From contig LT649269.1 of assembly GCA_900128395.1 (NCBI GenBank), positions 1 through 50,325 on the forward strand: DNA of 50,325 nucleotides, written 5' to 3'. Of the stretch, positions 1 to 50,325 are shown one piece after another (position 1 is the first letter of the stretch; every line of letters starts with the position of its first letter). The notes below the pieces were generated by a model. That model was not told where the DNA came from. It ran no database searches and worked only from the letters and a program-made list of their open reading frames with translations. Source of the stretch: Stramenopiles sp. TOSAG23-2 (Eukaryota). Both the position numbers and the translations under genes were made by a program.

Positions 1-35
1 TAAATAATATTAATAATATAATAGATCTAAATACA

Positions 36-281
36 ATGTCAAAAGTATTTATTGGCAACTTACCATATCAAGCATCCGAGATAGATATTCATGCGTTAGT
101 TGAAAAATTTGGATCCATAATGGAAATTATCATTTTAAGACGACAAGATGGCACGTCTCGTGGTGCTGGATTTGTCAAATTTTACAGTCCAAATGATGCT
201 ATTAAATGTGTAAATGCATTGAATAATGTTTCGTATGGTAATAGAACGTTGAATTTAAAATTAGAGAAATCATATAAGTAG
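36..281 (+). CDS. Single-RRM RNA-binding protein (81 aa)
   Basis: RNP2 (KVFIGNLP) and RNP1 (RGAGFVKF) motifs. Confidence 0.85.
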   Translation: MSKVFIGNLPYQASEIDIHALVEKFGSIMEIIILRRQDGTSRGAGFVKFYSPNDAIKCVNALNNVSYGNRTLNLKLEKSYK

Positions 282-337
282 GTGATATATCATATTAATA
301 TATATATATCTAATAGTTCAATAAATAAAATCAACGT

Positions 338-412
338 GGTCAAAATCTAAGTTATAATAATTTTACTTCCCGTGCTAAGTAATATATGCTCAATATTCAA
401 TCTCAAGAATAT
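338..412 (+). repeat. Dispersed intergenic repeat, copy 1
   Basis: aaaatctaagttata..aattttacttcccgtgctaagtaatatatgctcaatattcaatctcaagaatat; reverse complement resembles 25833-25895 and 46498-46590. Confidence 0.75.
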
Positions 413-845
413 AATAGCATATCATACGTATGATATGATATATATATATGAAGATCCTTGTATGATACTGCACAGTATCCATAAATTTAGCAATTTAGGA
501 CAAGAAAGGAGAAGGAGAAAGGGGTGAAAAAGTAAGAGAAAATTGTGTGCACGTACATGGTACATCTAGTGTGTGTAAAAGTCGGTATTAAAAATATAAC
601 GAAAAGCGTACCGAACGGGGGGGGGTATTTTAAAAAAGTATTTAACCATGTGTGGGAATCACTTTATTTTAATATTTTTTTTACATTTTTTTTTTTTTTC
701 GCACTCCACCAGAGTAATATTAAATTATGAAAATATTACAAAGATACCGCACGTGTGTCTTCGTAACACACAACCACATACACGCACAATAATAAATAAT
801 ATTTCTTTTATAAACATTTTCAATCCCATACGTACTTCGTATGTT

Positions 846-2747
846 TTAACTTTCATCCATCATCTTTCGATTCCTTCTACCATTGCCTTTATCATCGTTA
901 TTATCTCTTCTACCTTTTCCTCCCTTTTCAGCAGTTGTTGGACGGCTATTATCTTTTTGTGCAGCTGGTTGTTGTGTTCTTTGCCTATCTGGGCTCAATG
1001 TTGCACCACGTAACAATAAATGTTCTTGGTTTCTTGGTGTTGATGGTCTTACACGTACATTATGCTTATTATTTGCTATTAACTCATCCATAATATTATT
1101 TAAATCTGTCTTTGGTTGCATTTCCGCTGCACCTTCTTCACCACCTTGTGGTCTACGGTGGCCAGCTTCAGCACCTTCGTCTAAAACTTCCATTAAACGC
1201 GTCAATCGATTTTCAATAGATTGAATCTCACGAACAGTTGCTTCAATACCACTGTTGCCATTAGCATTCATTGTATCTGATGCTTTACCACCACCACCTT
1301 CATTGCCTTGTGGTTTGCTGCGCGAGCCACTTCTTCCACCGCCACTATTGTGTGTTGGGGATACCGGCGTTTCAACGTCAATATGTACTAATTTCTGTGC
1401 CATGACACTTATACTTTGTCGAATTTCCAAAATGATTTTCTCCACCCGTTCATGTTCCTCTCTAACAACTTTTAAGCGTCTAACAAATTCATCTTGTGAT
1501 TTGGATAATTTATCAATCATATCACGATTAAAATCAGTTGCACCTGTACCAGAAAATTTAACTGCTTCCATTTTACGTAAAAGTTCAGATTTACGGTTGC
1601 GCAATTGCTCCGTTTTTAAACGTTTTTTGTCGATTTCATTTTGCATCTCAATGCCATAATGCTCGCGTTGGTTCAATCGTTCTACGATGTCATCAACACT
1701 TGATAAGCCAGTTGCTAAACGTATTTCTTGGAATGTTTTTTGATAAAATTCTAATTTATCTTTTATTTGATCCAGCGTCATATTATTTGTCCTTGCTGCT
1801 ATTGCGCTATTACTTTTTTTATTGCGGTCATGCTCTTTCTGCTCCCGTTTCGATTCCTCCAATGCAGCCTGTCGTTCCCTTCGTTTTTTCTCTTCCAAAT
1901 TGACTTTTTGCTCTTCTCGTTTCCGTGCAACTTGCCTTCTATCTTCCAATTGATTTTCCCAACGGACTTTTTCTTGATTTACTAAATGTTTTGAACGTGC
2001 TAATTCTCTTTCCTCTCGTGCTTTTGCCATGCGTACTTCTACTGCCATGGCACGAACTTCGCCAGCTTCCTCCCGCCTTACTGTTAACGCTTCTTCGTAC
2101 GCACGCAATGTATTGTCATAGGTCAAACGTTCTTCTTTTAAACGATTGCACATATATAATAAAGTACGACGATATGCTAGTGTATCACCTAACTGTTTTT
2201 TTGCACTTTCTAACTCATTTCTTTGTGTATTAATAAGTTCCATACCTTTTCGCCTATTTTCCTCCACATCATCTTCTCGTTTCAAGTTAACAAGTCGATC
2301 CCGCAACGTTTGTAAATCTTTATGCATTTTACGATGCGCTTCTCTTAATGAATTATATACATCACGGGATTGTCTAACTTCCAACTGTAAGATATGTACC
2401 CTATCAACATATTTATCTCCTGAGCTTTCTTCACCCTCTAAATGTGGCTCCTTTGTTTCTTTCTTTTTTGTTGAGCCACCTATACCACTGCCAAGGCCAG
2501 TCGTAGATTGGGAGCCACGTTGATTTTTACTAAGCTTTGATGATTTACCTAAAGCAGCAGTAGATTTAGACTTTACGATTTTTGGTAACGGTGAACTAGT
2601 TGGCCTTGTACCACCAATTTCTGTAAAATCAGGACGTCCAGGCCCAGGTTTCAATCCACTACGTCTAGCCCTTTGACGTTTCTTGACTTCCCTCGTCTCG
2701 GCTAAAATTTGTTGATCCAAACGTAACGGCGCAACTTCATCCGACAT
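846..2747 (-). CDS. Coiled-coil outer dynein arm docking-complex-like protein (CCDC151/ODA3-DC1-like)
   Basis: Long coiled coil with 'FQEIRLATGLSSVDDIVERL' and 'EAVKFSG', resembling ODA-DC family motifs. Start moved to ATG 2747 (MSDEV) because the upstream extension is TA/CA microsatellite. Confidence 0.6.
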   Translation of the reverse strand: MSDEVAPLRLDQQILAETREVKKRQRARRSGLKPGPGRPDFTEIGGTRPTSSPLPKIVKSKSTAALGKSSKLSKNQRGSQSTTGLGSGIGGSTKKKETKEPHLEGEESSGDKYVDRVHILQLEVRQSRDVYNSLREAHRKMHKDLQTLRDRLVNLKREDDVEENRRKGMELINTQRNELESAKKQLGDTLAYRRTLLYMCNRLKEERLTYDNTLRAYEEALTVRREEAGEVRAMAVEVRMAKAREERELARSKHLVNQEKVRWENQLEDRRQVARKREEQKVNLEEKKRRERQAALEESKREQKEHDRNKKSNSAIAARTNNMTLDQIKDKLEFYQKTFQEIRLATGLSSVDDIVERLNQREHYGIEMQNEIDKKRLKTEQLRNRKSELLRKMEAVKFSGTGATDFNRDMIDKLSKSQDEFVRRLKVVREEHERVEKIILEIRQSISVMAQKLVHIDVETPVSPTHNSGGGRSGSRSKPQGNEGGGGKASDTMNANGNSGIEATVREIQSIENRLTRLMEVLDEGAEAGHRRPQGGEEGAAEMQPKTDLNNIMDELIANNKHNVRVRPSTPRNQEHLLLRGATLSPDRQRTQQPAAQKDNSRPTTAEKGGKGRRDNNDDKGNGRRNRKMMDES

Positions 2748-3359
2748 GTTTTCACACACACACACACACAAAGATGTATAATACGATAACTTTTGTATAT
2801 ATAATATATATATATATATGTCATACGCGCAGGAACACGGATACACACTAAATCTATATATGAAATATTATTTATAATAAATAATATATTGCTTATTTTT
2901 TGGCAATGGTGTGTACCTGTTAACTAGATTAATAAATGCCGTTGTGTTTCTGTGTGAGTTTATTTTTTCATAACAGTCACATAAATATACATAGCACCTA
3001 TCAAATAAAACAACAAAACAAAATAACTTAAAAATAGGAAACATTTACATATAATATGACGTAATAGAATAAAATAATTAAGGTACATTATTTTAAATAT
3101 ACAATATAATTAAAACATGAAAACATACAATACTATATTACTAACTAGGAACGTATAGCTCTACTCTAAGAATGCATAAAAAATAATAGAAAGAGTGGGT
3201 GCTAGTTGTATGTTGTATACTTGTAAACCGAATTTACTAAGCGCTAGTTGTAGTGTAAGTATTAATAATCGCATTTACGGTGAGTGCGAATATATCCAAC
3301 AAATCAACAATATATACTCTACAATAACATATGATGTTCATAGTAAACTAATAAGACGA

Positions 3360-6188
3360 CTATAATCTCGTGTTCGCACTAACTGCACTACCAGACGCAC
3401 TATCCACGTCACTTAAAATAGTACCAGTAACATGATATGTATCTGCAGCTCTACAAATGAAATCCAAATTTGTCCCAGCTTTTCCAGGCTTAGTACCATC
3501 ACCAGCTTTTAAATATATAGCATTTGCACCTGATGCCATAACAACACCTTTTGTTTTATATGCTTGTGTATCTTCGGCTAGATATACAAAACCAGAAAAA
3601 ATGTCATTGAGCCCTCCAACGATGGTATATCCAGCGCTAGAACTTTCTAACAATATATGCAATTCAAAATTCCAACCTAATGACGATCCACTGCAATCAG
3701 GCAAAGTTAATGTAAATCCATCCGCTGAATTAAGCAAAACTTTCGAGCCAGAATCAGTTGATGTTAATGTAGTTTGAGCTGTCAGTACTTTCAAACCCCA
3801 ATAGGAGCTAGACAACCCATCCGAATGTCCAAACCGTATATTATCCATTATAACGTCGCCATTGGTTGATGTAAAGGTCAAATCATTGCCAGCAGCACCT
3901 GTATGCGTCATTGTTGTCGCACTTGTTGTAGTTAAAAGGATATCACCCCCAGAATTTGATATTCCGCCAGCAACTATATCAAAATTTCCTGTAACAGTAC
4001 TATCTTGAGCAGCGTGTATACCACCACCAGCAATCATGCTCCCATCACCTTTAACCGACAGTGCATCTGTACCACTCATGTTTTGGTACCAAAACTCAGT
4101 TGCCCCATCTGTTCCATGCGCGGCATAGGTCCAATTTATTGCATTGAAGGTAGTGATAAAGTGCATAAATTCGAATGTATTAGCACTGGCAACGGTAGTG
4201 GTCATTTTTAATAGAGACCCTGTAAATGAACTACTAGCTGTTTGTGTAACAATCATGGCGTTTCCATCAGTGACCGCCAGTCCACTTGTAAAATTGGTAT
4301 TGATTTTAGCATTGAAATATACCAATGGAGTTCCACTTCTTTGTGTTTGATCAATACTATAATCATGTGCCGACAATGGCATTGTTTGGGTTGATGCTTT
4401 TAATGTCGGAAAAACAGTTTTTAAACTGGTGGACATTGTTAATGCAAATGCACCACCAACGTATAACTTTTTTCCTACTGCTAATCCACCAGCTGCAATC
4501 ATCGATCCAGTCAGCTTGTTAGTAGCAGCTGTAGTTATTTTTGAAACCAACGTGCCGACATACAATTTTTTTCCAATTCCAAATCCACCCGTATGCGTTA
4601 ATGTTCCCGTTGTTACACCTGTGCTTTGAACTGTTGAATATAATGCCAACTCTCCAGCCCCAGTCAGTCTGAAGAGTGATGCACCGTTTGCACTTCCCTG
4701 TATCACATTGTAAGCAGCTTCAGTTCCAGTCCCAAGCGTTTCTATTAAGCTGGTATCGTATGTATTGCCAAGGCTATTATATAAACGAACTATCGCGGTA
4801 TTAGACGTCGGTGCATCTAAGGTAATGTGAGATGTCACATTTATTGAATTTCGCAGTCTAGTATCACGCATCGCTGCTAACGTTATATTTCCCGTGCTTG
4901 ACTTCATTCCCCCCAATGCAACTGTTGCCACTCCATCCCCTCGTATATCAACACATTTTTTCGTCCCATGCAATACCGAGAAAAAGCTAAAGTCACTCTC
5001 CTTTTGTTTCTTCGTCTCCAATATCAAAGCGTCTCCTGTATACGATGTATGTGTGAAACTTACAGCTTTCCCTGTAGCATTCTGTACCTCAAGAGCATAG
5101 ATATGATTAAACCTATCACAGTTATGGCCGAAAAATTCATCAGCACAAGTGCATTCCCCAGTTGTAAAATCACATGTACCACGGGCAGAACATATATCAT
5201 TTCTGTAAGTCCCAGTTTGAACATCTGCCCAAACACATGTTGGATCAGTTGCACCAGCATTGTACACTTGACAATGAAATAAATTTATATCCGGTACCCC
5301 ATCATGGTTATATATATTATTTTCCTGTGGTTTTGTTGGCCATGATGTAAACGTAATAGAATATACTGCCCCATTGGTGTTTGTGTCAACCGTGCCTCTT
5401 GTAACATCAACAGTTTTTATATTGCCTAATGCTTCTAGTTCGGTCTTTAAAACACTTGCCGTCGCTGTGTTTGCATTTGAATCTAGGAGAAAATAATGGC
5501 CATAAAATCCTATTCTAAAAGTTCCCGTTAACGCACCACTAGCTGCTCCAGTGGTTAGTTTCACAATATGGTAAACAGTCTCGTTTGTCGCAGGATCATG
5601 CCCCCTTGGACAATTTATTATACTACAATCTGGGCCTAGAAAATTCCAATCGCATATACAACCGTGTGTAAATGGTCCATCCCATAATGAATATAACATA
5701 CCTGTCCCGTCACCATCTGGATCAAATCCTTCTTGTTTTGAAAAATCATTCATGCTGATGCATCGGCCTTTACTATTACAATCAAAATCGCTCACGGTTG
5801 GACACACATTCATTTCGCAAGCGGTTCCTTTGAATCCTTCCATGCATTCGCATAAACCACCAGCACCGCACTTACCAACTCCAGAACATACTACTTCAGT
5901 ATCGTGTGGTGCAGAAATAGTTCGAGTTTTTGAGAAAAAATAAGGACCTTTTGGACAATCACGTTCTGAACAGTCAGGTGCACGACGAAATCCTGTCGGG
6001 CAATCGCAATGGTAACCATTGTGTGCAGTTTCGTTATATCGACATATGCCGATACCACTGCATTCATTTGGACAATCATAAGGCATCCCTTCACTAGAAG
6101 TATGAAAAATATTTGCGTTAAACACAAATACAAAAATATATAAAACTGTTACATTCAGAAACTTACTACAGCCTTTTGTCATTGTCAT
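3360..6188 (-). CDS. Secreted mastigoneme-like (Sig1/Ocm-type) tenascin-EGF protein with Gly/Thr-rich fibre-like C-terminal half
   Basis: Signal peptide; CPNECSGxGxC, DCSERDCPKG, YxxWD..GCICDW and CPRGHDP motifs; paralog of 7093-9984. Likely start MTMTKG at 6188. Confidence 0.75.
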   Translation of the reverse strand: MTMTKGCSKFLNVTVLYIFVFVFNANIFHTSSEGMPYDCPNECSGIGICRYNETAHNGYHCDCPTGFRRAPDCSERDCPKGPYFFSKTRTISAPHDTEVVCSGVGKCGAGGLCECMEGFKGTACEMNVCPTVSDFDCNSKGRCISMNDFSKQEGFDPDGDGTGMLYSLWDGPFTHGCICDWNFLGPDCSIINCPRGHDPATNETVYHIVKLTTGAASGALTGTFRIGFYGHYFLLDSNANTATASVLKTELEALGNIKTVDVTRGTVDTNTNGAVYSITFTSWPTKPQENNIYNHDGVPDINLFHCQVYNAGATDPTCVWADVQTGTYRNDICSARGTCDFTTGECTCADEFFGHNCDRFNHIYALEVQNATGKAVSFTHTSYTGDALILETKKQKESDFSFFSVLHGTKKCVDIRGDGVATVALGGMKSSTGNITLAAMRDTRLRNSINVTSHITLDAPTSNTAIVRLYNSLGNTYDTSLIETLGTGTEAAYNVIQGSANGASLFRLTGAGELALYSTVQSTGVTTGTLTHTGGFGIGKKLYVGTLVSKITTAATNKLTGSMIAAGGLAVGKKLYVGGAFALTMSTSLKTVFPTLKASTQTMPLSAHDYSIDQTQRSGTPLVYFNAKINTNFTSGLAVTDGNAMIVTQTASSSFTGSLLKMTTTVASANTFEFMHFITTFNAINWTYAAHGTDGATEFWYQNMSGTDALSVKGDGSMIAGGGIHAAQDSTVTGNFDIVAGGISNSGGDILLTTTSATTMTHTGAAGNDLTFTSTNGDVIMDNIRFGHSDGLSSSYWGLKVLTAQTTLTSTDSGSKVLLNSADGFTLTLPDCSGSSLGWNFELHILLESSSAGYTIVGGLNDIFSGFVYLAEDTQAYKTKGVVMASGANAIYLKAGDGTKPGKAGTNLDFICRAADTYHVTGTILSDVDSASGSAVSANTRL

Positions 6189-6921
6189 AGTACTAACAGT
6201 AAAAATATTATATATATACATATATATATATTATTATTAAAAAAGAGAGAGGTCCAATATTTTAGTTACTTCTTACAAGCATTATTATATCAACGGAGTG
6301 TGTTTAAATGTAGTAGATGTACTATGTTGATTAGACTATGAAAAAAAATTTCTTCACACGTCGAAAAATAAATTTTACATTAAATGTATTATTATTTATA
6401 ATATATAATAATATAATACGCCACCAAAAAAAAAAAAACAACATCATAATAATATGATGTGTGTCGAGGTGTTTGATGATGGAATATGTATGCTGGTAGT
6501 ATGCTGGTATATTAATAATAGTAAGGCTTTAATGTAGTTTGTATTTGTTACTTTTTGCATTTTATACTACGATATCTGGTAGTTAAATATACAACCTACA
6601 ACCTATTAAGAAATTGTATTAATATAGCATTCCACAGCATTCCAGCTTACAGCATTTTAATTTGTAGCAGTTAAAAACTTGAGCAGCGATTCCTTCAACG
6701 TGATTGGATTATGAAAACTGACATGCTGACAGCAATAGAGCCTCTTGTATTTTTTGATGAGGAATATTAATAAATGGGTGCAATGCTGGCCCGGCTGGCC
6801 TGGAATAAATAACAGGAAAAAAATATCATCAGATAGAAGAAGAATATTATTAATACCACCAACGCCTAATAAATCATATATAAGTAAATATAAATATACA
6901 CATAAATATACAGAGAACCGT

Positions 6922-6954
<33 letters not shown>

Positions 6955-7092
6955 GATCAAACTGTTCGAAGATTTACCCGTGTGTATTAGTTTTACTTAC
7001 CTAACAATTAATGGTTGCCATTACTGCGCTTTCTTGTCAGAAAATATTGATGTGTCAAGAACTTCAAAAATAATTAGATTTACGATTAGAGA

Positions 7093-9984
7093 ATGTCAGG
7101 TTTAAACGTTTTTGTGTCGTCATTTTTTTATATAGTACTATTGTTAGTGGCATATTTTGTATTACCGTCATCTTCACATTGCCCAAACCTGTGCAGTGGC
7201 CATGGAAGTTGTAATGCAACTGACAGTTGCACTTGTTACGAAGGTTGGGATGGAGCAAGGGACTGCTCCCTTCGCGATTGCAAAAGAGGTATAGCATTAT
7301 TTTCGGCTGGTACACATACAACAACTGATAATAATATGGCAGAGTGTTCCAATGCAGGAATTTGCGATAGGTTTACTGGTTTTTGTGTTTGCAAAATTGG
7401 ATTTGTTGGTCCGACTTGTGAAAGGCTAACATGTCCTCCATATTCAGAGGAAGGGGAAGAAAGTGTCGACAATATATGCAATGGCCACGGTACCTGCACA
7501 AGCATTTACGATGCTGGAACTAGGCATGGAGCAGATACAACGGATGGGACAATAGGTGATGGACTTGGACCAGCATACACTGGTTGGGACAAAGACTTTA
7601 TTCACGGCTGTGTTTGTGAATGGGGTTGGGGTGGAAATGATTGTACTTATAGGCTATGTCCGAAGGGTGATGATCCGTTGACGACAGGAACCAATTTGGT
7701 ATTTACGATCACTACCAATGTTGCATCTGGGTCATTGGCCGGATTATGGACTTTAAAATTTGTTGGTCATGAGACAACATTCGAGGCTGACGGTAGTGCA
7801 TTGGCAGATGCAGCTTGTGCAAATGCGATAATGGCGTTGTTGAATGTTGAAACGGCAACTTGTGTCGTTTCTAATGTTGATGGTACCACAAAGGCAGCAA
7901 CAATGACGGTAACAATTACAAAATATCCTGAGCTGGTATTTGAAAATAATATATATAGCCATACTGGCTCACCTGCATTGTCTCAAATATCATGCACAGG
8001 TGGTTTAATAACGTCATCGCCGACAACACCCAGTTGTACCATAGCAATTACTACTGCCGCGACAAATGAATATGCAACTTGTTCAAATAGAGGTGTATGT
8101 GATTTTGCAACAGGGTTGTGCACATGTGGTACAAACTATTATGGCTCTTCATGTGATACACGTGGAACAACGCAGGAAGTTGATGATGCCGCCGCAGCTT
8201 TAATAGTGTCGTCAACAGGTGATTCGTACACAGGTAATGTGATGGAACTTTCTACTACTAGATCGGCTTCATCAGATTTTAATTTTTTAAAAGCAACTGC
8301 TTCTGGAGCAACTGTTTTTAGCATCCAAGGAGATGGTCTGGTCAAAATGACAAATGGTTTAAACATTGAAAAGGGTGGTATAACGCTTGAATCAGGTGGA
8401 ATTACATTAAATGATGGTGTGATAGAAGTTTATGATGATTCAAATAATGCCCTGTTGAAAGCAGGCGCGATAAGCGCTGCTTATACCGGAAACATTTTGC
8501 AATTGGATACAAATAGTGGTAGTTCAACTAATTGGAATTTCTTGAAGTTTAGTAGTGATTTTGTAAACACTGGTGGAACGCAGCAATTTAAAGTCGATGG
8601 CACAGGTCAAGTTTTTATAACGAGTACAGTAGATAGTACCAGTACAACAACTGGGTCATTTCAAACGACTGGTGGAGCTGGTATTGCAAAAACATTATAT
8701 GTCGGAGAAGGTGTTGTTTCATTAGATACTACTACATCGACATCAACAACCACTGGTTCTGTCATTGTTGCTGGCGGCCTTGGTGTAGCAGGTAATTTTT
8801 ACACTGGCGGTGGCATTGTTGTTGAAGATGGTGGTGCGTATTTTGCCAACAGCGCTACTGGGGACGTCGATGTTGTTACATTAACGCAGACTGATAGTGA
8901 TGGATTTACAGGATCTGTTTTGCGATTAGAGGCAACACAAGGATCTGCTACTACATATAATTTAATGGAAGCCTATAGTTCCATAGCCGGTACCCCTGCC
9001 GAAGTCTTTACCATCAGAGGTGATGGGAAAATTACAATTACAGGTGCCTTGTCCGTAACTTCCGGAGGTTTAAATATTACTGCTGGTGGCTTATCAGCCA
9101 CGGGAAACATCGCTTTTGCAGGGGGTGGTATTACAATGTCATCAACAAGTGCACAAGCAATTACTCATACAGGGGCGAATGGTGCTGATTTGACTGTGTC
9201 ATCCACCAATGGTGATGTCTACGTTGAATCAGTTAAAATTAGTGGACATATGATGACGGGCCATCATTATGAAGTTGAAACCATAGGCGTAGATAGGACA
9301 CTTGTAAATAGCGATTCCGGGAAGCGATTTTATCTGAATAATGCTACAGGATTTATCGTTACTTTGCCTGAATGTACAACTAGCACTTTAGGTGCATTTT
9401 TTGAATTCGATGTTCTTGTAGATACGCAGGTAGGGCATTTTGTTCGTTGTTCGGGAACTGATACCATAATAGGTGGTGTACAAACTGTAACTCTGTCTGA
9501 TTCCTTCTACACTGCAGCTGTTGCTGGTGCTCAACAACTTGATTTTCGTGGGCATGGGTTGTGCAGTAACGTTTATGCAACACGGACATGTAAATTGTGG
9601 GCAACAGCAACTTATGGAAATGTAACTAATTGTGATGACAATCCTTGTTCTAATGGGGGAAGTACTTGTAGTGGACTTTTGGCTAACAATTTTGAAGAAA
9701 CATATACAGAGACGTGTACAATTGATCAACAACATTTTTGCTATTTATTAAATACAAAAGCGGCTTGTACTACCCAAGGGGAAGTTGCGGGTGCAAGTAC
9801 GTCAGATGACTTTAGAACAACACCTCAAGTATGGACCAATGGTCCCGGTGGAGACCCTGGGACACGCGTCATGTTAACATGTGTTGCTGATAAAGTATGG
9901 TATGTATCAGGTGTCGTGCTTACTGATGAAACGACATCAACTACGGAAGCTGCTGCATTTACAAGTACGGTTAGTAGACTTTGA
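7093..9984 (+). CDS. Secreted mastigoneme-like (Sig1/Ocm-type) tenascin-EGF protein with fibre-like C-terminal half
   Basis: Signal peptide; CPNLCSGHGSC, ECSNAGICDR, YTGWD..GCVCEW, CPKGDDPLT and CSNRGVCDF motifs typical of stramenopile flagellar-hair proteins. Confidence 0.8.
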   Translation: MSGLNVFVSSFFYIVLLLVAYFVLPSSSHCPNLCSGHGSCNATDSCTCYEGWDGARDCSLRDCKRGIALFSAGTHTTTDNNMAECSNAGICDRFTGFCVCKIGFVGPTCERLTCPPYSEEGEESVDNICNGHGTCTSIYDAGTRHGADTTDGTIGDGLGPAYTGWDKDFIHGCVCEWGWGGNDCTYRLCPKGDDPLTTGTNLVFTITTNVASGSLAGLWTLKFVGHETTFEADGSALADAACANAIMALLNVETATCVVSNVDGTTKAATMTVTITKYPELVFENNIYSHTGSPALSQISCTGGLITSSPTTPSCTIAITTAATNEYATCSNRGVCDFATGLCTCGTNYYGSSCDTRGTTQEVDDAAAALIVSSTGDSYTGNVMELSTTRSASSDFNFLKATASGATVFSIQGDGLVKMTNGLNIEKGGITLESGGITLNDGVIEVYDDSNNALLKAGAISAAYTGNILQLDTNSGSSTNWNFLKFSSDFVNTGGTQQFKVDGTGQVFITSTVDSTSTTTGSFQTTGGAGIAKTLYVGEGVVSLDTTTSTSTTTGSVIVAGGLGVAGNFYTGGGIVVEDGGAYFANSATGDVDVVTLTQTDSDGFTGSVLRLEATQGSATTYNLMEAYSSIAGTPAEVFTIRGDGKITITGALSVTSGGLNITAGGLSATGNIAFAGGGITMSSTSAQAITHTGANGADLTVSSTNGDVYVESVKISGHMMTGHHYEVETIGVDRTLVNSDSGKRFYLNNATGFIVTLPECTTSTLGAFFEFDVLVDTQVGHFVRCSGTDTIIGGVQTVTLSDSFYTAAVAGAQQLDFRGHGLCSNVYATRTCKLWATATYGNVTNCDDNPCSNGGSTCSGLLANNFEETYTETCTIDQQHFCYLLNTKAACTTQGEVAGASTSDDFRTTPQVWTNGPGGDPGTRVMLTCVADKVWYVSGVVLTDETTSTTEAAAFTSTVSRL

Positions 9985-10490
9985 TGTTTGGAGAAATTAT
10001 AAAATAATCAAACTAATTTATAAAATGATAGAATGTTTATAAATGCAAATTAGAACTATTAGGTGTGGCTATAATATGAACTATGCACTATGCACTATGC
10101 ACCATCATATATTATGTATTATAATATTATAATATAAATAGAGCCCTATTATAATATTACTTTCAAAAAATAAATTACTACTACATTAATACAACACACT
10201 GGATACACACTACACTGTACTACTAATAAAAAATTATTTATTAGTATTATTAACATTATTATTTACTATTATTATTATTATTATTACTACTACTGGACTA
10301 CATAATAATATACAAATGGAATACAGCCTTTCTTCTTTCCTTTCTTCTATCTCTAGGTGGTAAGCTACAACTAATTGGAACAAAAACACAACAAAGATTA
10401 CATGTTAAGCTCCAAGTGATACTTTCTAATCAATATCAACACATTTTATGTAAAAAAATATTGAATTATTGAGAATAACAATATAATATA

Positions 10491-11972
10491 ATGGTATATT
10501 TCAAAGTAATTGGAGCTGCAATATGTTTTGGGATATTCATATCTATTAATGGTATTTTTGGTATAGATATTCTTAAAGATCATGTATGGAACCAAGAGGT
10601 TTGCATCAAGACAAATAGTGGTGATTCATACTGCCAATTAGTTTATACTAGTGCAAAAAATCTAAGTGAAAGCGTACTAGATGCAAAGATCAATTTTTGT
10701 AAGCAAATAGAACATTCAAATATCGAAACGTGTTGTAATAATAAACTTTGTATTTCTAAAATGTTGACTTCTTTTGAAAATAAACTTCGCTATGGCATGA
10801 GAATTTTTGATCCACTTGCAGAATTAAATAGACGTCGCCAAGAGAACGATCTTTTGGTGGCATATATTGATGAAATTGTAGCAGCAAATGTTAATAATAA
10901 AATTGTTGATACGCATAAAATGATTTTTGTACAGGTTGGTGCGAATGTTGGCGCCACAATAAACGATCCGATATTCCCAATAATTACAAAAATGCCAAAT
11001 TTAAACTCATACGGTTTGTTATTTGAACCTAGTGTTTTTCATTACAAAGGTTTAAAATATAATTACAACGAATATAAAGATCGTGTTCAGATGATTAACA
11101 AAGCATTTTGCGAAACAGAGGGTCAAAGTACATTTTTGCATGCAAAGTTACCAGACGGTGATCCTGGTGTTGAAAAATCCCATACTGAGTTTAGTCCAAT
11201 TTTTGATTTCATGTATCGTACACATAAATCACAAATGTCCATCTTATCGAATGAAAAGAACTATCAAAAACTTACACGAACTGTGAAAGCTCCACATGTA
11301 GCAGCTTTTGATTGTATCAATTCCTTAGAAACGTATTTGAAACCCATCTATAATACTTGCAGTGCCTCTTCAATGTCTGCTCATGATATCGTTTTTGCAA
11401 TAGATGCAGAAGGTACTGATATAATTGTCTTAAGATATATTTTTAGTGAAAGGTATTATTCGATTTTCCCGCTTCCCCGAGTTATAGTATTTGAATTTGC
11501 ATTTATGCGCGGAAATGAATTAGCTGAAATCTTTCATGTGTTAGATTTGCATGGGTATATCTGTGATTTGTATACTTCTATGGATATTATTTGTACTATT
11601 CCTAAACAATGCAGACCAAATTATTACGTTGGACCTGCGTGTTGCAAATTAAACTCATTATGTTCAAAACTTTGTGGATTGAATACAAAATCCAATGGTG
11701 AAGAATCATGTAATGCTTTTAATGTTTTTGACAATAATCCAAGTACTGAGAAATCGTATGAAGATCCAAGCCTGGTAGGTGGCATTTTTGGCGAAGATTT
11801 TAAAATACATCATCCCAAAAATACAGCTGTGTTGATATGTGCAAAATTTTATGGAAAAGTTGATGCATGTAAAGACCGCATAATTCCCCATATAACAGGC
11901 TTATGGTTGCGGAATCATAGTGGTTTTAAAGTCATAACTGATAAGGGATTCTTCCGAATTCGTACATTATAA
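10491..11972 (+). CDS. FkbM-family SAM-dependent methyltransferase with N-terminal signal/anchor
   Basis: FVQVGANVG..DPIFP, LLFEP, IDAEGTD and VIVFE motifs; hydrophobic N-terminus. Confidence 0.7.
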   Translation: MVYFKVIGAAICFGIFISINGIFGIDILKDHVWNQEVCIKTNSGDSYCQLVYTSAKNLSESVLDAKINFCKQIEHSNIETCCNNKLCISKMLTSFENKLRYGMRIFDPLAELNRRRQENDLLVAYIDEIVAANVNNKIVDTHKMIFVQVGANVGATINDPIFPIITKMPNLNSYGLLFEPSVFHYKGLKYNYNEYKDRVQMINKAFCETEGQSTFLHAKLPDGDPGVEKSHTEFSPIFDFMYRTHKSQMSILSNEKNYQKLTRTVKAPHVAAFDCINSLETYLKPIYNTCSASSMSAHDIVFAIDAEGTDIIVLRYIFSERYYSIFPLPRVIVFEFAFMRGNELAEIFHVLDLHGYICDLYTSMDIICTIPKQCRPNYYVGPACCKLNSLCSKLCGLNTKSNGEESCNAFNVFDNNPSTEKSYEDPSLVGGIFGEDFKIHHPKNTAVLICAKFYGKVDACKDRIIPHITGLWLRNHSGFKVITDKGFFRIRTL

Positions 11973-12561
11973 AAAATTAAAATATGACTCTATATATTTA
12001 CCCGCGTAATATGATACACGATGTTTAATATATATATTATAATAAAGTGCCATTGAACCCGACGTCCAGCGCGTTCAACGAGAACGCAGGGAAGGAGAAT
12101 TATAGAAAAAACCTACTCATGCTTGTAGAGTATTAGTTTGCAGATGTGCATTTAAAGCTTTGCTATAATACAAATATGGTGTTACATTATGTTCTTATCC
12201 AGGGTGGACAACTTATAAGCGTTTGAGCGGACATTTGGGCGCCCACCACTCAGCCAAAAGTTGCAAAAATGATTTGATAATATGACATTATTATATTTCA
12301 AAATTGGGCTCCATTTTTTGTCTATTGCGAACGTAGATTTTAAACCATTTATTTTGAATATGATTGTACATAATTATATCATACGAGTATATATTCCTGA
12401 GATTGAGTATTGAGCGTATCATATGATATGCATAGTATTTACCACGGGAACTATCATATGATATGACATATCATATGATATGATATATGATATGCATAAA
12501 ATTATTACGAGTATAATTTATCATAGATTTTAATTCACACACACGATCACACAAAAATGTT

Positions 12562-14145
12562 TTAACACAATTTCAAAAACATAAACGGTATACCCGCATC
12601 AATATCGTCTTTAATACGAGATATTGTGACAATTGCCATCATAACGAGAGAAACCGAGATGACAACTCCTAATAAAGCAACAACAACTGCTTGCTTCCCC
12701 GTTCGCTTTAAATAACCTTGTATAAATTTTCGCCCAATTAAACCAGCAAAAAATGTTATCACTAAATACCACAAGAAGTAATCAAAACTATCTTGATTTG
12801 TAACAAGGTATTGCAAAGTTGCAGCACTAGCAGTAAATAGGGTCATACATGCTGTCGTTGCATTTGATACTACAGGGTTTAAACCAATTTCCAATAACAA
12901 TGGTCCAATTACCATGCCTCCACCGATCCCTAATAATGATGCTAATAACCCGGAGATGAAGAAGTAACTTGGCCAAACCATTGTATTTCGTTTTGTATAT
13001 TTAAGATCTCCATCCGCAAATATATAACCAACCTCAACTTTTTTCAAATATTCTTTATTCAATGCAAAAGCAGCAAATACTGTAAATATGACTAATGAAG
13101 GAATATATACCACGTTAATACCGATATATTCTGCTGTTCCACAAGTTAATCCAAAGCGTATGATCGATGCAATAATTAGGATAACACACCAACAAGCAAT
13201 TAATTTTCCGATAGTTTTCCATGGTTGTTTCGTTTCCTCATCCAGCAACTCTGTTAATTGCTCCGCTAGTGTTTTTTGTCGCTCCACGACTTGAACATCA
13301 GCAGTGTCAACGGTTTCACGTTCATTTGGACCCGGCATTGTATCTAAGTATAAACTTTTTTTACTATCAAGCACACGTTTTTGTTGCGAAGGTGTTAACT
13401 CTTTGTTATTTTTTTCAGCTTCCTTTGCAGCTTCCTCCCTTTCTTTTTGTTGCCTTGCAAATCGAAAATATTTTTGCCATGTACGTATACAAATTACAAT
13501 CAATAATATTAATAATGAGATGTAAATTAAAAGCGTTGGAAAGACTTTGTTCAAAATCTTTCCAGGCACCGTACCTAGCAATACTATCGGTTCCAGAAGT
13601 AACATTGTTTTGTAATCGATTAACGGACGATTTTCTTCTGGGTGCTTGCGTGGTGCAATCATAATAATCATGGCAATACTAAGACCCGTCGTTGCGCCAA
13701 GCGAGCGTTCAACTGCGCCTTTTCCCCATCCAAACAATATAAATAATGGGACATAAACGCCACCACCGCCAATACCTGCACCAGACGCAACTGCGCCGCC
13801 TAAAAATACTAAAAAGCTACTTAAGCCATCCCAAACCGTAAAAGGTTCAAAAAGTTTCTTCGTACGACACTCCATTTCGTGGGGATGTCTTTTTGCGTCA
13901 CCAGTCGGTAAACACGCGCGGTAAAATGCATCATTGCCTTGCTGACAATCCTCCGTTGTTCTACAAACCTGACATGTTGTGGCAGTGGAAGCACTTGAGT
14001 TCGCATCGGTAACTTTGTTGACGTAACATGCAAATCTTTCACACTCTTCCACTTGATTAATTTGATTACAACCTTTACCTAATTTAGTAGCTGAAGCAAT
14101 AGCAATGGATATAATAAATATATATAATATTATAGTAGGTTTCAT
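12562..14145 (-). CDS. TauE/SafE (sulfite exporter-like) membrane protein
   Basis: Two GIGGG motifs (GAGIGGGGVYVP; LLGIGGGMVIGPLLL), RPLIDY motif, multiple TM helices. Confidence 0.85.
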   Translation of the reverse strand: MKPTIILYIFIISIAIASATKLGKGCNQINQVEECERFACYVNKVTDANSSASTATTCQVCRTTEDCQQGNDAFYRACLPTGDAKRHPHEMECRTKKLFEPFTVWDGLSSFLVFLGGAVASGAGIGGGGVYVPLFILFGWGKGAVERSLGATTGLSIAMIIMIAPRKHPEENRPLIDYKTMLLLEPIVLLGTVPGKILNKVFPTLLIYISLLILLIVICIRTWQKYFRFARQQKEREEAAKEAEKNNKELTPSQQKRVLDSKKSLYLDTMPGPNERETVDTADVQVVERQKTLAEQLTELLDEETKQPWKTIGKLIACWCVILIIASIIRFGLTCGTAEYIGINVVYIPSLVIFTVFAAFALNKEYLKKVEVGYIFADGDLKYTKRNTMVWPSYFFISGLLASLLGIGGGMVIGPLLLEIGLNPVVSNATTACMTLFTASAATLQYLVTNQDSFDYFLWYLVITFFAGLIGRKFIQGYLKRTGKQAVVVALLGVVISVSLVMMAIVTISRIKDDIDAGIPFMFLKLC

Positions 14146-14463
14146 TGTTGGTGATGGTATTCCACTTTCGTCGTTTTATCTCGCTATGTATATATCGCTA
14201 TATGTCAATATATGATGAATATATTGATAATTAAATATATTATATATTGTATAACAATATTCATCTACAAGGACAGTGTCTATATAGAACAAATAAATAT
14301 TATATATATTAGACCGGGTTACTGTGTGGGTGTGGAGGATATTAAACTGTATTATTATACAAAAAACAATTGCTTAGAAGAAATAGTTTATGCGTGGATA
14401 GAATTACACGTACAATAACACATTCTAATTATTTTTTGTATAACAAAGAAAAAAAACGCAAAC

Positions 14464-16434
14464 ATGTCACGACCAAAGATGATCATTACAATTATATTTA
14501 TTATAATTTTAACCAATAATAATAATATTATTAGAGCACAAAGTATTGGAAAATATGCCAATACAGATTGTCCCACTGGGAGATATGGAAACGTTCCTAA
14601 TCAAAATACAATAGAACTCGGTTGTCCTGGTTTATGCAAAGAGGGTACATATGGTTTTCGCTATGTTGAAAAAGTATCAAATACGTGTGATAATAGTATT
14701 ACAACAGAGGTAGAATGTAATAAGGCAGCAACAGCTTTAAACTTAGCTGATAAGACATCTCAAAATGATGGTAAAGCACAATCAACAAATTCACCAACTG
14801 GGTGTTATCTTGAGGATGGTGAATTAAAATACAATAATAATACAGGGGGGTATGGTAATACCGGAAATTGCAAAACTAATCAAATATGCCTGTGTGATAA
14901 TTTAGGGCGAACGAATGAAAATGAAGCTTGTAAAAGTTGTCCACTTGGTAAATTTGGAAATAAAATTGGACAAACATCGATTGAAAATGCTTGCCCATCC
15001 ACATGTCCAAAAGGCAAACACGGTAAAGCAAGTGGGGCAAATCGTTCATCGGAAGTAAATGCATGTGAATGCAATGTTCAGAATGCCACGACATGTCCTG
15101 AATTATGCCCAGCTGGTAGATTTGCAAATTCAATTCAAGCAAAAGAAGCAAATGGATGTCCATCCTGTCCATCTGGTCGATATCATCCACATATTGAAAA
15201 GAAACAAACTGGTAAATGTAGTCATCCACTTTCGACTATTGTTGATTGCAACAAGGCGGCGGAATCACTGGGTTTAAGTGTTGTTACTGCTGAAAATGAC
15301 GGCTTGTATAATGCTGACTACGCCCCGTCTGGATGTTACTATTCAACAGATGTGAATAAATTATACGTAAATTTGCACAATAATAATAAAGGTAACTGTG
15401 GGGCAACACGCCAATGTATTTGCAACGAGCCTACTGTAATTATTGATAAATTATGCCCTAATTATTGTGATGTTGGTACATGGGGAAATGTAATGGGTCA
15501 AAAGTCAAAACATGCAGCATGCCCAAATACTTGTCCAACTGGTACAGAAGGTGTTACTCTTACAAGAGGTAGCGGAATATATGCATCATCTGAAGCAGTG
15601 GCTTGTGCAGCATGCGATCATGGAAAATTTGGTGCTGAATCTGGACTATGTGTAGATTGCCCAATAGGTTACACAGGTATTAGTGGAGGTGGCTGTAAAT
15701 TATGTGAGGGTAATACTTTTACAGATGATGAGGGAAATGAAGAATGTACAATTTGTGAAGATGGTAAAAAAATCAAAATGGAAGAAATGCCATCCGTTGG
15801 TTGCTTGTATTCAAATAGCAGTTTACCATGTGATATCAATGCGATTCATAATATTGGGTGCGAAGATGATCCAATTTGGACATATATTGGATTCGGATGC
15901 TTAGGCCTAGTTGCAATAAGTGTTTGCTATTGCACATTTGTGGCAGCAACTAAGAAACCACAATATGTTGATGCAGACGAATCTGCTGTAGCACAATGGA
16001 AAACTCGACCAAAAAATAATACAGGCACTTTTAACAGTTCAAACAAAATGTCTGCACGGGAACAAGAAGTAGAAGCTACAGCAGTTGCTATTGAATTATC
16101 CGATGGTAGAACACATACCGTAGACAGAGTTGTTGTAAACAAAAAAGTTAATTTGATCAAAATTAAATTACAATGGAAAAAACTGAAGGAAGGAGTTGTA
16201 GCAGCAACTACATCAAATGAATTGGTAATAGGATTTAAAAATATCAAAGAATTCTTGCGCAATTTCCCAACTGATCTTAACGGGAAATTTGAAATAAAAC
16301 AAAAAGATCTTTTGGATGTTGCTTCGAATAAAAAAGCTGTATCTAATTTAAGAAAAGAGATGGGTGTTCAAGATATATGGACAGAGGAGGTAGAAAATGC
16401 GGTTAAAGAAGCATTAAAATTTGCGGCTGTGTAA
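14464..16434 (+). CDS. Cys-rich single-pass surface protein (GCC2_GCC3/ephrin-receptor-like CPxG repeats)
   Basis: Signal peptide, many CPxG repeats, two 'CNKAAxxLxL...PxGCY' modules, one TM helix (WTYIGFGCLGLVAISV). Confidence 0.7.
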   Translation: MSRPKMIITIIFIIILTNNNNIIRAQSIGKYANTDCPTGRYGNVPNQNTIELGCPGLCKEGTYGFRYVEKVSNTCDNSITTEVECNKAATALNLADKTSQNDGKAQSTNSPTGCYLEDGELKYNNNTGGYGNTGNCKTNQICLCDNLGRTNENEACKSCPLGKFGNKIGQTSIENACPSTCPKGKHGKASGANRSSEVNACECNVQNATTCPELCPAGRFANSIQAKEANGCPSCPSGRYHPHIEKKQTGKCSHPLSTIVDCNKAAESLGLSVVTAENDGLYNADYAPSGCYYSTDVNKLYVNLHNNNKGNCGATRQCICNEPTVIIDKLCPNYCDVGTWGNVMGQKSKHAACPNTCPTGTEGVTLTRGSGIYASSEAVACAACDHGKFGAESGLCVDCPIGYTGISGGGCKLCEGNTFTDDEGNEECTICEDGKKIKMEEMPSVGCLYSNSSLPCDINAIHNIGCEDDPIWTYIGFGCLGLVAISVCYCTFVAATKKPQYVDADESAVAQWKTRPKNNTGTFNSSNKMSAREQEVEATAVAIELSDGRTHTVDRVVVNKKVNLIKIKLQWKKLKEGVVAATTSNELVIGFKNIKEFLRNFPTDLNGKFEIKQKDLLDVASNKKAVSNLRKEMGVQDIWTEEVENAVKEALKFAAV

Positions 16435-16661
16435 TTTTTAATAATACGCTTCCTAATATCGTACGAGTATCATATACGTATATATTGATGTTTAAAATCT
16501 AAGTTATACTCGTAATAATTATAATATATCTGGTAATAATTATATATATATACGCGGCAACGAATATAAGCTATAAGCTCCCGTGTGTATACGAAAATAT
16601 TTTTTTATAAAAAAAAAACAAACCCACACACATCATTTTTTTTACTCTTCATGCGCCACTT

Positions 16662-19600
16662 TTACTCCGTCGCCATCCCACTATCTTTACTACTTTTACA
16701 TAATAAACTGAAACTACTTGTTGGATCTTTCAATAAGTTTGCCGGGCTATCATACTCTACTACTTTACCTCCATCAAGCACTAATATCATGTCACTATCC
16801 ATAATTGTTTTCAGCCGATGAGCAATTATTAATGTTGTACACGAGAATTCATTGCGCAACGCTGTTTGAATAATATCATCAGTTTCCGCGTCACATGATG
16901 ATGTCGCTTCATCTAATAAAAGTACAGCTGGTCTCGTCAAAATGGTCCTTGCAAAGCAAATTAATTGTCGTTGCCCCACACTCAAATTGTTACCGCCATG
17001 CTCAATGTTAATATTCAATGCCGAACCGACTACACCTTGCTGTTTAGCCAACGTAGTAATAATATCGTTTAAACGCACTGCATTTAATGAATTCCATATA
17101 TCATTATCTGTGTATTCATCAAATGGATCTAAATTGAACCGTAGAGTGCCACTAAACAGGGTAGGGATCTGTGGTATCATTGCACAAATATTTCCTCGAA
17201 TTTGATTTAATGCACAATTTTTTAAATCAACATTGTTGACAAGAATGCTACCATCAGCAAGTTCGCGAAGTCTAAATAACGCATTTGCAATTGTTGATTT
17301 ACCAGCACCTGTTCTCCCGCAAATACCTACTCGAAAACCATTTTTTACTTTGAATGAAATTCCTTTTAACACAGGTTCTAATTCTGGTCTATATTTAAAC
17401 ACTACATTTTTAAATTCCAAATCCCCTTCCTTTGGTATGATCTGGTTGTTAACATCTTTATCATCTTCAAACCAACTTTTTGCATCCTCTGGTGGCAAAT
17501 CACTATATTCAAGTACACGTTCAACTGAACTAAGTTTTGCCTCAGCTTCTGTAGTGTTGATTATATTAAATGTCAAAGATGTAGTAAATTGGATGGACCA
17601 AAACACCGCTAGTCCAGCAAGACCGGGTGCTAAAAACCCTCTGGACAGCCAAACAGTTATGCTGGCAAACAAAGAAACATGAGCACACATGAACTCCAAC
17701 CTTACTCCCAGCCATCGATTAGCAGTAGCCTGAACTTTCACAACTGCAAGACTTTCTTCAATTTTTACATTTGTTCTGGATTTAAATTTTGTTTCCGCGT
17801 GATATGCCCTAATTGAATTTAATCCTTGCAATGCTTCAAAGAAACTTGCTTGTATCGGACTTCTTGTTGCAGAATCCAACCTTTGCAATTCAACGCAACT
17901 TGTGCGATAAAATTTATGTAATTTTAAATACAAAAACATTGTTGGTATTAATATAATAAATATAAAAGGCGATACGGAAACCATAATTACGGTTCCAGTT
18001 AATAGCCACATAGTGCTTGCAACTGAACCATTGATTCTTTGAAACAGCGCTGAATCAATCACCTCCGTATCAAAATTAAATCGATTGGTAATCCTCCCAT
18101 GTGGTGTCACTTCGAAAAAATTAACATCCGTACGTAATACACCATACAGTAATTTTTCAAATACTTTCTCTGCGGCTTTACATATGCACATAACAAATGT
18201 ATTTAATCTGCCAACAACAAATACAATCATTACAGAAACGCAGCAGATATAAACATATGAATACCACTTTGATACATCACCTGATGTTGCAGCTGGCCAT
18301 CCAAATCCAGGATCATTTTTTGGTGGTGCTTTCTCTGCACTTGACCAAACTGATAACCACCAATCACAAGTACCATAGGCGCCTCGCTCTAGCAGAAAAA
18401 GCATGGCCAAACAAGAGACCCATAAACGCCCACCGCCTAAACCAATAAATCGAAACACAACATTGAAATTTAAAGAGCCACGCTCACGGTTTTCATCTGT
18501 CATCAATTTTTTCCCTTTTTTACTTTGCATATACTCAATATTGGCCTTGTCGTTTTCCACAGAAGTTATTGAAGCGTTGCTATTACGATTTTGTAAGGTA
18601 ATATCTTCCCCGTCTTCTGTGTCTTCTTCTCCAGCATCTTGTTGTTGTTTGGCCAATTCGATTGTGATATCCTTCAGCGTATCTTGTATATGTTCTACCC
18701 TACCCATCGTCCCATCTTTCGTTAGAAAAACATGGGAACATTGAGGGAGAAAGTGTGTTGCGTGTGTAACCAAAATTCTTGCTACATCTTTTAAAATACT
18801 TTGTGGCCCAATTAACTTTTCAAATATATATTTAGCAGTATGTGCATCTAGTGCACTCAATGGATCATCCATTATTATCATTTGGGATTTTCCTATCAAA
18901 CATGCATATGCTGCTCTTGCTAAACTTACTCGTTGTTTCTGCCCACCTGATAATGTTACCCCTCGTTCCCCAATTATGGTCTGATCAAGTTCAGCAAATG
19001 ATTTTATATCAACCGTTAGCTGACACGCTTCAAGCACTTTTGTGTAAATATCCAAATTAAAATCATGATCAAATAAAATATTGTTTCTAACAGAACGATT
19101 TAATATCCATGCCGTTTGTGGCACTAATGATTTAACACCGTTTTGTACATAAATAGAACCATTCAAGCAATATGTTTCTCCTAAAATTGAATTGACAAAA
19201 AGCGATTTTCCAGAACCAACTTGACCAACAATTGCTATTAAATCGTTCCTCGTACAAATGAATTCATCTTTAACAGTTAAGCTAAAGCCTCCAATATTTG
19301 CCATCTTATTTTCTACATCTTGTTTCCTTTTCCCATCATCATCATCTTGTATCTTCGTTTGTTCTTGATTTGTTGCTAATTCTTTCATCGTCCACATAAA
19401 TGTGCTATTCGCGGTAATATTTATATATATTTTCTCTTCATCGCCGTTTCTTTCAATATCATCGTCATCATCTTTTCCTCGATTATTTTTCGAAAAATCA
19501 TCAACAGCTTGGTTTGACTGTTGAATAAAATTAGCAATACGTTGCAATGCAATAAAAGCTTGTGTACATACACTTAATATTTGTCCCAATTCCATCAATG

Positions 19601-20843
19601 GAAATCTTAAAACATTGAATAATGCCAATGTCCCAAATGCATTTGCAGCACTCAATGGTTTATCACTTAAATGGACATATGTTACAAATGTTAACATCAA
19701 ACTAACAATCGGAAACGATATTAATAACACGATAAAATTAGCAAATGCATATAATTCTTGGCGTATATATTTCACCTCGCCTTTTCTGACTTGTAAAATT
19801 TTCTCATAAAATTTACGTTCCCATGAAAAACATTTCACAGAATGTATTCCTTCGATTATTTCACTACATAATTCAACTCGTTTATCTGTTATTGGCATAT
19901 GCCCATCTCTCATTCTAGCAATTGCTTTCGCTATGTAAAAATTTACGGGTGCCATTAAACATAAAAACCCAACTCCAACTAATGATTCTGATCCTAATGT
20001 ACTTATTAATAAATACGTAGCTACAATTATTTGTGTCGGTGCACTCCATAATAAATGAATTGTAGGCATAACATCGTATAATTTTTGTGCATCATTACTC
20101 AATAAGTTAACAACAGCGCCAATTGATACACCATCCCTACTGTAACTAGCTGCGCTTCGAGATAATGCACTACGGAAGATAAGTGCAGATATTGTAGCCC
20201 GTTGTCGATTTCCAACATGATATAAAAAATTTTGGCAATGTTGATTACAAAGCGAACCGGTAACTAAACAAAAATATAAGCCAAATGCATAATATAAACC
20301 ATCAGAAGTGTTGCTGCCAACAGATATAATGATTCCACGCAACATCAATGGGGAAGTTAATTGCGCTACCATATAATAAAATGCCAAAAAAAATGTTGCA
20401 ACAAAAATTTTATAGTTCATACGAAATAATATTTTCATAAGTTTAAAGCTTGTTAGGTTCTCCTTATAAATATTTGCTTCATCAAATGATTTTAACAGCT
20501 CTTTGACAACATATTTTTCTTCTGTTGGTGGTATATCATCAATTGTTAACATGGTGCTTTTCACTTTTTGAATTAGTTTGGTTAAGTAGTGAAATGTCAA
20601 GCTTGAGAAAAACGACGCGTTTGTGCCAGATACATGTTTAATAAATTCTTCGTTATTGTTATTATTTTCATTAGTATTATTATTATTATTATTATTATTA
20701 TCATTTATTGTTGTATTAATCTTTCCATCTTTTATTTCATTGTTCATTTCTTCTTTTGTATTTTTGTTATTTCCCCGTCCATTTTTTTTCTCGTCCTCCG
20801 CGATAACTTCTTTGCTTACCTCCTCGTGTTCCTTTGTCGTCAT
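16662..20843 (-). CDS. ABC transporter, C family (MRP-like)
   Basis: TMD-NBD-TMD-NBD layout; GQVGSGKS, LSGGQKQR, DDPLSALD; GRTGAGKS, LSVGQRQL, LLDEATS. Confidence 0.95.
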   Translation of the reverse strand: MTTKEHEEVSKEVIAEDEKKNGRGNNKNTKEEMNNEIKDGKINTTINDNNNNNNNNTNENNNNNEEFIKHVSGTNASFFSSLTFHYLTKLIQKVKSTMLTIDDIPPTEEKYVVKELLKSFDEANIYKENLTSFKLMKILFRMNYKIFVATFFLAFYYMVAQLTSPLMLRGIIISVGSNTSDGLYYAFGLYFCLVTGSLCNQHCQNFLYHVGNRQRATISALIFRSALSRSAASYSRDGVSIGAVVNLLSNDAQKLYDVMPTIHLLWSAPTQIIVATYLLISTLGSESLVGVGFLCLMAPVNFYIAKAIARMRDGHMPITDKRVELCSEIIEGIHSVKCFSWERKFYEKILQVRKGEVKYIRQELYAFANFIVLLISFPIVSLMLTFVTYVHLSDKPLSAANAFGTLALFNVLRFPLMELGQILSVCTQAFIALQRIANFIQQSNQAVDDFSKNNRGKDDDDDIERNGDEEKIYINITANSTFMWTMKELATNQEQTKIQDDDDGKRKQDVENKMANIGGFSLTVKDEFICTRNDLIAIVGQVGSGKSLFVNSILGETYCLNGSIYVQNGVKSLVPQTAWILNRSVRNNILFDHDFNLDIYTKVLEACQLTVDIKSFAELDQTIIGERGVTLSGGQKQRVSLARAAYACLIGKSQMIIMDDPLSALDAHTAKYIFEKLIGPQSILKDVARILVTHATHFLPQCSHVFLTKDGTMGRVEHIQDTLKDITIELAKQQQDAGEEDTEDGEDITLQNRNSNASITSVENDKANIEYMQSKKGKKLMTDENRERGSLNFNVVFRFIGLGGGRLWVSCLAMLFLLERGAYGTCDWWLSVWSSAEKAPPKNDPGFGWPAATSGDVSKWYSYVYICCVSVMIVFVVGRLNTFVMCICKAAEKVFEKLLYGVLRTDVNFFEVTPHGRITNRFNFDTEVIDSALFQRINGSVASTMWLLTGTVIMVSVSPFIFIILIPTMFLYLKLHKFYRTSCVELQRLDSATRSPIQASFFEALQGLNSIRAYHAETKFKSRTNVKIEESLAVVKVQATANRWLGVRLEFMCAHVSLFASITVWLSRGFLAPGLAGLAVFWSIQFTTSLTFNIINTTEAEAKLSSVERVLEYSDLPPEDAKSWFEDDKDVNNQIIPKEGDLEFKNVVFKYRPELEPVLKGISFKVKNGFRVGICGRTGAGKSTIANALFRLRELADGSILVNNVDLKNCALNQIRGNICAMIPQIPTLFSGTLRFNLDPFDEYTDNDIWNSLNAVRLNDIITTLAKQQGVVGSALNINIEHGGNNLSVGQRQLICFARTILTRPAVLLLDEATSSCDAETDDIIQTALRNEFSCTTLIIAHRLKTIMDSDMILVLDGGKVVEYDSPANLLKDPTSSFSLLCKSSKDSGMATE

Positions 20844-20857
20844 TATTTATCACACAG

Positions 20858-21022
20858 TTGTTCTATTTTTATTTTTCCCGTAAGGATTGCCGCATTGATG
20901 TGTGTTGTATTTCTCGCTCAAAAGTCTATTCGAATATAGGCCTTATTATAAATTTATATATATTTTTTTGTTCTATTTTTATTTTTCCCGTAAGGATTGC
21001 CGCATTGATGTGTGTTGTATTT
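20858..21022. repeat. Direct duplication (about 55 bp) upstream of the ABCC gene
   Basis: ttgttctatttttatttttcccgtaaggattgccgcattgatgtgtgttgtattt at about 20858 and 20968. Confidence 0.9.
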
Positions 21023-21330
21023 AACAATATATATATAAAAAAGTTACTATAATAATTAAGGAACTGTGGTGGTGGTGGTTTATTATACTGAATAGTGTTA
21101 TCATCGTTGCAAATACACAAAATTAATAATCGTCCAACTAGTCCAACCTCCTCAAATTTTAGTTTCATCAGAGAGTGAATATTTAGGCCTGTGTGTATGT
21201 TATTGCTTAATAATGATATAATATTACCCTATTCTTAACTATAATAATCCGATTGGAGGTTAAGGTTTTTTGTTTTTTTTTGTTTTGTTTTTAATTTTTG
21301 AATTTAAATTTTTATGAATTTTTTCTTCGA

Positions 21331-21609
21331 ACAAAAAAAAAAAATAATTTTATTACAACAATTTATAATGAAAACTATATATATCCTTCTTAGTCGTGTT
21401 AGTGTGTTTGAAATAAGTAGTTGGTATAAAAAGGTTTACATATAGTTACAAACATATATATATATCATAACAAAAAAAAAAAATAATTTTATTACAACAA
21501 TTTATAATGAAAACTATATATATCCTTCTTAGTCGTGTTAGTGTGTTTGAAATAAGTAGTTGGTATAAAAAGGTTTACATATAGTTACAAACATATATAT
21601 ATATATCAT
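21331..21609. repeat. Tandem duplication (about 138 bp) upstream of CMC2
   Basis: Two near-identical adjacent copies. Confidence 0.9.
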
Positions 21610-21656
21610 TTTATCATCATTATTCATATTACAGAGCGATATACATATCTTTAGGA

Positions 21657-21914
21657 ATGCACCCACCATTAGGTAGACCACACCCAGAGTGCCAAAAAGT
21701 AGTCAACCAATTAATTTCTTGTCACGAAGACAATCCATTTACAAAATATTTCGGTGCATGTAATGATCATAAGGCTGCATTAGATTGGTGTTTTAAAAAA
21801 GAAAAACATAATAAACGTTCACAAAATTTTGCGAAATCAAAAGCATTTGATAAGAAGTGGGAGAAAATAAGAGAATTAAAAAGAAAAGAAAAAGAAGCTA
21901 GTAATAAGCAATAA
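21657..21914 (+). CDS. CMC2: COX assembly mitochondrial protein 2 (twin CX9C)
   Basis: MHPPL..HPECQKVVNQLISCH..FGACNDHKAALDWCF. Confidence 0.85.
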   Translation: MHPPLGRPHPECQKVVNQLISCHEDNPFTKYFGACNDHKAALDWCFKKEKHNKRSQNFAKSKAFDKKWEKIRELKRKEKEASNKQ

Positions 21915-21933
21915 TTGTATAATATATCAAAGT

Positions 21934-23397
21934 ATGAACCATGACAATATCCATAATAATAGTCGTAGTAGCAATACTTCGCCTGTGTTGTTGATTCCTG
22001 CGAATAAAACATTTACAAAATTAAATGGATTTGCAACTTTGTATGGTATTGAATATTCCTTTGTCATTGATGGTGTACTATTAGAAAGTAGAAATTCTGC
22101 AATAGCTGGTACGCAAGATGACGAGGATGATATTCTTATGATGAATACATCTGTAAAAAAGAATGGTTGGGAACATGCTAATTTTATAACAAATTCGACA
22201 ACGACGAATATCATTTTATCATTAGATTTTTTAAATACTTTAAAACGTAGTGCTGGTGATACAACGATTGATAATGATAACGATGAATATATACAAGGTT
22301 TTAAAAAAACAATTTTTCAAAGCTCAACGATTTATGATTGTAAAATTGATTTAAATGTATATTTACATCAAGTTGAATTAAAAAAGAACATGGATAATAA
22401 TAATAATAATAATACAAGTGGTCTATCGAAAATTAATTCCACAAATAATCAAATTTCATACCCGTCCGCGCCATTTTACAATCGCATCATTGAAGAATTA
22501 AATGCAGTTGGTTGGGAATATTTAATTGGCGTTCATGATTCAATGCAACGATTAGAATTACAAACATTAGATCATGCAGGGCGTAAACATACATTTGATG
22601 TTGTATTAAACAGTACCTTGCGTCATGATGGAACCATTGCATTAAAAACTATTTTACAAGTAAATATACCTTCGCTTTTAAAGAATAATAACGATGGGAG
22701 TATGATGAATGAACATGATAAATCAACATCAAATAAAACCGTGAATGGAAAAGTCATCATCGTTGGTAACGATAATTCAAGTCTTCGTGATTTAATTGAT
22801 AATATTGAAAAAGAATTGAATCGTTTTCAAACGTTTTGGGATGTAATGGATGATTTTGATGATAATTTATGGGTATTAGAGCCCCAGAATCCAAGTCGCA
22901 GTTCAAATATCAGGCGTATTGCAGTTCAAGAAAGTTGTTCGATGCATGTGAAAATAGATCCATCAAATCCAAAACGTATATGTGAATGTGATTTTATGGG
23001 AAAAGATTCTATTGTAGAACCTTTGAGAAAGCGATTACATACAAATATCGATCAATGGAATTACAAAGCGACACCACGTGAAAACTTACAAAATTTATTA
23101 AAGATGCAATTTCCCGATCCAAAAATTTCAGAAAATGTTGACTTTCGTGTTGAATGTGGTGTTTGTTATTCATATCGTAGAACGGCAGGTGGTGGTGATG
23201 GCAATGGGAATGATAACGATGTCGAGACAGCAAAGACGATTCATTTGCCAGATTTTATATGCAATGCATGTGGTCAAGCATTTCATCAATTATGTGTCAG
23301 CGAATGGTTGCAATCTGTACCATCAACACGAAGATCATTTAATATGTTATTTGGTTCATGTCCATATTGTAATGCAGCCGTTAGTGTAGGTGTTTAG
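21934..23397 (+). CDS. FANCL: E3 ubiquitin ligase FANCL
   Basis: FWDVMDDFD..WVLEPxNPSRS..RRIA; C-terminal RING CGVCY..C..CGQAFHxxC..EWL..SFNMLFGSCPYC. Confidence 0.92.
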   Translation: MNHDNIHNNSRSSNTSPVLLIPANKTFTKLNGFATLYGIEYSFVIDGVLLESRNSAIAGTQDDEDDILMMNTSVKKNGWEHANFITNSTTTNIILSLDFLNTLKRSAGDTTIDNDNDEYIQGFKKTIFQSSTIYDCKIDLNVYLHQVELKKNMDNNNNNNTSGLSKINSTNNQISYPSAPFYNRIIEELNAVGWEYLIGVHDSMQRLELQTLDHAGRKHTFDVVLNSTLRHDGTIALKTILQVNIPSLLKNNNDGSMMNEHDKSTSNKTVNGKVIIVGNDNSSLRDLIDNIEKELNRFQTFWDVMDDFDDNLWVLEPQNPSRSSNIRRIAVQESCSMHVKIDPSNPKRICECDFMGKDSIVEPLRKRLHTNIDQWNYKATPRENLQNLLKMQFPDPKISENVDFRVECGVCYSYRRTAGGGDGNGNDNDVETAKTIHLPDFICNACGQAFHQLCVSEWLQSVPSTRRSFNMLFGSCPYCNAAVSVGV

Positions 23398-23611
23398 GAT
23401 AAATGTACGCACGCAACATGTAAAAAAACATCTGTGTATATCGTGTAGAGTTCCCGTATATTCGTACGAAGCATGTTCTCATTTTTTTATAATATATATA
23501 CGAGTATAATACGAGTATATATATATATATATATTAAAATACTTCGTATGTTTTTTTTGTTTTACTTTTGTACGAGTCGTATTTTAATACGTATCAATAC
23601 CAAGTAAAATT

Positions 23612-24004
23612 TTATTTTTTGATATCAGACTCTTCTATTGCTTCAATATCAATGTCACCACTTAATAAATCTTTAAATACATCTTCTACTGCTTGTTTTG
23701 TTATATGTTGCATTACTTGAATAGTCAAATACTTCAAAAATTCTTCTTTTAATTGTTTTACATGTAAATCTTGGCTATTTTCCTCGGAAAATAAATCGTG
23801 TTTCAATTTTACCAACGTTTGTGAGACATCTTCAGGATTCTTATTATTTTCATTAAATACTAACGCAGCTAACTTTTTCAATTCAATTTTCTCTTCATTG
23901 GACAATTGTTTTTCTTTTTGTTTACAATTTTCATCTGTTTCTCTATTGACGATGGCTGCATTGAATTCATCAACACAACGATCTATTGATACTCCACCAC
24001 CCAT
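23612..24004 (-). CDS. Small hypothetical helical protein, possible N-myristoylation (MGGGVS)
   Basis: Coding-like ORF from ATG 24004 with an MGxxxS N-terminus. Confidence 0.55.
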   Translation of the reverse strand: MGGGVSIDRCVDEFNAAIVNRETDENCKQKEKQLSNEEKIELKKLAALVFNENNKNPEDVSQTLVKLKHDLFSEENSQDLHVKQLKEEFLKYLTIQVMQHITKQAVEDVFKDLLSGDIDIEAIEESDIKK

Positions 24005-24196
24005 GGTTGTTATATATATATATACAGATATACAATAAGTCTCTTTATCTATACTATTTATTTTGACATATATCATTTTTTGGTATATTAGTAATTGATA
24101 CTCCACCACCCATGGTTGTTATATATATATATACAGATATACAATAAGCCTTTTTATCTATACTATTTATTTTGACATATATCATTTTTTGGTATA
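23986..24196. repeat. Tandem duplication (about 110-bp period) spanning a start codon
   Basis: ttgatactccaccacccatggttg..ttttttggtata occurs twice. Confidence 0.9.
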
Positions 24197-24494
24197 GTAA
24201 TACTTATTATTTTTATTTTATACCATTTTTTTACTTTTATTTTCTTGTTGAAATTTGAATTAAAGCCTGGAAAGCACATATGATAGTATAAAAGATAATG
24301 CAAGCATATATATTATATGCATGCATGCCTGACGACATGTAGATAGCGACAAAATAATATAATTTATGACAACTAATTATAATACCTCCTTTAATATTTA
24401 CAACTCGTTACTGCCGTATCATAAATAATTTCGTATTGTTTAAAAATATATAACATATTATTAGAGATAGAAAAAAAAAAAAAAAGATATTTCA

Positions 24495-25556
24495 ATGAAT
24501 AAGATTGTTGAGGAATTATATTGGCCAATTGATGAATCTGAGAAAAATAAAACCTGTGTATTGCATATATCAAGACATTTTAATACCGCTAATAATACTA
24601 ATAATATCAACTACGCCAAAAAAAGCAAAAAGAGAAAGACTCAAACCATTTTCATTGTCATTCCAGGCAATCCAGGTGCGCCACATTTTTACCAGCGCTT
24701 AATATGTGAATTATTAGATATGACAACAGATTCTGAGATTTTGGAAGCATACTGTTTAGGTCATACAGGCCATACAGCGACAGATAATGTCTTTACAAGT
24801 TTTTCATTCATAGAGCAAACAGAACATAAAATCTTTTTATTGAGGAAACAGATTTTTCCTAAATTGTTTGATAATTATTATAATAAAAACAATAACACAA
24901 AAATCGTTTTATGTGGCCATTCTATCGGAGGATGGATATGCATTGATATAATGAGACAATTGCATGAGATGGAGAACGAATTTATTAAAGCATCTTTGTG
25001 TTTATTTCCAACTGTAATGCATATTGGTGCATCACCAAATGGACAAAAATTAGGACCATTGATTGGTAACAAATGGATTCGTGAAAGTTCTGCTATTGTG
25101 TTGAATTGCTTAAGAAATACTTGTTTTCAAAAATGTTTAATTAATTTTGTACATTACATGCAGCAAAACGACGATAAAATGTCCATGGATTATGAAGATG
25201 CAAGTATTGTTGTAAAACAGCTTTTTCATCCTTATGTAGTACGAAATGCCATGTATATGGGAGATACTGAAATGAGATTAATGAAAGGTTTAGATGCTAA
25301 AACAATAGAAAAACATGTGAAGAAAATCTTTTTTTATTATGGCCCAAAAGATGGATGGACACAACCTATTTCAAAACATTTACAATCTGTACGTAAAGCT
25401 GTAGTAAATAGTAAATATAATGATGATGTTGATGTAAATCAAATGGTACGTGTTGATACTCATGAATTACCACATGCATGTGCTTTAGGACCGACAGTCA
25501 AATTATTAGCAAGTGTCATAGTGGATGATTATATTCGCGATCTTTTCCTTGCATGA
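24495..25556 (+). CDS. LDAH: Lipid droplet-associated hydrolase (alpha/beta hydrolase)
   Basis: IPGNPGxxxFY, GHxGH, GHSIG nucleophile elbow, LFPT, SPNG, DGW, PHA. Confidence 0.85.
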   Translation: MNKIVEELYWPIDESEKNKTCVLHISRHFNTANNTNNINYAKKSKKRKTQTIFIVIPGNPGAPHFYQRLICELLDMTTDSEILEAYCLGHTGHTATDNVFTSFSFIEQTEHKIFLLRKQIFPKLFDNYYNKNNNTKIVLCGHSIGGWICIDIMRQLHEMENEFIKASLCLFPTVMHIGASPNGQKLGPLIGNKWIRESSAIVLNCLRNTCFQKCLINFVHYMQQNDDKMSMDYEDASIVVKQLFHPYVVRNAMYMGDTEMRLMKGLDAKTIEKHVKKIFFYYGPKDGWTQPISKHLQSVRKAVVNSKYNDDVDVNQMVRVDTHELPHACALGPTVKLLASVIVDDYIRDLFLA

Positions 25557-25759
25557 TACTTCGTAATAATGTACGCACGTACGCGGTATTTCTTAAAAAA
25601 TTATGTGTATAAAAAATATTATTTAAAAATATATAATGCATAATATTTGATTTTTTAATTTTAAATACTCAAGAGGGATGGATAATTCCTATGATATGTA
25701 CTTTTCAAAAGAATACAATAACTGAGGCAGTAATAAAAATATTATACGAGATATCATAT

Positions 25760-25895
25760 GCGCTCTTGTAGAGTATTACTCGTAGTTTGCAGAGGTGCAT
25801 TAGAGCCTTTACTATATATAATGTAGGATGGAATATTATTCTTGAGATTGAGTATTGGCACATATTACTTAGCATGGGAAGTAAAATATTATTAA
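25760..25895 (-). repeat. Dispersed intergenic repeat, longest copy
   Basis: Shares cttgtagagtatt..agtttgcaga.gtgcatt with 12121-12152 and attcttgagattgagtattg..cttagcatgggaagtaaaat with copies at 338, 12391 and 46498. Confidence 0.75.
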
Positions 25896-26140
25896 TATCA
25901 TAACTCTCTTTTAAATTTATTAAAACCATCTCTCATATATTTTCATTATGCATATGCATATGAGATATGTATCATAACATGATGGAGTGCAAAAAATTGC
26001 TATACGAAGCGCGCTTCGTACATGTATTTTTTATTTTTAAATAATTTTTCATATATGCATTATATTCAAAATAATGCAGTGGATGTGAGGTGTGTACTCT
26101 CTTCTCCCAGCATCAAGCACAAAGAGGGCGCTATTATTAT

Positions 26141-28030
26141 TTATTTACTGTTTTGTATAATTCTTCCAGGTCTCCTTTGCCTAGTTCCACTTCTTTCCAT
26201 TGTATAAGTATTAGATGGTCTTATAGGCACACGATAACCTTCGGGACTTCCATCATTTTTTTTATAGACAGCTCTTCCATACGCACTTTGTTGTCGAGTT
26301 TCAGTACCAATATCGTTAACTTTTTTGTTATGTTCGTCTTTTTTATCATTACTATTAGTTGTATTCTTTGTATTATTCAATGCAACCAAATCATCATCAA
26401 ACTCAGAACCAAACGAAACATCATCATCAAAATTATCTGAATAATTATCCTCATCATTATCATCATCATTATTGTTATTTTTAGTTTCATTGGCTTCTTT
26501 ATTTTTCATATTGTTGTTGTTATTTATCACAGTATTGTCTTTATCTGTTGTGTCAATTGCATTTACATTTTCTATGCTACTTAATAAATCATCAAATTCA
26601 GATTCAAAATCATCAGCATATGATTGAGATTCATCATTTAGGTCAAGCTCGCTGCCTTTACTCACTATGCTATCATTAAATGCTAAAATATCGTTTACAA
26701 CATTCATATTGTTATTATTATCGTCATGGTTTGTAGTAATAAATGTATTATCATTAGTAGTATATGTACCTGTTGTTGGTATGGAAGATGTTTTATTCTT
26801 TCGTAGTTCCTTGGTCTTTTGATACATATTTTTATTTGGAATAATAGGTGAAGAAGGTGGTTGTTGCTGTTGTTGTTTAACATGTCGTGTTTCTTGTAGT
26901 TTTAATCGTGGCGGTGTGGGTGTACTACTTGATATATTACTATTAGATTTTACTGCTGGTGAAGGTATGATGGTTGTTGTTGTATTTGATGATAAAATAC
27001 TGGAGGAGACAGCTTTATCTTCATATCTTTTTCTTTGTTCCATTTGGCTGTAGTGTCTTGTTGTATTTAATTGTTGAGTGCGTTTTGCCGCTTTTAATAT
27101 TTTTTTTGCATTGTGGGACATTTTATTCGCTAATAGTTTACTAGATGGACCTTTTCTAAATTTTGCGGATGAATGAAGTGACACTGCATATGCTCTTTTA
27201 TTTTGATCATCTATTTGAGAAAATCCCATTTCTCCTATACGGCGTAAAGATGGTCGTAATTGTGTTATAAAAAGTTCACTAGCTAATCTATCTCGCGCAA
27301 TTGCTGCTACGATTTTATCGACTCGTTGTCGAGATTTTCTACCACGTACAATAGCCTGGATCATTCTTGCAGCCTCTATTTTACGTTTTAATAATTCTTT
27401 CATGTTTTGTAGTTTAATACGCATATAATTTTGTATTACCATTGCTGCTCTTTCCTCTTGGGCTACTCTAATTTCTTCTAATGCATGGCTGTCATCAAAT
27501 ATGACGTCCAATGCTGCTGTATGTTTTCTATGTTTATCTATATTTTGCATGTATTTTTTTCGTTTCGATACTCCCCTGAATATTGTTTGCACAACTATTG
27601 CTGCTCGTTGTGCTTTTATTTCATGAACTAGTCTTTTAGCTAAGTGCCCACGATATGTTTTTTGTATAATTACAATACTTTTTTTCACACGTCGCCTTCT
27701 TTTGCGTTTTTTACTAGCTTGAACAGCAGCAACTTTCTTCTCTAACTCTTTCACCTCTTTAATTTCTTTTTTTAATTTAAGCATATCTTTTTCTGCTTTG
27801 GCTATTTGCTTTCTACGATTTCTAATTTCTAAAATTTTTAAACGTTTCGCTTTAGACATACTTGTATCAGAATATATTCTACCAACTAAAAATTTTGTAA
27901 ATGCTGGTGCACGATGGACTTTTGATTTACTTTGTATATTTTTAATATCATTTCTACGATTACGATTTTGCTGTTTCGCAGCAGCCAATGCAACTCGTGC
28001 TTGGTCTATTTTAGGAAATGGTATGCTCAT
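26141..28030 (-). CDS. IQ-motif (calmodulin-binding) basic protein
   Basis: IQKTYRGHLAK, VQTIFRGVSKR, IQNYMR, IQAIVRGRKSR; low-complexity C-terminus. Confidence 0.7.
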   Translation of the reverse strand: MSIPFPKIDQARVALAAAKQQNRNRRNDIKNIQSKSKVHRAPAFTKFLVGRIYSDTSMSKAKRLKILEIRNRRKQIAKAEKDMLKLKKEIKEVKELEKKVAAVQASKKRKRRRRVKKSIVIIQKTYRGHLAKRLVHEIKAQRAAIVVQTIFRGVSKRKKYMQNIDKHRKHTAALDVIFDDSHALEEIRVAQEERAAMVIQNYMRIKLQNMKELLKRKIEAARMIQAIVRGRKSRQRVDKIVAAIARDRLASELFITQLRPSLRRIGEMGFSQIDDQNKRAYAVSLHSSAKFRKGPSSKLLANKMSHNAKKILKAAKRTQQLNTTRHYSQMEQRKRYEDKAVSSSILSSNTTTTIIPSPAVKSNSNISSSTPTPPRLKLQETRHVKQQQQQPPSSPIIPNKNMYQKTKELRKNKTSSIPTTGTYTTNDNTFITTNHDDNNNNMNVVNDILAFNDSIVSKGSELDLNDESQSYADDFESEFDDLLSSIENVNAIDTTDKDNTVINNNNNMKNKEANETKNNNNDDDNDEDNYSDNFDDDVSFGSEFDDDLVALNNTKNTTNSNDKKDEHNKKVNDIGTETRQQSAYGRAVYKKNDGSPEGYRVPIRPSNTYTMERSGTRQRRPGRIIQNSK

Positions 28031-28624
28031 AAATTTTATTTTTATGATCGATTGCGTTGTGTTACTATGTTGCTTTGTATAATATATATACAGTATATGT
28101 CATTTGTATAATAAAGTCTTTTATAATGTGATTTAATTAAATATTTAGTAGTACTGGAGTACATATATAATAATACTACTAATAATAATATATATCAACT
28201 ATAATAACAACTATTATAATAAAAGGCACCAAAACCGAAAAGACTGTGGCAACCTGGCAATGTGGTGTGGTGAAGTAACGCTTTTCCTTTTTTGGCACTC
28301 TAACTCATCATCCACACCTACAAAATGTAAATAATAACGTTACCAGGTGCTCTATATCGTATTACCGCATCGAGTATTCATTTTTGATAAAATTATATAT
28401 TATATATAAATGATAATACTCGATCCATCTAATGAAAAATAAGAAAAACTCCACCCCCTCAACAACAAACAAGGATAATAAATAAAATCTTTTTTATTTA
28501 AATAATTTAAATATACACTATACTATATATTGTGATATTTCCACAAGGAAAGAACATACATACACAAACATATATATTTGTATAAATTGTGAAGTAATAG
28601 CAACGTTAATTTTAAAGATAAAAG

Positions 28625-29083
28625 ATGCAAGAGAATACACATTTTGCGGTATTTGGTGCTGGGTGATTTTGGAAACCCCAATTACGTTTTGATAAAGTAA
28701 ATGGGGTTGTTGATACTAGAGTTGGTTATACTGGTGGACAAAGTAATAATAAACCTAGTTATAAATCTGTATGTAGAGGGGATGGGCATACTGAAGCCAT
28801 TTTAATTGAATATGATCCAACCAAGGTAACATATAGGAAATTATTGTCTATATTTTTTGATATGCATGATCCATTAAAAGAGCAAAAAACACAATACTCT
28901 TCATCTATTTTTGTATGCGATGAAGAACAATTAGAAATAGCAGAAAAAGAAGTTTATAAGTTAGGTCCACAATGTACTACGTTTGTCGAGCCTTTGACAT
29001 CCTGGACGGATGCTGAGAAAAAGCATCAAAAATATTATGAAAAGAAAAAGAAGAAGAAATCTATGTTTAAACGTAAATTTTAA
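28625..29083 (+). CDS. msrA: Selenoprotein methionine-S-sulfoxide reductase A (152 aa, Sec at TGA 28664-28666)
   Basis: ATG 28625 reads MQENTHFAVFGAG-TGA-FWKPQLRFDKVNGVVDTRVGYTGG..PSYKSVCRGDGHTEAILIEYDP..HDP..QYSS..AEKKHQKYY. It is in frame with the listed 28844 ORF, and the TGA sits at the catalytic Cys position of GCFW. Confidence 0.9.
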
Positions 29084-29547
29084 ACATATGCTTGGCTATT
29101 TAGTTGGAGAAAAATGAATTTTATTCAAATGAAAGCTAAAAATCGTTTTCACCACATCAACGCACATGACATGTTTTTTATTTTTTTTTGTAAATATTTC
29201 CATATATAATATAATATGATGATTTTATGAAAAAACATGTAATGTGGATATTGTAAATTATTAATAAACAAGACATCATATACCACGCATCACATTAACA
29301 ATGATAAACAATTATTGGAAAAACAAACATCAATAATAAATATATAAAAATTCTCCATCCATTGTATAGACGGAAGAGATGGGTATTAAAAAAAACCAAT
29401 AATTGTTTTGAGATCAAACACAACACAACAAATATAATTATTAAAAAAATAAAATGTGAAGAAGCGCGTAGGGGTGATGTAACCGGGGATTATAAAATTA
29501 TTCCTAAAATATATTTGTAACTTGTTACATACAACAATACTCGTAGA

Positions 29548-31269
29548 ATGAAAGTTTCATATTTCCTACCCCCTACCCCCGCCGACTACGCGACCCCGAG
29601 AATTGATAATAATAGCAATGAAGAAGAAGAACATGTTGAAGAAATTGAAGAGCGTCCAGCTAATTTACCAGGTTCTCCACATCCATCATCTCGTTTACGA
29701 TCAAACATGGAATATGATATAAGTGCCAATCGCAATACAACATTGTCTCCAACTCAAACATTAATGGTTGATTTAAATGGTAAAACATTACTTAATTCAC
29801 CTTCTTCATCATTATTGTCACCATCTATTACATCTCCGTCCAATGAGGATGATGATACGGTTGTTAATAAAAGTAAGAAAAAATATAATAAGAAAAAAAA
29901 AAAGAAGAAAAAGAAGAAACCTAATAAGAAAGGTAATAATGATGATAATAGTAACAATAATGAGGAGCAAGAAGTAAATGACGATGTATCTTCAACTACC
30001 AATACTGCTAATAATAATAAGAAGAAGAATAAAAATAATAAAAATAATACTGAAACAAGTAACAAAACTGTTGATGCGTTACAATCTAGTGTTGATAAAT
30101 TAGATGTTAATACAGATGAGAAAAAAGATAGTAACCAGAAGAAGAAGAAGAAGAAGAAACCAGGAAGGAAAAAGAAACAACAGCGACAGCAAAAGATACA
30201 GAAAGAAGAGGAGAAAATTCAAAGTGAAAAAACGATGGACGATGCTGCTGCTAACAATGCATCAGTATTATTAGCAGAGGAAGAGGAGGGTGGTTCTGAT
30301 GTGAAATCTAAAAGTAAAAAAGCAAAATCAAAAGCAGCTGCTAAAAGAAGAGCTAGACAACGAAAAAGAGCTAGGCAGAAAAAACAACAGCAGCAGAAAA
30401 ACATGGAAGCGGAAGAAAAGGAAGGGACAAAGGGGTCAAAAACAGATGTAAATGAGGAAGAAGAAGCATCAGTAGAGCCTGAAGAGCCAGTCGTTAAAAA
30501 CGTGCGTTTTAAAGAAGTCATTGTACGCGAATTTGAACGTGAAATTGGTGGTGGTGGTGGTGTCCCTGGACAAGGATCATGGTCCCTTGGATTAGGTACA
30601 TTGAAAAGTGAATATATAATTGGTACTGTTGATGAATTTGAAGCAAGGCGTGCAAAAGAACTTGAAGATCGTACAAATGAATTATCGGATCCACATTTAC
30701 GAAAAATTTGTAATGGAGAGACTAGACAATTTAGCCATCGATCTGGCGCATCCAATCCTTTAATGGGTCGTCGTAGTGAAAAAGAACGGAAAGTAATATT
30801 AAAGGAAAACATATTAGGCACAGATGATGAAAGTATTCTTGTTGATGAAGATGTTTTTAATGAAAAAATAGCGGAAGATAAAAAGGAAGTATATGCATTA
30901 AGAAAAAGTAGACAACATGCAAACCAAGGTTGTGATTGTAGTTTGAGTAATGCGAAAAAAATTCCAACAAAAAAATTAAAAGAATTATTAAGATTCCATG
31001 GTATCGCATTTGATGAAGAGAAAGATAAAAAGAAATCTGTTTTGCAAAAGTTATATATTGAAGAAGTCTTACGAAAAATTGGTTCTTGTTGTGATAGAAA
31101 TTGCCAATGTTTTGTCCTCGGTGTGCCATGTCATGACGTGACATGTTTATCATTAACTGCTAGAAGAGCAAAAGATAAAATTAAATGTGCGAATCCAAAT
31201 GGTTGGTATAAATATGATCCGGATCTTGTAGAAAAACATCGAATGATTTATTGTGGTAGAGCAATATAG
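29548..31269 (+). CDS. CSRNP-like cysteine/serine-rich nuclear protein
   Basis: KNVRFKEVIV..VPGQGSWSLG; LRKSR..GCDC; C..CQC...GVPCH..C..CANPNG..YDP..VEKH; Lys-rich NLS tracts. Confidence 0.65.
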   Translation: MKVSYFLPPTPADYATPRIDNNSNEEEEHVEEIEERPANLPGSPHPSSRLRSNMEYDISANRNTTLSPTQTLMVDLNGKTLLNSPSSSLLSPSITSPSNEDDDTVVNKSKKKYNKKKKKKKKKKPNKKGNNDDNSNNNEEQEVNDDVSSTTNTANNNKKKNKNNKNNTETSNKTVDALQSSVDKLDVNTDEKKDSNQKKKKKKKPGRKKKQQRQQKIQKEEEKIQSEKTMDDAAANNASVLLAEEEEGGSDVKSKSKKAKSKAAAKRRARQRKRARQKKQQQQKNMEAEEKEGTKGSKTDVNEEEEASVEPEEPVVKNVRFKEVIVREFEREIGGGGGVPGQGSWSLGLGTLKSEYIIGTVDEFEARRAKELEDRTNELSDPHLRKICNGETRQFSHRSGASNPLMGRRSEKERKVILKENILGTDDESILVDEDVFNEKIAEDKKEVYALRKSRQHANQGCDCSLSNAKKIPTKKLKELLRFHGIAFDEEKDKKKSVLQKLYIEEVLRKIGSCCDRNCQCFVLGVPCHDVTCLSLTARRAKDKIKCANPNGWYKYDPDLVEKHRMIYCGRAI

Positions 31270-31410
31270 GTGTGGGAGAAAAACGTGGTGTGCGTTGGGA
31301 GTGTGGAGAGAGAGCGATTGGTGTGTGAATAATTTTTTTATCTTTGTTGTATATAATATTAAAAATATGATTTTTAGAAAACAAAAATACAAAAATACCC
31401 CAGAAGGAAC

Positions 31411-34019
31411 TCATGCCTGAAATCTACCAGAAGGAACATTTCTTGAATTTCGTAAATTGTCGAATTTTAATATTTCAATATTATCAAGTCCGGTTGTTGC
31501 ATCATCAATATTAGAAGACTTCCTTTTTCGTGCTTTCATAGCAGCTTTATTATTATCATTTTGCCGTTCTGCTTTTCTCATTTCACCCGCAAAGCTACCA
31601 TTTAAAAATTTTATCGAAAGGCTCCTTTTATCGACGTTGTTAGAGATGCCACAAAAAGCGTTCATGCACTTTAAACTGTATTTTACAAACAAACGCAATG
31701 CAGAATACATAGAAATTATTGTCGTGAATATAAGAGTAACAGCAGCTTGGAAGCTATACTGAAATGTCTCAATTGTTTTCATTGAAGCAGGGTGTTTATT
31801 TAATCGTTTACATTGCCCTGATTTATTTTGTATTGTGCAAGGCAAATTTTCATATGGTAAAACTTTAGCATCAAGATAAGTAAGCTTTTCCGTGTATTTT
31901 GGCTTTTTTACATTTTCAAATTCTGATAAAAACACAGACGATGTGCTAGATGGATCATTTACAAATGGAAATGGCAAATCGTACTGCTTCCCAATTTTTA
32001 ATATAGGTTTTCCTAATATTGGAAAATCATTTAGTGCATAATTCAAATTAATGTTGACTATTTGTGATTTGATTATAATCTCTGATGATGCAAATGGTTG
32101 ATACAGTTTCTCTACTTCTATCAATAAATGTGTACTATCATCACGTTCGTCGTTATATAAAAAAGTTGTTCCACCATGATTATAATATCCTTTTAACTGC
32201 AAACGGCTATTCACAGATACGATTTTTTCATTAACATTATTAATTTTTGTAACAAATTGATCTTTTTGACTTGGCCCTTTGCTTACAAATATAGCTTGCA
32301 CTTTTTCATTAGTTATTACACAACCACCCCCAGATGGCAACCCACTGAAAAAAGGCTGTTTGCTTATTGTTTCTTGAAAATTGTTTAGCATATCGTATAC
32401 AAGAAGATTATATTTTTCACTGCTTTCAGATTCTTCTCGATATAGAAACATATGTTTTCCACAATCAAAAAATCTAGTTCCGAGACATTGGCCATTTATG
32501 ATACGCTTAGAAGAAGATATGATTTCCCATGCATCCAGGTTAATTAAATAATGTATTGCCCAGTGAGAATATCCGCTCGTATATTTTGTTGTATCCGCTG
32601 TATATTTTGTTGTTTGCCATTGGCCATTTATGATACGCTTAGAAGAAGATATGATTTCCCATGCATCCAGGTTAATTAAATAATGTATTGCCCAGTGAGA
32701 ATATCCGCTATCCAACCTATATTTTGTTGTTTGCAAAAATCCATGGCTTGAATTGTATTGTACAAATCCACAATACTTATTTCCTTCCGTTACTAAAACT
32801 TTATCAACAATGAATGGTTCATTGTCTCCATTCATATTAAATCTTATTACAGTTGATAATGATTCCGATTCGGTATTATTGACTACTACCGCGCAGGTCA
32901 ATAATCCAATATAGGTCCCATTCTTAAGTTGATACTTTCCTTTAAATCCATAATTTTCAGTTACCTGATTGCAATAATTTTTACTTACAACAACCCCTTG
33001 GCCAATAAACTTATATATTTTGTTGTTTGCAAAAATCCATGGCTTGAATTGTATTGTACAAATCCACAATACTTATTTCCTTCCGTTACTAAAACTTTAT
33101 CAACAATGAATGGTTCATTGTCTCCATTCATATTAATTCTTATTACAGTTGATGATACCGTATTATTGACTACTACCGCGCAGGTCAATAATCCAATATA
33201 GGTTCCATTCTTAAGTTGATACTTTCCTTCAAATCCATGATTTTCAGTTACCTGATTGCAATAATTTTTACTTACAACAACCCCTTGGCCAATAAACTTA
33301 CCAGTATTTATATTCATTTTATATATCTTTACTGGCGTCAGGTAGGAAGCTGAAATAGCATATGAATTTTTTTCTGTAGAGTAAGTATTAATTATTTGTT
33401 TTGAACCAATACCAATCGATGATGATTCTTGCTTTAGTTTTGCTTTCCTAGATTTCTGTGATAATAAATTATAGTTTATCATATTAAGTCCACTTCCGAT
33501 ACCAAATTTAACATCGTTATAAAAGTAAACTGTGTTATTAACTTCGAAGACCTTATTCATCTTCGTCGATCCTATGTCCCCCCCATGTATTGTAACTTTT
33601 TCGGAGCAACCATAAGACGTAGCAACATCAATAAATGCATTTATCTCAGGGCAAATGTTCAAAGTAAAGGTTTCTTCATGTATATATGATTTGATATTAG
33701 TATCCTTATGAGATTTTTGACCCCACATTATGTCTTCATCGATTTTATTACTTTCAGGTTTATACTCCCCGACTAAACACCCATACTTTGAAATACACAT
33801 TGCTGATATATTTCTGCAATTTCCATCGCTAATTAATTCAGTCTTTGTTTGTGTGGTTGGAAATACAGTGTAATACATTAATATGGTATAACATATTACA
33901 ATAATTGGAAAAAATATAAATGATATCAATGCTCCAAAATTACTTTTTTCGATTAAAGTGGTTTGGAACAAATCTTTTCTCTTCGCAAATCGAAGCGTTT
34001 TAGCACAACATTCCTTCAT
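31411..34019 (-). pseudogene. Membrane protein gene with N- and C-terminal TM segments, split by internal duplications
   Basis: ORFs 32985-34019 and 31411-33069 share a duplicated segment of about 95 aa. Removing one copy joins them in frame (..GFLQTTKY|RLDSGYSH..). Confidence 0.55.
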
Positions 34020-34044
34020 CGTGTTGATAAGTTGAATTTCCTTT

Positions 34045-34722
34045 CAACAATATTGCATATCCTTGCACTTCTTCTACAACTACTCTCGTATGATGTAGTA
34101 CTATGCATATCTTTTTTGAAATCTATGAAAAGCAAAAAGATACTATATACGGCCGTATGTGCGTACAGTATGTCATATTGCCGTGTTTGTTGTTGTTGTT
34201 GTGATCCACTGTGCTTGGTATCTCCCTACTAATAAAATTCAACAATATTGCATATCCTTGCACTTCTTCTACAACTACTCTCGTATGATGTATAGTACTA
34301 TGCATATCTTTTTTGAAATCTATGAAAAGCAAAAAGATAATCTATACTACTACTACGTACTCTATATTATTATTATACATTATACGGCCGTGCTATTGCC
34401 GTGTTTGTTGTTGTTGTTGTGATCCACTGCGATGGTATCTCCCTACTAATAAAAAAGAGAAAAGCACGCAAAAAATGTCAAATTTTCCTATTTTTTTTTT
34501 TCCTTAAAAAAAAAAAATTAAAACGCGGTTCTTGATGTATATACCTATCTTATGAATATAGTGTTAGTTTGTATGGTATCTCCCTACTAATAAAAAAGAG
34601 AAAAGCACGCAAAAAATGTCAAATTTTCCTATTTTTTTTTTTCTTTTAAAAAAAATTAAAACGTTTCTTCTTGATGTATCCGGATCCTATCTTATGAATA
34701 TAGTGCACTAGTGTTAGTTTGT
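34045..34722. repeat. Two nested tandem duplications (about 195 bp and 140 bp)
   Basis: caacaatattgcatatcc.. at about 34045 and 34240; tggtatctccctactaataaaaaa.. at about 34433 and 34574. Confidence 0.85.
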
Positions 34723-34962
34723 ACTTTATACGTACTTTTATAATTTTAAAATATTTTGGTAGCGTAAATATGTACAATAATACTACAAAAATATTTGTAC
34801 TTAAAATATAAATGGATTTTATTTTATAAATTTACAGTGTATATGTATTTGAATTATTTTTATTTATATAGAGCCTTTTTTCCCCAGTTTGATTGAAACA
34901 CAATAGTATATTACCATCTAACATTTGACATCCATTTCCATATACGTATCTTCTTCTATATA

Positions 34963-35328
34963 TTAAACTTGAATACCAAAGATCCAGAACTGAACGCCAG
35001 AAAACCCATCTAAATCATCAATATGTTTGTTGACGTAGTTGAATTCTGTACGGTTGCATGTTCCATTTTTCCAAGGGGGATTAGTGTATTTCCAACCTCG
35101 ATCTTTCCAATATGCAGAATCAAAACCACCTGGATTCACCAACTCTTGGCAATGCTGTTTTCCTAATGGGGATTGTGGATTTGTTAAACTCATAAGACAC
35201 TCGTTTGGTAATGTACAATTTTTATTGACTTGTGCTGTTGCCATAACCACGGTATTGGTAGTAGAAGCAACTAATAATACTATCATACATGTTAGTACTG
35301 CTATTATATTGTTGATTCTATTATTCAT
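34963..35328 (-). CDS. Small secreted Cys-containing hypothetical protein (121 aa)
   Basis: Signal peptide followed by a 4-Cys domain; coding-like composition in an AT-rich context. Confidence 0.6.
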   Translation of the reverse strand: MNNRINNIIAVLTCMIVLLVASTTNTVVMATAQVNKNCTLPNECLMSLTNPQSPLGKQHCQELVNPGGFDSAYWKDRGWKYTNPPWKNGTCNRTEFNYVNKHIDDLDGFSGVQFWIFGIQV

Positions 35329-36150
35329 TTTTTTGTATAAATTCGTATTAACTATTATTGTTCTGTTTTGTTTATTATTATTATAAATATATAATCACAA
35401 AATATAAACTAAATATTCTATTATTCATTTTTTTGTATAAATTCGTATTAACTATTATTGTTCTGTTTTTGTTTATTATTATTATAAATATATAATCACA
35501 AAATATAAACTAAATCTAAAAATAAAAATTTAAAAGAGATTATCTAACAACAACAAATAGAAAATTTTTTTATCCACCATGTTTCGTGTTTTTCAAATAA
35601 TTTTTTTAGTTTTTTTTAGAAAAACTAAATTTGTTTCGTAGTGGAAAAACAAACTGGTATTCTAAGTTTCCTTTCAAGTATAAATTGTTGATCATTTGAT
35701 AGGTAAAGGTTAGGATTAGGGTTATTTATATGCTAATTTGTAAATTGTAAAAAATTCACCTCCAAACGGCATATTTAGCAGGTGCACACCATTAACTCAA
35801 ATCGGCATATTTAGCAGAATTCTATTATTCATTTTTTTGTATAAATTCGTATTAACTATTATTGTTCTGTTTTGTTTATTATTATTATAAATATATAATC
35901 ACAAAATATAAACTAAATCAAAAAATAGAAATTTAAAAGAGATTATATCTAACAACAAATAGAAAATTTTTTTATCCACCATGTTTCGTGTGGTTTTTCA
36001 AATAATAATTTTTAGTTTTTTTTATAGACGAAAATTATTATGGTGGAAAAACAAATTGGTATTCTAAGTTTCCTTTCAAGTATAAATTGTTGATCATTTG
36101 ATAGGGAGAGGTTAGGATTAGGGTTATTTATAGGCTAATTTGTAAATTCA
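35315..36150. repeat. Triplicated 100-bp unit spanning a start codon, within a duplication of about 400-bp period
   Basis: ttctattattcattttttgtataaattcg.. at about 35316, 35416 and 35820; the downstream sequence is also repeated. Confidence 0.85.
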
Positions 36151-36218
36151 CCGTTTTAGTTTCAAGTATAAATTATTGATCATTTTGATCGGTGTGAATC
36201 AATTCCTAGAGTACTTTC

Positions 36219-36366
36219 ACTCAAACGGCATATTTAGCAGGTGCACACCATTAACTCAAATCGGCATATTTAGCAGGTACACACCATTACTCCTCAAATC
36301 GGCATATTTAGCAGGTGCACACCATTAACTCAAATCGGCATATTTAGCAGGTGGACACCATTAACT
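36219..36366 (+). repeat. 36-bp minisatellite, 4 copies (plus about 1.6 copies at 35762-35817)
   Basis: Unit actcaaatcggcatatttagcaggtgcacaccatta, head-to-tail with no spacers. Confidence 0.9.
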
Positions 36367-36451
36367 CCACCCCTCCTCACAGTTAAAAACTTTTCAAACA
36401 AACTTGCACATATTTTTTTATATAACTAACTTTTATTTGTAAAGTGAAAGG

Positions 36452-36705
36452 TGAACTAAAAAAACATTGAAGAACAACAGTGAGAGAACAGTAATAAATA
36501 CAATATCAATTAAAACGTCTCCCTCTGTGTCTGCAGTGATTTATATATATATATATATTTGACTAGTATTGCTGCGTGTGAACTAAAAAAACATTGAAGA
36601 ACAACAGTGAGAGAACAGTAATAAATACAATATCAATTAAAACGTCTCCCTCTGTGTCTGCAGTGATTTATATATATATATATATTTGACTAGTATTGCT
36701 GCGTG
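36452..36705. repeat. Tandem duplication (126 bp) upstream of the 36755 gene
   Basis: gtgaactaaaaaaacattgaag..gtattgctgcgt occurs twice. Confidence 0.9.
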
Positions 36706-36754
36706 TTTGAAAATTAAAACAAGTTATTATAAATAAAAAAAAAATAAAAACACA

Positions 36755-37852
36755 ATGTCATTAATAATAGCAGAACAACCAGAACAAGTCTTTTTTAAAG
36801 ATGAAGGTGGTAAGAAAAATTTTTTAAAAACTTTCGTGAAATATAAAAGTACTAGTAAGAAAAAGAAATTCAACAAACATATACCGATGACAGCTACGTT
36901 ATATTATGAAAGTGGCATGCCAGTCGAATCAAATGATCAAGATATATTAAAAGTAAAAGATTCTGAAAAAAAAGCAGGTATTATGTTAGATCCAAATAAA
37001 GCTACTGGTAATATAATATATTTTCGTATTGAAAAAGTTAGTAGACGTAAAGACAATCAAAAATTTATGTTACAGTTAGCAGTAGATCAAAATTATCCAG
37101 GTGCAGATGAATTCAAAGGCATTGAACCAGCTATGACTTGCCCTATTAATGTTTTGTCTAAAAGAAAAATACCAGCACATTTACGTTCCGATCCAGATGC
37201 GATTGCAGAATTGAAACGGAAACGGAAACGACCTCGTAGTCAAAGTATGCATACGGATAGTGTAAATAATAATAACAATAATATATTTAATAAGAAAATT
37301 GAAAAGAAAATAGATCACATGGCAAAGACCATGGAAGAATTGCGAAATGTCGTTGGTAGTCAATCAAATACAATACGTGATTTAGTTGAATTGAATTATT
37401 ATTTAAAAGCTCAATTAGAATCATTAATTACTACGTTAGGTCCACAATCATCAGTAGATTTAACACAATTAAATGGTATTCGAAATAACGATTCTGTATT
37501 AGGTCCTAAACGTAGTACAAGTGCAATGTCTACTGGAAGCATGACTGGTGGTGGAATGTACAGGGCAACGACGCCACAAATCGGTAATTCTAGTACGGAT
37601 CTAGCCATAAGCCCTGTAGGTGGGCCAGCACAAAGCCCATTGGATTGGGTCAATCAAGTTGGATCAAATAAAAATGGAAACACTGTAAATAATAATAGTA
37701 AAATGAATAGTAACGGCGGTAGAGCATCTAATCTTAGCCATTTATCTACCAAGCCTGGTGGTGTGCGAAGATTAAAATCATCAGATCAATTATGGAATTT
37801 TGGTGTACCAGGTGGTAGTAGATCTCCTTTTAATTTAGAAAAGTTGGAATAA
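36755..37852 (+). CDS. Putative transcription factor (beta-rich N-terminal domain, NLS, coiled coil)
   Basis: FFKDEGGK..TLYYE..FRIEKVS..FML..PINVLSKRK, then KRKRKRPR, a heptad-repeat helix and a disordered tail. Confidence 0.55.
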   Translation: MSLIIAEQPEQVFFKDEGGKKNFLKTFVKYKSTSKKKKFNKHIPMTATLYYESGMPVESNDQDILKVKDSEKKAGIMLDPNKATGNIIYFRIEKVSRRKDNQKFMLQLAVDQNYPGADEFKGIEPAMTCPINVLSKRKIPAHLRSDPDAIAELKRKRKRPRSQSMHTDSVNNNNNNIFNKKIEKKIDHMAKTMEELRNVVGSQSNTIRDLVELNYYLKAQLESLITTLGPQSSVDLTQLNGIRNNDSVLGPKRSTSAMSTGSMTGGGMYRATTPQIGNSSTDLAISPVGGPAQSPLDWVNQVGSNKNGNTVNNNSKMNSNGGRASNLSHLSTKPGGVRRLKSSDQLWNFGVPGGSRSPFNLEKLE

Positions 37853-38380
37853 ATATATATATATATCGTTGTTTGTTGTTTCTATTCCATGAGACGTGTG
37901 TTTACATATGAAAAAATACGGGGGGTAAAGAAAAATAAAGAGAGAGAGCGGACTGTATCGCCAGTAAAACACATATAATGAATGGAATGGAAAAATATGG
38001 ATAACAAAAAAATAATACAGTGTTTTGAGTTTTGATAATTGGAGCTGGGAAAGGTTTTTCTGGAAAAGGACGACATTTTTTAAAATTTAAAATATTTTTT
38101 ACTACATGTTATATATGATAATATATTACACACGTTTTTGTTTGATGGGACGATTTTTGGAAGATCACGAGCGAGGACAAGAAGATATATTGTTTTTTTT
38201 TAATTCTTCGTGTCGTCGCCCCCGTTGTAGTACTAAACGTGTCTCGTCTGCACACTCTAAGCCAGTACATTTTTTAGTGTACAAATATAAATTTTAAAAT
38301 TTATTTACAAAAATAATCTTAGTACGATTCGTATCATATTAAAATATATCTCTTTTACTAAATACACACATATAATACAT

Positions 38381-38821
38381 TTATTTTAACTGGTCTTCCA
38401 TTGTTGCAGTGACTATGCTCTGTTGCTTAGTTATCCAATCTACATTGTTATGTTCTAAATCTTGTTTTAAATTTGGACCTGGCTCTTCATTTACTTTTTG
38501 TGCATATGCACCTGGTCGTAATGTTGAACAACCTTGCCACCTAGCAACCCATGATTTGTCTGTATCCATAATACATACTACACCTTCAAAATTTGGTGTA
38601 AGTATCTCTTGTAACATTTTGTGTTGATCTCCAAAATATTCCTCGCATACTTTTCTTCCATTTGTAATATCTTCATAACATGATTCACATCCAGTATCAG
38701 CAAATTGACTAACTGTTTTAATTCTTGCACATACACGACAAGCCACTAAACCTCTTATACTACTTGGTAATTCTGCATATGGTTTTTTTGGTTGTTCCTG
38801 TGTTTGTTCAAACATATTCAT
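38381..38821 (-). CDS. SPT4: Transcription elongation factor SPT4
   Basis: ACRVCARIKT..QF..GCESC zinc ribbon; TPNFEG; SWVARWQ..PGAYA. Confidence 0.92.
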   Translation of the reverse strand: MNMFEQTQEQPKKPYAELPSSIRGLVACRVCARIKTVSQFADTGCESCYEDITNGRKVCEEYFGDQHKMLQEILTPNFEGVVCIMDTDKSWVARWQGCSTLRPGAYAQKVNEEPGPNLKQDLEHNNVDWITKQQSIVTATMEDQLK

Positions 38822-38862
38822 CTTGATGACGCTATTATTTATATATATATGTATGCCTATTG

Positions 38863-39031
38863 ATTTGCTTTATACAATGAGAGGAGACTATACAATGGAA
38901 TGAAATGAGATAGTAATATCACCAGTGATGTGATGTGTATCTATCAATTTGCTTTATACAATGAGAGGAGACTATACAATGGAATGAAATGAGATAGTAA
39001 TATCACCAGTGATGTGATGTGTATCTATCAA
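38863..39031. repeat. Tandem duplication (about 84 bp) upstream of SPT4
   Basis: atttgctttatacaatgagagg..gtatctatcaa occurs twice. Confidence 0.9.
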
Positions 39032-40328
39032 TCATCTATTCCGATGAATATGTATCAAATATATATATATATTGAGTTTTCCATTCATATATTCATACAT
39101 TATTAGATGGTGGTGGGCACGTGGGTGGTGTGGCAATATTATTAAATATATAAGATTGGGCTTACTATAGCATAGGAATAGCATTCAGTCAAGGTGGTAG
39201 ACCTAATTAGGACACCAAAACAGAATAAGGGGATGCCAGCAGCTAAAAGCATAATGTTGTGCAAAATTGCATTCAGATTTCATTATAAGTCAAGGCCTTA
39301 CCAGCAACAATACTACTTCTTTGCATCTTCCTTCTTTTGTGCGGGTGAAGCCAACGACGGGTGAAGAAGTAGAAAGTAATTGCGGTCTAACAACACCCGC
39401 GCGGCTGAAGCCAACGACGGGTGAAGAAGTAGAAAGTAATTGCGGTCTAACAACACCCTCGCTGTTTCATCTTTGTCTTCTTGTTCACAAAGTTTAATCC
39501 AATAACTAATATCACTAAAACCTTTTTTGGTTGTGGTAAAACTTCCTCAAATTTTTATATTTAAATGAATGATATAATGAGATAGCAAATAATTCATTTG
39601 TTGGAGAGGCTTGCATTTCAAGGCATTTGTTTGTCTCATCCAATTCATAGTGCTTTCTGCAGCAGATGAATCAGACTTGCCTCTTATTTCATATTTGATG
39701 TTGGTCCATTCTTCTGGATCTGTGATCCACAGATATTCCACCAGTTGGTCATATGCTTCTGCCACCTCCCCCTGCCTCCCATCTGAAATTTCTAATGATA
39801 CATATTGTTTGTTTTCAGTATCATGATAATAATTAACTAGGTTAATATTTACTGGAAGTTTTACCCTTTCACTCTCTCCTAACCTTTCATTCATTGCGAC
39901 ATTTGCTTTATTCATGGCACTAGTGGTGTACTTTGTTTGTAATATTAATGGATGTGTGTAATATTTTTCTTTTAAGAATAACTGATGATTATACAGAAGA
40001 AGGAAATGCAGCAGGTAGTGGATTTGCGCTGTTGAATATAATGTTTGAATCACTTGAATGGTTTGGAGTAAATTGTTTCCAAATAGATAATGGTTTATTT
40101 GGGGCACTCAAGAATAATTCTCCTCATTTTAAATAATACATGAAATATTAGCAAAAACAGTATATATATATACATATATATACATTGTGAAGCTGTAAAA
40201 TGTCTTAATTAATTAGATATCAATCATTCTATAAGTGTTAAACTTGTTTGTTGTGGTTTTGTTGTTCATATAAAAGTAATTGTAAAATTTTTTTTCTTTT
40301 TGAAAGTAAATGGCAAACTTTGCAATTT

Positions 40329-40800
40329 TTATATTCTTTCATTGGCATAAACCATGTTGTTTATGATGTCTGTAATATTTAATAACATATTGCGGAGACC
40401 TAGGAATACAACTTTCAATAGTGGCTTTGTCAAGATATCTGCGATATTTTTAGCACTAGCTATGTGCTCAAGCTGAATAATTTCTCTGTCAATTAGTTCA
40501 GTAATAAACATATACTTGATTCCGATATGTTTGGACAAGGCGTCCACGTGGCGCATACGATCTATATTAGCTGTTCCATTTGCAATATTTTGTGCTGTTT
40601 GATTGTCGTTTAATAAGATTGAAGGCAACGGGAATGGACTTTGAAGGAATTCTGCAAGCTTGGAGAGCCATAGTATCCATATGCACATTCGGATAAGGCG
40701 CAGAACTCAGATTCTGTGACTGACATAGTCACATTACGTTGGCGTTTGGACTTTGTTACAACGGGTCCATTCATATATAGCAATACAAATCCGGTAGTAC
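40329..40800 (-). mobile_element. Degenerate Ty1/copia LTR-retrotransposon RNase H fragment (frameshifted)
   Basis: TGFV..NGPVVTKSKRQRNVTMSVTESEFCAL in one frame, then DNQTA..SKHIGIKYMFITE..NIADILTKPL in another. Confidence 0.85.
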
Positions 40801-41333
40801 ATGTATGAATGTACATGACATATATGTTTGGGAATAGTTCCTCCACTTTTGGTGTACAAACATATGTGGACGTTCCTCATTCTATAATATGGAGATACTA
40901 TTGGATAATGATATTCGTATGGTATTGTCGATAGACAGTGATGGCTATATAGCAACAGAACTCTCTCTGAATTTAGATTGTGGACAAGTGCAAACAAACA
41001 AAAACATAAACAACACAGAAAAAAGCAACAAAATGTGGGGGAAAATTTAAACAAAAAGACAATACAAGGGTTTAAAAAAAATTCTTGTTTTTAACGTAAA
41101 TTTAAAATATAAAATATCCTACATGACGCATCTTCAATCTCTCTCCCAGATTCCACTTTCAACATTTTTCTCTCTTTAACTTCTCTCTAATTGCTTTTTT
41201 TTATTTTTTTTAGTTTTTGTATTTTTTTCACCTCTTATTTAATATCATACCTTTTTATATTATTGATTTGAAAATTCAAACGGGTTCGGTTGACTACCAC
41301 TAGCTAATATATTTTCATTTGTTGATAGTACAT

Positions 41334-41791
41334 ATGTGTATTTAGTAAAAGAGATATATTTTAATATGATACGAATCGTACTAAGATTAATTTTGTAGAT
41401 AAATTTTAAATTTATATTTCTATGATACACTAAAAAATGTACTGGCTTAGAGTGTGCAGACGAGACACGTTTAGTACTACAACGGGGGCGACGACACGAA
41501 AGAATTAAAAAAAAACAAAATATCTTCTTGTCCTCGCTCGTGATCTTCCAAAAATCGTCCCATCAAACAAAAACGTGTAATATATTATCATATATAACAT
41601 GTAGTAAAAAATATTTTAAATTTTAAAAAATGTCGTCCTTTTCCAGAAAAACCTTTCCCAGCTCCAATTATCAAAACTCAAAACACTGTATTATTTTTTT
41701 TGTTATCCATATTTTTCCATTCCATTCATTATATGTGTTTTACTGGCGATACAGTCCGCTCTCTCTCTTTATTTTTCTTTACCCCCCGTAT
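41334..41791 (-). repeat. Inverted copy (about 458 bp) of intergenic segment 37916-38368
   Basis: Reverse complement matches 37916-38368 with a few indels; flanked by a 55-bp direct repeat (41279-41333 and 41792-41846). Confidence 0.92.
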
Positions 41792-42345
41792 AACGGGTTC
41801 GGTTGACTACCACTAGCTAATATATTTTCATTTGTTGATAGTACATTCTCATTCATAGGCAATGCTTTATTGGTGCCAATCGATGTATTACCGGGTGTTG
41901 TACTATTTTTCGTTTCTGTAAATTTGGTTGAACTATTCAATTGCTGGTTGATTACAGCTTGTGCAGCTTGTTGTGTAGCATTCTTTTGATATTTTGAAAG
42001 TAGTCCATATAATAAAGGTACACGTTCGGAGTTTGAATTCTCGTTCACTTGTAATTGTTTTGCTAGAAAACTACGTTTTAATTCCTGCGCTGCTTCTTGA
42101 GGTTGCCCGGTCTCTGGCAAAAAGACACTAAGGCTTTGACGATAATTATTATATTCTAAATATTCTCGTATTAACTCGTTAATAATTAAATTTTCATTTG
42201 ACAATTTTGGTGGTGGTAAGCTATTATCATCCAACGCAGCAAATATTTCCGCACGTATACGTGCTTTGACTTGTCCCAATACCCCACGATTTTCCAACGT
42301 GTCTTTCAATACATCTCTTAAATCTTCTAAATCTGAATTCGCCAT
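41779..42345 (-). CDS. CEP20: Centrosomal LisH protein CEP20 (FOPNL/FOR20)
   Basis: LKDTLENRGVLGQVKARIRAEIFAALD..NENLIINELIREYLEYN.Y..SLSVFLPETG; VPLLYGL. Start MANSD at 42345. Confidence 0.88.
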   Translation of the reverse strand: MANSDLEDLRDVLKDTLENRGVLGQVKARIRAEIFAALDDNSLPPPKLSNENLIINELIREYLEYNNYRQSLSVFLPETGQPQEAAQELKRSFLAKQLQVNENSNSERVPLLYGLLSKYQKNATQQAAQAVINQQLNSSTKFTETKNSTTPGNTSIGTNKALPMNENVLSTNENILASGSQPNPLYGG

Positions 42346-42557
42346 GGTATATATGTGTGTGTGTTTATTTCCTTTATTATTATCATATTTCTTTAACAAA
42401 TCTATATGTTTCAAATTGTATGCTTTCTGTCTTTCAATACATCTCTTAAATCTTCTAAATCTGAATTCGCCATGGTATATATGTGTGTGTGTTTATTTCC
42501 TTTATTATTATCATATTTCTTTAACAAATCTATATGTTTCAAATTGTATGCTTTCTT
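42301..42557. repeat. Tandem duplication (128 bp) spanning the CEP20 start codon
   Basis: gtctttcaatacatc..gtatgctttct occurs twice. Confidence 0.9.
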
Positions 42558-42640
42558 TCCTTTCTTTATATATATACTTCACAAAAAGTTTGAATTTGAG
42601 CATCAACTTGACCTAATTTCTTAACTGCCTCTGTAGAACT

Positions 42641-43554
42641 TTCCCTTCGAGTATAAATTATTGGTAGTCTTTTGCTCTATTTTCTATTTGGCCACAAGGT
42701 TTCAATTGAATAATTTTAATTTAAAGTGCGTACCATTCATTGTTATTAGTGTTAAATGAATCGAATTTTCGCTCATTTAAGTTCCCTTCGAGTATAAATT
42801 ATTGGTAGTCTTTTGCTCTATTTTCTATTTGGCCACGGTTTCAATTGAATAATTTTAATTTAATAAATTGAATTCGGGTATTTAATTTGATATAATTACG
42901 ATTAATTCAAGTACCACTTTAGTATACTAATTTATCTATATTTGCTAGAGAGATGAGTGGATACCACCAGAAAAGCGGATATTCTTATTAAATATTCAGC
43001 AAAATTAGGCTATGTTTTGGATTTTTCGAAATATCCAAATATCTCCTATCTAATAATAATATACTACTATACTAGTTAGACTAGTAGATGTACTAAAAAA
43101 TAAAAAATAAAAAAAATTACAAAATAAATATAAAATTTACAACACAAATTTACAAATTCAAAATATATATATACAAGATATTGAATAAAAATGGACGAAA
43201 ATTCGATCCATTTAACACTAATAACAATGAATGGTACGCACTTTAATAAATTGAATTCGGGTATTTAATTTGATATAAATTACGATTAATTCAAGTACCA
43301 CTTTAGTATACTAATTTATCTATATTTGCTAGAGAGATGAGTGGATACCACCAGAAAAGCGGATATTCTTATTAAATATTCAGCAAAATTAGGCTATTTT
43401 TTGGATTTTTCGAAATATCCAAATATCTCCTATCTAATAATAATATACTACTATACTAGTAGGTACTAAAAAATAAATAAAAATTACAAAAAAATAAAAT
43501 TTTACAACACAAATTTACAAATTCAAAATATATATATACAAGATATTGAATAAA
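42641..43554. repeat. Complex direct and inverted duplication block in the CEP20-MSH2 divergent spacer
   Basis: A(42641-42724), X'(42723-42779), A(42782-42863), B(42860-43190), X(43189-43244), B(43242-43554). Confidence 0.85.
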
Positions 43555-43694
43555 AGTATAGACGACACACGCTATTGCAGGAAGAGAGAGATATTAAATA
43601 AACACGAACATATATAGCCAAGGCAAGTATAATCAATTTCAAGCAATAATATATAAATAATATATATATATATATAAATATAAGCGAAACAACC

Positions 43695-46355
43695 ATGTTA
43701 AATCATTTTAAACCGACTTCTAGCCCATCTTCTTCCTCATCGTCCTCTTCTCAAAATATGGAGGGAAATACGAAATTGATGTCGGAAGATGATCGTGAAG
43801 ATGTATACATCATGTTAAATCATTTTAAACCGACTTCTAGCCCATCTTCTTCCTCATCGTCCTCTTCTCAAAATATGGAGGGAAATACGAAATTGATGTC
43901 GGAAGATGATCGTGAAGATGTATACATGTCATTTCAAGGGAAGTTTATCAATGGCAAGATGAAAGTTGGTGCTGTCGTGCGTGTTTTGAAACCGTTATCT
44001 GATGATGAAAGGGCTAAGACGCTGCGAAGTGTACCAATTGCACAGCGGGAAACGGACGCGTATCGCACGAGATGTCGTCAAAAATTTTGGACTTTATATT
44101 TTTATGAATTTCACGATACTGAAAATTTATGTAATTTGGAATCTTTGCTTGTCCGTTTTTCACCAAAAGTATGTTTTTATGATTTAGTTGGGCGGGCAAA
44201 ATCCTCGGAGGAGAAATTGCTGCAATTGTTTCAACAGTTGTCTATACAAAAAAGTACCTGTAAAAGTGCTAATTTCAAATTGGAAGGCATTGAAGATGAA
44301 TTGAACCGTTTGCTTGTTACTGCAGTGGAACAATATACAAACGTAGTACAATGGAAAATTGCATTAGGGGCAGCTTCCAATTTAATTAAACAAATTAATA
44401 ATCATTTGGATCAAGGGAATTACGAATTAGTCGAAGGCCATTTGAAGCAATTCGTAAGGCTGGACACGGCAGCTATTAGTGCGTTGAATCTAATGCCACA
44501 GAAAGACGATCGTAATAAATTTTGTAGCGTATATGGTATTTTAAACCATTGCCAAACTCCGATGGGTCGACGTTTATTGGAATTGTGGTTACGTCAACCA
44601 TTAATTGATGTAAATGCAATCAATCAAAGGCAAGATATTGTTGAATGCTTATACGATGATTCAGAATTGAGGGATACATTGATACAAGAAAAATTAAAAG
44701 GATTAGGAGATTTAGAAAAAATTATATATCGTTTAAAAAATAATAAATCAAGCTTACGAGATTTATGGAGCTTAAGAGAATTAGCGTTGCGTTTGCCACA
44801 TTTACGCCAAACCATCGAACGCGCATCTTTGTTTGAGATGGACGGTAGTGGTGGTGGCAACACGGAGGATGAAGGTAAAAAAGCAATAATGAATAGTCAA
44901 TTTCTGAACCCGTTGAAAAGTTTAGAAAATGAATTTTCAACATTTATACAATTCATTGAAAAAGCAATAGATGTTGAAGGTTTTTACGATTCTGGTGTAT
45001 TACGCGTAAATCCTCGCGTATCGAAAGAGTTGATGGGATTGCGAAATTCCATGGAGGAGATTGATAGCAAAATTGAGCAGTATATACAAGTTGATTTGCC
45101 AAACGCATTGCCAAAAGGTATGTCTCAGAATGACGTGAAGCATGACTTGCCCGGCAAGCATCATGATGGGCATTCTTTTCGTGTTGCTAAGAAGTTTGAA
45201 AAGCATGTCAAGAAAATCAAAGGTTACCGTGAATTGAAGATAGTGAAAGCTGGTGTTTGTTTCACTACTGGGAAATGTATGGGTTTATCGAGTCGATGGG
45301 AATATTTACAAACGCAATACAAAAAAGAATCGAAGAAATATTTAGATCAAGCTATTAATTGTGCTGCAACGTATTTACCAATCATTGAATTGTCTAATCT
45401 GATTATATCCAAATTAGATGTATTCACAAGTTTAGCACACACCGCATGTAATGCACTAGGTGGGCCATATGTACGCCCAAATTTAAACGCTGTCGGGCAA
45501 AAAGGAAATATTAAAATTATCCGCGGTCGACACCCATGTTTGGAAGCACAAGACGATGTCAATTTCATACCAAATAATTACGAATTGACCCGTGAGGAGT
45601 CAAGAATGCTGATTATTACGGGGCCTAACATGGGTGGCAAAAGCACATACATACGGCAATTGGGAATCATAGCTGTCATGGCACAAATTGGCAGTTTTGT
45701 CCCAGCAGATATTGCCAATTTATGCGTAGTTGATGCAGTCCTTGCGAGAGTTGGTGCAGGGGATGCGCAGTTAAAAGGTGTATCAACATTTATGGCTGAA
45801 ATGCTAGAAGCATCTGCTATTTTAACCACCGCAACGGAGGATTCATTAGTAATAGTTGATGAGCTTGGTAGGGGAACGTCCACGAATGATGGTTTTGGAT
45901 TGGCGTGGGCTATTGCAGAAAAAATAGTTGAGAAAAATGCACTATGTATGTTTGCAACACATTTTCATGAATTAACGAGTTTAGCAGATAAGATCAAAGG
46001 TGCAAAAAATTTACATGCCACAGCAATGACCACTGATAATAGTATAACAATGAAATATGAAATTTTACCTGGAGCATGCGATCGTAGTTTTGGAATTCAT
46101 GTAGCAGAATTGGCTAGTTTTCCGGAAGATGTTATATTGAATGCAAAACGGAAAGCCCAGGCATTGGAAGGCTCCGGTTCGGTGAATATAGATAAAAAGA
46201 CATGGGCTCCATTGTTGCAAGAATTTGCAAAGATGGATTTAAATGGTAAGGATGAGAAGGAAATTGTCAACCAATTGGAAGCATTGATGAATAGTGAGGC
46301 TGGTAAAAGTATTTTTCAACAACAAGTGGGAAATGGTGGAAGTAATTTACCATAA
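43695..46355 (+). CDS. MSH2: DNA mismatch repair protein MSH2
   Basis: EFxDxxxxxNLESLL, RLDTAAISALNL, TPMGRRLL..WLRQPL, ITGPNMGGKSTYIRQ, GVSTFMAEMLE, DELGRGTST, FATHFHELT, SFGIHVAELA. Confidence 0.95.
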   Translation: MLNHFKPTSSPSSSSSSSSQNMEGNTKLMSEDDREDVYIMLNHFKPTSSPSSSSSSSSQNMEGNTKLMSEDDREDVYMSFQGKFINGKMKVGAVVRVLKPLSDDERAKTLRSVPIAQRETDAYRTRCRQKFWTLYFYEFHDTENLCNLESLLVRFSPKVCFYDLVGRAKSSEEKLLQLFQQLSIQKSTCKSANFKLEGIEDELNRLLVTAVEQYTNVVQWKIALGAASNLIKQINNHLDQGNYELVEGHLKQFVRLDTAAISALNLMPQKDDRNKFCSVYGILNHCQTPMGRRLLELWLRQPLIDVNAINQRQDIVECLYDDSELRDTLIQEKLKGLGDLEKIIYRLKNNKSSLRDLWSLRELALRLPHLRQTIERASLFEMDGSGGGNTEDEGKKAIMNSQFLNPLKSLENEFSTFIQFIEKAIDVEGFYDSGVLRVNPRVSKELMGLRNSMEEIDSKIEQYIQVDLPNALPKGMSQNDVKHDLPGKHHDGHSFRVAKKFEKHVKKIKGYRELKIVKAGVCFTTGKCMGLSSRWEYLQTQYKKESKKYLDQAINCAATYLPIIELSNLIISKLDVFTSLAHTACNALGGPYVRPNLNAVGQKGNIKIIRGRHPCLEAQDDVNFIPNNYELTREESRMLIITGPNMGGKSTYIRQLGIIAVMAQIGSFVPADIANLCVVDAVLARVGAGDAQLKGVSTFMAEMLEASAILTTATEDSLVIVDELGRGTSTNDGFGLAWAIAEKIVEKNALCMFATHFHELTSLADKIKGAKNLHATAMTTDNSITMKYEILPGACDRSFGIHVAELASFPEDVILNAKRKAQALEGSGSVNIDKKTWAPLLQEFAKMDLNGKDEKEIVNQLEALMNSEAGKSIFQQQVGNGGSNLP

Positions 46356-46481
46356 GTTAAAGGACAGAAGGAAATTGTCAACCAATTGGAAGCATTGATG
46401 AATAGTGAGGCTGGTAAAAGTATTTTTCAACAACAAGTGGTGGGAAATGGTGGAAGTAATTTACCATAAGTTAAAGGACAT
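46255..46481. repeat. Tandem duplication (about 112 bp) of the MSH2 3' end
   Basis: agaaggaaattgtcaacc..ccataagttaaaggac occurs twice; the second copy has an extra tgg. Confidence 0.9.
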
Positions 46482-46497
46482 AAGAGAGTGCGTACAA

Positions 46498-46598
46498 AAT
46501 ATTCTTGCGATTTGAGTATTGAGCATATTTACTTAACACGAGAAGTGTAAAATTATTACGAAGTATAACTTAGATTTTAACCATCATCATATGATATC
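46498..46598 (-). repeat. Dispersed intergenic repeat copy
   Basis: attcttgcgatttgagtattgagcatatttacttaacacgagaagtgtaaaattattacgaagtataacttagatttt. Confidence 0.75.
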
Positions 46599-46990
46599 AA
46601 AATATTTTATGCATATACAAAAAAAAATACGACTATGTAATACCATGTAAATTTTTTAGTTTTTTTCTCTCTGCATGTCAACCACGCTTTCTATCATATC
46701 GCTCCTCATTGCCATTTGGCACACATTTTCATATATATATATATATGATGTGTATTCATGTGTCCATTTTTTACCCTTTAATTTTTTTCTCTCTGCATGT
46801 CAACCACGCTTTCTATCATATCGCTCCTCATTGCCATTTGGCACACATTTTCATATATACCTCGTATATATATATGATGTGTATTTATGTGTCCATTTTT
46901 TACCCTTTAATATATAAAAACAATTATTTAATTCGTAATTTTTGAAAATAATGAAGGAGTCTCGCTTTTTTTTTTTTACAAAGATTGAAA

Positions 46991-49138
46991 TTAATATCCT
47001 TCAAATTTTGGACTTTCAGAATGATGTCCAAACAACATATCTTTGTATTTTGGATATGGCCACAAATCATCCTCGCATACTACTTCTGCAGCATCACATT
47101 TTGCGCGCAAATTTTCCATTGCATCTCTTATTTCGTATTGGGAATATTTTGCTTGCTCAAGTGGGGAACCATCTTCAGGGAAGTTGTGCAAAACGTTCGT
47201 AAAGTTACCAACTTCTTTATCCAATTCAGCATAAACACTTTGTCTGCTTGCACCCAAGCCAGTTCCTTCAAAATTTTTTAAATCTTGTGCACATGCTGGT
47301 AAAACACCGGTTTGTATCATTTGCAACATAGTGTCGGCTTCGATGCCAATATCAGCAGTAAATTTTTCTGCCATGATTTCTTGGCGTGCTTCCAATTCTT
47401 CATTTGTGAAAACGTTCATACTTGAAAATAATGCTTTGTTTTTATCAGATGCCATTGTTGCAGCTGCCTCGTATGTATTTTTCAAATTTTTCAATCCACG
47501 TTTCTCAGCTTCAATTGGCCATTCATCACTGTAACCATCGCCATTGAAAATAACATTAATATTTTCAGCATACGTGTTGGCAACTGCATCGCGTACGGAT
47601 TCACCACCTTCAATACGATCACTCAATGCTGCCATTGATTCAGCATATGCTGTATTTACAATAGCCATAGGGAATGCAATATTTTGTGTTGAGCCAACAG
47701 CACGAAATTCAAAACGATTACCGCAGAATGGGAATGGTGCTGTACGGTTACGGTCTTCCATATTTGCAGTGATTGGGGAAACATTGTTGCTTCCCACCTC
47801 GATGGTAGTTGTATCCATACCATAACCATGCAATTCACCACCATCCATAACTTTACGGATATGAGCTTCCATGCCATCACCAGTGTAAAGGGAAATGATA
47901 GCTGGTGGTGCTTCTTGTGCACCCAAACGGTGATCATTACCACTACATGCTACACCAGTACGAATGATATCCCCGTGCGTATTCAATGTTTTTGCAAGGA
48001 CTGCAACCATAGCAGTGAAACGTGCTTGTGCTTCGTCCGTTTTACCTGGAACAAATAAATTGTCACCAACATCGGTATTTAAACCCCAGTTATTGTGTTT
48101 TCCACTACCGTTGACACCTGCAAAAGGTTTCTCGTGCATCAAACATACTAAACCATGTCTTGCTGCGACTTCTTCTAAGATTTCCATACACATGGTATTT
48201 TCATCAGCTGCAACATTTGTTAATTTGAAAATAGGCGACAATTCATATTGACTTGGGGCAACTTCATTATGGAACACAGACATAGCAGATCCAGCATCCA
48301 ACATTTCTTTTTGCACATCATCTAAATATGCACGTACCCTTGGATCTGTTTTGTTGAAATAATTATAGTCTGTTTGCTGACCACGTGGTGGCTGTGCACC
48401 AATTACAGTTCTGTTACATGCCATCAAATCAGGTCTTGCTAAATATGCTTCACGATCAACCATGAAAAATTCTTGTTCCCAGCCTACATTTGCAACAACT
48501 TTAGTTGGTTTATCGTAACCTAAATTCTTTAACAAACGCAAACCTTCTCTGTCTACGCATTCTTGAGAACGCAATAAAGGAGTTTTATCATCCAACGCAT
48601 CGCCGTTATGAGTAACGAAAGTGGCAGGTATGAACAAAGTTCCACCACGAACAAAAGGTGCAGATTGACGATCCCAATTCATAAATGCAGCAGCACGATG
48701 GGTTTGCCTTAATCCACCATTAGGGAACGAGGAACCGTCGGTTTCGTTAAAGAACAATTTTGATCCAGAGAAATCATGAACAACATCTTTGATGACACCG
48801 CCATATTGGCCTTCACCACCGAAGTCATAGTCAATAAATGCATCATTTTTCAAGCCATTCGCTCCACGTACTGCTGAGAACCAATGTGCATAGTTGGATG
48901 CACCTCTTTCCATAGCCCAAGCCATCATTTTCTCTGCGAGTTCATTTGCACATTTTTTGTCCATACTTTCACCACTATTAAGTGCTGCATGAAAATTGTT
49001 GTATGTATCTGCTGAAACAGCATCTTTCATAGCATGGTCATCAAAACGATTGACTCCGATACTGGATAAATTAAGTGTTGAAAACAGAGATTTTTTTCCT
49101 GTAGATTTCACAACTGATGTTGAAACTTTGCTTAACAT
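46991..49138 (-). CDS. glnN: Glutamine synthetase type III with putative mitochondrial presequence
   Basis: DGSSFPNGGLR, GWEQEFF, HNEVAP, HEKPFAGVNGSGKHNNW, RLGAQEAPP, DRNRTAPFPFCGNRFEFRAVGS; S/K-rich N-terminus lacking acidic residues. Confidence 0.95.
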   Translation of the reverse strand: MLSKVSTSVVKSTGKKSLFSTLNLSSIGVNRFDDHAMKDAVSADTYNNFHAALNSGESMDKKCANELAEKMMAWAMERGASNYAHWFSAVRGANGLKNDAFIDYDFGGEGQYGGVIKDVVHDFSGSKLFFNETDGSSFPNGGLRQTHRAAAFMNWDRQSAPFVRGGTLFIPATFVTHNGDALDDKTPLLRSQECVDREGLRLLKNLGYDKPTKVVANVGWEQEFFMVDREAYLARPDLMACNRTVIGAQPPRGQQTDYNYFNKTDPRVRAYLDDVQKEMLDAGSAMSVFHNEVAPSQYELSPIFKLTNVAADENTMCMEILEEVAARHGLVCLMHEKPFAGVNGSGKHNNWGLNTDVGDNLFVPGKTDEAQARFTAMVAVLAKTLNTHGDIIRTGVACSGNDHRLGAQEAPPAIISLYTGDGMEAHIRKVMDGGELHGYGMDTTTIEVGSNNVSPITANMEDRNRTAPFPFCGNRFEFRAVGSTQNIAFPMAIVNTAYAESMAALSDRIEGGESVRDAVANTYAENINVIFNGDGYSDEWPIEAEKRGLKNLKNTYEAAATMASDKNKALFSSMNVFTNEELEARQEIMAEKFTADIGIEADTMLQMIQTGVLPACAQDLKNFEGTGLGASRQSVYAELDKEVGNFTNVLHNFPEDGSPLEQAKYSQYEIRDAMENLRAKCDAAEVVCEDDLWPYPKYKDMLFGHHSESPKFEGY

Positions 49139-49307
49139 ATTTATTTTATTATAATTATTAATATTATGTACTTTGTTTTTAAAAGTATATTATTAAATGG
49201 ACTATTCTTCTTCTTCTTCTTTTGTTGAAGTGATTATTTGATTCACGGTGTTTTTTGTTGCTTTACTATAATACATATCTGTCTAACATGTTCTATATGT
49301 AAAAGAT

Positions 49308-49506
49308 ATATTTTTTATGGTTTGTATTAATTCATAAAGATGTGTTGTATTGATTGTGTGGTTGATTCCTATAATGGAGTTCGATAGGATTTAACATAGG
49401 AATACCATATTTTTTATGGTTTGTATTAATTCATAAAGATGTGTTGTATTGATTGTGTGGTTGATTTCTAATGGAGTTCGATAGGATTTAACATAGGAAT
49501 ACCATA
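49308..49506. repeat. Tandem duplication (about 99 bp) upstream of glutamine synthetase
   Basis: atattttttatggtttgtattaattc..ggaataccata occurs twice. Confidence 0.9.
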
Positions 49507-50325
49507 GCTATACACAGATCAAGAAGGTTCAATTAGCTTACAACAAATGTTTGATGATGCAGCAATCCGGTAGATGTTATTTTATACTTTTATACGTATT
49601 AGTATACGTTGTATAGAAGAGAGAACGAAATACGAAGCGAAAAAGCTCCTGTCTATGTCTCGCCTTCTCGGCCCCGGTAAAAGTGGATAGACGGACGGCC
49701 TCTATTATAACATGTACCAAAAAAGAAGCTCAAAAATATCGACGTGTCGACATTAACATCACATCACAACATCACAACAGCCTTTTTTTAATGTGACCGA
49801 GTTATAATAATAGGTTAAGGTGACGAGGTGACCCTGGCGGCCCAGCCGTTCTACGCAGACTACAGACAGCTGGACAGCCGTTCCAGGTTCCAGCCTTTTC
49901 TGCCAGCCTTCCGCAGCAAGCCAGGCAAGCCAGCCTGGCCAGCAAAAGCGCAGAGTCTAGTCTTCCCACAGCTGAGATTTCTTCGCTTGATGCTATTCCA
50001 CAGAGCCTTACTCTAACTTTTTTAAACTCTGGCAACTGGCAAGCCAGCAAGCTCTGGACAGCTGGACAGCCGCTCTTGTTGAGTCTTTGGCCGTATTAAT
50101 ATTATTAATAGTATTATATAATAATAATTTCCTGCTGTAATAATTTGTAAATTACATGTACAACCTGTAAACTGGTAAACAACAACGATAACACGCCATA
50201 ATAATTAATAACAAGAAGACTATATAGAATATAAATAATCATATACCATTTTTTATCGACATAAATATTAACGAACGATAATAAAATATTTTATCGACAA
50301 TAATATAATAAATATGTCATTTGGT

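Follow-up and report, generated by a model that had tools for sequence, protein, structure and literature searches.

Two stramenopile mastigoneme-type proteins with phage-related C-terminal modules are candidate components of fine filaments on flagellar hairs

Stramenopiles are the group defined by tripartite tubular hairs, through which the thrust of the flagellum is reversed; the proteins of the hair shaft are known and the structure of the shaft has been solved (PDB 9ufe). One account (PMC9310263) calls the role of the terminal filament unclear, and the literature that we searched does not name the proteins that form the fine filaments, lateral or terminal. A contig of Stramenopiles sp. TOSAG23-2 (LT649269.1), of which we analysed a stretch of 50,325 nucleotides (the window), carries two adjacent genes, P0001 and P0002, in which a mastigoneme-type N-terminal half is joined to a C-terminal half with phage-related modules. 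What are these proteins, and do they belong to the hairs?

Both open reading frames are intact and lie head-to-head at the coordinates given with the original prediction (Table 1), and every motif that the prediction quoted is present in the translations: LCPKGDDP in P0002 and CPRGHDP in P0001, the Cys/EGF motif as YTGWDKDFIHGCVCEWGW in P0002 and YSLWDGPFTHGCICDWNF in P0001, the beta-type repeat motifs STSTTTGSFQTTGGAGIAKTLYVG and TTGSVIVAGGLGVAGNFYTGG in P0002 and TGSMIAAGGLAVGKKLYVGG in P0001, and the motif of the C-terminal domain as TLVNSDSGKRFYLNNATGFIVTLPECTTSTLGAFFEF in P0002 and TLTSTDSGSKVLLNSADGFTLTLPDCSGSSLGWNFEL in P0001. A second Met at 6188 is the likely start of P0001, which gives a protein of 942 aa, and a database protein of 942 aa (P0058) is 100% identical to it. 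The two proteins are paralogs that align over 890 positions with 32% identity (E 4e-100). P0001 has an ortholog with 64-66% identity in the locus L002 of a related contig, and the orthologs of P0002 (P0003-P0007) have 55-97% identity. The head-to-head order and a flanking coiled-coil gene are kept in L002; the intergenic sequence between the two genes could not be aligned with that of L002, and no common promoter motif was seen. The paralogs are probably made together, divergently from one intergenic region. Full-length orthologs with 55-97% identity, the dN/dS values and the matches to mastigoneme chains described below indicate that the pair and its motifs stand well beyond chance.

Phage-related modules in a contig could point to viral or bacterial DNA, through contamination or recent insertion, or the C-terminal halves could be non-functional remnants. 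The modules are indeed present, but they lie in the same uninterrupted reading frames as the eukaryote-specific N-terminal module, the surrounding genes (TauE, ABC transporter, FANCL, LIDHydrolase, MutS, GSIII) are of ordinary eukaryotic kinds, L002 keeps the pair and its neighbour in synteny, and dN/dS against the L002 orthologs is 0.13 (P0001) and 0.10 (P0002). In IMG/VR no close relative of the C-terminal half was found, and residues 495-725 of P0002 are unmatched at E <= 1e-3 in a tblastn search of 50,697 GenBank phage records. We give this explanation next to no chance, and the neighbours, the synteny and the viral searches contradict the idea that P0001 and P0002 are virus-encoded parts of a virion.

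Table 1. Features of the P0001-P0002 locus (positions in the window)
Feature	Position	Strand	Basis
P0001 gene, paralog 1	3360..6221	-	ORF and translation, 953 aa
P0001 hydrophobic signal-like N-terminal segment, aa ~21-40	6102..6161	-	Kyte-Doolittle
P0001 mastigoneme-type Cys/EGF module, aa 48-372	5106..6080	-	PDB, Pfam, Nmast HMM
P0001 'YTG' modules 1-2, aa 378-520	4662..5090	-	mid1 HMM, 4.2e-43
P0001 pair of phage-type fibre repeat units, aa 521-599	4425..4661	-	rep HMM, 1.9e-34
P0001 insert, aa 600-643	4293..4424	-	alignment A1, columns ~640-695
P0001 third 'YTG' module and Gly-rich stretch, aa 644-798, end TSATTMTHTGAAGNDLTFTSTNGDV	3828..4292	-	mid2 HMM, 2.2e-49
P0001 terminal beta-sandwich (predicted), aa 805-944	3390..3809	-	AF2, VIA, BFVD, HMM, hhalign
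AT-rich intergenic region between the divergent genes, common to both	6222..7092	.	871 bp
P0002 gene, paralog 2	7093..9984	+	ORF and translation, 963 aa
P0002 hydrophobic signal-like N-terminal segment, aa 1-27	7093..7173	+	Kyte-Doolittle
P0002 mastigoneme-type Cys/EGF module, aa 28-358	7174..8166	+	9ufe_BA, Pfam EGF families
P0002 'YTG' modules 1-2, aa 361-502	8173..8598	+	mid1 HMM, 3.8e-69
P0002 pair of phage-type fibre repeat units, aa 503-582	8599..8838	+	rep HMM, 6.7e-39
P0002 third 'YTG' module and Gly-rich stretch, aa 583-718	8839..9246	+	mid2 HMM, 6.1e-69
P0002 terminal beta-sandwich (predicted), aa 723-952, split by insert	9259..9948	+	small-protein HMM, alignment A5
Cys-rich insert (8 Cys) inside the P0002 terminal domain, aa 805-893	9505..9771	+	alignments A5, A1

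Both proteins have a hydrophobic N-terminal segment (Kyte-Doolittle 15-residue mean of about 2.1 at residues 21-35 of P0001, and mean of about 2.6 at residues 6-25 of P0002), from which we infer that they are secreted. The N-terminal halves had been predicted to be of the mastigoneme EGF type, and the database matches bear this out. Residues 16-359 of P0002 align with residues 6-364 of the 366 of 9ufe_BA at E 8.7e-30, and its six best PDB matches, the sole ones below E 0.1, are all 9ufe chains, as are the six of six obtained with P0001 (E 2.9e-14 to 2.4e-8). There are 27-28 Cys in the N-terminal half of both proteins, the Pfam families EGF_Teneurin and EGF_2 score above their cut-offs, and the Nmast HMM finds P0001 at E 1.9e-143. 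With the 9ufe chains, which the depositors themselves named 'Tubular mastigoneme protein', OCM3, OCM5 and OCM6 (Sig1/Ocm/PnMas), the N-terminal halves (aa ~28-372) share the Cys/EGF pattern, the CPxGDDP and WD..C.C motifs and a non-EGF middle part; each is one complete module of the tubular mastigoneme family. The solved chains have 209-748 aa and one or two modules, whereas P0001 and P0002 add a C-terminal half. The C-terminal half has no counterpart in these chains and no PDB sequence match at E <= 1.

The two proteins might also be general cell-surface or extracellular adhesins away from the hairs, acting for instance on the cell body, in the wall of a cyst or lorica, or when gametes recognise each other. 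In that case the EGF module would be a stable secreted scaffold only, and the C-terminal half, as a fibre ending in a knob, would bind the ligand. The N-terminal module, though, is no generic EGF array, as it aligns end to end with the mastigoneme chain, non-EGF middle included, and PDB matches other than mastigoneme chains lie at E > 0.1.

The C-terminal half opens with the first of three modules that we call 'YTG', which make up about half of it and have relatives only in stramenopile mastigoneme-type proteins. A search with residues 325-520 of P0002 gave 19 matches, among them eight from Aphanomyces euteiches and single ones from Pythium brassicae, Triparma laevis and Ochromonas danica. Eight of the 19 carry Peptidase_S74 (PF13884), an intramolecular chaperone characteristic of phage fibres that are trimers, for which Pfam gives no match at E <= 1 on P0001 and P0002, and a metagenome ORF in L006 combines Peptidase_S74 (E 1.8e-16) with a mastigoneme module, a YTG module and GGLTV repeats over about 780 aa. 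In a quick tree, all 13 fibre-bearing N-terminal modules stand on one side of a branch with 98% SH-aLRT, apart from the single- and double-module proteins; one unlabelled row on the fibre-bearing side is an ORF cut by a contig end. The fusion of mastigoneme module and fibre tail marks an old subfamily common to oomycetes, a chrysophyte and a bolidophyte, to which P0001 and P0002 can be assigned by a 'YTG' module straight after the last EGF and an N-terminal module within the fibre branch. The original prediction of a virus-like fibre on a mastigoneme base therefore holds as far as the modules go, which are real, but the combination is old and not peculiar to these two genes.

The S74-type relatives (P0152-P0159 of A. 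euteiches, P0163 of O. danica, P0164 and the L006 metagenome ORF) share with P0001 and P0002 the 'YTG' after the last EGF of the mastigoneme module (E 1.5e-65 to 1.1e-14 for residues 325-520) and the branch of the N-terminal module. They differ in that most have PF13884 at the end and many YTG or GGLTV repeats, whereas the window clade has three YTG modules, two phage-type units and a knob, and no S74; it is a variant of the subfamily with a beta-sandwich knob in place of Peptidase_S74. P. brassicae P0160 and T. laevis P0162 have the same module order, with S74 not recorded. Within the window clade, the insert at residues 600-643 is restricted to the P0001 type and missing from the P0002 type. 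The last unit of residues 644-798 of P0001 resembles the repeats of P0011.

Between the second and third YTG modules each window protein has two units of the pattern 'STSTTTG..GG.GIAK.LYVGG', which also occurs in phage tail-fibre and structural proteins. Of the 28 distant matches to the C-terminal half, 27 have these units, and the distant matches to P0002 nearly all align at the repeat pair. Database-wide E-values for the 28 phage-like repeat proteins range from 1.2e-38 to 8.8e-4; 23 of them match PHROG families (E <= 1e-5), tail or tail-fibre families in eight cases, and five carry Peptidase_S74, Collar or Mtd_N domains. P0002 is collinear with the tail-fibre-like P0031 over 256 residues (34% identity). 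P0001 and P0002 themselves match no PHROG at E <= 0.1 (the single match is at E 0.22). Phage repeat proteins (phrog_697, phrog_3018; 'STSTTTGAL.V.GG.GIAK.LYVGG') often end in Peptidase_S74 or a tail Collar, and the phage-like proteins have 3-15 units and viral N- and C-terminal domains, whereas the two units of the window proteins lie amid stramenopile-specific modules. Phage relatives had been expected for the repeats and for the terminal domain, and both have them, the latter among head-module proteins and spikes (see below). The description of the whole C-terminal half as phage-fibre-like is right for these two parts but not for the YTG modules, which are confined to stramenopiles. An AF2 monomer model has a mean pLDDT of 43 (below 50 in 431 of 579 residues) and is of low confidence in the fibre part; VIA matches at Z 3-4 (beta-helix proteins, adhesins, tailspikes) were discounted, as they fall on this part.

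The terminal domain was recovered by phmmer in 78 proteins at E <= 1e-3 (1.84 billion searched), mostly of 140-290 aa. An HMM of 52 small non-eukaryotic proteins finds it in P0001 at E 8.9e-35 and in P0002 in two pieces, residues 706-804 (1.9e-16) and 894-951 (3.9e-7), on either side of an 89-residue Cys-rich insert that every P0002-type row of alignments A5 and A1 has and that both the P0001 type and the phage homologs lack. The eukaryotic and small-protein profiles align with hhalign at 99.7% (E 1.3e-25, 92 columns), and the top PDB sequence match of the latter is the Pa223 spike (E 0.0011). The terminal domain of the window clade has two invariant Cys. AF2 models it in P0001 with pLDDT 75-90, and VIA matches this model to the capsid spike of phage Pa223 (9ny6_C, residues 196-294 of 294, Z 10.9, rmsd 2.3 over 99 residues), CBA120 TSP4 (7rej_A, residues 79-180, Z 10.2, 96 residues aligned), a KP1 baseplate chain (Z 9.3) and the Solidus tailspike (Z 9.0), the next matches being at 6.8 and 6.4; identity to the solved phage domains is just 13-15%. 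BFVD gave 139 matches at E <= 1e-3, the top one with E 1.1e-9 and a target TM of 0.72. The modelled domain has the fold of solved phage capsid-spike and tailspike domains. The original prediction had connected its motif with structural or tail-fibre proteins of viruses; among solved structures the nearest counterparts of the domain are a capsid spike and a tailspike anchor domain, not the tip of a tail fibre.

Gene context points in the same direction. Relatives of three of the four small homologs tested are found on IMG/VR contigs, one of which has terminase and portal genes, while on a second the gene lies between those for the major head protein and the head-tail adaptor; a search with P0070 returned nothing. 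In Rhizobium phage RHph_Y25 a homolog comes directly after the major head protein (BLASTP E 2e-8 in a single-pair comparison). The terminal domain and these small proteins of phage head modules are homologs, with the motif TL..DSG....L....G.T.TLP....G..F.F. common to the Pa223 spike, TSP4, the RHph_Y25 CDS and the window proteins. In phages these are small proteins or spike domains, whereas here the domain would close a secreted eukaryotic protein of 950 aa. Searched with tblastn, the 50,697 GenBank phage records gave no match to the terminal domain at E <= 0.01 and none to P0088. NCBIfam gave nothing on seven proteins, and the domain is in neither Pfam nor NCBIfam; only eight of the 78 matches hit a PHROG. 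Some phage homologs are fused to a head-decoration domain, and one family member is a Bacteroidales T9SS protein.

Both genes are under purifying selection, and the tip evolves faster than the rest: dN/dS is 0.26 (P0001) and 0.16 (P0002) in the terminal domains and 0.07-0.12 in the other parts. Between the window and L002, dN is 0.25 for P0001, 0.16 for P0002 and 0.072 for the flanking gene. Evolution 2-3.5 times faster than in the flanking gene, and fastest at the tip, is what recognition proteins show, and speaks for adhesins off the hairs. So does Sig1, the founding member of the family, which has been reported to be induced sexually in diatoms. Ochromonas P0163 is absent from the six sequences of 9ufe, where its best match (E 2.4e-33) covers residues 14-148 only; this fits a position outside the shaft, and equally an absence from the hairs. 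On the other side, in addition to the mastigoneme-wide alignment of the N-terminal module, every named relative comes from a lineage with hairy flagellate stages, which occur in oomycetes, chrysophytes and bolidophytes. We consider an adhesin role away from the hairs rather improbable.

Alternatively, the proteins could be assembly or end pieces, in which the N-terminal module caps or starts the shaft and another component docks on the beta-sandwich. Attachment or anchor regions make up several of the best solved matches (TSP4 79-180, the KP1 baseplate chain), and in CBA120 the matching domains of TSP4 anchor other tailspikes. Two adjacent paralogs could serve two ends or two partners. The top match, however, is a capsid spike's distal C-terminal domain; the homologs in phages are small head-module proteins, some with a head-decoration domain; and a domain that evolves faster than the rest would be unusual for an internal docking surface. 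We regard this arrangement as unlikely.

The reading that we favour, and judge slightly likelier right than wrong, is that P0001 and P0002 form short filaments projecting from the hair shaft. They would be secreted structural proteins of the tubular mastigoneme system of stramenopiles, which enter the ER and fold their N-terminal Cys/EGF module of about 330 residues, the kind of module from which the shaft is built. This module would then dock into or onto the shaft lattice, and the C-terminal half, of about 590 residues, would point outward as a thin fibre made of the three YTG modules, the two phage-type units, the Gly-rich stretch and a distal knob of the head-spike type. Analogy with the relatives that end in Peptidase_S74, a trimer chaperone, makes a trimeric fibre probable. 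The knob, as the outward and fastest-evolving part, would be the likely contact for a ligand or another hair component. From the dimensions of phage fibres, we estimate the length of the fibre at a few tens of nm. Terminal filaments are 0.3-0.4 um long (PMC9310263), about ten times more than a fibre of about 590 residues could span unless polymerised; a short lateral filament, or the terminal filament's root, therefore fits better than a whole terminal filament. On this reading P0001 and P0002 would make up fine filaments on the hairs.

A broader proposal is that the fibre-type subfamily as a whole makes up the fine lateral or terminal filaments of tripartite hairs and was assembled early in stramenopiles from phage or virus modules. 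The modules taken as captured are the repeat units and the S74 trimer chaperone, with the capsid-spike knob in the marine clade only, where the fast-evolving knob would bind bacterial surfaces. We doubt that all of this holds; if it did, the feeding flagellum of a bacterivore-like grazer would carry a receptor-binding device derived from phages. The subfamily is in any case a candidate filament family with members in culturable organisms, Ochromonas danica and Aphanomyces euteiches, and domains typical of phage virions (fibre repeats, S74 chaperone, head-spike beta-sandwich) may long have been in use in an extracellular organelle of eukaryotes, which bears on gene flow from viruses to hosts and on the contact of grazers with their prey. 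Should the link to filaments fail, ordinary fast-evolving secreted mosaic proteins remain.

The C-terminal -SRL of P0002 was considered as a peroxisomal signal and set aside: it is not kept in the orthologs, and the N-terminus is of the secretory type. Finally, 12 of the 24 sequencing runs listed for the locus are polyA or cDNA metatranscriptomes, from six studies, with at least 74% of the sampled words present as index matches.

P0001 and P0002 are paralogs (32% identity over 890 aligned positions, E 4e-100) encoded by two divergently oriented ORFs with 871 bp between them. The ORFs lie where the original prediction had placed them, and all the motifs it quoted are found in their translations. 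Both proteins have a hydrophobic N-terminus, and a database protein identical to P0001 (942 aa) starts at the second Met. The remaining large ORFs in the window encode ordinary eukaryotic proteins (TauE exporter, ABC transporter, FANCL, lipid-droplet hydrolase, MutS homolog and type III glutamine synthetase); the window ORFs are long and without introns, and G+C is 27-41%. Full-length orthologs show 55-97% identity to P0002 and 62-100% to P0001, and L002, a related metagenome contig of 10.8 kb, has the two paralogs arranged head to head as in the window. A coiled-coil gene, located downstream of the P0001-type gene, is also common to the window and L002 (88% identity).

Positions of the gene pair and of neighbouring features in the window
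Feature	Coordinates	Strand	Description
P0001 ORF	3360..6221	-	uninterrupted, 953 aa
P0002 ORF	7093..9984	+	uninterrupted, 963 aa
C-terminal -SRL of P0002	9976..9984		
Coiled-coil-like ORF	846..2846	-	666 aa, Lys/Glu/Arg-rich
ORF just downstream of P0002	10491..11972	+	493 aa, hydrophobic N-terminus, many Cys

Comparison with L002 gave NG86 dN/dS ratios of 0.13 for P0001, 0.10 for P0002 and 0.047 for the flanking coiled-coil gene, which are rough because dS is saturated at 1.3-2.6. The dN values (0.25, 0.16 and 0.072, respectively) show that the fibre proteins evolve faster than their neighbour. Their terminal domain is the fastest part, with dN/dS of 0.26 (P0001) and 0.16 (P0002) versus 0.07-0.12 in the other parts. 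P0001 and P0002 are under purifying selection, with a faster-evolving tip. By word-index matching, at least 74% of the sampled words were present in 20 of the 24 sequencing runs listed for the region; 12 of those 20, drawn from six studies, are seawater metatranscriptomes of the polyA or cDNA type. We conclude that both are eukaryotic, functional genes.

The N-terminal halves had been predicted to be EGF modules of the mastigoneme type, and searches against the PDB confirm this for both proteins. Residues 16-359 of P0002 align with residues 6-364 of chain 9ufe_BA of the solved tubular mastigoneme (the hair shaft), covering the whole 366-residue chain (E 8.7e-30). The best six matches of P0002, the only ones under E 0.1, are all 9ufe chains, and the six matches of P0001 are the same chains (E 2.9e-14 to 2.4e-8). 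EGF families are all that Pfam found in these halves. Since the alignment spans the whole chain and the PDB matches under E 0.1 are restricted to 9ufe, the N-halves are complete single mastigoneme modules. The name Ocm, used for hair proteins of this kind, stands for Ochromonas mastigoneme proteins. The 9ufe entry contains six distinct mastigoneme sequences, with exactly three chains each; three-fold symmetry of the shaft, if true, would suit a trimeric fibre.

To map the C-terminal halves we used HMMs built from the alignment of the window proteins with their orthologs. The C-half is a mosaic of four types of part: 'YTG' modules, fibre repeat units, a Gly-rich stretch and the terminal domain. 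Each protein has three 'YTG' modules (..YTG.vl.L......s.FNFl.......vF.i.GDG..), two immediately following the last EGF and the third downstream of the fibre repeats. These modules matched only mastigoneme-type eukaryotic proteins: P0009, a protein that starts with an EGF, is the only one of 28 distant matches to the C-half to contain them, and for about half of the C-half no viral relatives were found among these matches. Nearly all distant matches in the database-wide search align instead to the two fibre repeat units (STSTTTGs....GG.GIAK.LYVGG), of which 27 of the 28 contain 3-15. PHROG matches at E <= 1e-5 were obtained for 23 of the 28, phrog_697 'structural protein' for 19 and tail or tail-fibre families for eight, and five carry Peptidase_S74, tail Collar or Mtd_N domains. 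P0002 is collinear over 256 residues (34% identity) with P0031, a protein whose N-terminal part matches a tail-fibre PHROG. The Gly-rich stretch terminates in TSAQAITHTGA..DLTVSSTNGDV, a unit present in many copies in one protein labelled Durusdinium trenchii. P0001 and P0002 themselves gave no convincing match in the PHROG search, tblastn of the knob and repeat region against 50,697 GenBank phage records found nothing, and a search of IMG/VR showed no close viral relative of the C-half. The C-half had been predicted to be phage-like throughout, which is correct for the repeat units and the terminal domain but not for the 'YTG' modules. Overall, the original observation is confirmed and its interpretation only in part, the phage-related parts being real and most of the fibre stramenopile-specific.

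A query with the 164-aa terminal domain retrieved 78 proteins at E <= 1e-3 among 1.84 billion. Six of them (P0060-P0065) are eukaryotic family members; P0094 is a fragment almost identical to the P0002 type, and P0081 is possibly a fragment too. P0064 (185 aa) is membrane-protein-like over its first ~105 residues and 64% identical to the end of P0001 over its last ~76, and probably reflects a misassembly or chimeric gene calling. The remaining matches are mostly proteins of 140-290 residues with the common motif TL..DSG....LN.A.G.T.TLP....G..Y.F.V ... NGTTTGG..GT ... W.V.G. A profile-profile comparison of the six eukaryotic domains with 52 of the small proteins gave a match of 99.7% probability (E 1.3e-25, 92 columns). 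An HMM of these 52 proteins only matches P0001 at 810-939 (8.9e-35) and P0002 in two pieces, interrupted by an 89-residue insert with 8 Cys, and has no match in the remaining window ORFs.

Several of these proteins have a phage context. PHROG matches at E <= 1e-3 were obtained for eight of the 78; one of the eight has a fused head-decoration domain, and in another the fusion partners are virion-structural and tail-spike families. Relatives of three of the four small homologs tested are carried by IMG/VR contigs; one such contig contains large terminase and portal genes, and in another the relative is flanked by the major head protein on one side and by the head-tail adaptor and tail sheath on the other. 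Rhizobium phage RHph_Y25 encodes a homolog in the CDS immediately following the major head protein; P0001 matches it in pairwise BLASTP (E 2e-8). Repeats of the domain family are also present in a bacterial surface protein, since P0072 (3587 aa, labelled as a Bacteroidales T9SS protein) has 11 stretches matching the N-terminal part of the domain. In a quick tree of 78 rows, which left out three fragmentary or chimeric rows and domains under 100 aa, the nine eukaryotic rows (eight labelled plus P0094) fall on one side of a branch with 89% SH-aLRT support, together with two long-branch rows.

The AF2 model of P0001 375-953 is poor overall (mean pLDDT 43, 431 of 579 residues under 50), with a confident part at model residues ~434-565, that is P0001 808-939 (pLDDT 75-90). 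Aligned structurally against 48,161 PDB representatives, the model has four phage structures as its top fold matches: the C-terminal domain of the Pa223 capsid spike (Z 10.9, rmsd 2.3 Å over 99 aligned residues), residues 79-180 of the CBA120 tailspike TSP4 (Z 10.2, 2.3 Å over 96), a KP1 baseplate chain (Z 9.3, 2.7 Å over 98) and the Solidus tailspike (Z 9.0, 2.3 Å over 91). The next ones have Z of 6.8 and 6.4. The Pa223 spike is again the best PDB match, by sequence, of the small-protein profile (E 0.0011). The viral similarity expected for the terminal domain was also recovered by Foldseek, with 139 matches at E <= 1e-3 among predicted viral structures (top E 1.1e-9, target TM 0.72), the best being proteins of 137-178 residues from uncultured phages and from metagenomic 'Marseillevirus' and 'Pithovirus' bins.

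A query spanning the last EGF and the first YTG modules (P0002 325-520) matched 19 proteins at E <= 0.01. Five are orthologs and eight come from Aphanomyces euteiches; the others are one each from Pythium brassicae, Triparma laevis and Ochromonas danica (the last by its EukProt label), two unnamed proteins and a weak match from Phytophthora kernoviae. All of the 14 non-ortholog proteins except the Phytophthora match have a mastigoneme module followed by YTG modules, several being N-terminally truncated, and the HMMs for the repeats and the terminal domain matched none of the 14. Visual inspection showed a lone repeat-like unit in one Aphanomyces protein, immediately before its S74 domain. Peptidase_S74, an intramolecular chaperone, is found in eight of the 19. 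Pfam detected no S74 in P0001 or P0002; unlike these relatives, the window clade ends in a beta-sandwich knob.

Patterns of the N-module recovered 79 metagenome loci, with the full window-type architecture in four (L001-L004), YTG-type modules after the N-module in four more (L006, L015, L016 and L027) and N-module matches only in 71, many of these on short contigs. The 1393-aa ORF at L006:3-4181 (+) encodes a mastigoneme EGF module, one YTG module, ~780 aa of 'GGLTV' repeats and a C-terminal Peptidase_S74 (PF13884, E 1.8e-16, above the Pfam cut-off). Here the hair module carries a second type of phage-like fibre end, different from that of the window proteins. A quick tree was computed from 32 N-modules, each spanning 220 or more HMM positions; L027 and several short loci were dropped. 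All 13 fibre-bearing modules fall on one side of a branch with 98% SH-aLRT support, accompanied by a single extra row from an ORF truncated at a contig end, and the opposite side holds the single- and double-module proteins. Given the shared architecture of the relatives and the single N-module branch, the fusion of hair module and fibre is old and probably arose once. Separately, ~35 metatranscriptome contigs of ~4 kb (among L041-L079, e.g. L050:371-3931) encode ~1200-aa proteins with mastigoneme-type EGFs at both ends and ~1000 residues between, a middle in which no Pfam family and no C-half module was matched.

P0001 and P0002 are fast-evolving mosaics, predicted to be secreted, that combine a hair-shaft module with fibre modules specific to stramenopiles and two parts related to phage proteins. 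Within the mastigoneme family they fall in an old fibre-bearing branch that is apparently undescribed. In literature lying outside the original 9ufe, Ocm and PnMas papers, we found no description of fibre-type mastigoneme proteins and nothing linking mastigoneme with endosialidase. According to a 2026 preprint, the known Phytophthora hair proteins are PnMas1-3, with three EGF-like domains each; it names no terminal-filament protein (10.64898/2026.09.11.750887). The Ochromonas relative (P0163) is absent from the six solved 9ufe shaft sequences, which counts against the reading proposed below, as do the negative PHROG, GenBank phage and IMG/VR searches and the half of the C-half for which no viral relatives were found.

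The domain homologies and the subfamily are established; candidate hair localisation, fibre fold and trimer are proposed from homology, the AF2 model of the fibre part being of low confidence. P0001 and P0002 would enter the secretory pathway, and the N-module would dock into or onto the shaft lattice via the contacts used by shaft subunits. In phage T5 pb1 an S74-type chaperone forms a trimeric intramolecular chaperone (PMC4690869). The C-half would project as a thin fibre, probably trimeric because relatives end in such a chaperone. The knob would then be an exposed contact surface. At the roughly 0.05 nm per residue of phage T4 fibres, a C-half of 590 residues would be roughly 30 nm long. 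This would fit short lateral filaments or the root of a terminal filament, not a whole terminal filament of 0.3-0.4 um (PMC9310263). Ochromonas hairs bear two size classes of lateral filament and between one and three terminal filaments; hair shafts are assembled in the perinuclear cisterna, and addition of the lateral filaments takes place in the Golgi (Bouck 1971).

The coiled-coil-like ORF has no Pfam match, is 88% identical in L002 and syntenic with the fibre gene pair, and evolves much more slowly than the pair (dN 0.072). P0002 and its 98%-identical copy (L004) end in -SRL and P0001 in -TRL; the ends differ in more distant orthologs and are probably not targeting signals. The 493-aa ORF, also without a Pfam match, may encode another secreted protein.

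Follow-up and report, generated by a model that had tools for sequence, protein, structure and literature searches.

A methionine sulfoxide reductase A gene with a probable selenocysteine UGA codon at its catalytic position and a candidate SECIS element of unusual apex length

In this study, we describe a locus which is very probably an intact nuclear gene without introns, coding for a methionine-S-sulfoxide reductase A (MsrA) of the short form, with selenocysteine (Sec), encoded by the UGA of codon 14, as its catalytic residue. It lies in a stretch of DNA of 50,325 nucleotides, which was analysed at its whole length and is further called the window. We favour the Sec reading because the UGA falls into the catalytic column of the family, UGA serves otherwise as a stop in the window, and the nearest relatives are devoid of a clear Cys at this position. 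The original prediction of a hidden Sec-containing MsrA with UGA at the catalytic site is thereby supported, as the domain and the fold are intact across a TGA which elsewhere in the window acts only as a stop codon. The same prediction gains from several further observations: Cys-containing homologues align at the site, members of the gene's own clade carry W there or are cut at the N-terminus, and a SECIS-like core with its helix is present in the 3' UTR. Coordinates of the features are collected in Table 1.

Table 1. Position and basis of the features described at the MsrA locus
Feature	Position	Strand	Description	Basis
MsrA CDS	28625..29083	+	152 codons and TAA stop, intron-less	Translation; Pfam PMSR; AlphaFold2/Foldseek
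In-frame TGA	28664..28666	+	Codon 14, proposed to encode the catalytic Sec of G-[C/U]-F-W	Homologue alignment
Candidate SECIS B	29301..29412	+		ATGA-helix-GA scan; inverted repeat I3; MFE folds
Candidate SECIS A (weaker alternative)	29216..29249	+		Canonical-geometry scan

Translation of the MsrA frame starts at ATG 28625, two codons downstream of an in-frame TAA, and ends at the TAA of 29081-29083; the TGA of codon 14 is the sole one within it, and the read-through product begins with MQENTHFAVFGAG-U-FWKPQ. The table-11 ORF 28844-29083, coding for 79 aa, is the tail of this frame. A complete MsrA interrupted by this single TGA had been postulated, and the Pfam comparison bears it out: the PMSR profile (PF01625) matches the read-through product at E=6.3e-40 and 137.3 bits (cut-off 23.7), in one stretch across the TGA and over profile positions 2-150 of 153. 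All the MsrA motifs named in the original prediction, i.e. VGYTGG, PSY, GHTE, QY and HQKY, are found in this product. The 13 residues located upstream of the UGA (HFAVFGAG) are kept in relatives, and both sides of this codon show conservation. The assignment of the TGA to the catalytic Cys of GCFW was likewise correct, as in the alignment its column is that of Cys16 in the MsrA chains of Clostridium oremlandii and, as detailed below, that of Cys in most of the best matches.

Removal of the TGA by an intron was ruled out, since the frame is continuous with the homologues and their alignment is unbroken through the invariant G-x-F-W. A hairpin situated just 3' of the UGA (28674-28707) was considered as either a SECIS of the bacterial type or a stimulator of recoding, and rejected, with a z-score of -1.82 and 12 of 200 shuffles equally good. 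There are 28 frames of at least 89 codons with one or two TGA in the window, among which the MsrA frame is the only one known to match a protein family across its TGA; Pfam was applied here to this frame and to the TGA-interrupted frame 39313-40107, the latter giving nothing above the cut-off.

The AlphaFold2 model of the protein, based on a 66-sequence alignment, has a mean pLDDT of 96.2 and pTM of 0.89, and its helix 1 begins at residue 16. Of the 45 PDB matches which Foldseek returned at E<=0.001, all the listed ones are MsrA or MsrA/B, with TMq of 0.82-0.86, in agreement with the MsrA fold, in which helices flank a rolled mixed beta-sheet. One entry, 7c13, is titled otherwise in the PDB, though it is named MsrA in the sequence matches. 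The best solved relatives by sequence are the C. oremlandii chains (4W8C, 4U66 and 4LWJ-M; E about 4e-27, at best 3.7e-27), and superposition of 4lwj on the model gave TMq of 0.83 and rmsd of 1.3 A at 41% identity. These entries bear the title 'methionine sulfoxide reductase U16C from Clostridium oremlandii', from which it follows that the C. oremlandii enzyme (CoMsrA) is a natural selenoprotein.

The active site of CoMsrA has been described as composed of GCFWG, Tyr47, Glu55, Gln89, Tyr90 and His137, Tyr140 being assigned to the hydrophobic region (PMC4333827). In the window protein, G13-U14-F15-W16 matches the GCFWG motif with U14 in the column of Cys16, and Y46, E57, Q90, Y91, H134 and Y137 align with Tyr47, Glu55, Gln89, Tyr90, His137 and Tyr140, respectively. 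Several active-site residues are invariant or nearly so in the 66 sequences, and the positions invariant across the whole alignment comprise G13, F15, W16, G27, G34, Y46, E57 and Y91. As judged from the sequence and the predicted model, MsrA is intact in its frame, in its domain and fold, and in all of the named active-site residues.

A word-indexed protein search with the window MsrA yielded 49 proteins, while the exhaustive HMMER search, covering 1.84 billion representatives, had 11,419 matches at E<=0.001. Among the best 150 of these 11,419, 131 proteins have C in the catalytic column and 5 have W; A, S, D and R occur once each, and the remaining 10 start after the site. The protein P0002, 99% identical to the window MsrA and standing for a cluster with 33 members on 4 contigs, carries W at precisely the place of the window's TGA. 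The same residue is found at the catalytic site of P0008, P0003 (74% identity), P0007 (71%) and P0010 (49%), and P0004, P0005 and P0009 begin downstream of it. Overall, W is present in 6 proteins besides P0002 and P0008, and 12 proteins start after the site. Most likely, W in these relatives stands for a TGA that a gene caller rendered with a TGA=Trp table, which is seen directly only in the comparison of the window with P0002. We read it in this way because Trp at the nucleophile position of MsrA is biochemically senseless, as it would inactivate the enzyme, and because the C-terminal extension of P0007, which is non-homologous, counts 9 W among its about 95 residues, as expected from TGA=Trp translation of a non-coding sequence.

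The distribution of these forms was followed in a FastTree phylogeny of 154 rows, comprising the 150 best matches, the query and P0003, P0004 and P0009, in which no row was dropped, the catalytic column was kept in the alignment and the support values are local (SH-like) only. One clade of 48 rows (SH-like 98), corresponding to the subfamily with the FW-x-P-[QDE] motif, contains all 5 W forms together with P0003, and all 10 N-terminally missing forms together with P0004 and P0009; neither W nor N-terminally missing forms were found among the other 106 rows of the tree. The window's own clade (12 rows, support 98) includes 3 W forms, 7 proteins starting after the site and a single doubtful C row, P0173, which has SCFLSC at its N-terminus and is matched to the query by HMMER from residue 19 only. 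No clear GCFW was found in this 12-row clade of the 154-row tree. Such a pattern fits what would be a long-standing Sec clade, not a private nonsense mutation.

Rfam applied to the whole window at the gathering score reported no SECIS family, and at E<=10 in the regions 28300-29800, 29190-29275 and 29285-29430 it gave no SECIS either, only weak, chance-level miRNA, snoRNA and similar matches. Scanning both strands of the entire window for ATGA followed by a gap-free helix and GA revealed two sites, one of which, candidate B, is located in the 3' UTR of MsrA, on the coding strand, starting 218 nt past the stop codon. It consists of A29301, UGA 29302-04 and U29305, followed by helix 2 of 13 Watson-Crick pairs (29306-29318 with 29396-29408), an A run (29319-29323) opening a 77-nt apex (29319-29395) with a small hairpin, and finally U29409, GA 29410-11 and G29412. 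With a helix of at least 13 pairs, 0.035 such sites are expected by chance per window on both strands (200 first-order Markov sequences), which comes to about 1.6e-4 in a single strand of the 464-nt intergenic stretch. An empirical estimate from the 64 real stems of at least 13 pairs and the observed ATGA and GA frequencies amounts to about 0.06 sites per window.

The helix of candidate B forms in the MFE structure of the local region as well as in that of the whole 3' UTR. The fold energies themselves are unexceptional, with z-scores of -1.75 for the local region of B, -0.70 for its apex and -0.56 for the whole 3' UTR, and the apex is mostly unpaired A/U. Origin of the element from a repeat or a mobile element was dismissed, as the window contains no second copy of its 23-nt 5' arm even at up to 3 mismatches. 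The second site of the scan (ATGA, 12-bp helix, GA; 40815-40870) has no upstream plus-strand TGA-containing gene with family support, and was taken as a chance site. Because it is not preceded by a selenoprotein gene, it also indicates that sites of the ATGA-helix-GA type do occur without function.

The SECIS consensus comprises an unpaired A, the UGA/GA core, helix 2 of 11-16 bp and an A run (PMC2647825), all of which are present in candidate B, with U.U at the N.K position. Measured against the canonical element (Rfam SECIS_1, the SECISearch and SECISaln consensus), it thus has the core, the 13-bp helix 2 and the A run, but not the apex length, the KGAW sequence or a clear helix 1. The distance from ATGA to the As is 14 nt vs the 10-13 nt allowed, and from the As to GA about 89 nt vs 15-39 nt (PMC2375036). 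Its 3' core reads UGAG instead of KGAW, helix 1 is not evident, and RNAfold favours Watson-Crick pairing of UGAU with AUCA over the kink-turn. SECISearch3 is described as dropping candidates with an overlong apical loop (PMC3753652). Long apical mini-stems are reported for SECIS elements of Ostreococcus and Chlamydomonas and for one of Dictyostelium (PMC2375036). The SECIS of MsrA was of type II in all species examined (PMC2647825), and candidate B has a 77-nt apex in the place of a short helix 3 and loop. We consider the chances about evenly balanced that candidate B is the functional SECIS, with a kink-turn core, a 13-bp helix 2 and a 77-nt, largely unpaired, A/U-rich apex; it is favoured over candidate A.

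A competing explanation, which overlaps with our main claim, accepts a real selenoprotein MsrA and assigns the SECIS function to candidate A or to an element that no scan recognised. It is a reasonable but rather unlikely one. The canonical-geometry scan of 29060-29640 gave 27 pattern matches, of which candidate A is the best: it has AUGA at 29216-19, an AAAAAA loop at 29230-35, GA at 29247-48 and U29249, canonical distances of 10 and 15 nt, and a core, AUGAU/GGAU, which agrees exactly with UGAN/KGAW (PMC2647825). Moreover, it is candidate B that breaks the published rule on apex length (PMC2375036; PMC3753652), and Rfam reported neither of the two. However, the upper stem of candidate A reaches only -1.0 kcal/mol vs the published cut-off of -3.7 (PMC2375036), and its helix 2, imperfect by a mismatch and a bulge, counts about 9-10 bp, which falls short of the 11-16 bp range. 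The window has sites of its quality at the chance rate (8 vs 7.39 expected), whereas a helix with core flanks like that of candidate B would arise by chance with a probability of about 1e-3 to 1e-4. Furthermore, in the MFE structure the 3' half of candidate A is sequestered in a stronger stem of 17 bp (29163-29246). Given its marginal stem and chance-rate occurrence, we rejected candidate A as the preferred SECIS and retained candidate B in this role.

The two other explanations deny that Sec is inserted at all. According to one of them, a recent nonsense mutation, or a sequencing or assembly error, has turned TGT or TGC into TGA, and no functional protein is made. The TGA is indeed one substitution away from either Cys codon, and the failure of Rfam to detect a canonical SECIS would be in line with decay or error. 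Against it, the rest of the MsrA frame is flawless with all catalytic residues kept, and the same non-Cys state, shown as W, recurs in the 99% identical cluster and in the relatives of 74%, 71% and 49% identity, the whole 12-row clade being without a clear Cys form. A lesion confined to the catalytic codon across a diverged clade is unlike decay, and we hold this possibility to be very improbable. Even less probable, in our view, is that UGA stands for an ordinary amino acid, either Trp (table 4) or Cys (table 10), or is passed by near-cognate read-through, the residue then not being Sec. The database gene calls of the relatives do show W at the site, and table 10 would make it a plain catalytic Cys. 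But Trp in place of the nucleophile would yield an inactive enzyme, and the codon usage of the window speaks against both codes. In 19 long ORFs there is no in-frame TGA in 11,117 sense codons, whereas TGG (87) and TGT with TGC (184 and 79, together 263) are in normal use and 753 TGA lie off-frame; 12 of these ORFs end with TAA, 3 with TAG and 4 with TGA. With zero in-frame TGA and four ORFs terminated by it, UGA is a stop in the window and does not serve as a general codon for Trp or Cys. Within the MsrA gene, W16 and W127 are encoded by TGG, and the three Cys (C50, C98 and C117) by TGT or TGC.

The GC content of the window is about 0.28-0.41, and long uninterrupted ORFs appear every 2-3 kb on both strands. 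Domains recognised in the long ORFs are eukaryotic, namely FANCL, FOP/LisH, IQ, EGF/teneurin-like repeats, an ABC transporter, a MutS homologue, a lipid-droplet hydrolase and glutamine synthetase type III. The glutamine synthetase protein has a database cluster of 100% identity, and its best named relatives, with 50-56% identity, come from protists, including the stramenopile Mucochytrium quahogii. The source may be an AT-rich marine protist, dense in genes and poor in introns, and perhaps a stramenopile. The 50-kb window contains no tRNA, and so none for Sec, and domains of the Sec machinery were found in none of its 19 long ORFs. Presence of this machinery elsewhere in the genome follows by necessity from the reading of the gene as a Sec-MsrA, one window being too small to show it either way.

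In the proposed course of events, the ribosome would insert Sec at UGA14 by means of tRNA-Sec, eEFSec and SBP2, directed by the SECIS in the 3' UTR. Sec14 would then attack the sulfoxide of Met-S-O, release Met and turn into selenenic acid. Recycling of the latter may proceed through a resolving Cys, either C98 or C117, which are conserved in the clade, or C50, which is common to the family, and then thioredoxin. Alternatively, glutaredoxin/glutathione might do it directly, as in the 1-Cys enzyme of C. oremlandii, the Cys-free CoMsrA, for which direct recycling by glutaredoxin is reported (PMC4333827).

Among the solved structures, CoMsrA of Clostridium (Alkaliphilus) oremlandii (PDB 4LWJ, 4LWK, 4LWL, 4LWM, 4U66, 4W8C) is the best relative of the window protein by sequence and among the best by fold. 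The two proteins have in common a short loop before QY, without the NRQGxDxG insert, and the FW-x-P-[DQ] motif. CoMsrA is natively Sec-containing, and the activity of its Sec form is described as exceeding that of the Cys form 20-fold (PMC4333827). It is a bacterial protein of 209 aa and of the 1-Cys type, with no Cys and with a C-terminal five-helix domain (145-209) essential for activity (PMC4333827). The window MsrA, in contrast, ends at residue 152 with a basic helix and has no five-helix domain; the alignment to the CoMsrA chains of 205-217 aa stops at chain residue 145, with TMt of 0.62. As the helical domain at the C-terminus is missing, like in many MsrAs of 150-160 aa, the protein does not belong to the two-domain CoMsrA type. 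It also possesses three Cys residues (C50, C98, C117), of which C98 and C117 are conserved in its close relatives, whereas CoMsrA has none. The two would differ in decoding too, which in a eukaryote depends on a SECIS in the 3' UTR and in the bacterial CoMsrA on a hairpin in the coding region.

Sec-MsrA is already known as a selenoprotein family of aquatic protists and of some anaerobic bacteria, Chlamydomonas being one of the organisms which have the Sec-containing form, and the gene itself is expected biology. MsrA is listed as a selenoprotein in Ostreococcus (O. tauri) and in the stramenopile Thalassiosira pseudonana (PMC2375036), and among the most widely distributed selenoproteins of algae (PMC7539508). 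The algal and diatom enzymes share with the window MsrA the family, the Sec position and the kind of organism, an aquatic protist, this likeness being drawn from their descriptions. What could be new is the long-apex SECIS architecture only. Candidate B is the only statistically credible SECIS candidate of the locus and, having a non-canonical apex, it offers a test case for SECIS variation in AT-rich protists. If it is functional, the architecture is one which the standard SECIS patterns and filters reject, and the tolerance for apex length would be far above that assumed in the current models. Should the same architecture be common to other selenoprotein genes of the lineage, pipelines starting from the SECIS would systematically under-count selenoproteomes.

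For annotation, the gene is liable to be recorded as a 79-aa fragment or omitted completely, and its relatives in the databases are visibly mis-called, with Trp at the active site or with late starts. If read as proposed, it marks the organism as a selenium user, in whose genome a full machinery for Sec insertion and further selenoproteins are predicted.

Three features of the protein had been held unusual in the original prediction and turned out to be ordinary. KPQ following FW is common in the subfamily with the FW-x-P-[QDE] motif, as exemplified by GCFWKPQ in P0175 and P0227, GWFWKPQ in P0172 and P0007, and GCFWGPD in CoMsrA. The length of 152 aa, regarded as minimal, is typical of short MsrAs, many of the matches having 150-160 aa. 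The poly-Lys tail, described there as NLS-like, in turn has its counterparts in the basic tails of close relatives, such as EKKKKKKSIFKRRF in P0004 and EKRAVLKRKH and EKRAILKRRRKK in others, and in the AlphaFold2 model it closes the last helix (residues 137-151).

The coding sequence and the 3' UTR of the MsrA gene (28625-29083, plus strand) carry further potential secondary structures in addition to the SECIS candidates, and these were considered together with a second SECIS-like site and other genes of the window. Features are collected in the table below.

Additional structural elements and genes of the window
Feature	Position	Strand	Remarks
ORF, ~950-960 aa	3360-6221	-	teneurin-like or EGF repeats near N-terminus
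ORF, ~950-960 aa	7093-9984	+	teneurin-like or EGF repeats near N-terminus
Hairpin AACCCCA...UGGGGUU	28674-28707	+	inner 4-bp stem; inside MsrA coding sequence
Inverted repeat	29163-29246	+	17-nt arms, 94% complementary, 50 nt apart; within MsrA 3' UTR
573-aa protein, downstream neighbour of MsrA	29548-31269	+	long Lys/Asn/Glu low-complexity runs, Cys-rich C-terminus
Second ATGA / 12-bp helix / GA site	40815-40870	+	56 nt, typical SECIS size
Type III glutamine synthetase	46991-49138	-	100% identical database cluster, 51 member sequences

The hairpin within the gene starts 8 nt 3' of the UGA codon, and since 12 of the 200 shuffled sequences folded equally well (z -1.82), the local fold is not significant; the hairpin is nonetheless a conceivable recoding stimulator. 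The inverted repeat of the 3' UTR contains ATGA in its 5' arm, yet it was rejected as a SECIS-like element because there is no GA opposite this motif. Its stem is present in the MFE fold of the whole MsrA 3' UTR, where it would tie up half of candidate A, the weaker of the SECIS candidates.

For the second ATGA / helix / GA site, no TGA-containing plus-strand ORF with family support was found upstream. Antisense to it, the minus strand has ORFs at 40329-40846, which from their ...ADILTKPL motif we take to resemble the end of a copia-type pol; a Pfam search at these ORFs gave no match.

Two database relatives of the window MsrA deserve separate mention. In P0006 (154 aa), which comes from outside the window, the N-terminal half is of the Cys type (GCFWGIE), while the C-terminal half is identical to P0003, a form with W at the position of the TGA; P0006 could be an assembly chimera, or else a paralogue of the Cys type that has part of its sequence in common with the Sec gene. 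P0005 departs from the MsrA frame within the A-rich tail (…AEKNIKSILKKKRRKR…) and from there on follows the window's +1 frame ORF 29010-29117 (plus strand), which points to a homopolymeric A run differing in length between P0005 and the window, whether real or due to sequencing error.

Among the other genes, the 573-aa protein was not assigned to any Pfam family, and the two long ORFs with teneurin-like or EGF repeats, divergent in orientation, showed no other recognised domain. The best named relatives of the glutamine synthetase are those of protists (50-56% identity), and its fully identical cluster indicates that this organism, or one nearly identical to it, has been sequenced elsewhere.
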